DNA of 63,393 bases, counting the filler, from Basidioascus undulatus (lineage: Eukaryota): NCBI GenBank assembly GCA_000826855.1. It is 10 parts of 10 records of this genome, joined end to end, with 100 filler letters (N's around TTAATTAATTAA, not from the genome) between each part and the next. Parts side by side here need not be neighbours in the genome. Positions count along the whole stretch, not along the records: positions 25,489 to 31,750 come from JTLS01001776.1; 9 more parts are not named here. The stretch is one strand, 5' to 3'. Below are positions 1 to 63,393 of this stretch, piece after piece. The notes below the pieces were generated by a model. The model saw only the letters and a program-made list of their open reading frames with translations, did no database searches and was not told where the DNA came from. The translations under genes were made by a program, and so were the position numbers. Each line of letters starts with the position of its first letter. The first letter of the stretch is position 1.

Positions 1-117
1 GACGCGCGACCAGATGTAGGAGTGCTATACGTGGAATTGGATTCGGAATAAGCGCGCTAGCGGCCGGTCAAGTCCTACTCTCGGCCGTCAGAGCCGCACG
101 AACTCGCCGGGAACCAG

Positions 118-2838
118 GCAGGGAAGAAGGAGCAGCCGCGCCCCCTGAAGGTCTATGTGTATCACGGGAATAATAGGCGGAAGGACCCCGCCTTTCTCGC
201 GTCCTTCGACGTAGTCCTCACCGCGTTTTCTACCGTCGCGACAGAGTACGGGAAGCAGGAGACGTCGCGCGCACGCGCGGCCGGGGCGGCGGCGGGAGGG
301 GTGGCGGAAGAGGACAGCGATGATGGGATTTTGGAGGTGGATGGAGTGCCGGTGCCGGCGAAGCGGCGGAAGGGGAATGGGGTTGCGGAGGCGAAGACGG
401 AGGGAGGAGGGGTCGAGGTCAGCCCGCTGCAGTGCGTGGAATGGTTTAGGGTCGTGTTAGATGAGGCGCAGTGCGTTCTTCCTCCTCTCTACCTCGCCTT
501 GCGCCCAGGAAACGAAGGTACTGACGGGGTTGAGGGGGATACAGCTACATCAAGGTCCGTTTCTCTGCGGGTGGTGATGCGGCGGGAAGGAGGGGAGAAG
601 CTGATGTGGGTGAGGGAACGGGACAACAGGACGTCCAGACGCAGCAGTGCAAAGCGACTTGCGAGCTTGCGGCGCAGCGGAGGATCTGCTTGACTGGTGC
701 GTTAGTGCAGCTCGGGACGCAGAGCTGGTGCTGGTGCTGATGCATGCGCGTGCGTGGGATAGGTACACCTGTGCAGGTGCGATTTCTTTTTTCCCTTTGT
801 CGGTCGCGAAGGAGAGAGAGGACAGCCGAGGAGAAAGAGAAGGAAGGCTGATGGTCTTGGGATGGGATGACAGAACAAGCTCGACGACGTGTTTGCGCTG
901 ATCAAGTTCTTGCGGCTCCACCCGTTCGACGACCGCGCGACGTGGGCCGACTTTATCGGCACGCCGAGCAAGTTTGGGGAGCCGATTGGGGTGGCGCGTC
1001 TGCAGGTGCGTCGAGCCGAAGAAAGGACAGAAAGGAGGAAGCGGGAGAGGGAAGAGAACAAGATACTGACGTGGGGGGCGCTGGGTAATGGAACAGCTCA
1101 TCATGAAGCACCTGACGCTTCGGCGGACAAAGGACATGAAGACGAGCGATGGCAAGCCGATCGTCAGCCTCCCGCCGCGGTCGGACGAGCTCCGGATCCT
1201 TAAGTTTGACGAGCGCGAGCAGCGCCTGTACGACGAGCAGCACGGCCGGTCCAAGCAGACGTTTGTCGACCTCCAGCAGCAGGGCGCGGTCATGAAGGGG
1301 TACATCAACATCCTCCAGGTGCGTGTCGAGCGTTCTGCATCTAGTGGGAGAGGGGAAAGCCTGAGAGACATTGGGGATGGATGCGTGCAGGAAATCCTGC
1401 GTCTGCGACAGATCTGCGATCACTACCTCCTCGTCGACGAGGCGTGCCAACCGCTGGACAAGGGCGCGATCGAGGGCTCTCCCCGCGGGGCGGCGGAGGC
1501 CGCGTACGCGATCATGCGCGATGCGGGCATGGCGCAGTGCCTCGAGTGCGGCGTCGACCTCTCCTCCGCGTCTCTCCCGCAGCCCAAATCAGAAGCGGAC
1601 GAGTTGGCGTCCCTCTCCGCCGCCACCGCCGCATCCTCCTCCACCTCCGCATCCTCCACCCCCGCCAAGCGCGGCCGCAAACTCAAGTCCGCCGCGTCCT
1701 CCGCTGCGCCATCGCGCGCGTCCTCCCCCACCGGCTCCGGCTCGTCCTCCGCACCCGCGAGCCCCACCCCTATCCTCACAAAGTGCCAGCACCTCTACTG
1801 CGCGGCTTGCTTCCGCGCGAGTGTGTGCCCCACCTGGCCGAAGTTCTCGTCCGGCCGGCCGTGCGGGCAGTGTGGCGACGTCCTCACGAGCGCCGAGGAC
1901 GCGTTCGAGATCGGCGCGGACGACGCGGCGCCCAAGCGCGGCGGGCGCAGCAAGCCTAAGCAGACCCGCCCGAGAAGACACCTCATGCCTGGAGAGCACT
2001 CGACAAAGATCCGCGCGCTCCTGGTCGACCTCGTCGACTTCTCGAGGGCCAATCCGGCCAGCGTCAACTACGACGCGGATCGCGACATCGAGATCACCTC
2101 GGTTGGGGGGAAGGCAGACGAGCCGGTGAAGACTATTGTCTTGTGCGTTCCTTCTCATCCCCTTCCTCTGGCGCTGCCGTCCAAGATTCTGATAGAGATG
2201 GCACTGACTGTCGCGGCTGTCCGCACGTATCTGCCGCAGCTCCCAATGGACGACGATGCTCGACCTCATCGAGGATGCGCTCAACGAGTACGGCATCAAG
2301 TTTGGCCGGCTTGACGGGACGATGCGCCGGGAAGACCGCGCAAAGGCGATGGACGCGCTCAAGCGCGACCCGGCGTGCGAAGTCCTCCTCGTCTCGCTCC
2401 GCGCCGGCGGCGTCGGCCTGAATCTCACCGCTGCGTCACGGGTGTACCTTATGGGTGCGTTGCGTGACAGGCGCTGTTACGTTACCGCGCGGAGAAGCTG
2501 ATCGGCGCTTGTGGCACGGCAGATCCATACTGGAACCCGGCTGTCGAGAGCCAAGCGATCGACCGGACGCATCGTCTGTGCGTCTATCTCCCCGTTCTCA
2601 CCCTCGATCCTTGCCGCCGCGTGTACTGATGCTCTCCTATCTTCCCGTCTCCAGCGGTCAGACTCGCCCCGTGACGACCGTGAAGCTGATCATCGAGAAC
2701 TCGATCGAGCAGCGGATGCTCGAGGTGCAGAAGCGCAAGACGGAGCTCGCGAACCTCACGCTCAGCCAGGGGGCCCAGTCTAAGCGCGACATCTTCGAGC
2801 GCAGGATGGAGGAGCTCAAGATCCTCTTCGGGGGTTAG
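118..2838 (+). CDS. SNF2-family helicase with RING finger (Rad5/Rad16/Uls1-like), multi-exon, 5' truncated
   Basis: Spliced motifs VYVYHG, FDVVLTAFSTV, WFRVVLDEAHYIK, CLTGTPVQNKLDD, LRRTK, RING (CLEC...CQHLYCAAC...CGQC), [57 protein letters not shown]; stop TAG at 2836-2838. Confidence 0.93.
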
Positions 2839-5800
2839 AGGCTGCGCCGGATGCGGGGGGAGCCATAGACAGTTTTCTTCTACCTTCTTTCGACTACGGC
2901 GTTTCTTGTTGGCGTTTCGCTTATTCTTGATCCCGTTCCTGCTTACTTCGATTATTGAGATTTATGTTGTTGTGCTTGTGCTGTCCATCGCTTTTCTGAG
3001 GATAGGCATGCTTCGCCTCAACGGTAGGTGTCGCCGTTCAAGTCGATCATCATGACATCGTGGTGCGCAGGCAGTCCGACGATTCGCTCTGTCGGTACAG
3101 TGGCGCTCGTCTCGTACGGCGAGTGTGCAAGTGGGAAGGATGTTCAAGATGAAGCTGCGATTTCTCGACGGGAATTACATGCACATGCCTCCCTCGCCAT
3201 TGCCCACGGCCGCCTCGTCTAAGAGAGAACACCTTTCCCCGAGCCACGCTCTGGTGGTCGTTCGACTCCTCCAGACCAAGCTCGTCATTCCCCTCAGGCT
3301 TATCGAGAGCGTCTCAGTAAGCGTCACGTCAGGGAGATTGCAGAACGAAGCGAATGCACTGTTCAAGGCTTCCATGTCTTTCTTCCAGCCGAGCTCGACC
3401 GCCTCCAGGAAGAAGGGATAGGCGACAACTGGACGCGGGCATCTCCTACCTCACCCGAGAAGAAGCGCTTCTGGTCCGCCCTCTACCAGGCCGTCGCTTC
3501 TCGCCGGAAGAGACCGAGCAGCAGCCCGAGTCGAAGAAAAACATGGAAGCCGTGAATTGTGGGTTCCTCGTCCGCCATTTGACGTTCTCGCGCTGTGGCT
3601 GAACGTCGAGTTGTTCAAAGCGCTCCTCCATCTCAGTCAAGCGCATTTCCTGCTGGACGATTCACTCCGTCTGCCTGCCCCGGGCGTCCAGGATGTCCGG
3701 CCGTCACCGGGTCCGGCGCGCTGAACCCCTCGGGGAGCTCTCGAAGGCAAGCTTGAGCCCCATGGCGAGCTTCCCCACCAGCCTATGATCGACATCATAC
3801 CGCGGCAACGAGCTGGCGCATTGTTCATAGTGGCGGAAGAGGGCGACCTTCGGGGGCGGGGGACGTACTGAGGGTCCCGGGGAACGCAGCGCGAGAACGT
3901 GTTGGAAGTGCAAGTTCCCAGGCGATCGGGTCAGCAGAATACAGAGATAGTAGAGAATGCAAATGAGTTTTGAGAAGTCGTCGTTGTGAACGGAGAGCAA
4001 CGGTGGCCAGCGACACAACGGAACGTGGAGCCATTCAGCGTGGGCCCGCGGGTCAGGTGGGGAGAACGTCGCGACCATCCCCTTGCTTCGCTTGTTGGCG
4101 TTCAGATTCAATTTGGTGCGATCCGCATTCATCAGGAAGTGCCTGACTAATTAAGAAATAAAGGAGGGAAAAAAAAGGAGGGAGGGTGGGAATTCAAAAT
4201 TGCAACGGCGGATCTGTTTTATACTTTGAACAGCCTTCCGGGTGATCTTCGAAAGTTGCTGGGCACCGGCTGCGTTCGTCGGCCAAGCCACCGAGCGGAA
4301 AGCGCCGGCTCAAAGTCCGCCGTGGATCCTATGCTCCCTGCAGAAGCAGTGTATGTATTGGATAACAAAGTATTATATCTATAAACCACTTTCCAGCTGC
4401 CCTGTTTGCGTGGACTGCAGTATAATCGCCGTCCGTTAGGCCCTCGAGGGGAAAGTTATTCTGCGGGCGGCAGGCAGCGTGCTGGGTTGTACTCTGCTTA
4501 GCGGGGCTTCGGAAGTGGGCGGCTGTGTAAAGCATAAAGCATTTGTTTCTTTAAAATAATAACGCAAGGGAAGAGGGTTATGTATCCCAGCCACAGACAG
4601 AAACGAAGCTATGGACCCGCACTGAATCTCATTGCTCTTCTTCACCCGCACCGAGCATACCGTCTTCTCACTTCTCCCATGGCAGTCAATATTCGTGCCA
4701 AAAATCCCTTGATACCACAAATTTCCCTATGCCGTCACCAATAGCACCTACGCAGGCTTCCAGGACAACGGTCAACGGACATCCGCCCGCCCGCACCGGC
4801 GAGCTGACGCCGAACTATCGCTTGAGGACGCTGGAGGACGGGTCGTTTGGAGGGCAGTGGAGTGAAATACAACCAGAGCGGTCTATGCGTGGCCGACATT
4901 TGAACTCGTCGAGCGTTATGCGTGCACTTCAGAACTTACCGTACAGGTTGCGAGACTTGCACTTCAAACCCTCGCTCAACCCCCAGTCCCCCCTGGAGGG
5001 AAACGTTAGGCGATTTTCCTCACCCAACGCTTCCTTTCCACCCGGGGTGTAGAGTAGGAGGGCAGTCCGCCTACCAGCGGGACTGCACGCCAAAGTCAGT
5101 TGCAGTCTGCAGGCTGGGGAAGCCGCGAGGTATAGGGCCGCAACATTCTGAGGGCAGTCCGGTGTTGTAACCAGGACAGCTCAAAAATGATTCATAATCT
5201 CATCTCTACGTTCTGTAATCGGCACGTCTCCCGTCCACAACAAGAGAGGGAAAACGGCGAATAGCCACCGCTGAGGCTCGGGCCTGAAACCTCCGAGTCG
5301 ACCGGTCTTCCCTCTTATTCCCCGCCTGCGCCCAGCCTCTTCTAAAGAAACCTCGAAAGCATACCAAATTAAAGAAGCAGATCACACGGAAAGTCCTGCG
5401 AACCCATCTTTTACTGGACGCTCTGTCCGAGCGCAAAGTCGGAAGACCGAGCAGCTTGTCGAGCGTCAACCTGTATGTCCGACTCCGCTTCCTTCGCTCC
5501 ACTCCACTCCATCATGCATTCCCATCCTCTCCACGTCCTCGCTTTTCAGACCGGTCTCGCCCTCCCCTCCAAGGCCCAAGCGACTCGTCCATTACCCAAC
5601 TTGCGCCATCTCCGCCGCGCGCTTCGGAAACGATGAGCGCACGCATTTGATCGTCACTCATCGTCCCGAGGAGCTGAAACGCGACACACTCCTTTCTTCG
5701 CCCTTGCCTCGCTCCACTTCGCAGCTTGGCTCTGTCGGGGACTGTGCATTTGGAGTTGGCGGAAGTGGGAGCGGGTGTGTAAACACTCCGCCTGCGGGGG

Positions 5801-6281
5801 GCGCGGAGTGATTGAGGGGTTCGTCGTTGTGAACACTGTGCCTTGTGCCGTCTTGCTTTCTCGGTTGCGTCCGCTCACTCGGCTCCATTCTCTCACCATC
5901 CCATGGTCAAGTTTTTCATTGACGTCGATCCGTACACTCACTCCCGAGCAACCATGCCCCGCTCGTCGACCCGCCCCCAGCTCGCCTCATCCGAGCACTC
6001 GTCCTCCTCCAGCTCGGGCAGCTTAGGCTGGTTCTCCCGCCGCGGTCGCTCCCGCCCCTCGAGCGCTACGTCCGTCGGGTCTGCGTGTGCGTGGTGGGTC
6101 ACTGGCAAGCCTGGTCGGTGCGTGCTTTCCTTCCTTTCCTCCATCCTCCACTCAGCGCTCACGACCTCTCAACAGGCCCCCGCCCATTTCGCCTCTCCCC
6201 CTTGCCTCTCCTCCGCACCCAGCTCCCTCCGCACCCAACCCTTCTTCTCCGCCCCTCTCCCCCCCGTCCTCCCCACTCCCC

Positions 6282-6381
6282 NNNNNNNNNNNNNNNNNNN
6301 NNNNNNNNNNNNNNNNNNNNNNNNNTTAATTAATTAANNNNNNNNNNNNNNNNNNNNNNNNNNNNNNNNNNNNNNNNNNNN
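6282..6381. other. Artificial contig linker
   Basis: 44 N + TTAATTAATTAA (stops in all six frames) + 44 N. Confidence 0.98.
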
Positions 6382-7189
6382 GACCATCTGGAAGCGCATG
6401 CGGCGGTACACTAGCTCGAAGAGGTCTGCCGGCCTAGTCAGATTCCTTCTCCCATCCCAGGTGCAGAAACGAAAAATAAAAAGGAAAGGCCTGAATGACT
6501 TGTGCGGAACAAATTTGAGCAAATCCCCCACTTTTGCGAGCTTTAACCGCCCCAAACGCAGCCACTCCTGCGCATGTAGTGTGTTTTCCCGCTATTCAGT
6601 CATGCTCTTCTGGTGTTACGCCGGGGTGCGCCTAAATTTCAAGGCTCTCCTTTTCCATGTGTTAGGTATGGCTCTCGGAACTTCATACAAACTGGCCAAG
6701 TATTCAATCACCAAAGGGAGGCCTTCCTTGACCTCGCATTTAGTCTCTCTCGCCATAGCTTCAAACGCAATGCACAATGCTATCCAGAGACGCTGTCGGA
6801 CCAGTTCTGAGGGGGCGGCTTCCTACGTCCAGTTCCCGACCATTCCGCTCTCCACGTTGCTCGTCACACGGAGCACGCAGTCTCACACGGACGCAGTCTC
6901 ACACATAGCACGCGGTCAACGGTTTGACGAGGTGGTGCATTGAATTGCCTTGGTATGCCATTTTGCGCCAAGTGATGTACATCAAGTTATCAATATGTGC
7001 TCTATCCGGCTTCATGCCTTGTTTCATCAACATCGTTTGTATCCGCGTTTGTTCCCAAGCCCGCTGCGGCCTCACCTTAATCTTCAGCTTACATTCTCTC
7101 CACCATCCGTCCTTTGTCACCTCGTGAAAGTCACCAAAATTCAACATGTGTCCGAGCCCAACCTGGCAACGACTACTATCAAAGTCTCC

Positions 7190-7890
7190 CCACTGTTTTC
7201 AGCATGCACGGACCTAGCTCTCGCTCTTCAGACGGGACGCTATTCTTTCTCGATCGTTTGCTCCTTTCGGCGTGTTCCCCTGTCTTTCGATCCATGCTCA
7301 GTCTTCCTCGTCCTTCGCTTGACTCAAAACACCAACACTCCACGGCAGCAGCTGCATACCGCCTGCGACTCGGCCCTCCACGATACTGTTGATATCGATG
7401 AGGACACAAGCTCAACTAGAAACCTTCCTCGCTTTTCTTCGCCTTCTTCTGGAACTTCCCCCCTTGGACACACCGGATAAGATACAAGATGTCGGCAAAA
7501 TCGCCGGAAAGTATGACGCCCGGGGAGTGGTCCTTGTCCTACAGGGATTCAACTCAGCCTGGTGGTCTCGCACCCATTCATCGATGTCTATGCAATCGCC
7601 GGCAGACACGGATGGGAATAGGACCCAGTCCTGGCATCGTGCTATACCCTACACTACAACATTAACAAGCTCACAGTGGCGCAGGCGAACCTCATGCCGT
7701 CGAGCTATCTCTATCGCCTGGCACAGCTTCACTTCTCTCGCTATTCAAAAGCAGTCACCCTCGAAAAGTACAAGCTTGTCGAGCCGCAGGACAACACCCG
7801 CAGCTCACGATAAAGTCGACACCGCGACGTGGTGGACGGGCGTGAAGCAGCCAGTCATCAGCGACCTCAAGTTCCGGTTTTGACGCTCTG
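7190..7890 (+). pseudogene. BTB/POZ-domain protein pseudogene
   Basis: RSSDGTLFFLDRLLLSACSPVFRSMLSLP, then DTVDIDED, LETFLAFL...AGKYDA and VYAIAGRHGWE* lie in different frames with in-frame stops. Confidence 0.7.
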
Positions 7891-8394
7891 ACAGACAGTG
7901 ATGACGCTGTACAAGAGTCATGGTAAACGCTATGGAAGCAATCGAGAAATTGTGGGGCGAGCAACTGCCACGTTTCGTCTGAATCTGCGTTCACGTGCGT
8001 GTAAATTAGCTTGGGGGCTTCGAAGATTAACAATTAAGATCAATTATCATTTGTATGGGAGTGGTGGCAATGTGTAAGTGCAGGGATACAGTGACAACAA
8101 ATCAACGAGTCGGAGACTGCGAAGGCCAGCGCAGCCGAATAATGCGAGACCAATCCAACGAACCCGACCAACCTTCGTATACCTCTCATTCTTTCTTCTT
8201 CTCCTCCTGCACCACAACCCCATTCACAGGGGAGACCGACCCCGACCTTGACGCCGGCCCGTCCCGCCTCCGTCGCTTCACATCCCGCCTCAGCTTCCTT
8301 CGCAGCGCAGGGACGCCGAACTGGCACCATCTCCACACAGTCAACAGGGAGCGGGGGGTGGGGGAGGAGAGGGGGAGGAAGAGAGAAGACGGAC

Positions 8395-10328
8395 CTCGCC
8401 GGACGGCGCGACGCACACCCCAGTGCTCTGGGCCCGCCCACCCGCGCATCACGCCCTTGTCGAAGTAATCAAACATCCCATCGCCCTTCCCCACCTCCAC
8501 CATAGCCATGACGAGGTCCCTTTCATTCGGCGGGCGGCGGGGGTCGAACGTCTCCAAGCGGGTCAGAAGTGGTCCGTCCTCGCCGCCCTCGCCCTCTGCG
8601 CCGTCCTCCCCCTCGAACCCAGGCACACCGCCAAAGGCCGCGCCCGCACCCGCACCCGCATTGGCGGCAGACATCCAGAACGCGTCGTCCTCCCCGCCAG
8701 CGCCCCAGTCCGCCGCGGGCGAGTCAAAGAAGTCGCCAGCCTCCCCGCCCATGTCCCCGCCATCGTCGAACCCCCCCCAGTCGTCAAGCCCGCCGCCCCA
8801 GGAGCCGGAGGGCGACGGCGGCGCGCCGTCCGCCCCGCCATCGGAGCCGGATGCGTCGAAGGGGTTCGAGAAGTCTTGCTGCGCGGAAAGATCGGTGGAG
8901 AAGGTAAAGGAGGAGAGGGAGGGGCAGATGAGTTTGTCAGCGAGGATGTCGAGCGTCGGGAGGAACTTGGCTGTTCGCGATGGAGCACAAGGTCAGTCTC
9001 ATCTTCACATCTGGTCTCGAATCGAGCGGGAGCCACATACCCCTCAGCCCGCTAATATCGATCCTCGCGTCCTCCTCCTCCTTCTTCCCCCCTCCTTCCT
9101 CGTTCTCTCCCTCCTCCTCCTCCTCCTCCTCATCCTCATCCACCACGTCCCCCGAGTCAAACACGACGCGACCGGCGCGGTCGACGCCGAGGTGGTTCAT
9201 GAGCAGCCCGCCCGCGCCGCCCTCGTCGAAGTCGGCCGACGTCTTCTTGAACAGCGGGTCGACGGTGAACTCGAGGTCGAGCGATTTGGCGTGCAGGGGC
9301 GCGAAGTCGGGGAGGAGGGTGGAGGCGGAGCGGGGGGCCTGGATTGGGAGGATGGAGGGGAGGGAAGGGGGTGAGATGAGGACGTGGTGAGGGAAAGGAG
9401 GTTAGAGAGAGAAGGGAAACGCACACGGCGCCGCTTCGTCTCGCGCGGACAGTCCTCGTCCGCGTCCGAGCCGGCCTCGCGCTCTTCCTCCTGGTCCTGG
9501 GCGTCTCCTGCTCCGCGCACCAAATCCACGCGTCAGCACCTCAAATCCCAACTGCTCAAGGGTGGGCCAGAGAAGCCCATGCAACCACGCACCGCCCGCG
9601 GCCAGTCCGCTGATGAGCTTGCCCGCCTCGCTCGCAACGCTGTCGACGCGGCTCGTCCAGATCTTGACACACCCGTCGAGCGTGCAAGACGCCTTCTGGA
9701 AGTTGATCGAGTTGTCGGTGTCGGCGTTGCGGAGGAGGGACATGTCCGCGAAGTAGTCGATGAGGGCGAAGGACCACGTGTTGGCGGCGGTGATTTTCTA
9801 TTTCCATTCGACGACATTGGTCCCCGGGTGAGCGGTGATGGGGAGAGGCGGGTGGGCTGGAGAAAGGGGAGGGAGAACACGCACGTTGTCCGTAGCCAAC
9901 TTCATCCACTCCTCGAAGTTGCTCGCCATCACATCGATCGACACCGCCGGCGTCCCAGCAGGCGCATCCCTCGCGGGCGCGCTCACGCTCGCAAGGGGAT
10001 GCTTGCTGCTCAAGCTGGCGACGCGCCCGCCCGCGATGGTCTTGCGGCCCGCGGGCGCGTCGCCCTCGCTCTCGTCCAGCGCCCCCGGCGGCGGGTGGAA
10101 CGAGACGCGCCTGCGCCGCTTCTCCGCGGCGTCGTCGTCGCGGACGCGTGCGATGGGCGCCGCGAGAGGGAGGTAGGACTGCGCAAGCCCGCTCTTACGC
10201 GGCTTGGAGGCGCGCTTGGACGCGGCGGCGGGGCTCGAGTTAGCCGAGGAGGCGGACGAGTATGAGGCCGGGGAGGGCAGCACTTTTTTGGTGCGCCGTG
10301 GTCGGGGAGGAGTCGACACGTCCGGCAT
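8395..10328 (-). CDS. BRN1: Condensin kleisin subunit (Barren/CAP-H/Brn1), multi-exon; homology stops after WAGPEHW
   Basis: NFEEWMKLATDN, TWSFALIDYFADMSLLR, INFQKASCTLDGCVKIWTSRVDSV, DPLFKKTSADFDEGGAGGLLMNHL, YFD...WAGPEHW. Confidence 0.92.
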
Positions 10329-10594
10329 CGTGTGTGGACGTGAGGGTGATCGTCTGCGGTAGGATCTATATGGAAGACGGATTTGGCGGGGAAGGGGGAC
10401 ATTGCGGAGGGCTCGGTTGGATCAGCATCTCTGCTTGCCGGACGGGGTGTCCCATAAGATTGGGACTCACGAATCTGTACAAAATAAGGATCTTTGTTTA
10501 GGTATACGAACCTGCGGTTACGCTTCGAATTACTGACACGTAATAGAGAAAGCAGCGAGAGTGTGCGAGTGGGCGATTGTTGTCGACGAACAAG

Positions 10595-10628
10595 GCGCGT
10601 CAAGCCAGGCGCGTCGCGTCCACGCGTG
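10595..10628. promoter_or_regulatory. Candidate MCB-like (ACGCGT/CGCG) cluster upstream of BRN1
   Basis: ACGCGT at 10622-10627 plus several GCGCGT/TCGCGT within 35 nt, about 280 nt upstream of the ATG; chance is high in GC-rich DNA. Confidence 0.25.
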
Positions 10629-12053
10629 TCTCTCTTTCGGGCTCTCTGCCAAAATAGAGCAAAGATCTATATGGCGTTCGGCATCCAACGGTTCTTTAGC
10701 TCATCTGGGAGAGCGTCAGATTGAAGTCCTGAAGGTACCGTGTTCAATCCACGGAAGAACCATTTATATGTCCGTCGGGACTGTGGACTTTTTTGTTCTA
10801 GCCCACACTTTCCCAGTGGTACTTCGGATACTCCCCCAAGGATCCTCGAGGACTTACGCCCATCATGCCTGCGCTCGTCGGGGGAACAAACTTCGGCCTG
10901 AAGGGTCACTCGGCCCTGCCGGCGATCTTCATGAGTTCGTGAGTGCCTTCCGGATCTCCGTCGCTGGAAGTGGTCCATACTTAATGTTCCCATCTTGTTT
11001 CTAGGCTGCCTTTGGAGGTGCCCTTCCTATAGTCGTACGGTCATACGCGAGTTCGCTTGATACTGAACCGCTGGCCTTGCAGGTGTTCTGTACGGTAAGC
11101 TTGGTGTTGCCAAGTCTGGCTAATCAACGGATCGTTCAACTGAACTTCAATTCCATCAACAGGATACGAGTAAGTCCTTGTCTAGACGAATCCCACCTGT
11201 GACTGAGACTGACTTTCACATTTCCGCTTCACAGCACGGGTTCCATTTCGGGCATCGACACGATGTAGGGTTGGTATGACATTGTTGCATGTCCGGGAGT
11301 CTCGATTGTTGTCCTGACCACCGCCGACGACTGCATAGGCTTTGCGAATTTGGGACCAGACCTCCTGAATTGTACATTATCCTCCCTGCGGTGATTGTTT
11401 TGGGGGACTTGTTCCATCTACCAGCCGTATTTGGAGGGTTTCCCTCCTGGATGGTCTTTGAAGGATTTCCAGCGGGAGGAAGGGCAGGGAAACGACTGCA
11501 TTCCGAGTGTGCTCGGAGAATGTGCGATTCATGCGCATGTAGCTCAGTAAAGCTGCCCTAAAGCCTTACACATAAGCCCCGTTTTCGATCCTCTCATTTT
11601 GTCGTCTTAATGATGAAGGGCTGGAAGTACACCCAAGGTCCGTGCAGCTCGCAACTGGCACAGCTAAGCGATGTAGTGGGCTTTCAGACTACTTGCGTGA
11701 AGCAGAATACCCGGGATTGGCAGGGATTCGCTGGTACTAAGACACGCATTGCCTAAATTACGGCGGCTGGCTCTATGTAGCTGGCAGCAGCAGCAGCGCG
11801 CTCGGAGGAAAATATAGTAGGCGGCGCAGGAGGACGATGCGATGAGTAGGAAAGGGAAAGAAAACAGAAACGGTGCAATGCGATGGGCGATGGGTCTGGA
11901 CTGGGTGGGATGGGGGTGGGGATGGGATGGTGGATGTGATATGGTGTGGTGTGGTGTGCGTGGGATATGAACTGCTGAAATGTGGATGCAAGACCGGGAG
12001 AAAGAGACGAGAGGAAACAAGAGAAGGACATCACCGCGCAGCGCAGCGCCGCA

Positions 12054-12661
12054 TCACGGCCCCGCAGCGCCCACCGCCGCGTTCGTCGTCATCCAGTACG
12101 GATGTGGGTGCGGCTGCGCGTGGGCGGGGAGATGTCGTTGCGGTTGCGGCTGGGGATGCGGCTGAGGCTGTGGCTGTGGCTGGCCGTGATGGGCGTGGGC
12201 GTGGGCGTGAGCGTGCGGGTGGTAGCCGTTTGTCTGCGCCTGCGCCTGGGGAGGAGGGTACGGGAGGAGGTCGGGAGCAGCAGCAGCGGCGGGCTTGGAA
12301 TCGGGGCGGTAGAACGCGTGCGGTGGCCAGGGGTCGGCGGGTGCGGGTGCAGGTACCGGTGCGGGTGCCGGGGGTCTGCGAGGGAGTGAGGGAAGGAGGG
12401 TCAGCGATCTCGCTTCCGGGCTGGCTTATAATGAGCTGGAGCGAGAGCGCGTACTTCGGTGCGGGCTGGTGAGTGGGCAGGGAAGAGGACGGGGTAGCGG
12501 GCGGTTGCGCAAGCCACACAGCTTGTTGTTGTTGCTGCTGCTCCTCGCGCTGGCGCTGCTGCTGCTGCTGCGCGAGGACCTTGGGCGATGGGAAGAACGT
12601 CGTAGTGGGGGGGTGTTGTGGTGCGACGGCCGCAGCGGCGGAGGGAGGATGGGGAAGGGCG
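12054..12661 (-). CDS. 3' end of a Pro/Gln/His-rich low-complexity protein
   Basis: Two exons separated by a GTACGC...CTGAC...CAG intron; poly-Q, (HA)n and (QP)n; ends YWMTTNAAVGAAGP* at 12054. Confidence 0.6.
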
Positions 12662-12761
12662 NNNNNNNNNNNNNNNNNNNNNNNNNNNNNNNNNNNNNNN
12701 NNNNNTTAATTAATTAANNNNNNNNNNNNNNNNNNNNNNNNNNNNNNNNNNNNNNNNNNNN
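12662..12761. other. Artificial contig linker
   Basis: 44 N + TTAATTAATTAA + 44 N. Confidence 0.98.
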
Positions 12762-12800
12762 TTCTCGCCCTCCCCTCCCTCGCCGATACTGACCGCCCAG

Positions 12801-13936
12801 CGGCATGCCTACAGCGCCTACGGCGGCGACCCCACCCGAATCACGATTCTCGCGCACGGGCTCTCGGCGCACGTCGCGCTCTACACGACCTTCCAGGAGG
12901 CGCTCATGAACGGCCGCAGCGAGTTCGTCCGCACGGGCGGCGACGAGCGCTTGCTCCGCAGCGGCGTGTTTGAGAACCAGGAGGTTTACGCTGTGCGTTA
13001 ACGCTCTCTCCCTGGCTTCCTCTTCTTTTCCATGGGAGGGGAGGGATGGGAGAATGCTGATTGTGTGTGGGCGGGGGAACGGGGACAGCAAGACGTACCC
13101 ATCCCGCGCGTGCACTCGCTCTTCCTCCTCGCAGGGATCTATGATGTCCAACTCGCCATGTCCGTCCCCATCCCCTCCCCTCTTCCCCTCTCCCCTTCCT
13201 TCTCCCTCTCCCCTGCTCATCCTCCCTGGCGCGGGAGCAGGAAGCGCGAGTCTCAGCGCGGGGTCGAGCACATCTCCCCGCTCCGGCGCTTCTTGGGACC
13301 GTCCGCAACCGCCGCGTGGCTCCACTCGTCCGCGCCCCTGCTGTTCGCCAGCAAGGCTATCGTGATGCCTCGTGCGTCTTCCCTTGACTAATTTGGGGGG
13401 CGAGGGGGGGAGCGTGGGACGCTGATGGGAGTGTGGAGGAAAAGAATACTTTCCGGAGAAAATGGTTTTCGTTGCGGGGGGGAAGGACGTCGGTGCGTCT
13501 TCATTTTCTCTTTCTCTCTCTCCTATCGCTCCTTCTTTCTCGGACCCCTGCTCACCCTCGCAACGCATCAGTGGTGCCCATCTCCGAGTCCCGCCTCATG
13601 GCGGCCGTCTCCGTCGGCCTGGGGCTCGACGCGACGGACCACCTCTTCTCCGAGCTGGGCCACGTCGACGCGCTTAGCTGCTTGTTCTGCGACGACGCGG
13701 GAAAGTATACGGGGGACATTACGGAGCTGCGTGAGTGGTCTGGCTTTTCTCGGGTTGAGGGCGGCGTCTTTTTTTCTCCTGGAGAGGGAAGGAGAGAAGA
13801 GGAAGTTGATTTTGGGAGGGGTTGGGGGGTGCGGGTAGTGAGGAAGTTGGTTGAGGATGAGGATTTGGTGGGGAAAGAGGGGTTGGGTGAGAAGGAAGGG
13901 GCGATGGAGAAGGTGGGGGAAAGGAAGGGGAGCTGA
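12801..13936 (+). CDS. Alpha/beta-hydrolase-fold protein (isoprenylcysteine methylesterase/carboxylesterase-like), 5' truncated
   Basis: AYGGDPTRITILAHGLSAH, LFLLAGIYD, MVFVAGGKD..VVP, ELGH across GT-AG introns; stop at 13936. Confidence 0.78.
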
Positions 13937-14698
13937 TAGGACGTGAGAGAGAAGGGGAGGGAAGGGACGCTTCTTGAGGGGTCTGAGAGAGGACGATTGT
14001 TGTTATGATACGCTGTTGTTCAGTTCTTCAAGTACGTGCGTACTTGTGTGTGGGTCCGAAATGCCAAGGGCTGCGGGATTTCTGGACAATCTATTCATGA
14101 GTATGCGTACGGGCTACCCAAGAATTGTACAATTGGAGCACAGTGACTTGGTCGTGCCCAATGTACCATTGCACAGCCCCCGAAACGTTCCCTGCAGAAT
14201 TTCAAATTTCTTCTTTTGCTTCATGTTGGCGCTGAGGGAATCCCGAAGTGGAAGAAAGTCGCTCGTCACCTCTCTACCCGAAATCACAGTGCACAGCGGC
14301 GGCGGCGAATGGCGATTTTCAATGACTATCTTGTTACACTAGCTAAAGAGTTTTGGAAATTGTTTTTACCACCAGTCACCAGGCTTCTGAGGGGTTGTGT
14401 CCGAACTTGTGGGAACAGGGCGAAAGGGCAGAGGGCGAACGCTTCGACTTTCATCGACTGGTACTGCGAGCCTGCGAGGCCCGACTGCACCGTGGCTTAG
14501 ATGAAGATCTTTGAGAATGAAAGAGTTCATTCCAACGCGCTTATAAAGCATGAAACACGCTCACCTGAAGGGCGGCTTGTTCTATGAACTTGCCTGCCGT
14601 ACTACCCACAGCGGCGCCGGCGTGTGGTCCTGAGCCGTGGCACCTGTTGCCAATACGTTACATTCTTCCACGGCCGTACACAGGTGCCGAAATAATGT

Positions 14699-14765
14699 AG
14701 CCCTTCAAAAGACAGTCATCTTTACAAATATGGAGCCCTTCAAAAGACAGTAATCTTTACAAATA
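14699..14765. repeat. 35-nt tandem direct duplication
   Basis: AGCCCTTCAAAAGACAGT[C/A]ATCTTTACAAATA twice, starting at 14699 and 14734. Confidence 0.9.
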
Positions 14766-16857
14766 GTCGAACCTTTCGTGCCAAAGTGCAAGCATGCAGC
14801 TCCTTTGTTTGAGGCAAAGAGCCTCAGAGGTAGAAAGCCTGACTTGCCTCCGTCTCATCGCCATTCGATGCTTGTTGCAAGTGCTCCGTGAAGCATAATA
14901 GAGCAGGAAGTTCAACCTCAACCACTTTCATTCTCTTCCTTCCACACTGCCCCGCCACCCGCCGCTATACACTCTCGCACTCCCGTCCATCACACCCGCT
15001 CCATTCACCAGAGATGGAGCCTCCTGTTACTTCGCATTTAGATATAAGCAACGTCTCCACCCCGTGACTCCTAGCGCTCTACAATTAAGCATAACGGAAT
15101 GGCTGCGACGCCTTTTTCTTTCACTCGCGACGTGGTGCCGAGGGGACACCTTTGGTAGGGTTTGCCGAGTGTCTATTTGCATCTGGCTTTTGTCATCTAG
15201 TCCAGTATTACACTTCATTGCTGGTGTTTTTTTTTTGTAATGTAGCAGCAGCTAGACAAAGCAATTGGAGAGGTATCGGATCATGGGCTGGGACGTTCAG
15301 CGCGCGGCCAGCAGTCGGCACACAGTATCCGGTTCCACTCCAGACGCTCAGTTCAACGACCAATGCACCCTACAAACAGAGACTCCCTCTACGGCCCCAT
15401 CCAGTCCCAATCCCATTGGACAGTTCTGTTAGAGCTCCACACCCCCGCTATCAACGGGACCAACCCCTGCTCATCAGGCTGGGCCCCGGACAAAAATCTC
15501 TATTCTTCGTCATCAAAGTAGGGGTGCCATGGAACTCACATATTCAATCTGCGCGTGTGGTCTGTGGTAGCGCTCACAGCTCGACAATCGCCTTGGCAAG
15601 GTCCGCCACCGTTACGCCTTCGACGCTTCAAACGACGCAATAGCGCAGGAGGGGATAGGGTGAGCTACTTGATCGCTCTCTCCAATACGGAGACAAGTCG
15701 ACCCGGTCCCCTGCACAGACTCAGCTGGGGCATGTGAACTTCGATGAGCTGCGCGAGCCGTATGCGCGGCTAGACAAGGCGTCCTCTGCCTCCGTTGTTC
15801 GACTTCCTACCTGTCGGTGCGTGGCACTTTTCTCAGTTGCTCGCTGGAGATACATTCACAGAGCTTGCACGTCTTGAAGAAATTCTGCCTTTCTCATGCC
15901 TGTTCCGGCGCCGACTCAGCCAGCTCTCCCCCCGCCGCCCGCGCGGAGAGAAGGAGAAGCCAGAGTTCCGCCGCCAACTGCGCGCACCGCCAGCAGGAGC
16001 TCCTCGTTCGGCAGCTGGGTGTCCGCTCGAGAAGAATATGAAGAGGGCACCGAAGACCCCCCCAGCCGAGGATCTCGGCGTTCGCGCTGCGGGGGCAGAG
16101 CCCGACAAAGGCGTCCCTGCGGCGGAGGTCGATATCGGCGTTCGAACCGAGGAACTCGAGGAGCCAGTCAAAGTCGACGTCGATGATGGAGCTCGGATGG
16201 AAGCGGGAGACTATGGCGCTAGGTGGAAGAGGCCGCGGTGGCTCCGTCGCGGGGCGTGTTCGGAGGCGGTTGGGATGGCTGCGGCGAATTTTTGCTGGCT
16301 CGCGGCGTGGCGACTGAGGTTGTTGAGCATGAGGATATTAGGAGTGCTGTGCTGTCCAATGTAGATATAGGACGTGATTCTCGCATTATACAGCCTCTCG
16401 CACAGGTCGCAGTTTCACCCACTGTGGACGTGCGGGCGACAGCTTTTCGCTGCTGTGACTGCTCGCTGCAGCAAGGCGACATGAAAGCAGTTAGAACCTC
16501 TGAAAGGGACTAAAGTCACTATTAACCTGCAGTGGAGGCAGGCACCACATATACCAAACAAGTGGCACGTCATTAACTGAGCAATTTTTCATGTCAGGGG
16601 ATGTGTGAAGTGGTTGAGATTGGAGTTGCGCTCATGATGATGTAAACCAGCAGCGGAACGAAACGGAATGAACAAGGCCGATCGCGTGAAAAAAAATACA
16701 GGCTTCTGAACGGAGATGCGTTGCGTATGTGAGGCGAGAAGGCAAACAATGGGAGACTTGGAAAACTGAAGAAAGAATAAGAAGGGTTGCCACGACGACT
16801 TTCAAAAACGGTCGGCGCCGTGGACGTGTTTAGGCGGGCACGTCGCGCGCGCTACTC

Positions 16858-19025
16858 CTAATAGCGCGGGTAGTTGGACTGCTGGCCCTGCTGACCCCAG
16901 CCGTAGCCCTGGAAGCCGTAGTTGGTCTATCACGACGACAGCATCCAAATGTCAGTCCTCGATATCTCTTTCCTTTCATTCGCAACGAAAGCGAGAAAGC
17001 AAACCAGAACGCACCTGAGGCTGACCGTACTGCTGCGCGCCGAAGCCGCCGTACGGCTGCTGGGGCTGAGGCTGCTGGCCCTGAGCGCCAGCACCCGGGG
17101 TCTGCTTGTCGGCCGCGCCGGCCGCACCAGGGCGCTGGGCGTCGGCGTACGCGCCGCGCTGGGGGCCGGTGGGCGGCTGCTTCTGCTGGACCTGGGCGAT
17201 GGGCGAGCCCGTCTGGCCGAGGAAGTTCTCGTACGCGTTGGGCTCGTACGCGCCGTAGGGCGAGGGCGAGTGAGCCTGCGCGTACGGCGACGCCGTCTGT
17301 GGAGGCACGCCCGCGGGCTTCTGCGCGGCCTGCGGGAGCCCGGCGGGCTGCGGCGCGTAGAGCGGGTACTTCGGCGGGAAGGGCTGGCCGTAAGCGGCGG
17401 GACCTGCGAAGTTCAAGACATGCATCGTGAGCAAATTTGCGTCGATGTTTGGCTACAAAGAACACGTGCCCTGCTGGTAGAAGCTCGGCGCGCCGTATGC
17501 GTACGGGTTGAAGTAGTACGGGACGGGGGCGATGCCGGGGTAAGCGCCCTGCTGAGCCTGTGCCTGGGAAGCAGAGGGCTGGACGATCGCACTGACAAAC
17601 GCCAACAAGCTCGCGTCAGTACCTCGACCCGCACTTCGACCTCGACCGGAAAAGAGGCGATCAACGTACGCCTGAGACGACGGGGTCTGGTGGCCGGCCG
17701 AGGGACCAGTGGGCGGCGCGGGCTTGGACGGGTCCTCATGTTGTCCGAGGTGCGAGCGCGAGCCGAACGCAGACTGGACGTTCTGCTGGCCGTAGAAGTT
17801 GGCCTGCTGCTCAGCGGCGAACGCCTAACCGCAACAAGCACAACCTGTCAGTGTCTCATTCTCCAAACGCATCCCCAAATCCCCGCTCCACCATCCCAGG
17901 CACCAAGAGGGGAAAGGAAGAACGCACCTGCTGCGCAGCGTTGGCGTAGAGCGCGGCGTAGTCTGAGTGTGAGCCGCCGAAGCCGGTGAGGTGTCCGTGC
18001 TGGCCGAGGCCGCCGAACGTGTTGCCGACGCCGTACGCGCTGGGCTCGGGCTGCTGCTGCTGCTGCTGGGCGGCCGGGCCAGTGGGAGGAGGCTGCTGCT
18101 GCTGGGCCGCGGGGCCAGTGGGAGGTTGGTGCGCGGCGGGGCCCGACGGCGGCTCGCGGTGCTGCACCTGCTGCTGGTGCTGCTGGTGCGCCTGGTGCTG
18201 CTGATGCTGCTGGTGCTGCTGGTGCTGCTGGTGCTGCTGGTGCTGCTGTTGCTGGTGCTGGAAGTACGGCGCGTACGGGTCGCTCGGCTGGTGCTGGTGG
18301 CCGAAGTGCTGCGCGGCGTTGAACGCAGCGAGGCCGGGCACCTCGGCGGCAGTCGTCTGCGTCTGCGCTGCCGCGGACGAGGTCTGCGGCTGCTGCGGGA
18401 CGGAGGGCGCCTCGTGGACGACCGATTGTGGCTTGGGCGGCTCGGGAGCCTGGGTAACGGGCTCAGGCTCGGGTTGGCTGGAAAAAAGGAAGAAAGGTCA
18501 GCAATAAGCGCCTGGAACAGAAGCAAATGGTAAACTCACGGCTCGTCAAAGCTCGGCTCGTCCCCGAGAAGGCTCAGGCTGCCGAACTGCACGCCGAGCG
18601 GTGCGGTGCTGAAGCTCTGCGACGTGCGGTCGCTGATGACGACGGCGGCGTCCTGACGCACGCGCTGGGCAGCGCGCGACGAGGGCTTTTGGAGGCCGAA
18701 ACCGGGCGGGCCGCCAGCGGACGGCGCAGGCGGGGAGACGGCCTTGGGCTGCTCGGGCTCGGGCGCGGGGGCCTCAGCGACGGGCTCGGGAGCAGGCGCG
18801 GGCGCGTCCCATGCGGACGTTGGCGCGGGCGTCTCCGCCCAGGCCTGCTGCGGCTCCTCAACGGCGGGAGCGGCGGGCGCGGGAGTCTTCCAGGCGTCGG
18901 TGGGCGCCGGCTCCGGCTCGGCCGCAGCGGGCGCGGCGGCAGGCGTGCCCTCCCAGGCGCTCGACGGCGTGGGTGCGACGGGGGCGGGCGCGGCCCCGGC
19001 AACCGGGGCGGGAGCGGAGGTGTCG
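16858..19025 (-). CDS. Def1/UBAP2(Lingerer)-like Gln/Gly/Tyr/Pro-rich protein, C-terminal part, 5' truncated
   Basis: RQDAAVV...LGVQFGSLSL motif followed by Q/H/G/Y-rich exons with clean GT-AG introns; ends QQSNYPRY* at 16858. Confidence 0.7.
18160..18262 (-). repeat. Coding (CAG CAG CAC)n repeat encoding (QQH)n
   Basis: TGCTGGTGC units on + strand; translates QHQQQQHQQHQQHQQHQQHQQHQAHQQHQQQ. Confidence 0.9.
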
Positions 19026-19125
19026 NNNNNNNNNNNNNNNNNNNNNNNNNNNNNNNNNNNNNNNNNNNNTTAATTAATTAANNNNNNNNNNNNNNNNNNN
19101 NNNNNNNNNNNNNNNNNNNNNNNNN
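19026..19125. other. Artificial contig linker
   Basis: 44 N + TTAATTAATTAA + 44 N. Confidence 0.98.
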
Positions 19126-20903
19126 GGTAGCGAGGTGGGGATGTACTGATGAGAGAGGACTGTAGGACGCTGGGGGCGGCCGTACTTGCGATGGTGGAGA
19201 ACTATACACGACGGGACCTACGGGGCTGAGGCGATTCATTTGGTTAGCGAGTTTGGACCAGCTGCATCGCAGGAGTGTGCGACGTCGTGCAAGGGCAGAC
19301 TGTGGGACTCATGTAGTACTATAAAAGCCGGCACAGCGGCACCCTTTCCAAATATGATAGAGAGTTTCTGAAGAATTAACAGATGGCCAACTGCTGTTGC
19401 AGCGTGCCGGAGCCGACTTCGACTCCCGGCTCACATTAGCCAGTCGACAAGTCACACAATCAAGATGCCTCGAAAGTTTTATCCTTCACAGCGACTCGAG
19501 GGAGAGAAATTGAATGTCTTGATTGAGCTCGATGTTTTGTAGGCGCTTTTGAGAAGAAACCAATGCAAACGACGGCAGCGTGTGACTGCTGCGTGCAGTG
19601 CTGCCGCAAGTTCTCTGGACGCAAGCTGTCTGAACAACTTGTCCCATGAGATAATCTTCGATGGCTGGTGAGAAACTTAGGATTGAGTTTATAGCGGTAA
19701 GTCGTGCACGACAACAGCAGTACCGACCAGGACGCAGTCCCGCCTTCCTGAGGGCTTGCTCGATCCGCTTGGAGACGGCCGCTGTGGTAGTCAGGATGCT
19801 ACACTCACATCCACCATAGGCTACACCACCTACTTCGGTTATATTTTAAGTCTCATGGCCAGGCAACTGAAGGTCCCTGCTTGCACTTTTAGCTCATAGC
19901 TTACTTCCGGGCCGGTCAGCTGGCGTTCAGCATTCATCGAGGGCTAGTCGTGCCGCCGCCCGGCACCTGGTGCTGAAGCTGGATATGCCTTGGAGTTGTG
20001 TAGCCATTATCCCACGTCTGAGGACCAGGCAGCGTTGAGGTCTGGCCTGAGGGTGGGGTTCAACCGATGCAGATGATCCGACATGCCTCTCCTGCTTCCC
20101 CTGTCCGTCCACCCACCCAATATCCATCCTTTGTTCAGCTCCATCAACCACCCCAAAGAATTTATATCCATATCCATATCCCTCAAAACCTCTACAACAT
20201 GTTCCTCGTCAAGCCGATACGATATGAAAGCCGACATGCCACACAGCGAGGTCAGACGCGCCCTGTGGGCGAGAGTGCATTTGGGATGTGGTTCACCGAG
20301 GAGCCGGATTCCGGACACCCCTCTACGGTGGGGGTAGGAAACGTTCGCCCCAGGTTCCTGCCCCCACGCTGGTACCGCTGTGTCGCCCGCCGCCTGCCGG
20401 AGCCTGAAACAAAGGAAGCGCAGAAGACACGAGGAGGAAGATAAAGGATCGGCCGCGACGGTACGCGTGAAGAAATAGGGAGACTAAGGGGAAAAGATCC
20501 AAAGAAAGTAAACTTCCTGCGGAAACAGGTGGTGGAGAGGCGAGCGGCGACCGCCCGCAAGAAGAACGGCCGGGACGGTCGACCGCCACTCGACGGTGCT
20601 TTGCGGGCAGCGTTCGCTTTAGAATACAAACGATGGATCTCGTGCCTCGTCCTGAGGTACACTCCTAAACCGCGCTGCATTATGAACAGGGAAGCACATG
20701 TTTGCCTCCCCGCTGCGCCAGACGAACGTTCGATTGTTTGAACCTCATTCAGGCTTCGTGGGCCTTTGTTCGAGCTACATTGAATTCAGCTTGCGCGACA
20801 AACGCTCCCTCTCGTTCCTCTCTTTGCTCCTGCCCGTCACCTTCCCAGAGTCGACTTTTCGTAGCCGATCTCCAGCCACAGCGCACTGTTTACACTTCGT
20901 CTA

Positions 20904-22034
20904 ATGTCTGGCAATCGAGGCATCTCTCTTGAGCTGATGTCTCTCATCATCAGGTTCGCCTCAATAGGCGCGTCCCCTGAGGACAAGCTCCAGTACGCGC
21001 TCGTCTGCAAGGCTTGGACGGTGAGTATCGCCCGGTGCGGGGTTGCTTTACACCGTTGGACTGAGCTTTAGCCCTTCCTTTCCACAGCCTTTCGGGCTAG
21101 AGCACCTCTACCGCTCTATAGATTTGGACTCAGAGTCCACTAGGGTCAAGCTCGTCTACCTTCATCAGCAACAGCTCCTCGGGCTTGCCCATGCTTCGCT
21201 CATTCGGGTCATCGTCTTTCCCGATCGAGGCGCCGATGACCCATTCGTGTCGTCTGCCACACTCATCCGAATTTTCGACATATTTTCGGCTCTGACTACC
21301 GTCCACGGTCTGGCCTGGGATACTTTACGCTTCAGACACTTTGATGCTATTCTGTCGCTCGCCCTTCTTCGCTCGAACACCACTCTCACGAAGATATGGG
21401 GCTTGCACTTCACCGAATCGCTTGGTTTTGTCGTTGATCTTCTAAACGCCTTGCCAAACCTCACGATTCTAAATCTGGTGACGAGCGGAGTACTTGAACG
21501 CACTTCGGCAAACCTGGTGCTCCAAGACTGGAGCGACTTTCTGGACTACGCACATGGAACACTCGTGTATGGCATCCCAACAAGTCCCACTCAAAGCATA
21601 CCTTCCGTCCATGACTCGCTTCAAGTCGTTTTCATACGGCAACGAAACCAGCCTTGTGCCGCTTGTACTGAGATGTGTCGGTGCGACGGTCTTATGGCTT
21701 GACTTATACTTCCCTGACGGCATGTCGGTTGCTGCAACCAATGTCCTTAGCATGCCGCACCTCCTTTGGCTCTCACTGCGTCAGGACGACCTCCTTCCTG
21801 ACGGCTCACTGTTTGCTCTTAGGCATCCGCATTAGGCAGCATCTCATTGTCACTCAAGTGGCGTTCGTAGCATTGGGGAGCCATGCACACTGGAATACAT
21901 TGGTGCTTTTCCGCGTGTGTGCTATTGGCACTTCCCTCTTGGTTCGCCGGGCATGGGGCAGGATGTGTTCGGCGTCATGCAGTGGCTTCAATGAGACAGT
22001 TGCTTGCGACAGCCGCTCTGGGGCACCTTCTTAG
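20904..22034 (+). pseudogene. F-box/LRR-like gene, frameshifted
   Basis: MSGNRGISLELMSLII...YALVCKAWT, intron 21021-21087, PFGLEHLYRSIDL, LNALPNLTILNL; coding-like text switches frame near 21620 and 21835 with no evident introns. Confidence 0.55.
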
Positions 22035-22439
22035 TTCTGATTATATGAGCGGAAATATCATGCATATCGCCTCGTCAGATTCCTATACAGCTGCTGAGGC
22101 TGCTGAGTCGGATGAGCGGGGCGGGGGGTAGTCGGCGGATAAGTTTAGGACGCTCTGAGGTGCGAGGTAGATCGGGAAGCGAGTGGCGGAAGAGTGCTAG
22201 GTGGTATAGAAGAGCAGAGGAAAATCAGGGAGGTGGGGTGATGTACGTGGTTGTAGAACGCTGGCGCGGGCGTGCTTGCGTAGGAGGTTAGAAACAGCAT
22301 AGGACCGAGGGGGCGCTGCCAATTGCTGTGGCGATTCATTTTATCTGCGGGTTTGGAGGATCTGCGTTGCGGAAAAGGGCAGACCACAAGGTTACGTGTG
22401 CTGTAGCAACTGGCATAGCACCATTGCCTGCATTGTTTT

Positions 22440-23292
22440 AGCGGGTACCTGTACCGGTGCCCCATGGTGGCAGACTTTTCTCGCCGGTCACCCGTGTATC
22501 GAGGTTCTCGAGCTGTTCGGCCATGCCAACATCCTTTTTCTCTCGAACTGCCTCTCACTTCGCCGCCTGCGCCTCAGCGCGCACCTCACTTGCGGATCGC
22601 TGCTCCAGCGTCTCGACACGCTGCCCATCCTTCACCTGCTCGAAGCGCTTGGCGAATATACATCAGCCAGGTATCGACGGCGGAGCCTGATGTGAGGGGC
22701 ACTTTCCGGACGCGAGGACTCGGTAGCTCACCCCCTTTCAGACCTTTCCGTCATCTAACAAGCCTTTTGCTGACATTCTTTTCTCTAAACTGCCTTTCTA
22801 GAACTCTGTCGCTTCCTTGATCTCCGCCCTCCCGTCACTTCACTGTGTCCACGTCTCGGGCCGCGTCGCCCCCATACCCTGCTTACCCTGCTCCACTTCG
22901 CCTCCGCACCTGTCGAGCTGGGAGGAATCCTTGGAGGACGGTGCGACGGCGGAGACCGAGGACGACGATCTGCGCGAGGCGGCGGTCAAGAAACAGGTCT
23001 ACGCAGAGAATGACAGGCGGGCGGTCGACTGGATCAACGCGGGCCAGCCTCGCTCCGAGCCGCGTTCGAGGACCTAGGGAGGAAGCTGAGCAAGCTGGAA
23101 AGGGTGTGCTGCGAGGACTTCTTGAATGATGAGCTGAGCTACAGGGTCGCTCCGAACTGGGGCGCCAGGATCAAGAGGAAGGGAGAGAAGGTTGCGTTGA
23201 GGGGTGGGTTCTACTGGTGGGACGGCGAGGTTCGCTGGCGCGATGACGGACGGTTGGAAGATGGGGAGGAGGAGACGAAGCTGGAGCCTTAA
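22440..23292 (+). pseudogene. Second degenerate LRR/F-box-type C-terminal fragment
   Basis: FLAGHPCIEVLEL, LRRLRL, LISALPSLHCVHV; in-frame TAG at 23075 and frame changes before ...FYWWDGEVRW. Confidence 0.4.
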
Positions 23293-23905
23293 TAAGAGAT
23301 AAACGTTCGCATCTGCTTGGAAGTCCTGCATGTACTTCCAAACGACAGCGTGCCCGGACAGCCGCCGGGCCCCATTCTCTCGCGCTCTGATAAATTCAGA
23401 AATCGAACGGAGACGAGCGAATGCGGCTGTCGTCGCGCACAATCGGCCACCCTCCGAGTGCATGCAACCACCCTACGCAGCGGTTGCGCCACGTCCATCC
23501 CATAAACACGCTAGATTCCCCATGTTCTTCAATATGTTCGTGAAGTTCAGGACCAATCAGATTCCTGAGATCTTCGATGACAGCTCGCCACGCACAAACC
23601 CTCACACGTACACGATCAGGAGCAACGCCTGGTCAACCGCAGTTGATGATGAGGTATCAAAGAGAAAGAAGGAAGATAAGCATGCAGGACGAAGGAGTGT
23701 GTATCTTTGCGTATGTGTAGCGTTTACAAGACCAACCAGACAAGACAAAACGAGAACGAGGAGACACCGGAAAACAAGGGGACGTATGTTAATCGAGGCG
23801 ATCAGAACGATAACCCCGAAAAAGATGAGGGGGGAGAGGAGCGAGAATCAAAGGTCGAAAGGAAAGAAAGGTCCATCGTCGGCCAACCGACCTCTCGCAC
23901 GGCGC

Positions 23906-25388
23906 TCACTTGGCCTCGCGACCTGCGGGGGCGCCCACGCCCGTGCCTGCGCTCGACGGGCGCTGGTTGCCCGTCGTCTGGGGGGACAAGCGCGCGGGCG
24001 ACTGCCCCTGCGATCCGGGCGTGCCAGCCATGGGCGAAAAGCCCTGGGGCGCGCCGTACATCGACATCGGCTGCGGGGACATCATCATCTGCGGCGGAAC
24101 CGGGGACGCGCCGCCGTACTGCGATCCGCCTGCTTGAGAGCCGGCCTGCAGGTGCGTGGCGATATCAACGTTATCAGCATCGCGGTGGACCCGGATGGAA
24201 GGTGAGAGGGTAAGAGAACGCACCTGCGACAACTGGTACATCGTCATCTGGTATGCCTGCTGCGCAGCCATCATCGCCTGCATGGCAGCCTGTTACGCGT
24301 GCCACCAGCGCCGATCAGGCCCCAATTCAACTCACCCGATGCGAGCGCGAGAGGAACGCACCTGTTGCTGGGCCTGCCCGCCCATGCCCATGCCCATGCC
24401 GCCCATGCTCGGGTCGCCAAAGAATGGCTGGGGCGCAAACGGCGGGAAGCCGCCCATGCCCATGCCCATCATGGGGTTCATGCCGAACGGCGGGCCCATT
24501 CCGCCCATCATCGACATGCGCGCGTACGGGTTGTTGTAAGGATCGAAGCCGCCTGCTCGAGGACGCTCCCCCAATCAGCCACGCTACTCAAGAAAATGAG
24601 AACATCTCCGAACGCACCTTGCATCATGCCAGGATCCATCTGCCCCATACGGCCCATCTCCTCGAGCCTCCTCCCGGCCGCCTCCGCCGCGCGCTGGTCC
24701 CTCGCGCGCTCCGTCAACTGGGCGCCGAGCCCGCCCACGCGGTTCCTCTCCCGCTCGTGGGCAGAGATAGCGCCCAGCAGGCCCGCCTGGGGCGGAGGCG
24801 GCTTCTGCGGCACAGCGACGAGGCCGGATCCCGTCTCGCGCGCGATGGCCTCCATGTTCTTTGCGGAGCGGGCCTCGCGGTCCGCGAGCCCGGCCTGGAG
24901 GAGCCCGTGCGGCGTGAACGCCTTCGTGAGCGTGTCGTTCGCGTCGACGTCGACGAATTTGGAGTTGTCCGGCCCGTCCTCGTTCGGCCGCGGGACGCTC
25001 GTCCCGCTGTGCGTGTCCAGCACAGAGTTCCACACCGACGCGCGCTGCTGCTGCAGCGCGCGCGCTTGACGCCCGGGCGACTGTGGGCGCTGCGGCAGCG
25101 GAGCGTGGATCGTCGGCGCGTACGACTGCCGGTACTGCGACTGCCGGTAGTCTTCCTCCTCGTACCGAGGTCTGGTCCCCACCGTTGTCAGTTGACGAGT
25201 CGCCGCACAACGCGACCAATACAACGCACCGACTAGACGACCGATTCCTCCCGTCATAGTTAGGGCTCGCGCGCCCATTCTCGTACATGCTGAGTGTCGG
25301 GGGCTGCGGCAGTCCAGCGGCGGCGGCGATCTGGCCCGGCGAGGACGGGTACGGACCGGAGCCGTTCGTGGGCTGCTGCGGCGGCTGG
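23906..25388 (-). CDS. Caf120/Skg3-like protein C-terminus (Met/Gly/Pro-rich tail), 5' truncated
   Basis: TKAFTPHGLLQAGL...KPPPPQAGLLGAISAHERER...GGLGAQLTER and MQAMMAAQQAYQ; several canonical introns; family name from recall only. Confidence 0.6.
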
Positions 25389-25488
25389 NNNNNNNNNNNN
25401 NNNNNNNNNNNNNNNNNNNNNNNNNNNNNNNNTTAATTAATTAANNNNNNNNNNNNNNNNNNNNNNNNNNNNNNNNNNNNNNNNNNNN
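25389..25488. other. Artificial contig linker
   Basis: 44 N + TTAATTAATTAA + 44 N. Confidence 0.98.
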
Positions 25489-26196
25489 GAGGGGGGGCTG
25501 AACTGCCGCCACCTGGCGTTGGGAGGCGGGTCCCCTGCGGTAATCACCCGCCACCCATGACTCCTCCCGCAACGGGGAAAGAAACGGCACGAACTGCGCT
25601 CTTCGCCTACTCGAAAAGGTCGTCCCGGCGATGGCAGAAGAACTGCATTGGTATGAAATCCCGAAGTAGTCTCCGTCAGGAAACCCGGAAGTTGAGAAGG
25701 CCAGACGCATCCGGAACAGCGAGACAGCCTTGAAGAAAGCGCCCGGGTCCTCGCTCGAGCTCGCGTCCCACGGCGACGATTCGCGGGGAACGAGGGAGGT
25801 CGCGACGCGGGGGACTTCGTCCTTCAGGCCAAGCAAGATGCGGTTCTTGTCGAGTTGGAGCCGACGTCCGAGCATGAAGATGGGCGGGGGGTTGTCGTAC
25901 GGCGTCTGCGCAGGAGTGCGAGAGTTGTTCGATGTCCAGCTGTGAAGAAAAATTGGGAGAGATTAGTATTCCTCAGCGGACGGCGAGAATTAGCAGGATC
26001 ACGCACCCCTGACCAGCTCGAAAAATCCGCTCAACGTCTCGTACTGTCCCCACGAGAGGCCCCATCCTGCGATCAGGTTCGCCGTCGTCGCGAGGCACGA
26101 GCTGCAGCCCGCGAAGTCTTTCGGCAAGTACCCCCAGCTGCAGCGCGACTTGTGCGTTTTCCTTGGTCTTCTCGCTGACTGCAGCGCGCTGGTCAT
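25489..26196 (-). CDS. Hypothetical protein, 3' truncated
   Basis: Open frame running to the contig end, preceded by a GTGCGT...CTAAT...CAG intron at about 25940-26006; no family recognised. Confidence 0.3.
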
Positions 26197-27372
26197 CGAT
26201 GCTGGTGTGAAGGGCTCTTGCGCGACTCGTCCAGCAAAAGACGCTTGCCTAGCTGCCGGCACGCAATCGAAAAAGGTACAAATACTGGTCGTCTTCTCCT
26301 CGCTGCTCCCCAAAGAAAGAGCAGCGACTCTGGCACGCATACACACGTACACACCCTCTTTACTACGCCCTTCGCTCGCCATGCGCCCTACCAACATCTC
26401 CCGCATCGTCAAGACATCCCCTTTCGCCGCGGCCCTGCGCCTTAGAGACTTCCACCCGACGTCCATTCACACTCTCCCATCGGCGCCTGCCGCCCGCGGA
26501 GGGTTCGCTCATGGCGGGCATGCCGCCCCTTCAAGGTTCTCCTCCAAAGCTCGATTCGGACCCAGAGCGTACGGCGGAATTACTCCACCGGTGAAGAAAG
26601 GAAGTCGCCCTCCGTTTCCGCCGTTGAGTACGGGAGCCTTCCAAACGGGGAGGGGAGGACACGAAACGATGTATGTTTGGGGTAGAAGGACCCGCAGCGC
26701 CCGACGCTGCTACCGACGAGTCGGGAGCTGGACGACAGACGCACCCCGGCGGAGGAGGCGTTGATAATGCTGGCGAAGCTGGTAGGACGCATGAGGGAGA
26801 AGGAAGTTTAATTCCGTCAGGTGAATTGTAAGTGTACTGCCAGATAGAGGAGCTGAGCGACGGACTGTGCGCTGTTGTAGCATCATCGCGGGCGGGCGTG
26901 TCGGACGGCAGACCTCCCTAGGCAGGGCCGTGCATGCCGACGCCCTAGATTCAAGAAGCGGAAGTTTTGACTTAGTGAGAACCCATTGCTTACTACCTGA
27001 ATCATTCCGTGACCGGGCTTTCACGGTATTGACAGGCACAGTTCAAGCACACACTCTATGCGCCCTAACACTTTGGGAGACGGTTGACTTCGGAAAATTT
27101 TCACTTTTATTTATTTCTTTCATTGAACATAACTGCAACTTTGACGCCATAGGCCGAGGGGCTGCAGGAAATCGCTGCGTGATGAGACCACTGTGTTGTA
27201 CGCCGCGGCGCAGCGGAAGAATGGGAAAATCGATCTACCGTAGTAGACCCATCCATGACCTTAAAGGATGAAAAATATCGACTTCGTTCACGTCGCTCAA
27301 GGGGTCGTGGAATTTCAAGCCAGGTGAGCGGTCGTGCGTATTTCTTTGACGGGGAACACCATGACCGGTCCG

Positions 27373-27389
27373 ACGCGTGCGCGACGCGT
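27373..27389. promoter_or_regulatory. Paired ACGCGT (MCB-like) sites upstream of the E(z)-like gene
   Basis: ACGCGT at 27373-27378 and 27384-27389, about 75 nt before ATG 27462. Confidence 0.3.
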
Positions 27390-27461
27390 CCTTCAGGCTT
27401 CGCCTCCTCGTGCGTTTTGCCTTTTGACCACCACCATCGCCTTCTTCTGCTCACCCCATCG

Positions 27462-30400
27462 ATGGACACAAGGGCTTTACTCTCGTCCTTCCTCGAATCG
27501 ACTGCCTCCGCCCACACCGAGCGTAAAGCCGCCCAGCTCTCCTCCCTCCTCCGCACCCCACCCCCCTTGCGCGGCCCAACCCCCCAAGCGCTGTCCTCTT
27601 TCCTCTCCCTCGCGCCCTCCTCCCCCCGCTCCTCACCCATCTTTCCTCCCCGAATAATCGGGCGCACTCGGAACATTTCAATCCCCCGTGCGCCCTTGCC
27701 AGCGCCCAGACACACGCATGTCCTCCGCAGCGGGATGTGGGACGTCGAGCCTGTGCGGGGGGAGGGGACGAAGGACGAGAGCGATGTACTGGCGTTCGAT
27801 CCGGTCCAGCTGGTTGATGACGCTGGGTGGGAAAGGCGCGAGCTGAGAGCGCTTGCGGAGGGGATGTGGTATGAGGAACGGGGGTGGGGGACGGACTGTG
27901 AGTGCCGTGGTGAGCCAGGGGTAGAGGGAGGACTGACGTGGGATGGGCGAGGGGACAGGGGACAGGATAGAAGTGGACGTCAGGCGTAAGGCGCTTGATA
28001 TGGGCTTGGAGGATGCGGGGATCGATGCTGCGGGGGTCTTGCACCGGTCTACCGCGCAGCTCGTCAACCTGTGTGTGGCTTCTGTCTTCTCTCCTCTTAC
28101 ACTTTCATCCTACTCAAGCCATCTCCTACAGCGAATCCCACAGCCCCCTCTCGACGCTCGCCATTCCCGCACCCCCAGGGTTTGCCCACCTTCCCTTCTG
28201 CCCGCGCTGCTTCTCGACGCTGTGCACATGCGGGCTCCTCCCGTCCAGTTCGTCTTCCTCAACCACCCCCATATCTTCTCCCCTTCTCGATCTCACACTT
28301 CCCAACCCAAAGATCCGGAATACACCTACCAGCCCCCTCTCTTCCTCCCTCCCCCTCCACCGTTTTCTCCTTCCCTCTCACCCCAAAAACCATGCGGACC
28401 GGACTGCCACATCCTCAAGGTCCCTCCTCCCCTTCCCACTTACCATTTACCTCGCACTCACCCCACCCCACAGAACGGCCCACACCCCGAACCCCTCAGC
28501 GAGTCCGACCTCGAAACCCTCCGAGCTCTCTCATCCTTCCCCGACTTCGCCGCTTCCTCACCCTGCCAGACCGCCGCGGCCGCAGGGCTGCCATGCTACC
28601 TCGTCCGTCCCCCTTTTCCTCCCTCCTCACCCTCATATCTCTCTCATCCCTGACCTTCTTTGATTTTGGACAGGTAGCGCCCCACCTCTCCGCCCTCCTC
28701 TCCGCCCTCGCTCCTGCCTCTCCTCCCGCCGCCGCCCGCCCCTCACGCAAGCGTGAGCGACACATACGGCCGCACCTCCGGATGGCGCTGAATGATGAAC
28801 GGACGGATTTGAGGCATCCGTTCGTCCGCTCTTGGAGTGCAGAGGGGAAGCAGAAAGCGCTGACCTGGGGAAGGGAGACGGGACTAGCCATGTCCCCTGC
28901 CACCACACCGGCATCCCATGCACGCTCGCGCCCGCGCGCCTGTGCCCGTGCAGCGCACGCCAGACGTGGTGCGAGGCTTCGTGTGGGTGTGCGGCTGACT
29001 GTGCGTCCCCCCTGCCACCTCTTTCCCCTTTCCACCCCACCGACTGCTCCCCGTTCCACCGTTCCATTCTCTTTCTCCCTCTCTCTCCCCTTACCCCTTT
29101 CTCCTTCCCCCGTCTCCCTTCCACTCTGCCTCCGTTTCCTCCTTGGGACATGCTGAATGGGCACTGACGCATGGGTGTGGACCAGGCAAGCGCCGCCACC
29201 GCGGCTGCACCTGCCTTTCCCAAGGCCGCGCGTGCAAGCCGCAGACGTGTGCGTGCATCCGCGACGGGAGGGAGTGCGATGCGGATGCGTGCCATGCTTG
29301 TCGTGCGTGCCCCCTCCCCTCCCTCTTCTTCCTCTACCCTTCTCACTGATGGCTTTGAGTTGGATGAGCAGTAGGGGACGCCCGCCTCCCCCCCTCCCCC
29401 GGGAAGCGGCTCCGCGCGCCGTGCGCGAACTCGGGAATTCTTTATGGGGTAGCGAAAGTCCGTCCGTTTTTCTCTTCTCCACTTGTCCTATCCGGACAGC
29501 GTTTCTGATGGGGGAGGATGGGGCGGATGGATCGTAGATGCTCGCGCCCGGCAAATCAGCGACGCACGGCGCGGGGCTGTTCGCGCTGGAGGATATCGCG
29601 AAGGGGGAGTTTATCGCGCCCTACGTGTGTTCTTCTTCCTCTTCTTTTTTCACTTTCCCGCTGTTGCGCGAGAGGGGAGCCGAAATTGATTCGTCGATGG
29701 GCGCGGACAGGCAGGCGAAAGTATCGGGAGCGCGAACGACTTCCAGGGTCGCGGGTGGGTCGTCATGCAGTTCTCGAATCCTCCTCCTCCGAGGAGGAGT
29801 AGCATCGGGACTGAAGTAAAAGCTGATGGGGCGCGGTGCGGAACAGGCCGCTGTACGATGTGATTGGGCGGAGCTGTACGTCGCTTTCTTCCTGTCTCCG
29901 ACGCATCTGTGCTGAAATGGATGGGATTGCAACGGGGCAGACCTGTTCGATACAAACGACTTCCAAACGATCGATGGTTGTGCGTGCCCAACTTCTCATT
30001 GCTTTATTCGCAGCTCCGTCCCTTCCGTCGTGCTGACCGGAATGCTGCAGTTTCCATCGGCGTGCGTCCCGTCCCTTTCCCCCTCCCCCCCTCATGTGCA
30101 TTGCCCTGCGAAGTGCTGACCCAACAAATACAGAGCCTAACCCGCTTCATCAACGCCAGCGACTACGCGTCGTCCTCGCCCGCACGCCCGGCTGTCCGCC
30201 CCAACTGCGCGGCGCGCCGTACGTCCTCCCCTTTCCTCGCTTTCCCCCTTCCACAGCCGTGTGATGGGCGGGTACTGACGATTCAGGCCGCGGATTTGGG
30301 ATGGGACAGATCGGCGCGTCAGAGGAGGAGCGGACCGGATCGCTTTCTACGCCAGTGCGTGGTATCCATACTCCCTCCTTCTTTCTCGGATCCCCCGAAT

Positions 30401-30641
30401 TCTGAGGGTGACAGTTTATCTCAAATCTCCATCCACAGCATCGGACATCCCCGCCTTCTCCGAGCTCTTCTTCGCGTACGGGAAAGACTTCTGGGCTTCC
30501 AAAGAGAACGGGAAGAAGCAGAGCGGGAGCGAGTGGAGCGATGCGGAAGAGGAGGAAGAGGAGGAACAGGTCGAAGAAGAGGTGGAGGTGCAGAGAGAAG
30601 GACCGCGCACGAGGAGTCGAGTCGAGCGAGGGAGGGGATGA
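27462..30641 (+). CDS. Enhancer-of-zeste/Kmt6-like CXC-SET histone (H3K27) methyltransferase homolog, many exons
   Basis: FCPRCF and PCGPDCH (cf. EZH2 FCRRCF, PCGPQCY); CXC PCHH..C..CPC..WCEASCGCAADC..GCTC..CAC..RECDADACHAC; SET HGAGLFA, GEFIAPYAGE, YDVIGRSYLFD, RFINAS, PNCAAR, RIAFYA, ELFFAYG. Confidence 0.88.
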
Positions 30642-30874
30642 AGGGAAAGGAGAGGAAGACGTCGGCGAGGGGGTGAGGTGAGGATGGACGGCGGGGTGCG
30701 CGGATATGCGAGTCGGATGGTGGTGGAGTGGAACTTTCGCTGGCATGATACGTTGCCGTGTCGCTGTGTTGCGTTGTGTTTTACTGCAACGACGAAACAC
30801 CAGCATCGTGCGAAACACCGCAGCAAGCGACGACAATCCACGAATGACATGCGAATACCTATGTCTTCCCGCCC

Positions 30875-31750
30875 TCAAACGGCCTGCGCGCCATTGCGTC
30901 CCGCCTTATACGGCCTAATGAACGCGTCCTCCATCTCCTCCTCCTCCCTCTGCACGCGCTCGTGCATATCTCCCATCGCCTGCCTCGCTCTCCGCCGGCC
31001 AGTTGAGCGCCGCGGCGCGGTTGTCCGCTTTGACGCGCTCGACCTCGCGCGCGTCCCACTGCCGCCAGTCGCGCTCCATCTCAAACACCCACAGCTTGCG
31101 CTGCGGCCACGGGCGTGGGTACAGCCCTGCATTCCGCGTATCGGACGGCCGGTCCCGCGTCCGCGCCCACTCGCGCTCGGCTGCGTGCGAGAGAGACTTG
31201 TTGGACAGGATGTCGAGCGCGGGCTCGAGCTGTCGGCGGGCGGGGCAGGTGAGACATGAGAGAGGAAATGAGACAGAGGAGGGGTAAGGACGGACGAGAG
31301 AGGCGCGCATCAGCGCGCGGTTTGCGTCCCGCCGCTCGGCCATCTCTGCATCTTCGCGGGCTTGCTTCCTGCAAATGCGTTGGTTAGAACGTCAAGACTG
31401 AAGTGGAATGGAATGAATGCAAGACAAGAACGCACTCCTTGTTGACAGCCGAGACGACGTGGGGCGTCTTGTTTTGCTGTTCGGACGATCACACAGTTTC
31501 ATGAGCAAGGCGCAGGCTTTGGCAGCCAGACCAGCTCAGACCAACGCACCTGATCCGCCTTCGCCATCAGCGCCGTAAAGTCCACCGCGTTCGACGGCCT
31601 GCTCACGCCCGCCCGCGCCGTGGGTGTGGCCCTGCCCGATGGGGCCTTCAGGCGCGCCGCAGCGGCCGGCGAGCCCTTCGCGCCTGCAGCGGTGGACGAC
31701 GCGAGGGAGGGCCCTCTGCGCGCAGCGATGAGTGTGGAGCAGAGTAGCCA
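30875..31750 (-). CDS. Hypothetical protein 3' part, possible 1-nt frameshift near 30997
   Basis: GT-AG spliced exons KQAREDAEMAERRDANRALMRASL / LEPALDILSNK...KLWVFEMERDW; plausible tail RQAMGDMHERVQREEEEMEDAFIRPYK lies in another frame. Confidence 0.45.
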
Positions 31751-31850
31751 NNNNNNNNNNNNNNNNNNNNNNNNNNNNNNNNNNNNNNNNNNNNTTAATT
31801 AATTAANNNNNNNNNNNNNNNNNNNNNNNNNNNNNNNNNNNNNNNNNNNN
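31751..31850. other. Artificial contig linker
   Basis: 44 N + TTAATTAATTAA + 44 N. Confidence 0.98.
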
Positions 31851-33656
31851 GTGCGCGCTTGCGGGATGTGGATGCGGGCGGGGCGGATGAGATGAGGGGA
31901 GACGGGAGGGAGGAAATGGGATGGGTGGAAGGGGGGAAAGGACGCACAAGCTGCTGCTGTCGTGCCCACTCCGCCTGCTGCTGCTGCTGCTGCTGCAGCG
32001 CCCACTGCTCCTGCTGCTGTTGCTGTGCGTACGGGTTCTGCGTGCCCCCCAACCGTACCCACTCAGCCCCACGCGCTCTGTGGGCCATCGATTGTGAGTT
32101 GCCCGACGCACGAACGACGTAAACTGCGGCTGGAGCTGCTGCTGCTGGCCGCCCGAGACGTCGACGAGGAAGCCCGTCTGCTGGGGCTGCTGGACGGGGA
32201 AGCCCGTCGGCTGCGTCGGGATCGGGTTCCCGAAGAAGTCGACCTGCTGTGGCTGCTGCTGGTTGTAGGCGTTCGGTGCCCAGCTGGTGTGCCGCATCAC
32301 CAGGTCAGCTGCTGCGAACGAGGAAAAGCAACAGAGGGAATGCGCGGGGGAGTGGGAGAGGAGGAGGGAGGGGAGGACGAACAGCTGGGAGTTGTCGTCG
32401 AACAGGGCGCGCTCGGTCGCCGATTCCGCCTCGGCCTTGCGCTTCTCTTCCTCCGCCTTCGAGAGCGCGAGCGCGCGCGCCAGGTCGTCTTCCCTGCCCG
32501 CGCCACCCCTCGCAAACATTTCAGTCAACCTCCTCACGCCGAACGGGGGAGAAAGGCAGCGTGGGGGGAGGGGGAGGGGGAGGGGGAGGGCAACGCACTC
32601 CTTGCTCTGCCTCTTGATCCTCTCCTGTTCGTCCTGGGCGCTCCGCAAGCTCGCCTCCATCGCGCGCTGAAGATCCGCGTCGTCGTCTCCGCGCCCCCTG
32701 CGATTGGGCGGGGTGCTCCTGCTCCTTCGTCCGGCGGTACCATACCCGCCCTCGCCGAGCCCAAGCTCCGCGGCCTCGTCCGCGCCGTACCCGCTCTCGC
32801 CCGCGCGCCCGCGGCCTGTCATGCGGTCGCGCATGCTTGCGCGGTTCCGGCGCTCGTCCTTGAGTCGACCCTCGTCCTGAAGCAGGTTCGTGATATCCTT
32901 CGCCTTCTGCCGCACGTTCGCGCCCTGGTCCTTCCCGTCCTCGTCCACGTACTGAAACTCCTTGAGCGTCTTGACAATGTACATGTTGTCTCGGAAGTAG
33001 AGGCACACGTTGTCCGACCCCGCGTGCAGGAGGTAGTCGAGGAGCGTGAGCGCCTGCGGGTAGGCGCGGGGGTGCGTCAGCGCGGAGATGGGGTGGACGA
33101 GGGGGAGGGGGAGGACGGACCTTGAAGACATGTCGCCAGTTCTTGCCCTTGTCATTGAGACGCTTATCAAGCATCTCCATGATCTCGACAAAATCGTTCC
33201 TATACCACCGCCTCAGCTCAGTCGACCGCCATCTCCGAGCTCCCAGCTGAAACGCACTGGTTATACGACAGCTGCGCAAGCTCGTTCATCTGCGTCCCGG
33301 ACGGGCCCCACGGGTCGTTGGACGTCGCCTCGCGGACCTTGGCTGTAGCCACCGAGCGGGAGCACAGGAGCCTTTGCATCAGCTACGAGGGCGCGTGGGG
33401 TGGGGGGGGGCAGGGCGAGCGCGGCGGACCTTGGACATCTGAGTAGCCCTTTGTGTAATTTTTGGCTACCCGCAAAGCTAGAGGAGGGTTGCCAAGATGG
33501 TGCGTGAGTGAGTCGTAGCGGGCGGAAAGGGCGGGCGGGCGGAGGCAGACGCTGCTTACCGGACTTGCCGCTGGAGGAGGGGGGACAGAGCGGCGTGTGA
33601 GCTTACTCGGGGGATGGGTGGTGAGAGTCGACGTACAACGACTGCATGGTCGACAT
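31851..33656 (-). CDS. Epsin (ENTH + two UIMs, Ent1/Ent2-like), 3' truncated
   Basis: [87 protein letters not shown]; UIMs DADLQRAMEASL and EDDLARALALSK; QPTG-type repeats. Confidence 0.96.
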
Positions 33657-34233
33657 GCTGGAGAGCGGGTGATGGCGGGGCTAGGGAGCGCGGCGGCGGA
33701 GAAGACGCCCGGGGAGAGGGCGGGTCGGGGACGGATGAGCTGATGATACGGGCGCCGGGGCGTGCGCGCTGGCGGGGCGGATGGGGACTATGGCGCTGTG
33801 GATGGCTGCGCTGAGTGTTTTAGTGGCGGAGATGCAGATTCAGGCGTGGTTTAGAGGAGATTTGGTTCTGCAGGGAGGCAGAGGGTGCTGGAGAAGGGGC
33901 AAGGAGCAGGCAGACCAGACACACGGCGAAAGGGAGAGTGCTGCGGGCGTGACGCCGGTGACCCAACTTCGCAATGGCCCGCCATGCCTCCGCCTCGCCC
34001 GTCGATCAGTCCATTATACGCGCGCAGTTGCAATTTTTCATCCTCCCACATCGTTCCATACGAAATGTCTACTGCGGAATAGCACAGCATCCATGTTGTC
34101 GCAGACCCAAACCTCCAGCTGCCGAACCGAAACGAGCCTCAACCCGAAAGCGACTCCGGTCCAAGACTGCGCTGCGCTCTTCGCCCTCCACCGCCATCGT
34201 CTTCGTCTTCGTTTTCGTCCTTCTGGGCGCCCC

Positions 34234-34683
34234 ATGCCCCCCAGCCTGCACGGCATCGGGGTCGACATCCTGCACCTCCCGCGCCTGCGCGCGCTCATCG
34301 CCCGGCGCGGGGCGGACGCGCTCGCGCGCCGCATCCTGGGCGCGCGCGAGAAGGCCGTCTTCTCCCGGTTGACGAGCGGGGAGGGGAGGGAGAGGTTCCT
34401 TGGTGTTAGGTGCGTTTGACCTTCCCCCTTTAACTCCATCGAAGTTCTTTTTGTTGAGCAGTGGAGGAACAGGTGGGCCGCGAAAGAGGCGGCCTACAAG
34501 GCACTGTTTCCTGCGGTGCGAGTGACATGGAAGGACGTCGAGGTCCTCAAGGGCGGGGGGAGTCCGCGACCGGAACTGGTGCTTGTGAGGGAGGAGGATC
34601 GGGAAAAGGTGGGCAAGACGCATGTCAGTGTCAGCCATGATGGGGAGTATGTCGTCGCGTATGTCGTCGCGGAGGGGCGATGA
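34234..34683 (+). CDS. PPT2: AcpS-type 4'-phosphopantetheinyl transferase (Ppt2/PptB-like), one intron
   Basis: GIGVDI, RFLGVR/WAAKEAAYKA, HVSVSHDGEYVVAYV; ATG 34234, TGA 34681-34683. Confidence 0.93.
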
Positions 34684-35161
34684 ATCTGCAGCTTTGGTAG
34701 ACGACTTGTCAGAGGACGCGCTGCTTTGGATGGAATTGCTTCAGAACACGAACGATAACACTTCTTTATAAAGGCTCAAGTAACATGAAGGTGCCACAGA
34801 GACGTATGCTGAGGTGGGACCGGTCATTGAAAGCCAGTCCAAGAAGTATCGGCACTGCGCTGCAAGGACACGTCTCTTGCCAACAGCTTGCTGGAGACTG
34901 ACATGTACAGAAATATTGACCATTCTATTTGATTTTTCCATTCAACATAGCAGCTTCCCAGCAGTCAAACCACATAACCTATCCGCAAGTCGACGCCCAA
35001 ATAAAAAATGGCCCTCGAACAATGAGCGGCTCTCACACGCCCGCGCCCGCTGCCGGGCGGCCTTCTGCGCGCAAGGCCCGATTTTCTCGCTTGCTGCCTG
35101 TCTTCGACGCTCATCCCGCCGCTCACCCCACCTTACGCTCGCTCGCTCGCTCGCTCTTGCC

Positions 35162-38095
35162 ATGGCGCCGTTTACTCGCCCAGAGACGGTCCTCAAGGTG
35201 CGTTTGGCGCTCAAATGTGGGGAGAGGTGCTCGAGACTAGGGCGGAGAGCTGATTCGGACGTGGTGGCGCCGAGAACAGCGGGCTGAGGGTGAGCTGGCG
35301 GTTCTTCGCTACTTTGCTTTTTGAGGGTGGTTTGGGGGTGGAGGAGGTCATGGGAGAGGTGATGATGGGTGCAGGAGCGCGGGGGGCGGGGGATGGGAGA
35401 GAAGGATGGAAGGAAGGAAGGGAAGAGGCGGGCGCTGACCCCCCTCCCGTCTTCTCTCGCAGAGCTCGTGGCCGTAAACCAGCACACGGCCGCGCTCCAG
35501 TCGCTGCAAGAGATGTTCACGTCGAAGCGGTTCCGGTCTACGCCGCTCGCGTCGCTCGAGCCCATCATGCTGCGCTTCGTCGAGCTCTGTGTCACCCTCC
35601 GCAAGGGGCGCACGGCCAAGGAGGGCCTGCTGCAATACAAGAACATCTCGCAGAACACGAACGTGCAGTCGATCGAGGTCGTCCTCCGCCGCTTCCTCGC
35701 GCTCGCGGAGGAGAAGGTCGTCGAGGCCAAGGCCAAGGCGGACGCGCTTCACCCCGCCGGCGACGAGGCGGCCAAGGAGGATGGCGACGGCGTCGAGGAC
35801 CTCGAGGCGTCCGAGACGCCCGAGAGCATCCTCCTGTCTGCTGTGTCGTCCGACCAGAGCAGGGACAGGACCGACCGCGCCATCGTCACCCCCTGGCTCA
35901 AGTTCCTCTGGGAGGCATACCGCACAGTGCTCGACACCCTCCGTAACAACGCCCGCCTCGAGATCCTCTACCAGGTTCGTCCCCTCCCCTCCCCTTCACT
36001 TTCTCTTTTCCACTCGTACCCGCACCCCGCATGCTGACAATCGACTCTTTTCGCACCACAGCAAATCGCGACGCAGGCGTTCCAGTTCTGCCTGACGTAC
36101 ACGCGCAAGACCGAGTTCCGGCGGCTGTCTGAGCTCCTGCGCTCGCACCTCGCGAACGTCGCCAAGTACGCGCACCAGACGCACTCGATTAACCTGACGG
36201 ACGCGGACACGCTGCAGCGCGCGCTCGACACGCGCTTCGCGCAGCTCAGCGCCGCCGTCGAGCTCGAGCTCTGGCAGGAGGCGTTCCGCTCGGTCGAGGA
36301 CATTCACCAGCTCCTCACCATGGCCAAGAAGGCGCCGCGCCCGGCCATGATGGCGGGGTACTACGAGAAGCTCACCCGAATCTTCCTCGTCGCCGAGAAC
36401 CACCTCTTCCACGCGGCCGCGTACGCGCGCTACTACGCCCTCGCACGCTCCACCGTCAAGACCGACGAGGACCACCAGCGCCTCGCCGGCTTCGTCCTCC
36501 TCTCCGCGCTCGCTGTTCCCGTCCACGCTGCGTCGGGCGACGACAACGTCAAGGCGACTTCCCGCCTGTCCGCGCTCCTTAACCTGCAGAAAGTTCCCTC
36601 GCGCGGCGCGTTGCTCAAGGAGGCTGTACGTTTACGCTACTTCACGCTTCCGTACGGCTTGACGCTCATTTCCTGTTTCGGGTCCAAAGCTCTCCCGCAA
36701 CGTCCTCAAGCGTGTCAGCCCGTCGCTACGTGCGCTCTACTCGCACCTCGAGGTCGACTTCCACCCGCTGAGCATCTGCTCCTCTGTCGCGCCCATCATC
36801 GCCGAGATCGCCTCGAACGAGGAGACGGCGAAGTACGTCAAGCCGCTGCAGCACGTCATCTTGACGCGTCTGTTCGAGCAGCTCGCGCAGGTGTACGAGA
36901 CGGTCGAGATCGGCCACGTCCTCGACCTCGTCAAGCCGCTCGGCAACTTCGGCGAGAAGGAGATCGAGAAGTTCGTCATTGGCGCGTGCGCGACCGGCGG
37001 CCTCTCGGTCCGCGTCGACCACGTCAAGAAGAGCATCACCTTCCTCGAGGACGTCTTCTCCCCGCGCGCCGCGGCGATCGCCGCCCTCGGCGACGACGAC
37101 GTGCCCAAGCTCCAGGCGACTCCGGCCGAGCTCGTCCGCAACCAGCTCTCCCGCCTCGCCGCGACGCTCCAGGCCTCGCTCGCGACCGTCAAGCCCGAGA
37201 CGCTCGACGCCGCCGCCGAGGCGCAGAAGGCCGCCTTCGCCCGCGCCGTCGCCTCCGTCGAGGACGAGCGCAAGGCCTACCTCCACCGCCGCGCGATTCT
37301 CGCTCGCCGCCGCGAGCTCGCCGAGGAGCTCACTGCCCGCCGCGAGCGGGAGGACAGCGCTGCCCGCGCTGCCCGCGCCCGCGCCGCCGCTGCTGAGGAG
37401 TCCAAACGCCAGGCTGAGGAGTCCAAGCGCCGTGAGGCCGAGCGCATCCGCAAGGAGCTCGAGCAGGTCCGCATCGACGAGGCTCGCAAGCTTGCGCAGA
37501 GCCTTGCGGAGAAGAGCGGCCTCAAGGTCGACGTCAACGTGCGTTATCTCCTTTTCGGTTTCGCATTGTCTGTCGAGTACAGTTCGCTGATGCTGCTTCC
37601 GGGTGCAGGACGTCGACTCGCTCGACACCAACAAGCTTGTCCAGCTCCAGGTCGAGCACCTCGAGAAGGAGAAGTCGCAGCTGACCGAGCGTCTCCGCGT
37701 GACCTTCAAGCGTCTCGACCACCTCGAGCGTGCCTTCCGTCGCGAGGAGCGTCCCTTGCTCGCGGCCGACTACGAGCGGCAGCAGAAGGAGGACCGGGCC
37801 GTGCACCAGCAGGCCGTCGCGCAGAAGCGCGCCGACGCGCGCGCCGCGCACGAACGCGACATCGCGACCAAGAAGCGCCTCGCGCGCGTCGTGCCCGAGT
37901 ACGAGGCATTCCGCGCCGAGCTCGAGGCCCGTCGCGGGGACGAGTACCGCCAGCGCAAGGAGGCCGCCGAGCGCAAGATCGCGGAGGAGAAGGAGAAGAA
38001 GAAGCAGCGCATCTTGGCGGAGCGCGCGGCGGAGCAGGCTGCCCAGGAAGAGCGCGAGCGGAGGGCCGCGGAGGAGGAGGAGCACGAGCGGCTCG
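35162..38095 (+). CDS. TIF32: Translation initiation factor eIF3 subunit a, 3' truncated
   Basis: [104 protein letters not shown]. Confidence 0.97.
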
Positions 38096-38195
38096 NNNNN
38101 NNNNNNNNNNNNNNNNNNNNNNNNNNNNNNNNNNNNNNNTTAATTAATTAANNNNNNNNNNNNNNNNNNNNNNNNNNNNNNNNNNNNNNNNNNNN
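38096..38195. other. Artificial contig linker
   Basis: 44 N + TTAATTAATTAA + 44 N. Confidence 0.98.
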
Positions 38196-38550
38196 AGGAC
38201 AAAGGAAGGTGACAATAGGGAGAGGGTAGGGGAGGGTGTAGATGTCCTTGGTGAAGGGAGGGAGGGTATTCATGACAAAGTCATACATGCTTGGTGTTTT
38301 CATAGTGTCTAACATGCTTGCTCTCATCCCCAGCATCCACACACACCCCCAGCTCTGCCTCATCCTCATCATCCTCCTCTTTGGCAGTGTTGTCTGGCAC
38401 ACCTGCTGGAGTGGAACTCACTTCATCCACATCATCATCTACAACAACACCAGCCAAACCTGTCTTGTCCTCATCCCTCTCATCAGAGGCCATCACCACC
38501 AAAACCTCACTCTGTGACTGCACTAACCAGGCTGCACTCTTGTGCATCAT
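38196..38550. other. CpG-free tract (likely methylation/RIP-like mutated repeat)
   Basis: No CG dinucleotide seen before 38551, with abundant CA/TG, whereas genes elsewhere are very CpG-rich. Confidence 0.75.
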
Positions 38551-38750
38551 CGAAGATGACAGGGCCTTCTATCTCATCACTGACCTCATGGAGGGTGTTT
38601 CCCTTTCTGACCTTCCAGAGGAACAGAAGCCTTCCGTCATAGCAGAGGTGGAGAAACACCTGGAAACCCTACGAAACCTCAAGTCCGGCAAGATGGGAGG
38701 CCTTGCGGGTGACTGCTGCTTCCCGTACAGGATAGCTCGGCATCTGACGG
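38500..38750 (+). pseudogene. APH/choline-kinase-like phosphotransferase fragment
   Basis: EDDRAFYLITDLMEGVSLSDLPEEQK..VIAEVEKHLETLRNLKSGKMGG...PYR; no HxD or D motifs follow. Confidence 0.65.
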
Positions 38751-38784
38751 TACCATCGTCCTCCCATCCTCCCCTCTCCCAAAC

Positions 38785-39900
38785 GCCCAGCTCCCCCCTG
38801 ACCTCCTCCAACCTCCTCTTTCAGCCGTCCACCTGGGCGAGCTTGTTCTCGATCGCGGCGATCTCGGCATCGACCGACATGCGCTGCTCAGCGCCGCCGA
38901 TCGTCTGGAGCTCGAACGAGCGGTCATCCGTGAGGCGGAGGAGGCGCGCGTGGTATTTGGCTAGGGTGAGGCGGTCCGAGATGGTGATGAGGGCTGGAGG
39001 GGAGGGTGGAAAGGAGAGGAGGGAAGTCAGGAAGGGCCGAGGGAAAGGAAAGGGTGGGTAGACAAGGCACTGATCCCCAAGTCCTTCGCGCCTCCGATGC
39101 TCAGATACGGCCTTTGGGGCGAGAACATGATACTCTCCGGGACGTCCAGGTGGCCCTTCCACGTGGCGAGGATCCTCGCCACTCCCTGCTTGTCCCAACC
39201 ACGCCAACCCACATCATTCATCAGCTCCCACATCCTCATCCTCCGGGAAGGATAGACGCGAAAGGAGAGAGGAGAGGCCACCCGCGACGCACCTTCTTCC
39301 CCACCCTATTCGAGCCCGTAACCAGCACGTGTTCTCCATTCTTGACCTCCACGCTCAGCGCCCTGAGCAGTTCCTCCCCCCAAAGCGCAGCCGCAAGTCC
39401 CCCGGGGCGCGCAACGACGGGCACGCCCTCGATCCTGATGTGGTCCCCGCGCGTTGACGTGCCCGCGCACGTTCGTCATCTGGTACCACGACTCGTCGTC
39501 GGCGGGGATGTCTGACGGGCGCGCGACGGGCGGGTACGAGTCCGTGTTGAGCCCGTGGAGAGTGGAAATGAGGCTGTACACCCGCGAGGTGTACCGGCGA
39601 GCTCGGAGATCTCTTTGAAGGAGTAGAGGAGGACGGGATGGGAGAGGAGGTAGGAGGGGTCAGAACGGTCCGCCGGCGGAGTAAGGAGAAGCGTAGACAC
39701 ACCGCCCGCGTCCGCGAGCGCCAGCAGCAGCCGGCGGTTTGCGATGTAGTCTGCAGCGCACCAAGCAACCCTCAGTCAGCCTATCGCTCCTCCACTCCGC
39801 CTTTCCTCGCATGCGCAACGCACCCTCTGTGCGCTCCGCCACGGCACCCACGTCCTTCTCGTCGATGCTGTCTTCGAATGGGTCAGAACGTTCCATATAT
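38785..39900 (-). pseudogene. Peroxisomal ABCD half-transporter (Pxa1-like) 3' fragment with internal deletion
   Basis: YIANRRLLLALADAGG, YSFKEISELAG, RVYSLISTLH, GEHVLVTGSNRVGK, PQRPYLSIG joined directly to AKDLGI..LITISDR; TGA at 38821 in VDG*KRRLEEV. Confidence 0.85.
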
Positions 39901-41803
39901 CGTTGGGTCGTGTGTCTCCTCAATTGAGCATCCTGCGGGTCAAAGAGGCAAAGAGGAGAGGTCTTCAAAACTCAAGATGGCGCATTTTCCAAAAAGGGTT
40001 AGTTCTTACATGAGTCGGGAAGAGTCTGACCGAAGCCTTTCCGGTAGACGCCTACAGCGTCCCAGGTCCACTTCATTCGTGTTGAGCCTTTGAGTGCTGC
40101 TCATGCTGCCATTTCAAGTGGTCCTAAGCCTTCCCACGTTGCTTCAGCAAGTCTGTCCGCTAGCTCTTCGCTCAAAAGTCCTAAAGGGGTTGATGCTGCG
40201 CTGAAGAGTGTGAAGGCTAGGATGTTACTGTGAGAACATGCATGTGCTGTGCGCCTGTGCCGTCGGACGACTGACCTGTATGAGCGCCTAAATGTGCAGA
40301 TCTCTTACGAAACGGCCAGCCTTGACGGATGACGAGAAATGCTCCGTACTCTGCGATGAGCCTCGCAGAAATGCCGACTGCAGGAGAGGAGTCGAATTAT
40401 CTGCAATTGTTGAACTGTGACATGGTTAAGGCGTGCTGGGCATGGGAAAGCAAATCACCGTGTGCAGTCTAACCCTTCCCTCTCCACCTTCCCTCCCACC
40501 TATCCACCCCCAATTCATATCCTAGACCATCTCCAAATCCACTAGAATTGAGAAGGCTTTAAACCAGAATTCCCCACCAAAGGGCGGGTACGGGGTTTTA
40601 GACGGGAGAGCCGACATGTCACAAAGCGGGGTCAGACGCGTCCTGTGTAGGAGATGCACTGGAGGAACATCCTAAGGGGTACAACACCCGGATCACCCTT
40701 ATACAGGTCCGTGCCAGGTCCGACTCCGCCCCAGGCTCCTGCGACCGCGCTGACCCTGAGTGCCGTCCGCCTGCCGCCGGAGCCCGCAGAGAAAGGGAGG
40801 AAAGGGGAGGGATGGGGAGGTGGAGCACGAGGTAGGCCCGGGCCATGAAGTATAGGAGGAGGAGAAACCGCCGGGTACTCTACAAGTCCAGGACAGCCGA
40901 CTGAGGGCAGAAGTGGTGGTGGTCGGAGGGAGAGCGGCGGGCGAGTGGCGATTGAGCGTGAAACTTGGGGTCGCCCGCAAAGCCGTTGCCTCGTGCGTGA
41001 AAAAAGAAAGCTGCTTCTGTACTGCAAGAATATTTAGATAAATATGTTTATAATATGATTCTTTGAGTGCCTCCCTGCAAAGCTGTGGCCGATATGAGCC
41101 TAGTGTTGGTGGAGAAGTCGGAAGGTGGACAGGTGGTCACGTTGGGCACATCGGCTTTCACAGTCTTCGAGAGCTTTGACTAGTCTCTGATGTTCTTAAG
41201 CATGAACAGATTATTGTAGCCGAGGTATTTTCAAACATCGGGCCAAACATGAAAACGCGCGGCGTGGGTCAAGCTCGGCGCAGGTTGTGCGGGTGCTGCT
41301 GGAGCTATCGCTCGCGTCTGCTACGAAGAACGGTATCGTCCTCCATGTTTCCCGCACTTCAAGACTTTGCTGATGTGGACCACGATGGAAATGCATGTGC
41401 AGCTGCGAAGCCATGTGCACACTCTTTCGCATGGGCACCGTTCTCGTTCGGGATGAACGCCTTCTGCGGCGTTTCAGCAGTTCCAAAAGAGCTCTGGACG
41501 AGCCTGCTGCACATCCAGCTACGTGCGCATTTCAAGCCTAATCTATGTCAGCTGTGCCGCGCCGGCGCATGCCTATGCCGTACTGTATTTAGATCTCAAC
41601 ACCGAGAAAGACGCCGCAGCTTATGGTCCCGACAACTCCGCGACCGGCCTCAACGGTCGTCATGGCGCTGCTCGCCGCGTAGCGCATAGCGATTCTTTCA
41701 GAGAAAACAAGGAAGCTGGTACATAGTTAAAGCAAAGCAGCGGAAGTACAACAAGATTCGAAAAGTATTCAAGCGTGTCGTCGAGACACGGCAGCACAGC
41801 GCC

Positions 41804-44437
41804 TCACGACGTGTACTCCTCGGCGCAGAACATGTCGTAGACCTGAGAGTTCGATCCGATCACTCAGCGCGGTTCATCGGTTCCCACCGACGCCAGAAGC
41901 CGGGCGGCAGGGCAGACACACCTTCTTGCACAGCGCAGGGCCCAGCTTCCTCCGTCCGACGCCCCCGACCTCATCATCCACGAGACTGAGCGCGGACTCC
42001 TTGACCGCCGCCTTCTTTTTCGCGCGTCCCTTGCCCTTGCCCTTGCCCTTCCCGCCTGCCCCTGCGGCATCCTCGTTCTCGCTCTCGCTGCCCGCAGCAG
42101 CAGCAGCGGCCGCCTGACTGTCCGCCCCCATGGCGCGCTTGAGCGCCTCCCAGAGCTCGAAGGGCGTCTCGTAGCGCTCGAGCATGGCGCCAACCTTCTC
42201 CGGGCTGAGGCCCTTGATGGTGAGGAGCATGCGCGCGAACACCTGGAGGAGCGTGAGCGCGCCCGACTTCTTGTTCAGGTCCTGGTACGTGTCGAACGTC
42301 GTGAGGAACGGCGTCGCAGGGCGCGTCGCGCGCAGGTGCGCCTGCAGCCGGAGGTAGCTCGGCCGCGAGATGTACCGCGTCGGGATGACACGCAGGTCTT
42401 GGTTCTGCTCGCCGCACCGGGATTAGTCCTCGGGCGACCAGGAATAGCCTGCGCACGAAACGGGAAGACGACGTACCCGGTACATTTCCTTGATTGCGCT
42501 GTGCAGGTTCGCGAGGAACATGATCGTGTCCTGGAGGTCCTTCGTCTGCTTGAGCGTGAAGCCTTCGATGACCTGACAAAGAAAGATCGTCAACATCACG
42601 AGCGACTCAGGTGGTCAGAAGCTATCGCAACCCACTTGCGTCTGTGACATGGCCGTCTTGATCGCGAGGCCCATCTGCTCATACAGCGCCTTGGTGTCGC
42701 TGTTTAGAACGCCGGAGAAGTCAGCGACGAACGCGCAACATCGCAAGCTTATCAGAATCGGGACGTACTGTGACTCGACGAGGTAGAAGACTCGAGAAAT
42801 GCCAGAGGTGCGAAGACGGAACTGGAGGCAGAACGAAGCGTCGTCAGCCCGTACGCCTCGGCGGAAAGAGATACGTTCAAAGAGGTTCAGGGAGGCCTCG
42901 CACTTTCTGCTCATGGAACCGGTTGTCCTTGATACTCCCGCAAAGGTCATCCAGCTGTGCGCGCAATTATGCGTCAGCCCGTGCTTTCTGGAAACCAGGC
43001 TCTTCACCGCTTCCAGCCCACGTACCCGTTTCCGCTCGAGCACGAAATCCAGCACGACCTCGTCCCCCTCGTTCCCGCACCCCCCTCTTCTCTTCGCGAT
43101 CCACAGCACGTCCCCCAGACTAAGCGCACGGATCTCGACGTCCACGCCCCTTGCTGCAAGCCCATCCCCAATCGCCGTGCGCTCCTGCACGCCCTTGCCC
43201 TTGCCCGCGACCTCGCGGTTGTCGAGCACGAGCACGATATCGTACGTGTCCGCGGGGAGGACGATCGGCTCGAAGGTGGGGAACTCGCTCGTCTCGTGTG
43301 TCTGGCGCTCGGGGGAGGCGGCGAAGAGCGAGCGGTCGACTGCGGAGGGGGCGGGGATGTGCGAGGACAGGCGCGGCGCTTTGGCGGGCCGCGGGGCGGT
43401 GGACGTGGACAAGGAGGGCGCGGAGGTGGTGGACACTGCTGTGGCGCGCGCTGCAGCGACGGCACTTTGCCGAGGACGCGCTGGCGCCGGCGCGGGTGCC
43501 GGACGCGCGAGCTCGGGGTTGTAGGACGGCCCAGGGCTCGAGGAAGGCGTGTAGCCGTCCCAGCATATGGATGCGGATGCGGACGTTGATGTTCGGCGGA
43601 GGAGGGACGGGTCAGCTGCTCCAAGCGGCGGGCTGCTGCTGAGCGGCTCGACGCTGCTGCGGTGGTAGCTCGTCGACGCCTTTCGGCTGAGCGCGGGTGG
43701 CATCGGCGCCGGACTGCTGCTTCCGAACCCGACGTTGCTCCGCCCAGCGAAGGTAGTCGAGCCGGCGCGGCTCAAGCTCGCGGGGAGGGGTGCGTGGCTG
43801 CTGCTCCCTCCTCCTCCGGACATGAAGAGGTCCTCCTCCCGCCAGCCGGGCGCCATCGACAGCCCCGCATCCTCGAGGACGTATCCAATCATCGTCTCCG
43901 CGTCGTGCGCGCTCGGGCGGACGTCGCGCAGCGCGCGCGCTTCCGGGTGCGACGCTTGAGCGCGCCGGAACTCGACTTTGTAGGAGAGCTCTTGCTTGTC
44001 GGCGTCGATCTGGGATCCGAAAGATCTCAATCCGGTGCACGAGCAGGTATGAGGATGATGAACGCGCACCTGAACGTAAGCCTGCGACTGCAGCCGCACG
44101 CGCTTGTTTTGGTCATCGAGGTACCAGAACCCGAACGAGCCGCTTCCGGCCCTCGCCAACTGGGGCGGGGGCGACGGCGCCGGCGCGTCGTCATCATCAA
44201 ACGAGAATGACGACTGGCTGCGCCTGTTGCTAAGCGAGGGCAAGCTGCCCGGCACGACCGGCGCGGGAGCAGTGTACCCCTTGATGTCCGCCCCGCCGGC
44301 GGCGCACTGCACTGCGGAGACACGCTGGAGCGAGGACTTGCTCTGGATGAGCGCTTGCAGCTCGGCGGCGGAGTCTGTTTTCGGCGCGGGCGCGGGGGCC
44401 GGGGGGAGGGAGAGCGAGGGGGAGGGCGCGGCGGGTG
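41804..44437 (-). CDS. MUS81: Crossover junction endonuclease Mus81, 5' truncated
   Basis: ERCC4 domain [55 protein letters not shown]; C-terminal HhH MLLTIKGLSPEK...YETP; ends VYDMFCAEEYTS*. Confidence 0.95.
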
Positions 44438-44537
44438 NNNNNNNNNNNNNNNNNNNNNNNNNNNNNNNNNNNNNNNNNNNNTTAATTAATTAANNNNNNN
44501 NNNNNNNNNNNNNNNNNNNNNNNNNNNNNNNNNNNNN
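44438..44537. other. Artificial contig linker
   Basis: 44 N + TTAATTAATTAA + 44 N. Confidence 0.98.
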
Positions 44538-44858
44538 CTCGCCTCCGCGTCCTTGCCCTCCCCCTCCTCCTCCTCCTCCTCCTCCCTCACATCCCCCTCC
44601 ACCGACGAGCCCTCCCTCCCCGAGAAAGTCCTCAACGTCGCCGACGGAATCATGGGCGGCTCCGGCGAGGAGTCGATCGGCGAGTCCGCCTCGGGCGGGA
44701 AGGCCGACGGGGCGGACGAGGGCGCGCAGGAGGCTGGCGCTGGGGGAGGGGTGCTAGGTGAGGATGGGGCGGTGGGGAGGGCTGCGGAGGGCGTGGAGAG
44801 GCTGGAGGATGCCTTGGGGGGCATGGGAGCGGAGCCGGGGCTGGATTATCTGGATTGA
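44538..44858 (+). CDS. 3' end of an acidic Ser/Gly-rich hypothetical protein
   Basis: Open frame from the contig start to ...EPGLDYLD*. Confidence 0.45.
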   Translation, partial: LASASLPSPSSSSSSSLTSPSTDEPSLPEKVLNVADGIMGGSGEESIGESASGGKADGADEGAQEAGAGGGVLGEDGAVGRAAEGVERLEDALGGMGAEPGLDYLD

Positions 44859-45289
44859 TGGATGGCAGGGTAAGGGGGTAGAGTGGAAGTGGATAAGGAA
44901 AAGACGTTGATGGTGCTTGCTTGCTTGGATTCAATCGGTGAGGTCGGACGCATCAGACTTCTTCACGGGACTGCGCGGTCACGATATCGCGTTGGAGCGG
45001 ACTTGGAGACTCATTCACCTCGCCTGCTGTTGCGGCGAGCCAAGGATACAAGACGTATGTGTACGCTCTGTGTGCTCTGCCTGTAAGATGTTTTCCTTTC
45101 CGAATGTGAAGAAACACCCTCGTTTTCAAGTTTCAACGTAAACACGCACGTTTCACGTCGGCGAGGATCGGCCCGGCTCCGCCGGCAGCACCGTATCTGA
45201 TACCCGCCGCGTGCTGCCTTCTTTGCCCTTTGCCTTCCTCCCCGCCTTCTCCTTCTTCCTTTCGCAGGCGTGCACCTCCGCGGGGAAGG

Positions 45290-47520
45290 ATGACCTCCCC
45301 CTCGCCCCTCCGGTCCTTCATCTCCCTCCCGCGCTCGCGCTCCCCCTCGCCCACACCCTCGCTGGCCCTCTCCCCCACTACCACCACCGCCGCCGCGCCC
45401 GCCGAGAGGAGAAGGGCGTGGGCGTTCCGGGCGCTTGCGCTGCTGTGCGCGTGCTCGTTGAGTGTGGGGTCGCACTAGTGCGTTTTAACGAGATTGATTT
45501 TGCTGGGGGTCGAGGAGGGCGTAAGGCTGAGGGACGGGAGGGGATGGGACAGTGGGAGGGAGCTGCTCGGTCCGCTGAAGACGCAGCTGCTGCGACGCAC
45601 ACACTCATCCAATGTCGACTTTTCACTGTGCGTTTTCCGTTTATCCTCCTTTTCCAAGGAAGAAGGTAGCTGACCAGCCCCACCCCGCACCAGGATCATA
45701 TCCGCCTACTCGCTCAACTCGACCTGGACGCCGCTCATCGCGGGCCTGCTCACCGTCCGGCTCGGCGCGCCGCTCTCCTCGATCCTCGCGACCGCGCTCA
45801 TCTTCACCGGGCAGTTCACGCTCCTCCTGGGTAGCGCATCCAACAGCGTTCCAGCCATGGTGGGCCTCCCGTTCCCATCCATCCACCCTCCCTCCCGCTC
45901 TCACACTAAACCCCCTCCACCCCTCCCACGCGCCCCAGCTCCTCGGCATGCTGATCTTCGGCCTGGGCGTCTCCCCGCTCGCCGTCGTCCAAGAGACACT
46001 AATCATCCGTTTCTTCCTGCACTCCTCCCTCGGGACCTCCCTCGCGCTCGGCCTGCTCGCCGGCAAAGGCGCCTCCTTCCTCTCCTCTCTCACCGCCTAC
46101 CCGCTCTCCTCCCTCTCCCCCCAGGCGCCCTTCCTCATCGCAACCGCCCTAGCGGCGTTCTCGTGCCTCGCGAACTTTGCGTTCCTGGGCGGCGATCGCT
46201 GGCTTGCGCGCGGGGCGGGCGTGCAGGAGGAGCGGAGGGAGGCGGAGCGCAGGGCCGCGGAGAGGAAGACGGTCAGGGTTGGGGACTTGGCGAGGTTGGG
46301 GGATAGGCTCTGGGTTTATGTTGCGTTTTGTGGGGCGTGCGGGGCGGTCTGGACGCCGTTTCAGCATAATGCGGCGTACGTCCCTGTCTCTGAGTGGCTG
46401 TGGGTTGCCAACGCAGACTGACTTGAATGTGAATGGACGCGACAGCCATATCATCCAGGAGCGATACGGCCTCTCCGAAGGCTCTGCTGCGACGACAGCC
46501 TCATTCGTACACGCAGCGAGCCTGTTTCTCTATCCCATTGTGCGCTATGCTGTCTCACGACCCACTTTAGCCCACTGAAGAGCGCTGAACTTTCCCTCCC
46601 ATACGTCCCAGACCGGCTTCGTCGTCGACCGCTACAAGTCCGCCACGATTGGTGCGTTGGCATTTCTCCCCAACCTACCCTCTTCCACGTCCGCTCTGAC
46701 CTCCTGCTCCTCTACCGGCAGTCCTGAAGCTCTTTATCCTCTCCTCCATCCTCACCTTCTCCGGATTCCTCGTTCGTCTTCTCCTTCTTCCCCTCCTCCG
46801 CTCACTCCCCTTCCTACATATCCCAACCACGCATAACTGATCCCACCCCTTCCACACGCAGTGGCTCGCCCTCCCCCCCAACTGGACGCGCACCCCAATC
46901 CCCGCGATCTTCTCCTTCGGGATCGGGCAAGGCTTCGCCACGCGTCAGTCTCCTTCCCTTTCCCCCTTCTCTCTCCCTCTGCATTTCCTACTAACCCCCA
47001 CCCCCATCCCCCAGTCCTCCTAGTCGTCATCGTCCCCCACCTCGTCCCCTATCAGTACACGTCCACCGCCCTCGGCGTTCACAAGTCCGCCGAGACGGCG
47101 CTCGCTGTCCTCTCCCAGACGACCGCAGGGCTCATCCTCGACGGCGCGCGGCGGCCCCCTGGGACGGCAGCGCCCGCGCCGGTGGGGGTCCTACTACGAT
47201 TCTTCCTCCTCCTCAACGCGCTTCAGCTCTGCGCGGCTGTGGCGCTGTGGCAGATGCAGGTGACGCACGAAGAGGACGCAGCTCTTGCGGGGGCAGTGGA
47301 AGAGGAAGATGGGCAGGTCGAGGTGGAGGTTGGGGTTGGGGAGGAGAGGGATGTGCGCTTGGGCGGCCGCGCAAGGAGGAGCTCAGAGACGCCACTGTTG
47401 CTGCATGCCAGCGTGGATGAGGAGCGGGGGAAGGCGCGCGCGACGAGTGGGAGGGACCGTGGAGCGATGGTGGGAGAACGGGAATGGAGGAGGGGGAGGA
47501 GGGGCCCACCCCCCCGATGA
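45290..47520 (+). CDS. MFS transporter (MFSD1-like), multi-exon; C-terminus appears cut
   Basis: ALLCACSLSVGSHY, LLGPLK, AYSLNSTWTPLIAG, FGLGVSPLAVVQETLI, GFVVDRY, TALGVHKSAE; many hydrophobic segments. Confidence 0.87.
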
Positions 47521-48600
47521 CGAGCCGGTCGATGTAGAGCGGCGCGAGGAGAGATGAGAGGAGCGTTCCTTGCACGCCGAGGACGGTGTAGGTTGCGAGT
47601 TTGTCGGAGCAGGAGAGGGAGAATGTGGTGGGGGCGTCGGCGCGGCCTGGTGATCGGCGGGTTAAGCCAGAGGAAGGCAGTAGAGAGTGGAGAAGAGGAG
47701 AAGGAGCAGGGGATTGAGGTAGAGGGAGGAGGACGCACCCGGCTTGGTCCGCAGCGCACCGAAGTTCGTGTACCCCTTCCGGCCGCGCAGGGCGTCCGCG
47801 GCGGGGTTCGGGGAGTCCGAGGCGGTCGTGCCCGGCGGTGGCGGTGGAGTCGGGGCGGGGGACAGCGGAGAGTCGTACAGCGCTGCTTCGGCGGGGTCTT
47901 GCGTGTCCGATAAATACACAGTGGACGCATCCCCACCTGCACCCCAAAACATCCAACGTCGCTCAGTCTCAGAAGGAGGGGGCAGGGGGGTGTTGCATGG
48001 GCGCACAGGGAAGTTTCGATATGTACAAGTTCAGCTCTGCGTCTTCGCGCAGGCCGAAGAACGGGGCTTCTGAAGAACCGTCGGGGGGAGGATGAGGATA
48101 GGGCCGCTTTTCGAGCCAGGCGGATTGGCCTGCTTGAGCGAGGGACAGCTCGGCGTGCAGCCACCGGATGAGCGAGCGGCGCGCGAGGATCTCGGCGTGG
48201 CAGTCGTGGATGACCTGCAGTACCCACCGCCGCCGTTCAGCATTCGCGGGACAGAGTGAAAGGCGAGAAGTAGGAGGAGAAACGCACATCTCCACATCTC
48301 GGCAGCTTCGTCCAGGGCAGACACTTCACGCCCGTAGCGAGCGCGACGCACTCCCTCTCGCCCGTCCTCCGATCGCGGAGGACGAAACCAGCCAGTACAG
48401 TCCCTATTCCGCCCCACCACTATCACCATCAATCCTCTCGAAGAAACAGCGAATGCGAGAAAAGTGAGTGCACATTCAGGGCTCCCATTATCCCGCCGGC
48501 GGGGCTTCCCCTTGGTGGGGAGCTGATCGAAAGTGGCGAAGCAGGATTCGGCGATGAGGGACGTTAGTGCGAGGAGGTCTGGTGGGGGGAGGGTGCCCAT
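47500..48600 (-). CDS. TAD1: tRNA-specific adenosine-37 deaminase (Tad1/ADAT1); homology ends abruptly
   Basis: KGKP, VALATGVKCL, HDCHAEILARR, LYISKLPCGDAS, LRTKPGRADA, SLSCSDKLA..VLGVQGTLLS...PLYI. Confidence 0.92.
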
Positions 48601-49218
48601 GGTGCGGTTAGTAGGGGCGTGAAGAGAGAGGTGGGAGTGAAGGGAAGAAGGGAAAGGGAAAAGCAAGACATTTGTTACGTAAGCTGGCGGGGTGATCGAC
48701 AAAAAGAAACACGTGAATCGAGGGAGACAGACGCGTGGACCAGCATCGCGTTGCCTTTCGTGCATGCTTTTCACTTCCACTTACGCACAGGCATACATTT
48801 GATAATTGTCTACATTTTGTGTTTGTATATTAGGGGGTCCATTGTAAAAGCCACAGGCCCCAGCGAGCGAGCTGCCCAAGGCACACAGCTCACAGCGCCC
48901 GGGGCGGATAGGGGGTCCTCAGAACCTTCGACTTCCAGCACCGCTCCTTGCATCCCTCCACCCTCTGCTCTTCCGCGATCTTGACCGCTTGCTGCACTGG
49001 GGTCATAGGCGGGTGTCGAAGTACTGGGCTGATCTTACAAGTGAGTGCCCTTCCAGGTTGAGGCCGTATACGCCATATCCGTTGCACAGCGACTGCTCCC
49101 CTGCAGCTCTGGCCCCCTGCTCCCCCTCCGGCTACCTGGCGACCGCCCACTGACCGCTCTGTCCCTTCAGCACCTTCCTCTCTGCCCTGGTGCCTCCTAA
49201 TCCAGCTCTCCATCAGCA

Positions 49219-50718
49219 ATGCTAGGCTTCTCGCTCTCCTCCCCCGCACCTCCTCCATCCACCGCTCCTCCCCCACAAACGGTCTCCCCCGTCCCCGCGC
49301 CCTCCTCGCCCTCCACGCCTCTCAACCCTCTCTCGCTGACGTTCTCCCCGCGCCTGAACCTGCACCGCGCGCCCTCCTCCCCCGCCGCATCCTTCATCAC
49401 CACGCCCTCCTCGCCGCCCACGCCGCCGGCGCCCGAGGTCCGGTCCCTTCCCGACCCCAAGCTCGGCGCAGTCGTCACCGACCCGGCCGCGGCGCTCCTC
49501 CACCCGCGCGAGGGGAGCATGGCGGGCGAGTTTGTTGGATTCTCCACTGCCTCAAACCTCTCTTCTGACGAGGAGGAGCGCATTGTACCCGTGCGCGAGG
49601 TGCGGGAACACTCACCTCTCGCTAGGGGGTCGCGGAACATGGTCGTCGTGCACTCGGACTCTTCCCCGCCCCTCGTGCCGCCCCTGTCCTCCCTACACAC
49701 CCACACCAACCACGGATTAGAAACCCACCCTACCGACGCCCTCCCGGGAGCAGCAGCAGCAGCAGCAGCGGACCCGGCGATCCTCTCCCGCCTTTCGACG
49801 CTCGAATCCTCCCTCGCCTCGATCCAAGCGCAGCTCGCGGCGCTCTCCACCTCCGTCGACTTCCTCGTCCGCTCCTCCGCGCACCCCATTCCCGTCCCCC
49901 ACCCCGTCCCCACTCCGGACGTCCGCGCCCTTGAAAGCCGCGTCGCAACGCTCAGCACGAGCGTCTCGCACCTCCTCCAGGCGCAGCTCGTCCACCCCCC
50001 GCAGCAGCCGCCCCTCCCGCTGACATCCCAGCAGGGCTCACCCGTCTCCCTCTCCGTCGGCCTGCCCCCGCAGACACTGCCGCGCAGTCGCGCGAGCTGG
50101 ACACCCGGCGTAGATGGGTCGGCGCTGCTGGGTACCGCTGCGCATTCAAGACGGGAGGTGCATTCCCTTCCCTTCATCCACCCACGCATCATCTTCCACC
50201 AGCTGATCGCCCTATCACCTCTGTAACCGCGACAGACCGTCGACTGGGCTCTGAAACCCCTCGCGCCCATCCCGACCGGCGCCTCGAGCGTCGTCAGCGG
50301 CAGGACGGGCACGGGGACGACCGGCAGCGGCACGCCGACGCGGTGGGACGCGCACGGGCTCGTACCAGACTTGTTGCGGGTGATAGCGAAGCATGGGTGC
50401 GTTTCTCCTCTTCAACAGCACACCCTGCTCCCGCACTCCAGAATTGAAAGCTAATGCGAAGGCGACGCAGCCTTCCGCCGCCGAACAAAGTCCAAAGTCG
50501 TGTCTTGCCGATCCTGTTCGTCCACCCATCCTCATTGTTTCAAAGCTGGTCCGCTTCCCTGACCAAACACGCTAACTGACGCTCACGATGCTGAACTGGA
50601 TAGTCTTCGCGGGCAAGACCTGATCGCGCAAGCCCCGCCGACGCTAGACCGGATGGCAGCATACATCGTCCCGGCGCTCAACCGTCTCCTCACCACCCCG
50701 CCTACCACCCACCCCACC
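49219..50718 (+). CDS. eIF4A/DEAD-box-like protein with long low-complexity/coiled-coil N-terminus and degenerate Walker A, 3' truncated (start uncertain)
   Basis: Spliced TRWDAHGLVPDLLRVIAKHG/LPPPNKVQSRVLPIL/LRGQDLIAQAPPTLDRMAAYIVPAL aligns to the Q motif and motif I region. Confidence 0.75.
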
Positions 50719-50818
50719 NNNNNNNNNNNNNNNNNNNNNNNNNNNNNNNNNNNNNNNNNNNNTTAATTAATTAANNNNNNNNNNNNNNNNNNNNNNNNNN
50801 NNNNNNNNNNNNNNNNNN
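50719..50818. other. Artificial contig linker
   Basis: 44 N + TTAATTAATTAA + 44 N. Confidence 0.98.
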
Positions 50819-50994
50819 CCCGGCGTCGGCGGTCCCCACGGCCCATACTTCCAGGTCCATCTTCCCCCTTCACTTTGCGCCCCTCTCTCCCCCGCTCGTG
50901 CCCCTCCAGCATCTCCACCTGGGCCAAGAACGAGGCCAAGCGCCGCATGGAGGAGCGCGGCGATCTGCCCAAGTACGAGCCGTCGGGGTACTGA
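50819..50994 (+). CDS. 3' end of an unidentified gene
   Basis: Short exon, pyrimidine-rich intron, last exon ISTWAKNEAKRRMEERGDLPKYEPSGY*. Confidence 0.45.
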
Positions 50995-51841
50995 GCACGT
51001 CGCTGGGTCTGGATAGGTGTAGATGGGACGGAGGGGGTCGAAGGAATTGCGCACGCGCTGTTGATGCTTCCGATCGCTGGGCAATTGGCGAAACGATCTC
51101 TAGAGGGAGGCGGCCAGGGAGTGGCGAGGAGCTGACTACTGACAATCGTCGATCGAACGGCGCACGCCAGCGCGATGCGCCGGCGCTCCAGTACCGACTT
51201 CGCATGTTATCGCAGCTTAAAACGGTGCTCGTCCTCGGACGAGCCAATCATCGTCCTCATTCTCCCCTCAGAGCACTGGCCCTTCGCTAAACTCGTCGCT
51301 CCGTCGGACGGTGGCTCCACGCAATCCGCAGACCTTCTTTCTCGTCTCGCGGCCACCAGCGGCCATTCACGCTCGCTCGATCGACTGTCTCGCATCTGTT
51401 CCCGCATCTGCGAGCGCAAGTCAGCACACATTCGAGCGTGATATCGAGGCGACGGAACCTTCGACACCTGCTCCTTCCATGCATTCTCGCTGTTGCTCAC
51501 CACAATCTCACGATGTCAACGGTGCACAAAGCGCCAGCTTCGTGTCTTGGTCCCAGCGCCGTAGATCAGACGGTCCGGGCGCAGTCCACACCAACGTGAA
51601 CCCTGCTCACTTGGCGGACATAGCAGTTGGCTTCGCTGCCACTTATCAGGACGCGGACGGTAGCCGTCGAAATGGGATGATATATGAAAGCGTTGTACGT
51701 CGAGGTTTCTTGATGAAACGGAACAGCAGGAAAGATTCACGCCCATGCAAGATAAAGTACCGAGCGTCCGGTCGCAGTCCCTTCCCACCTCGCCCCACCT
51801 ATGCACCGGCATCTCTCCCTCCCTCTACCCGCGTCGACAAC

Positions 51842-52787
51842 TCACGCCCCGCTGGCGGCTGTCTCTGCTTCGGCAGCCTCTTTCTTCTGCTGCGCCGTCC
51901 TGCGCGGCCGGCGCTTCTTTACGTGCGCCAAGGCCGGCGGGAGCTGGAACCGGTCGGGGGGGAAACGCTCTCTATCCTGGAGGGGCAAGTCGTGCAGACG
52001 TACGTGAGCCGATCAACGTATCCCCCTTTCGCGGAAAGCTATGGAGTAGTGGCAAGTAGACGGGGGGGGTGGAAGGGGGGGGACGGCAAAAGAGACAAGG
52101 GAAAAGGACGCACGACGACCTCGCCCCTCTTGTGCGCCTTCGCGATCTCCACCCCGAGCGCGTGCAGCCTGTCCGCCTCATCGCGCAGGTCCGCCACGTA
52201 CGTTGCCTGTCGCCGGCGGTGCTGAATGGACTGTGGTGCGGCGTCGTGGGTATAACAGGGGTCAGGCCAAAGGGGAAGACGTGCAAATAATGGATGGATG
52301 GGGACCTCACCGAAAGCCTGTTGCGCTCTCTCCTGTGCGCAATCTGCTCTTCGCTCAGCTCCGGAGCCTGGCCCGCCTGGCTTCCCTCCTCCTCTTCCTC
52401 CTCCCACTCGCACTCCCCTCTCTCGTCCTCCAAGTCCGTCGGCGGCGTCCCCGCCATTCCCACGCTCGAGGATGAGACCGACGCCGAGGTGGACGCTGTG
52501 GACAGCCGCAGCGAAGGGGCCGTGGGGGGGCTGGCGGACGGAGACGGCGGGTAGGCCGGTGCATTGGGGGGAGGATGGAAGGTGAATGGGCTGGTAGGGG
52601 GATGGGGCGCTTCTGGGAGAGGGGAGAGCGAGGAAGGCGGGGAAGGCGCGTAGGAGTAGGAGAATGCCATCGAGTGACGGGAAGGATATGGGTACGTCGT
52701 CGGGCTTTCCGGGGCTGGCTCGGGAGCATACTCCTCAGTCTGATGATAAGGATAAGACTGGGAATAATGGTATTCGTAAAAGCTCAT
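51842..52787 (-). CDS. bZIP-like transcription factor
   Basis: P/S/Y-rich N-terminus, acidic patch, then RRERNRLS/(intron)/QHRRRQATYVADLRDEADRL; second intron; ends AASGA*. Confidence 0.7.
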
Positions 52788-53289
52788 TGTGACTCGAAAG
52801 AAGACTGCTGCTGTGTCGCTGTGTGAAGGTTTGTCGTGGGTGCAGGATAAGAGTAAGCCAGTGGCGGTTTGCGTTCTGTAGAAACAGCCAATGCTGCTGC
52901 CTGCCCATTTCCTCCGTTCCGCTTCCGAACGGCCACTTTCCCGCTTCGTGGAATTTATGAAGCTCTGCGACGCGAGCGACGTTCCGGAATAAAACAGACG
53001 AAACACCGAACACGCAGCAGTGACTCGGCCATTCTTTGTCATACCCGTCCCAGATCGACGGGCACGCGGAGCGCTCCGTTGGTGCGCAAGCAGCGCATCG
53101 GCCACACACCATTTCCGTCACGGGTGAACGGAGACCTCGCCGGCTGACACTTCAGAGGCTTGGAACTGGGATCCTGTGGCCGCTCTCTCGGCCGTTCTGT
53201 CATTCGGGAAAAATGGGATTGATCTGCATTCATTATCCGGAGCATTGAATAAGCATTGAAGACGGACCTGTAGATTGCGACCAGTTCCG

Positions 53290-54190
53290 CAAATTCAAAG
53301 ATGACGAGCAATACTTGGGTGGCCACCCTGTGACCCTGGATGTTCTACACCAAGATGCGATGTCCGGCCAAGAGTCAGCTGAGCAAGGTGAAGCTGAAGA
53401 GAAGATCTGAGGAGGTCGAGAAGAAGATTGTTCCATGGCCGCGACGTCTTTCTCAACTTTCGGGCCATGTAAACCAGCAATTAGGGGTCGTGAAACTCAC
53501 ATTGGGTTAGCTGTCTTTCAAATTTTCAACGTGGCAAAACGCCTATCCAGCGTGCCTGCCTCTGTCTATCGTGAAAAGCATGTGCTGATTCCGGAGAGGA
53601 TGTCGTTTTTTCTGGCTTGCATCGTTTCCCAAACATCTTCTTGGGAGGTTACACGGTCGAGATGTTTGAACAGGACAGCAGAGCCAAGAGCCGTATGACT
53701 GCAGAACGACAACGACAACTTTAGGCAATTTAAGTTACGACTGTTAACAGAGTGCAGAAATGCCGCAGCCGCAGGTCAGCGCCATATTGAATCCACGTTG
53801 ACAGTACCTAGCCTCGCCCTGGGACGCAGCCTGCGCTGTTGGGTCGAGGAGATGCTTTGGGATGATGAGGGACACTGCTGGAATACTGAACGCCAAGTGC
53901 ACCCTATCAGGCGAACGCGGAAATGCCGCAGGACAGTCTCCGGTGCGGAGAATGTTGTTGACGTTCGCAGTCTCGCCTCGCGACGCAGCGTTGCACTGTT
54001 CGTTGATGAACCAGAACGATCTGTTGCCCACCTGGAAATGTTATCGAATCCTTCAACTTCGAGTTTAAATAAACTCCTTGATACAGCTCGATAACCACTT
54101 CGTACCAGACGCAGGCAACTGTCTAACGCACTAAACAATGGTAAGCCTTTCGCACACACGTTGCATTGCCTCTGAAAGCACTCTGCCACA
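53290..54190 (-). pseudogene. Degraded hypothetical (possibly F-box-like) gene
   Basis: Protein-like segments (SALDSCLRLV...AVSRSLF) broken across frames. Confidence 0.2.
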
Positions 54191-54611
54191 CTCGATTAAG
54201 ACTTTGCGCCATTCTCGTCTTGGGTACACGATATGAAAAGGACGAAAGAATCTGTGCCCCTGGATCCCATTGAGCCCCACATCCTGCAGAACTTCATGCT
54301 CCAGGCTGTGTCCGCCTCCAGCGCCCAGCTACAGCTAATCTGCTGCACGGCGTCCTCGCTGTACGTCCGAATACACCGCCAAATGGGTGCTCATTCTCAG
54401 GTATTCTTGACATTTGGCTTGAGCGCTTTTCGTTGGTCAGGCCATAGAGTGAAGAACGCCGAGGCACGGACAAAAGCTGCCAGTGCACCCCCCTCTCTCT
54501 CTTGCCCTCCTCTCTCCATCCCTTGCCTCACGCTATCAAGTGCTGTATTTTCTTTCGCCAACAGAAGTCCCCTCCACTGATTCATTACCAGTTAGCATTA
54601 ACTCTATCAAC

Positions 54612-55302
54612 ATGGACATGAGCGGCATGGACCATGGTAGCATGGGCGGCATGGACCACGGGAGCATGGGAAAAAGTCGTCGTCTGAGTCGACCGGGGCC
54701 GTGTGCAAGATCAGCATGCTTTGGAACTGGAACTGGATAAGTTTTTTCGATACACATTACCACTCTAGAAAGGTCTGCCCTCATCGTCATGGGCAGAACA
54801 TCCAAGACACTTGCTTTATCAGGTCCGTTCTGCTCCGCGTCGATGATACGGATGGGGCTACTGTGGACTATCCACCCTCTCCACGCAACTACAGCAAGCA
54901 GTGGCATGTCCGTAGCACGGGTGCGTATTTTCCTCATTGATGTGTATACGGAGTCTGAGGAGCGTGTGGCGACATTCAGGCGCCTTTGCAGGGATGGTCA
55001 TAGGTGTGTTCCTGCTTGTCGTCGCCCTCGAATGCTTCCGCCGTTTCGCCAGGGAGTACGACCGGTCCATCATCTTCAACTACGTTACGTTGCTCACACT
55101 AACCTTCATATAATCCTTTTCAAGCCATCATGTCTAACCCTTTCTGGTGCAACGGCACCCAGATACAACGCTGAGCACGGCACGTTCTCCGCCGCTGACG
55201 TTGATGTGCATGTCACAGTTCGGGTGCTTTGCCGGGATCTTTGTCTCCAGCTGGGACACCTGCGGGGCCGCCGAAGAGCAGTCCGGGGGGTGTTGCTTCT
55301 GA
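54612..55302 (+). pseudogene. Ctr-family copper transporter pseudogene with internal deletion
   Basis: Mets motif MDMSGMDHGSMGGMDHGSM; frameshift at A-run ~54671; CKISMLWNW, DTCFI, QWHVRS, TM1 FAGMVIGVFLLVVALECFRR; C-terminal FAGIFVSSWDT...GCCF*; no TM2 MxxxM found. Confidence 0.85.
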
Positions 55303-57059
55303 GCACTCGGCCACCGAGGTGTTCAAGGTCGCAGTCATCTGGCAGTCCAGTCGCAAAAGCTTCCTTTGTTGTTCCTTCAGAGTTCAAAAGCTATGCTCGT
55401 TCATCTTCAGTTTCTTAGTTTTCTGTCGGTGTTGGGCGTTGTGCCGTTCTGTTCTGTTCACATTTAATCCTCATCTTCCATACATCCGCCACTCTTTCAC
55501 ATTTGGCCATGCCTAGTCGAATCATGCTGGCTTTCTGTCTTCCTTCGAATTGTATTGTCCGTCTGCGTCGACGTCGCAACCTCGATGTCAGCTCTTTTGA
55601 TGCCGACGCTCTCGCACTTACCAGCAGGCATGACCCTATTCAAGCCTCAACACCAATGGCTAAGCTAAGTGGTTCGGGGGGTAGGGTGGGGTTCGGCTGC
55701 ACGTATCCAAAACCCAGCTCCAGTGCTATCGGCAGTCTGGAGCAACTATAGAACAGAACAAGCTTCGCAATAGAGCAGCCAAAGCCCGCATTCTCTTTCA
55801 CTGAGCGTTCTGGACCTATTGAATTCATTATGTCAATATGGATTCAGTTTGTCAAGCCGTCCTGCAGCGCTGGATTGAACAAGCTCGTATGACCTGAGGA
55901 TGCGGGGGATGCTAACTGCATGCAGGTCTGCACGAAGTATTCGCCTCGATACGGTGCCTTTCTTCCCTATGTCCGCTCCCCCGGATATCTTCCACGGATC
56001 ACTGACGCTGCAATATTTATGGCCGCCACGAGCCACGCCCGTATCACTCGCCTCTGTCATACCTGCCGATCGTCCACTCGTCAGACGGTCGCAAGTTAAG
56101 CCTGTGCGGCCGGTGCGAAGCAGGTACGTTCATCATTGCACACTCAAGCAGTACTCCCTTCACCACCACCCAGTGCCTTACTCCACTCCCCAGTGGCCTA
56201 CTACTTAAAGGAATGTCAGGTTCAAGACCGGCCGCGGTACTGGGATACGTGTTGCGCACACCTTTCGTCCCTGACGCCAACCGAAGCGTCACTTCTGTGC
56301 GCTATGGGGGACTTACGTCTACGAACACCAGGCGATTTTTCTCTTGACCACGGTTTATGGTCTCCGACTGTACCGGGACTTCGACAACTCCCGAACCCAA
56401 GCCGTGCGGATCCACGCGCTCCCCGTCGCTGTCGGTTGCGCTAGGTTCGAACCGGTATCGTACGAGGTTGTGACCCGGGAAGAGGTCAAGGACGACGCGA
56501 AGGGGCTGTGTGGGGCGGACTTGAGAACACCCATTATGAGTTGACGGAAACCGAAGCTGCCAGTGAGTTTCCTTGCAGTTCTGTGGAACATATGCGGCGA
56601 TCGCTCACCCTGACCCTTGTGCAGTCTGTCGCGGAGATGCCGTAGTGGCCACGGTGATTCCATGTGTCAACGGCCTCTCACTATTCCGAGGGTTTCTCGT
56701 AACAAGAGACCACATCCCGAAGGAGTGTGAAACGTCGGAGGCTGGTGATTGTTGGTGGCTTGGCTGTAAGGGAGTGCTGCACGGGGGAGAGGTTTGTTAG
56801 GTGCACACGCACGAACTATTGAATGGAACAAATATGGACTGATACGGGAGAATGTATGGAACCTAAAGCTTAAGGCAGTGAAAGCGGATAAGGATAGAGC
56901 TACAACAGCGGAACGTGCTGGGGGATGCAATAATGGCTGAAAGTCTTCAAAGGTAGCGTAATGCTGATATGGCTCCGACCACGAATTCCTGAAAGGCAAG
57001 GAAAATGAGGGCGAGTGTGGTGAATCTTAAAGATGTGTTTTTTTTTGGGGGGGGGGGCG

Positions 57060-57159
57060 NNNNNNNNNNNNNNNNNNNNNNNNNNNNNNNNNNNNNNNNN
57101 NNNTTAATTAATTAANNNNNNNNNNNNNNNNNNNNNNNNNNNNNNNNNNNNNNNNNNNN
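57060..57159. other. Artificial contig linker
   Basis: 44 N + TTAATTAATTAA + 44 N. Confidence 0.98.
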
Positions 57160-57246
57160 TCTCTCCGCGCCCATACCATCTTCTTCTTCCCCCCCCACCT
57201 TCCCTCCTCATTCATTCTTCTGACCAACGCCCCCTCCTCGCACAGG

Positions 57247-58798
57247 ACTACAAAGTGAATCACATGTACCTCGCCCCGACCGGCCTCCGCGCAATCCAGC
57301 GCGAAGACCCCGAGGCGAAGCTGATGCGGCAGTACGACATCCGGAGCTTGCGCGGGATGTGGCTTGCCGGCGAGCGGAGCGAGCCGGGCATGTACGTAGT
57401 CCCTTTCCCCCTTCTTCTCTTCCACTCAAGGGGGAGATGGTGATGCTGATAAGGGATGCGGAGCCAGTGTATCGAGGTACCAGCGCCTCCTGAACGAGCT
57501 GTCCGGCCCGCGCGCGCTGGTGGTGGACAACTACTGGTCTGTTAGTCCTCTTTCCCTCCTCCCTTCTCCCCATTCTCTCTTTGCCCCACTCCCTGCCTTG
57601 TCTTCCCAAACTCATCTGCCCCTATCGGCAGACCGAGTCCGGCTCCCCCATCACCGGCCTTTCCCTCAGCACGGCCTACGCGCCCCTCCCCCCGCGCCCC
57701 GGCGCAGCGGGGATCCCCCTCCCGGGGATGGACGTGCGAGTCGTCGACGATGCCGGAAAGGAAGTCCCCCGCGGGCAGCTTGGGAACCTCGTGCTCGCTC
57801 AGCCGCTGCATCCGACGTTCTTGCCCGGGCTCTGGGAGAATGAGGAGGGGTTCGAAAAGTACGTGGCGGCCGAAGCGGTTGGTTTGTGTAATTTCGTGAC
57901 AGGAAAACTGACAAGGACAACAGGAGCTACTTCAAGAGGTTCCGTGGGAAGGGAGGCTGGTTCGATACGAGCGACGGTAAGGCTGTTTCCCTCGTTTCTT
58001 CTACTTCCCGGACGGCTGCGGGCTGTGGATATTCTTTTGAGTCGGAACTGACAATTTTCACTCTCTCCTGCAGCCGGCATGATCGACCAGGACGGCTACG
58101 TCCACGTCCTGTCGCGCAGCGACGATGTGCGTCATTTCCCCTCAGCCCTCCTTCATCTTCTCAGATCTCTGACGGTTTTCTCTGTATCTCATTCAAAAGG
58201 TCATCAACGTCGCGGGCCACCGTCTCTCCACCTCGCTCATCGAGCAGGTGATCGTCGGGCACTCGTCGGTCGCAGAGGTGCGTCAACGACCACAGCCAGC
58301 CAGCCTTCCATCGCATTCTGACAGTGTCTGTGTTTGTGTCTACTAGGCGTGCGTCGTCGGCCTCCCGGACAAGATCAAGGGCCACGTCCCCTTCGCACTG
58401 GTCTCGCTCGCGAGCGGCCAGTCTGCAACGCAGGACATGTCTGCCGTGCTGAAAGACGTGAACGCCCACGTCCGGAGCGAGTGCGTCCTTCTCCCTCCTC
58501 CCTCCCTCTCTCCCTTTCCTCTCCCTTACCGCAACTGATATTTCCTCTTCCCTTCCGCCGCAGGATCGGCTCCATCGCCTCGCTCGCGGCAATCCTCGCC
58601 GCGCCGAGCGGGCGGCTGCCCAAGACGCGCTCAGGCAAGACGTTGCGGCGCACGGTGCGCGCACTCGTCGAGAACGGCGCGGAGGGCAAGTGGGACGGCG
58701 AAGTGCCCGTCCCGCCCACGATCGAGGACCGCGGCGTCGTGGAGGAGGCGAAGAAGGCGGTGTATGAATGGTTCAGGAAGGGGTCGGCGAAGCTGTGA
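57247..58798 (+). CDS. Short-chain acyl-CoA synthetase (propionyl-CoA synthetase/ACSS3-like), 5' truncated
   Basis: APTGLRAI, LAGERSEP, VDNYWS/TESG, GWFDTSD, RSDDVINVAGHRLST, PDKIKGHVP, LPKTRSGKTLRR, PPTIED. Confidence 0.93.
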
Positions 58799-59280
58799 GA
58801 TGAGAGGAGGAAAGGGTAAGGGGAAATTGACGGTAAGCTTTAATGAAGGAGAACGGATGGGCGGAATTGTTGTACGACGGTTTGGAGTCGAACGGAATGA
58901 ACAGTCTTGGAATCGAAATGTTGCATCGGTTGCATGTGTGACTGAGTTGAAAGTGCTCATGTAAGGGTAAGACGAGTAAGAGCTCTCGTGTGCGAGTAAG
59001 ATCTCGTCATTTCAGCGGCGAAGACTGTCACGCTGCACGAGAACCAGCATCCGCCTGCAGTCTGGATACCGCATGCAGCTCGGAAACGGCAGGAACTGGC
59101 CGTATGCGTGGAGGATTGCGATGCGAGGACCGATCGACTGATAATACATACGAATGCAGCTCAAGAGCAAAACTGGGAAAGAAATGAAGTCCTCCATCCC
59201 AAAAAGCATCCTGCTGTCGCACACAAAGTCGTTAGCGAGGAGCACGCTGCGCCGGATCAAAAAAAGGACGTACCGCTTCC

Positions 59281-61552
59281 TCAAGACTCCTTCCAGCCCC
59301 AGCCGACCGGTGCCCACGCTTGCAAGTCCTCGTCCGGCAAGCGCCACTTGCAGCCCTTCGGCAGCCGGCGCGTCGCAAAGTCGAATACGGGCGCGAGCCC
59401 GTTGATCTCCCACTTTTCGACGTCGAGCACCTCGAGCTTGCTAAAGGCCCAGTCGTCCGCGTCCCCGGCATCGCTCGCAGGGCCGTCGAGATCCGTGAGC
59501 CTGACTTCGACGGAGAGGACCCGCTGAAGAAGCGCCCGGTCAACCCACACTTTCAATCAAAGCGCGTTTCGAAGGGAGAAGCAATCTAACGCACGACGTT
59601 GGGACAGCCGCGCGCAAGGTGCCGCAGGCTGTCAGAGTCCGGCAGGAGATCGCCTTCGCCTGCGCCTCCGCCGAGAACGAGTTCCTCGAGCTCTGGGTAC
59701 GCCTGCATTGCAACTCTTGTCAACTCGAGCCGCATCGCCAGCGTGAGGAAGAAACTCACCTCAGCGATGCGCTTCAGATCGTCGTTGCCGCAAACGATAT
59801 TGACGGGGAGGTAAAGCCTGCGGATCTCGCGGCACGAATGAAGCAGCGCATCGAGCGTGGGATGCGGGGTGATAATCGGGCCGACGTCCTCTTGCTCTTC
59901 ACTGACGATGCGGAGCGAGCGGAGAGCAGGGAAGCGGAGGATGCGATTGATGAGGATGACGAAGTCGTCTCGTGCTGCGTCGAGGTCGTCCAGCTGCTCG
60001 AGAACCGCTGCCAAAAATAATAGAGTCAGTCTAGCGGTCGAAGTGCAGAGGGGAACGATCAACGTACACAGAGACGTGAGATCAGGGCAGCGAAGAGCGC
60101 CGAGGATGTCGATCGAGTCACGCGTGCCGTGCGTCTGGATGCCGACCTTCCGAAGCGTGCTGAGTACCCCGCTTCTCGGAGCCGGAGACCTGCGGGCGCT
60201 GCAGCAATCGATGTACAGCTCCTTGAGCGAAGGAAGGTCGTGCAGCGCTTCGAGCAGGTGCAGCGGGAAGACGCGCATGCTGAGCTTGAGCGTCGTGAGC
60301 GCATTGCCGAGCCCCGCGCGAAGCGCAGTCGGCCCAAGCTCCTTCCTAGCCCCATCGGGCAGCTCCGAATCGTGCAGCCATAGCTCCAGCTCGTCCAACT
60401 CGGGACAGCGCGCCCTGACGTCCTGGAGCAGCGCGTCGCGAGCCTCGCCCGATCGCCCGAAGACTTCGAATCGCGCAACCCGTAGCGTGGGAGCGAGGAA
60501 CGGCTCGAGGACCGACGATGGAGTTTGCTCCGTCCGGACGCGAATCTCGAGCGTGCGGAGGCGAGAGAAGAGGCAGGGCCCGTGCGATGGAGGTGGCCGC
60601 AGAGTCGACCAGAACGGCAGAGTGGTATATACGACGTTCGAAGCGAGGAGATTAGGATCAATGTGAAAGACGCGGACGTTCGCGCACGTCTCGAAGAAGC
60701 CAGACAGCTTGTGCGGAGGCGCAGAAAGAGGGACGTTCAAGATCTGCAGGAAGGGACGTCAGATATGTTTAGCTCCGCCTGCAGAGGGATGTTGAAGGGA
60801 CCTACCCGCGTCGGCGGTAGAAGTGGTGGCTGGCCTGTCGCTGTGCTCACGATGGCGGGTACTTCGGTCACGAATTCCGCGGGAAGAGCGGATATCAAGT
60901 CAAGCGGCGTGACGACGTGCTTCTCCCAAAGAGCATCGCGCGCCAACGTTGACCAAGCGCGGCATACCTACACATTCTCAACTATTAGAGCAAGTGCCTG
61001 GAACTCTGTAGTTGAACAAAGGCGGACCCGGGCGCAGACAGCAAGTGACCGGTTCTCGAGATGATCGTAGATGAGGCTGAGAATGTCGTTGGTGAACAGC
61101 GCGCGATGCGGGATGAAGCCGGCGAACAGTCTGCCAGACGGGAGCGGGTGTCAGTTTGGTACGACGGGAAGCATGCTTCGCATCGGAGGCGTGAGGATGA
61201 GTGCGGCAGAAGTGCTGCTGAAGAACTTGCCTTGGCCTGACAAGCTCGTCGCTGCGGGAAACGCAACATCACTCTGGAACACATTTCCCTAAGGTCCGCC
61301 GAGCAAGAACAGCTTACCGAGGGCCATCCCGCTCTTCGGACCCATCTCGACTCTTCAGGAAGGACGGAGAGGACGGGGTGGTGGAGAACGAGCAAGCAGA
61401 AGAAGACGACGGCGCGGCACCGTCCTGTCCTTGAGTGTTGCGCATCGAGAGACCTGACATGCTGAACTCTCAGACGCGAGAGAGAGATGAGCAACAGATG
61501 CTAGCGCACCGAACGTGAAAGGTCCGGTCGGAAAAGAGCTCGAAGAAGACAT
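59281..61552 (-). CDS. F-box/LRR (RNI-like) protein; ends approximate
   Basis: F-box-like FTNDILSLIYDHL..RSLAVCAR/VCRAWSTLARDALW; LRR-like FSRLRTLEI, CPELDELEL, LPSLKELYI, FPALRSLRI, YPELEELVL. Confidence 0.72.
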
Positions 61553-62029
61553 GATGGTTCACTTGCGATGGAATACGCGGAGAGCAGAGTTGGCACGCGC
61601 AGAGTGAGTAGATGCACGAGTTGAATATGGTGGCACAAGAGGTGGGAGCTCAGTAAGGGAGTCTGATCAGAGCGGTGGTATGAACGAGTTTGCGTAGTAG
61701 TGCGTCGATGGTGGGAGAAGACAACAATGGGAGAAGACGCGCCGGGACGCGACTCGGTGGCAGAAGGAGGAAGACGGTTCACGGTCAGCCGGGACCGCCG
61801 CGGATGGGGGAAAGTGATTCTCTGCAATTCTCCGCAACGCAGACCTTGGCCGAGTCCTGTACTCGGCGAAGTTGGTTATATACATCTGTAACTCTCCGTT
61901 TAGTATGCTTGATTGGGCAGCTTTCACTGCGTGTCGAGCTCCGTTCCGTAACGGCAGCACCGAGCCGACATGTACGCTGTGTACCGGCACTGAGGGCAAC
62001 CAAACAGAATGCAAAGTGTTGGCTACTCA

Positions 62030-63250
62030 GCACCATAAGTATTAAGTATACAATACTTTTGCATCTTTGACAAAGAAGATGGTGGAATGTGGGTGCTGTG
62101 AGTGGTGTAAGCAGGTCACCAACAACCTTCTCATGCTGCCAGCATTCCTCAACCTCCCATCTTCAGCATTGTCATGTGTACCAGTCTTCAAGCCATTGCG
62201 TGGGAGTATTTCTTATGGTTTTATTGCTAACCATGGAAAAGTGTCAGAGTGACTGGTCTGTTTTGTTTCTCCTTTTCATGAGTCCTCCGCTGCCTGACAC
62301 CCTGGCACATAACAATTACAGGATCTGGAGTGCTCATGCACATGATTTGGTGCATCTGTCTACTCTTATGGTTGATCCACTCTGATGGGAGCACACAGAA
62401 GGACAGGTCACCGCTCTCTGTCTGTCTTGGTGGGATTCTTCCTGTCCTGCACACAGCAGTCCATCATCACACATAGTACTAGCTAACTGCTGTATCCATG
62501 CATGTTTTTTTTAGTCTGACACCCTGCTAGTGATTACAGACCTATGCCTGTCCAGCAAGACATATATCTATCCAGCCTGATGCAGCTTGTCTGCAATTTC
62601 AGAGACATATCTATTTTGGCAGACACATGTCAGCCAGATGCATGTCTATCCAGAGAGATGCATCCTATCTGCAGTAGAGACAGATGTATATGCTGGCAGA
62701 CAAATGTCTATCCAGCAAGATGCATGTCTATCCACATCACCAAACCAGACCACCAGACCAGACCAGAAGTTCAGACCAGACCAAACTGTCAGACACTAAA
62801 CCAGAAATTCAGACCACACCTGACCAAAATATCAGACCAGACCATAAATTCAGACCAGATCAAACTGTCAGACCATACCAAAAGTTCAGACCAGACCAGA
62901 CTGTCAGACACATGTCCAACCAGCCATACAGACATCTCAGTTTTTTTCAAGGCATGTGATTTCTTGCCAGATGCATCTTGACTGGCAATCCAGAACCAGG
63001 TCTACTTGCCCCAACATGTACTCCTGTGCCTCCTGTCCACAAACTCCCAATGTCTACTGCAGACCCCCCCTGTCTATCATAGAGAGCCCCTCCTTATCAT
63101 GAAGGAATCCTGTCAATTGGTGGACATCCACATGTCTGGGAGAGTGTAGACACATGGTGGACAACTCATTGGCACTCTCTGCCACCCAGTCTACCATGGC
63201 TTCCATGAGCTCTGACACATTGTGCACACTATTTGTAGTGATTGGACAGT
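62030..63250. mobile_element. CpG-purged repeat/transposon relic
   Basis: Only about three CG in 1.2 kb, CA/TG-rich, with internal short repeat arrays; no intact transposase recognised. Confidence 0.55.
62740..62935. repeat. (CAGAC) array with higher-order ~34-nt unit
   Basis: TTCAGACCAGA[C/T]CA[A/G]ACTGTCAGAC recurs near 62770, 62849 and 62885. Confidence 0.85.
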
Positions 63251-63311
63251 TTCGGAGAATGCGCATGGGTCTCAAAAAGATGAAAAGATTGTCGGGAGTT
63301 CAAAAATGCTG

Positions 63312-63391
63312 TGACGAGAGTGGGATTCGAACCCACGCCCTTTCGGACCAGATCCTTAGTCTGGCGCCTTAGACCGCTCGGCCATCTCGCC
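63312..63391 (-). tRNA. tRNA-Leu, anticodon AAG, intronless
   Basis: GGCGAGATGGCCGAGCGGTCTAAGGCG, anticodon arm CCAGA-CT-AAG-GA-TCTGG, long variable arm, GGTTCGAATCC T-loop, acceptor stem pairs; T5 Pol III terminator at 63302-63306. Confidence 0.97.
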
Positions 63392-63393
63392 TT

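Follow-up and report, generated by a model that had tools for sequence, protein, structure and literature searches.

An expressed E(z)/Kmt6-type gene of Basidioascus undulatus with alanine in place of the NHS-motif histidine

The window analysed here, a stretch of 63,393 nucleotides of Basidioascus undulatus DNA (filler included), carries an E(z)-type gene in which alanine stands in place of the histidine of the NHS motif, and this gene is intact and transcribed. Its E(z) gene structure, its transcription and splicing, the reality of the GCC codon, the CXC domain and the other motifs are established below. Literature given with the word excerpt is cited from partial text of the source.

Gene structure and family assignment

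The spliced model places the E(z)/Kmt6-type gene on the + strand at 27462-30641, where 17 exons make up 633 codons, with the CXC region upstream of the SET region (Table 1). All 16 introns (54-185 nt) are of the GT..AG type and the reading frame is open across the 17 exons, which agrees with an earlier claim, made from the DNA alone, that the gene otherwise looks intact. The 11-nt microexon (exon 14) is flanked by introns that share the donor GTGCGT and a branch-like TGCTGAC, and both are supported by spliced contigs of run X3. In total, X3 contigs back 13 of the 16 predicted introns, 11 of them through 10 joints and two through loose ends, and in the SET-coding part, exons 10-17, every join agrees exactly with the model. 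The clean splicing around the SET core (exons 13-15) that had been claimed earlier was recovered in these joins. The start codon in exon 1 and three introns are without transcript confirmation. Intron 1 (27910-27970) is crossed by one X3 contig, running over 27916-28070, so that this intron may be retained or the 5' end may be alternative; intron 3 (28248-28312) lies at an X3 depth of about 0.2 and for that reason lacks confirmation; for intron 8 (29303-29374), the acceptor may lie at 29371 or 29374. The host of the gene is an intron-rich, GC-rich eukaryote, and its splice signals are fungal, basidiomycete-like in look.

Table 1. Exons of the E(z)/Kmt6-type gene, positions along the window
Feature	Position	Strand	Content and X3 support
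Exon 1	27462..27909	+	Proposed ATG 27462; codons 1-149, N-terminal region; no Pfam match; X3 contig over 27559-27769
Exon 2	27971..28070	+	3' junction 28070/28132 is an X3 joint
Exon 3	28132..28247	+	Cys cluster FCPRCF..C.C; 5' junction confirmed by X3
Exon 4	28313..28419	+	Contains KPCGPDC; X3 joint 28417/28472 (cut +2) consistent with junction 28419/28474
Exon 5	28474..28602	+	X3 loose end 28604 runs on into opening letters of exon 6
Exon 6	28674..28819	+	X3 joint 28819/28888
Exon 7	28888..29000	+	First half of Cys-rich CXC region; weak TCR/CXC match, 11.9 bits; X3 joint 29000/29186
Exon 8	29186..29302	+	CXC domain proper; Pfam PF18264 preSET_CXC
Exon 9	29375..29457	+	CXC-SET linker; X3 joint 29457/29538
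Exon 10	29538..29624	+	SET start: HGAG (GxG cofactor motif), terminal conserved Tyr; X3 loose end 29625 leads to exon 11 start
Exon 11	29711..29754	+	SET-I region; X3 joint 29753/29846 (cut +1) consistent with junction 29754/29847
Exon 12	29847..29875	+	X3 joint 29875/29941
Exon 13	29941..29979	+	YLFD.. strand; X3 joint 29979/30134 with microexon letters in between
Exon 14	30051..30061	+	11-nt microexon; identical to the 11 letters between 29979 and 30134 in the X3 contig
Exon 15	30134..30218	+	RFINAS (GCC 30155-30157 at motif His position), 11-residue insertion, PNC; X3-spliced on both sides
Exon 16	30310..30354	+	..DRIAFYA SET strand; X3 joints 30218/30310 and 30354/30439
Exon 17	30439..30641	+	ELFFAY (catalytic Tyr), acidic tail, stop TGA 30639-30641; X3 contig over 30439-30553

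The assignment of the gene to the E(z)/Kmt6 type, put forward in the sequence-only reading, is supported by the CXC-then-SET order, the absence of a Cys-rich post-SET region at the 3' end and a preSET_CXC match above the cut-off, features that point to a putative member of this family. The profile PF18264 was matched with 29.2 bits by exon 8 alone and with 30.2 bits in a second scan, against a cut-off of 23.3, and the SET N-terminus starts two exons 3' of this CXC exon. As a single-exon query, exon 10 scored 17.8 bits with Pfam SET PF00856, below the cut-off of 22.4, over profile positions 1-19. The phmmer search of solved structures with exon 10 gave weak matches of 12.3-14.5 bits to Set1/MLL, Chaetomium EZH2 (13.8 bits) and NSD, four of the 19 matches listed being to non-SET chains. 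Exons 15-17 matched no SET profile in the single-exon Pfam scan, and no solved SET chain was matched by exon 15 in phmmer. Against the same structures, exons 15, 8, 7, 16+17, 4+5, 3 and 17 returned either nothing or chance matches (PilQ, SETMAR with 14.4 bits, defensins). The exon-wise Pfam scan of exons 1-6 recovered 0 families, the N-terminal E(z) domains included, and an Atlas search with exons 4+5 gave no usable match. On visual inspection, FCPRCF and KPCGPDC, the two Cys clusters, look similar to the EZH2 region ahead of SANT2. In a regex scan, RFINAS..PNC was followed by ELFFAY, in the correct order; RFINHXCXPN and ELXFDY are the two most conserved SET motifs (PMC9692433, excerpt). The probable SET membership of the protein rests on the sub-cut-off fragment score of exon 10 together with these motifs.

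The protein resembles E(z), EZH2 and Kmt6, which form the catalytic SET subunit of PRC2, in having CXC directly before a probable C-terminal SET region, Cys clusters upstream and no Cys-rich post-SET; it also has GxG, the pre-SET-I Tyr, the motif Asn and the ELxF.Y Tyr in common with them. It differs from them in reading N-A-S for N-H-S and in an insertion of 11 residues before PNC. Fungal E(z)/Kmt6 proteins include Neurospora SET-7, Fusarium KMT6, Cryptococcus Ezh2 and Chaetomium Ezh2. With 633 residues, the protein is short beside fungal Kmt6, which is longer than animal E(z) (PMC8788455, excerpt) and reaches 1090 residues in PaKmt6.

The codon at the motif histidine position

At positions 30146-30166 the window reads TTC ATC AAC GCC AGC GAC TAC, with GCC at 30155-30157, two substitutions from CAC and three from CAT. 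In the DNA data sets X1 (2014, word depth 16.7) and X2 (2025, word depth 45.6), which come from two studies and one of which is possibly the source of the window itself, the region 27400-30700 lies in one contig each, with 0 other letters and 0 gaps. The codon is also covered unchanged, with no other letters, in the X3 spliced contigs, in which the joint sides of exon 15 measure 39 and 45 letters. X3 is labelled 'DNA?', and these contigs are therefore taken as cDNA by inference; none of the runs listed as carrying the region is recorded as RNA. The identity of X1 and X2, along with the unchanged GCC in spliced contigs, makes a read error, an unspliced artefact or a dead gene unlikely. The sequence-only reading had regarded the His-to-Ala change as genuine and a read error as unlikely, and had proposed reads and transcripts as the check; applied to the contigs of X1-X3, this check gave GCC throughout and no CAC, and the claim holds.

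It is very improbable, in consequence, that an assembly or read error at this codon, a wrong splice model or a pseudogene lies behind the feature. Such an artefact might be suspected from the unconfirmed start codon and introns 1, 3 and 8, from the contig that crosses predicted intron 1 and from the inferred cDNA status of X3, but it is opposed by the same GCC in both DNA data sets and the spliced contigs, by the splicing of exons 10-17 and by the open frame. No alternative His-coding exon lies in the window, as a six-frame scan of all 63393 bases gave no NH[SC]..PN or RF.NH in or near the gene; the sole RF.NH-type match in the window is located at 63238-63252 on the - strand, in an unrelated stretch. 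The 33-nt insertion was also considered as a missed intron and rejected on account of its insufficient length, its lack of GT..AG and its presence in the spliced contigs.

The cofactor loop and the catalytic signature

The motif N-H-S (RFxNHS) is replaced by RFINAS in X1, X2 and the spliced contigs of X3 alike, and 11 inserted residues follow directly after NAS, ahead of the PNC turn. As the insertion adjoins NAS, the whole cofactor loop appears to be remodelled, and not one residue only. What S-adenosylmethionine binding and methyl transfer otherwise require is kept: HGAG supplies GxG, exon 10 closes with the conserved Tyr, and both the motif Asn and the ELFFAY Tyr are present. We take the two tyrosines to be equivalent to Y641 and Y726 of EZH2, and the Ala of RFINAS to be aligned with its NHS histidine, H689. 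The gap-free alignment with human EZH2 proposed in the sequence-only reading is in keeping with RFINHXCXPN as the general SET motif (PMC9692433, excerpt). PR/SET enzymes, for example PRDM9, are active without the NHS-motif histidine. In EZH2, H689A serves as a methyltransferase-inactive mutant (PMC11601213, excerpt), in line with what the sequence-only reading had stated. The present protein is like this mutant in having Ala at the motif His of an E(z)-type SET, at what we assume to be the equivalent position, but the mutant is engineered, whereas the change described here is natural and occurs in a distant homologue, in which the loop insertion could compensate. The motif Asn hydrogen-bonds the cofactor, and the His of SET7/9 points outward in the ternary complex (PMC5094779, excerpt).

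A natural departure from NH(S) in an otherwise conserved and expressed chromatin protein is also a feature of MLL5, SETD5, Set3 and UpSET (PMC5094779, PMC9692433, excerpts). These proteins belong, however, to a SET family different from that of the E(z)-type protein, and in them XGXG is missing as well, together with the cofactor Tyr, the motif Asn and two Tyr of the active site (PMC5094779, excerpt). The joint loss of XGXG, the cofactor Tyr and both NH residues, which is of the MLL5/Set3 type, was not found here, where the histidine alone is replaced.

Activity of the protein and its biological meaning

The best explanation, which we hold tentatively and at a little below even chances, is that the gene product is a PRC2-like E(z) protein that would fold and would still methylate with its remodelled loop; its PRC2 membership, folding and retained activity are what we infer from the features described above. 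The protein would adopt the SET pseudoknot despite NAS, would sit in a PRC2-like complex and would methylate, perhaps more weakly. In such a protein, the cofactor would be held by the motif Asn and backbone contacts, and the enlarged loop would take over the packing role of the lost imidazole. The two-base codon change and the insertion suggest that several events took place in the loop. Several such events, with the other catalytic residues kept, seem more in keeping with ongoing selection for catalysis than with a long history of inactivity, and we lean slightly towards a retained, possibly reduced, methyltransferase activity. Such activity is also favoured by the loss of the histidine alone, unlike in the MLL5 group, by the roles of the motif Asn and of the SET7/9 His, and by the PR/SET enzymes. 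Counting against it are the location of the histidine within the near-invariant RFINHXCXPN (PMC9692433, excerpt), the inactivity of EZH2 with H689A at the presumed equivalent position (PMC11601213, excerpt), the sub-cut-off SET score and the lack of a SET match for exon 15. The insertion beside NAS may just as well reflect relaxed constraint at a cofactor site no longer in use.

It is also possible, if doubtful, that the protein is a non-catalytic E(z), which would serve as the scaffold of a PRC2-like complex or have another chromatin role, and which would have ceased to transfer methyl groups as a result of losing the NHS histidine and of an insertion that disrupts the cofactor loop. The status of H689A as the standard inactive EZH2 mutant speaks for such a role, as do the natural NH(S) changes that go with inactivity in Set3, UpSET and MLL5 (PMC11601213, PMC9692433, PMC5094779, excerpts), the fact that the His-to-Ala change is real and transcribed, and the position of the 11-residue insertion right at the cofactor loop. 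In the SET proteins known to be inactive, however, several motifs have been lost jointly, the cofactor-binding Asn included (PMC5094779, excerpt), whereas the present protein retains GxG, the Asn and both Tyr. We consider it unlikely that the E(z) orthologues of this fungal group all read NAS or are otherwise without the histidine while being normal H3K27 methyltransferases, in which case the feature would be ordinary for the clade and odd only beside animal EZH2. Such a lineage-typical variant would accord with the strong divergence between fungal Kmt6 and animal E(z), which is found beyond CXC and SET and to some extent within them (PMC8788455, excerpt), and with the distance of the protein from sampled sequences suggested by exon 8, which found no relative among 1.84 billion protein representatives (0 matches at E <= 0.001). 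It is opposed by the conservation of RFINHXCXPN in a fungal SET survey (PMC9692433, excerpt), and no His-less fungal E(z) was found in the literature covered by a full-text search, the excerpts of fungal PRC2 reviews and that survey. The string RFINAS occurred in the full-text literature only as part of Spanish or Portuguese words, and the excerpts of PMC13066641 and PMC7348808 contained nothing on E(z) active-site residues. If close relatives share NAS and methylate normally, the finding reduces to a clade-specific motif variant.

The searches for relatives were conducted with contiguous exon translations of 28-149 residues as queries. Exon 15 extended by 14 intron-coded residues produced 20 candidates, exon 1 produced 1310, and exons 4+5, read through the in-frame stop-free intron, produced 1749; no homologue at E <= 10 was among them. 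In the metagenome scans, 595 pattern matches to exon 8 plus flank and 594 to exons 16+17 read through were obtained, none of which was upheld by tblastn. These blank results reflect the weakness of such short queries and are no sign that relatives are absent.

To inactivate SET enzymes, EZH2 and many others among them, laboratories mutate the histidine of the NHS motif. A natural E(z) that has long been without this 'essential' histidine may be either the first natural silent PRC2 core subunit, with a scaffold- or reader-type role, or an active H3K27 methyltransferase in which an enlarged loop replaces the histidine; we regard this as quite possible, though short of probable. If true, either outcome would open the role of the NHS histidine to testing in a natural system. 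Being intact and expressed, an E(z) of this kind is a natural experiment that asks whether PRC2 is kept for non-catalytic functions in a fungus, and also whether the histidine is replaceable once the neighbouring loop changes. Cryptococcus is the only basidiomycete named as well studied in a 2022 PRC2 review (PMC8788455, excerpt), and the gene described here bears on the persistence of PRC2 and H3K27 methylation in basidiomycete-like fungi.

Nature and sequencing support of the motif change

Exon 15 (30134-30218) encodes RFINAS, with GCC at 30155-30157 in the place of the N-H-S His codon of SET enzymes, which is two substitutions away from CAC and three from CAT. Between NAS and the conserved PNC turn lie thirteen residues, as against two in EZH2, which corresponds to an 11-residue insertion in exon 15. 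The insertion behind NAS was absent from the sequence-only reading. An alternative His-coding exon was considered and rejected, since no NH[SC]..PN motif occurs in any of the six frames of the 63393-base window; the sole other RF.NH-like string (63238-63252, minus strand) is unrelated.

The gene region occurs in three sequencing runs, none of which is on record as RNA, and their contigs were compared over 27400-30700. In X1 (2014; word depth 16.7) and in X2 (2025; word depth 45.6) a single contig spans this whole region, with neither a gap nor a differing letter. The two runs belong to different studies, and because one of them could be what the window was built from, they count as one to two independent confirmations. 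The third run, X3, shares its sample with X2 and bears the label 'DNA?', its library type not being on record. Its intron-less contigs of the E(z)-type gene have a depth of 2-6, like an RNA-seq library, and X3 is most simply read as cDNA; a processed DNA copy, the formal alternative, fits poorly with a contig keeping intron 1. Spliced X3 contigs span exon 15 and its borders (joint sides, 39 and 45 letters) with no differing letter, which places the GCC codon in the transcript. The sequence-only reading had proposed a natural His-to-Ala change in the NHS motif and advised its confirmation in reads; the change proved real, GCC being carried by X1, X2 and the spliced X3 contigs alike.

Gene model and surroundings

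The model, built from a reading of 27500-31500 and the stop-to-stop frames, comprises 17 exons on the plus strand (27462-30641) and 1902 coding bases, i.e. 633 codons and the stop. The 16 introns measure 54-185 nt and are all GT..AG; a CTGAC-like branch site is present in most of them. The short X3 contigs leave out exactly the predicted introns, 13 of which are backed by ten joints and two loose contig ends (at 28604 and 29625, running on into the beginnings of exons 6 and 11), including all introns inside the SET-coding part. The parts without transcript confirmation are the start codon and introns 1, 3 and 8, whose acceptor, in the case of intron 8, may be 29371 or 29374. An 11-nt microexon (30051-30061) encodes four SET-core residues, and its identical 11 letters are carried by the X3 joint 29979/30134; each adjacent intron combines a GTGCGT donor with a TGCTGAC branch-like site.

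Predicted intron 1 (27910-27970) is covered by the X3 contig 27916-28070, spliced at the following intron, which represents either retention of intron 1, in which case a stop would close the frame at 27987-27989, or a different 5' end and a start codon further downstream. The 54-nt intron 28420-28473, whose GTCCCT donor is unusual, reads in frame without a stop and is spliced out in an X3 contig; its retention would add 18 residues with the frame unbroken. All three runs show a roughly three- to ten-fold increase in word depth over the GAG/GAA-rich acidic-tail stretch 30508-30618, and this low-complexity sequence also occurs in short contigs from elsewhere.

The window is ordinary nuclear DNA. 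The Pfam scan covered 150 of the 170 listed long open frames (the other 20 overlap the gene or lie beyond 59.5 kb), and no further PRC2-type domain was found among those scanned. Paired runs of 44 N, with 12 bases between them, recur every ~6350 bases, and one pair follows the gene at a distance of ~1.1 kb; they have the appearance of masking or scaffolding marks rather than of a biological feature.

Features of the window and exon joints of the E(z)-type gene
Feature	Position	Strand	Source
Condensin subunit 2 (Cnd2)	8189-9797	-	Pfam, long open frames
ENTH-domain gene	32524-33285	-	Pfam, long open frames
eIF3a	35366-37393	+	Pfam, long open frames
Adenosine-deaminase (editase) domain gene	47216-47962	-	Pfam, long open frames
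AMP-binding enzyme fragment	57494-58048	+	Pfam, long open frames
Exon joints in X3	28070/28132, 28419/28474, 28819/28888, 29000/29186, 29457/29538	+	Spliced contigs
Exon joints in X3, SET side	29754/29847, 29875/29941, 29979/30134, 30218/30310, 30354/30439	+	Spliced contigs
Paired N runs	6282-6381, 12662-12761, 19026-19125, 25389-25488, 31751-31850, 38096-38195, 44438-44537, 50719-50818, 57060-57159		

Family assignment

Pfam and structure searches were run exon by exon on contiguous translations. Exon 8 matched PF18264 (preSET_CXC) with 29.2 bits, or 30.2 with its flank, above the cut-off of 23.3. Exon 10 aligned to SET profile positions 1-19 with 17.8 bits; a fragment of this kind is expected to stay under the cut-off for the whole domain (22.4). 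Exon-wise phmmer against solved structures gave mostly chance matches; exon 10 produced weak hits (12.3-14.5 bits) to Set1/MLL, Chaetomium EZH2 and NSD chains, 4 of its 19 rows being non-SET. A fungal SET survey singles out RFINHXCXPN and ELXFDY as the two motifs best conserved in SET domains (PMC9692433). The gene carries, in this order, RFINAS..PNC, unique to its locus in the window, and ELFFAY, which has one further chance match. No Cys follows ELFFAY and a Cys-rich post-SET is thus missing, so that the layout is that of E(z), with CXC directly before a C-terminal SET. The upstream FCPRCF and KPCGPDC clusters and the CXC cysteine layout presumably follow EZH2 as well, and NAS stands where E(z) is defined by NHS. 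Judged by its sequence, the gene is filed as E(z)/Kmt6-type, in agreement with the earlier assignment, which is carried by the preSET_CXC score, the SET motifs and the CXC-SET order. No relatives were recovered by word-indexed protein searches with exon queries, by an exhaustive HMMER search with the CXC exon, or by metagenome scans; all of these blanks reflect the shortness of the queries and none shows absence.

Catalytic signature and possible function

The gene keeps GxG (HGAG), the motif Asn, the terminal Tyr of exon 10 and the ELFFAY Tyr, the last two of which we take to be the equivalents of EZH2 Y641 and Y726. With these motifs present and every SET-part intron supported, the earlier view of an otherwise intact gene holds. 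An artefact or a pseudogene is contradicted by the contigs of all three runs and is highly improbable. On the best-supported reading, the organism expresses this gene as its E(z)-type SET subunit, in which the cofactor loop has been remodelled. Methyltransferase activity that is retained, though possibly weakened, is slightly favoured on the sequence, because only one signature position is lost, and because several mutational events fall in the loop while the rest of the signature is intact. According to one structural study of MLL5, the motif Asn makes the cofactor hydrogen bonds, the SET7/9 His faces outward in the ternary complex, and the naturally inactive MLL5/SETD5/Set3/UpSET proteins lack XGXG, Y and NH (PMC5094779); unlike these proteins, which lose the three jointly, the gene keeps GxG, Tyr and Asn. 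Weighing against retained activity, the fungal SET survey describes Set3, with RRS in the place of NHS, as inactive (PMC9692433).

A non-catalytic scaffold is a serious, somewhat less probable, competitor. The motif His is near-invariant, and the engineered human EZH2 mutant H689A, with Ala at this His, serves as the methyltransferase-inactive form in one study (PMC11601213), as the sequence-only reading had maintained. A variant typical of the clade, which overlaps with retained activity and would make the feature ordinary, is rather unlikely; a His-less fungal E(z) is mentioned neither in the full-text literature searched nor in passages of fungal PRC2 reviews and of the fungal SET survey. 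The interpretation offered earlier, a non-catalytic PRC2 subunit or paralog or else a divergent active site, thus stands in part: the identity of the gene and the genuineness of the change are upheld by Pfam, motifs and run contigs, and its two functional outcomes carry the weights given here. The loop changes, together with the intact remaining signature, suggest continued selection for catalysis, and a natural His-less E(z) would be new, provided that its relatives do not all share NAS.
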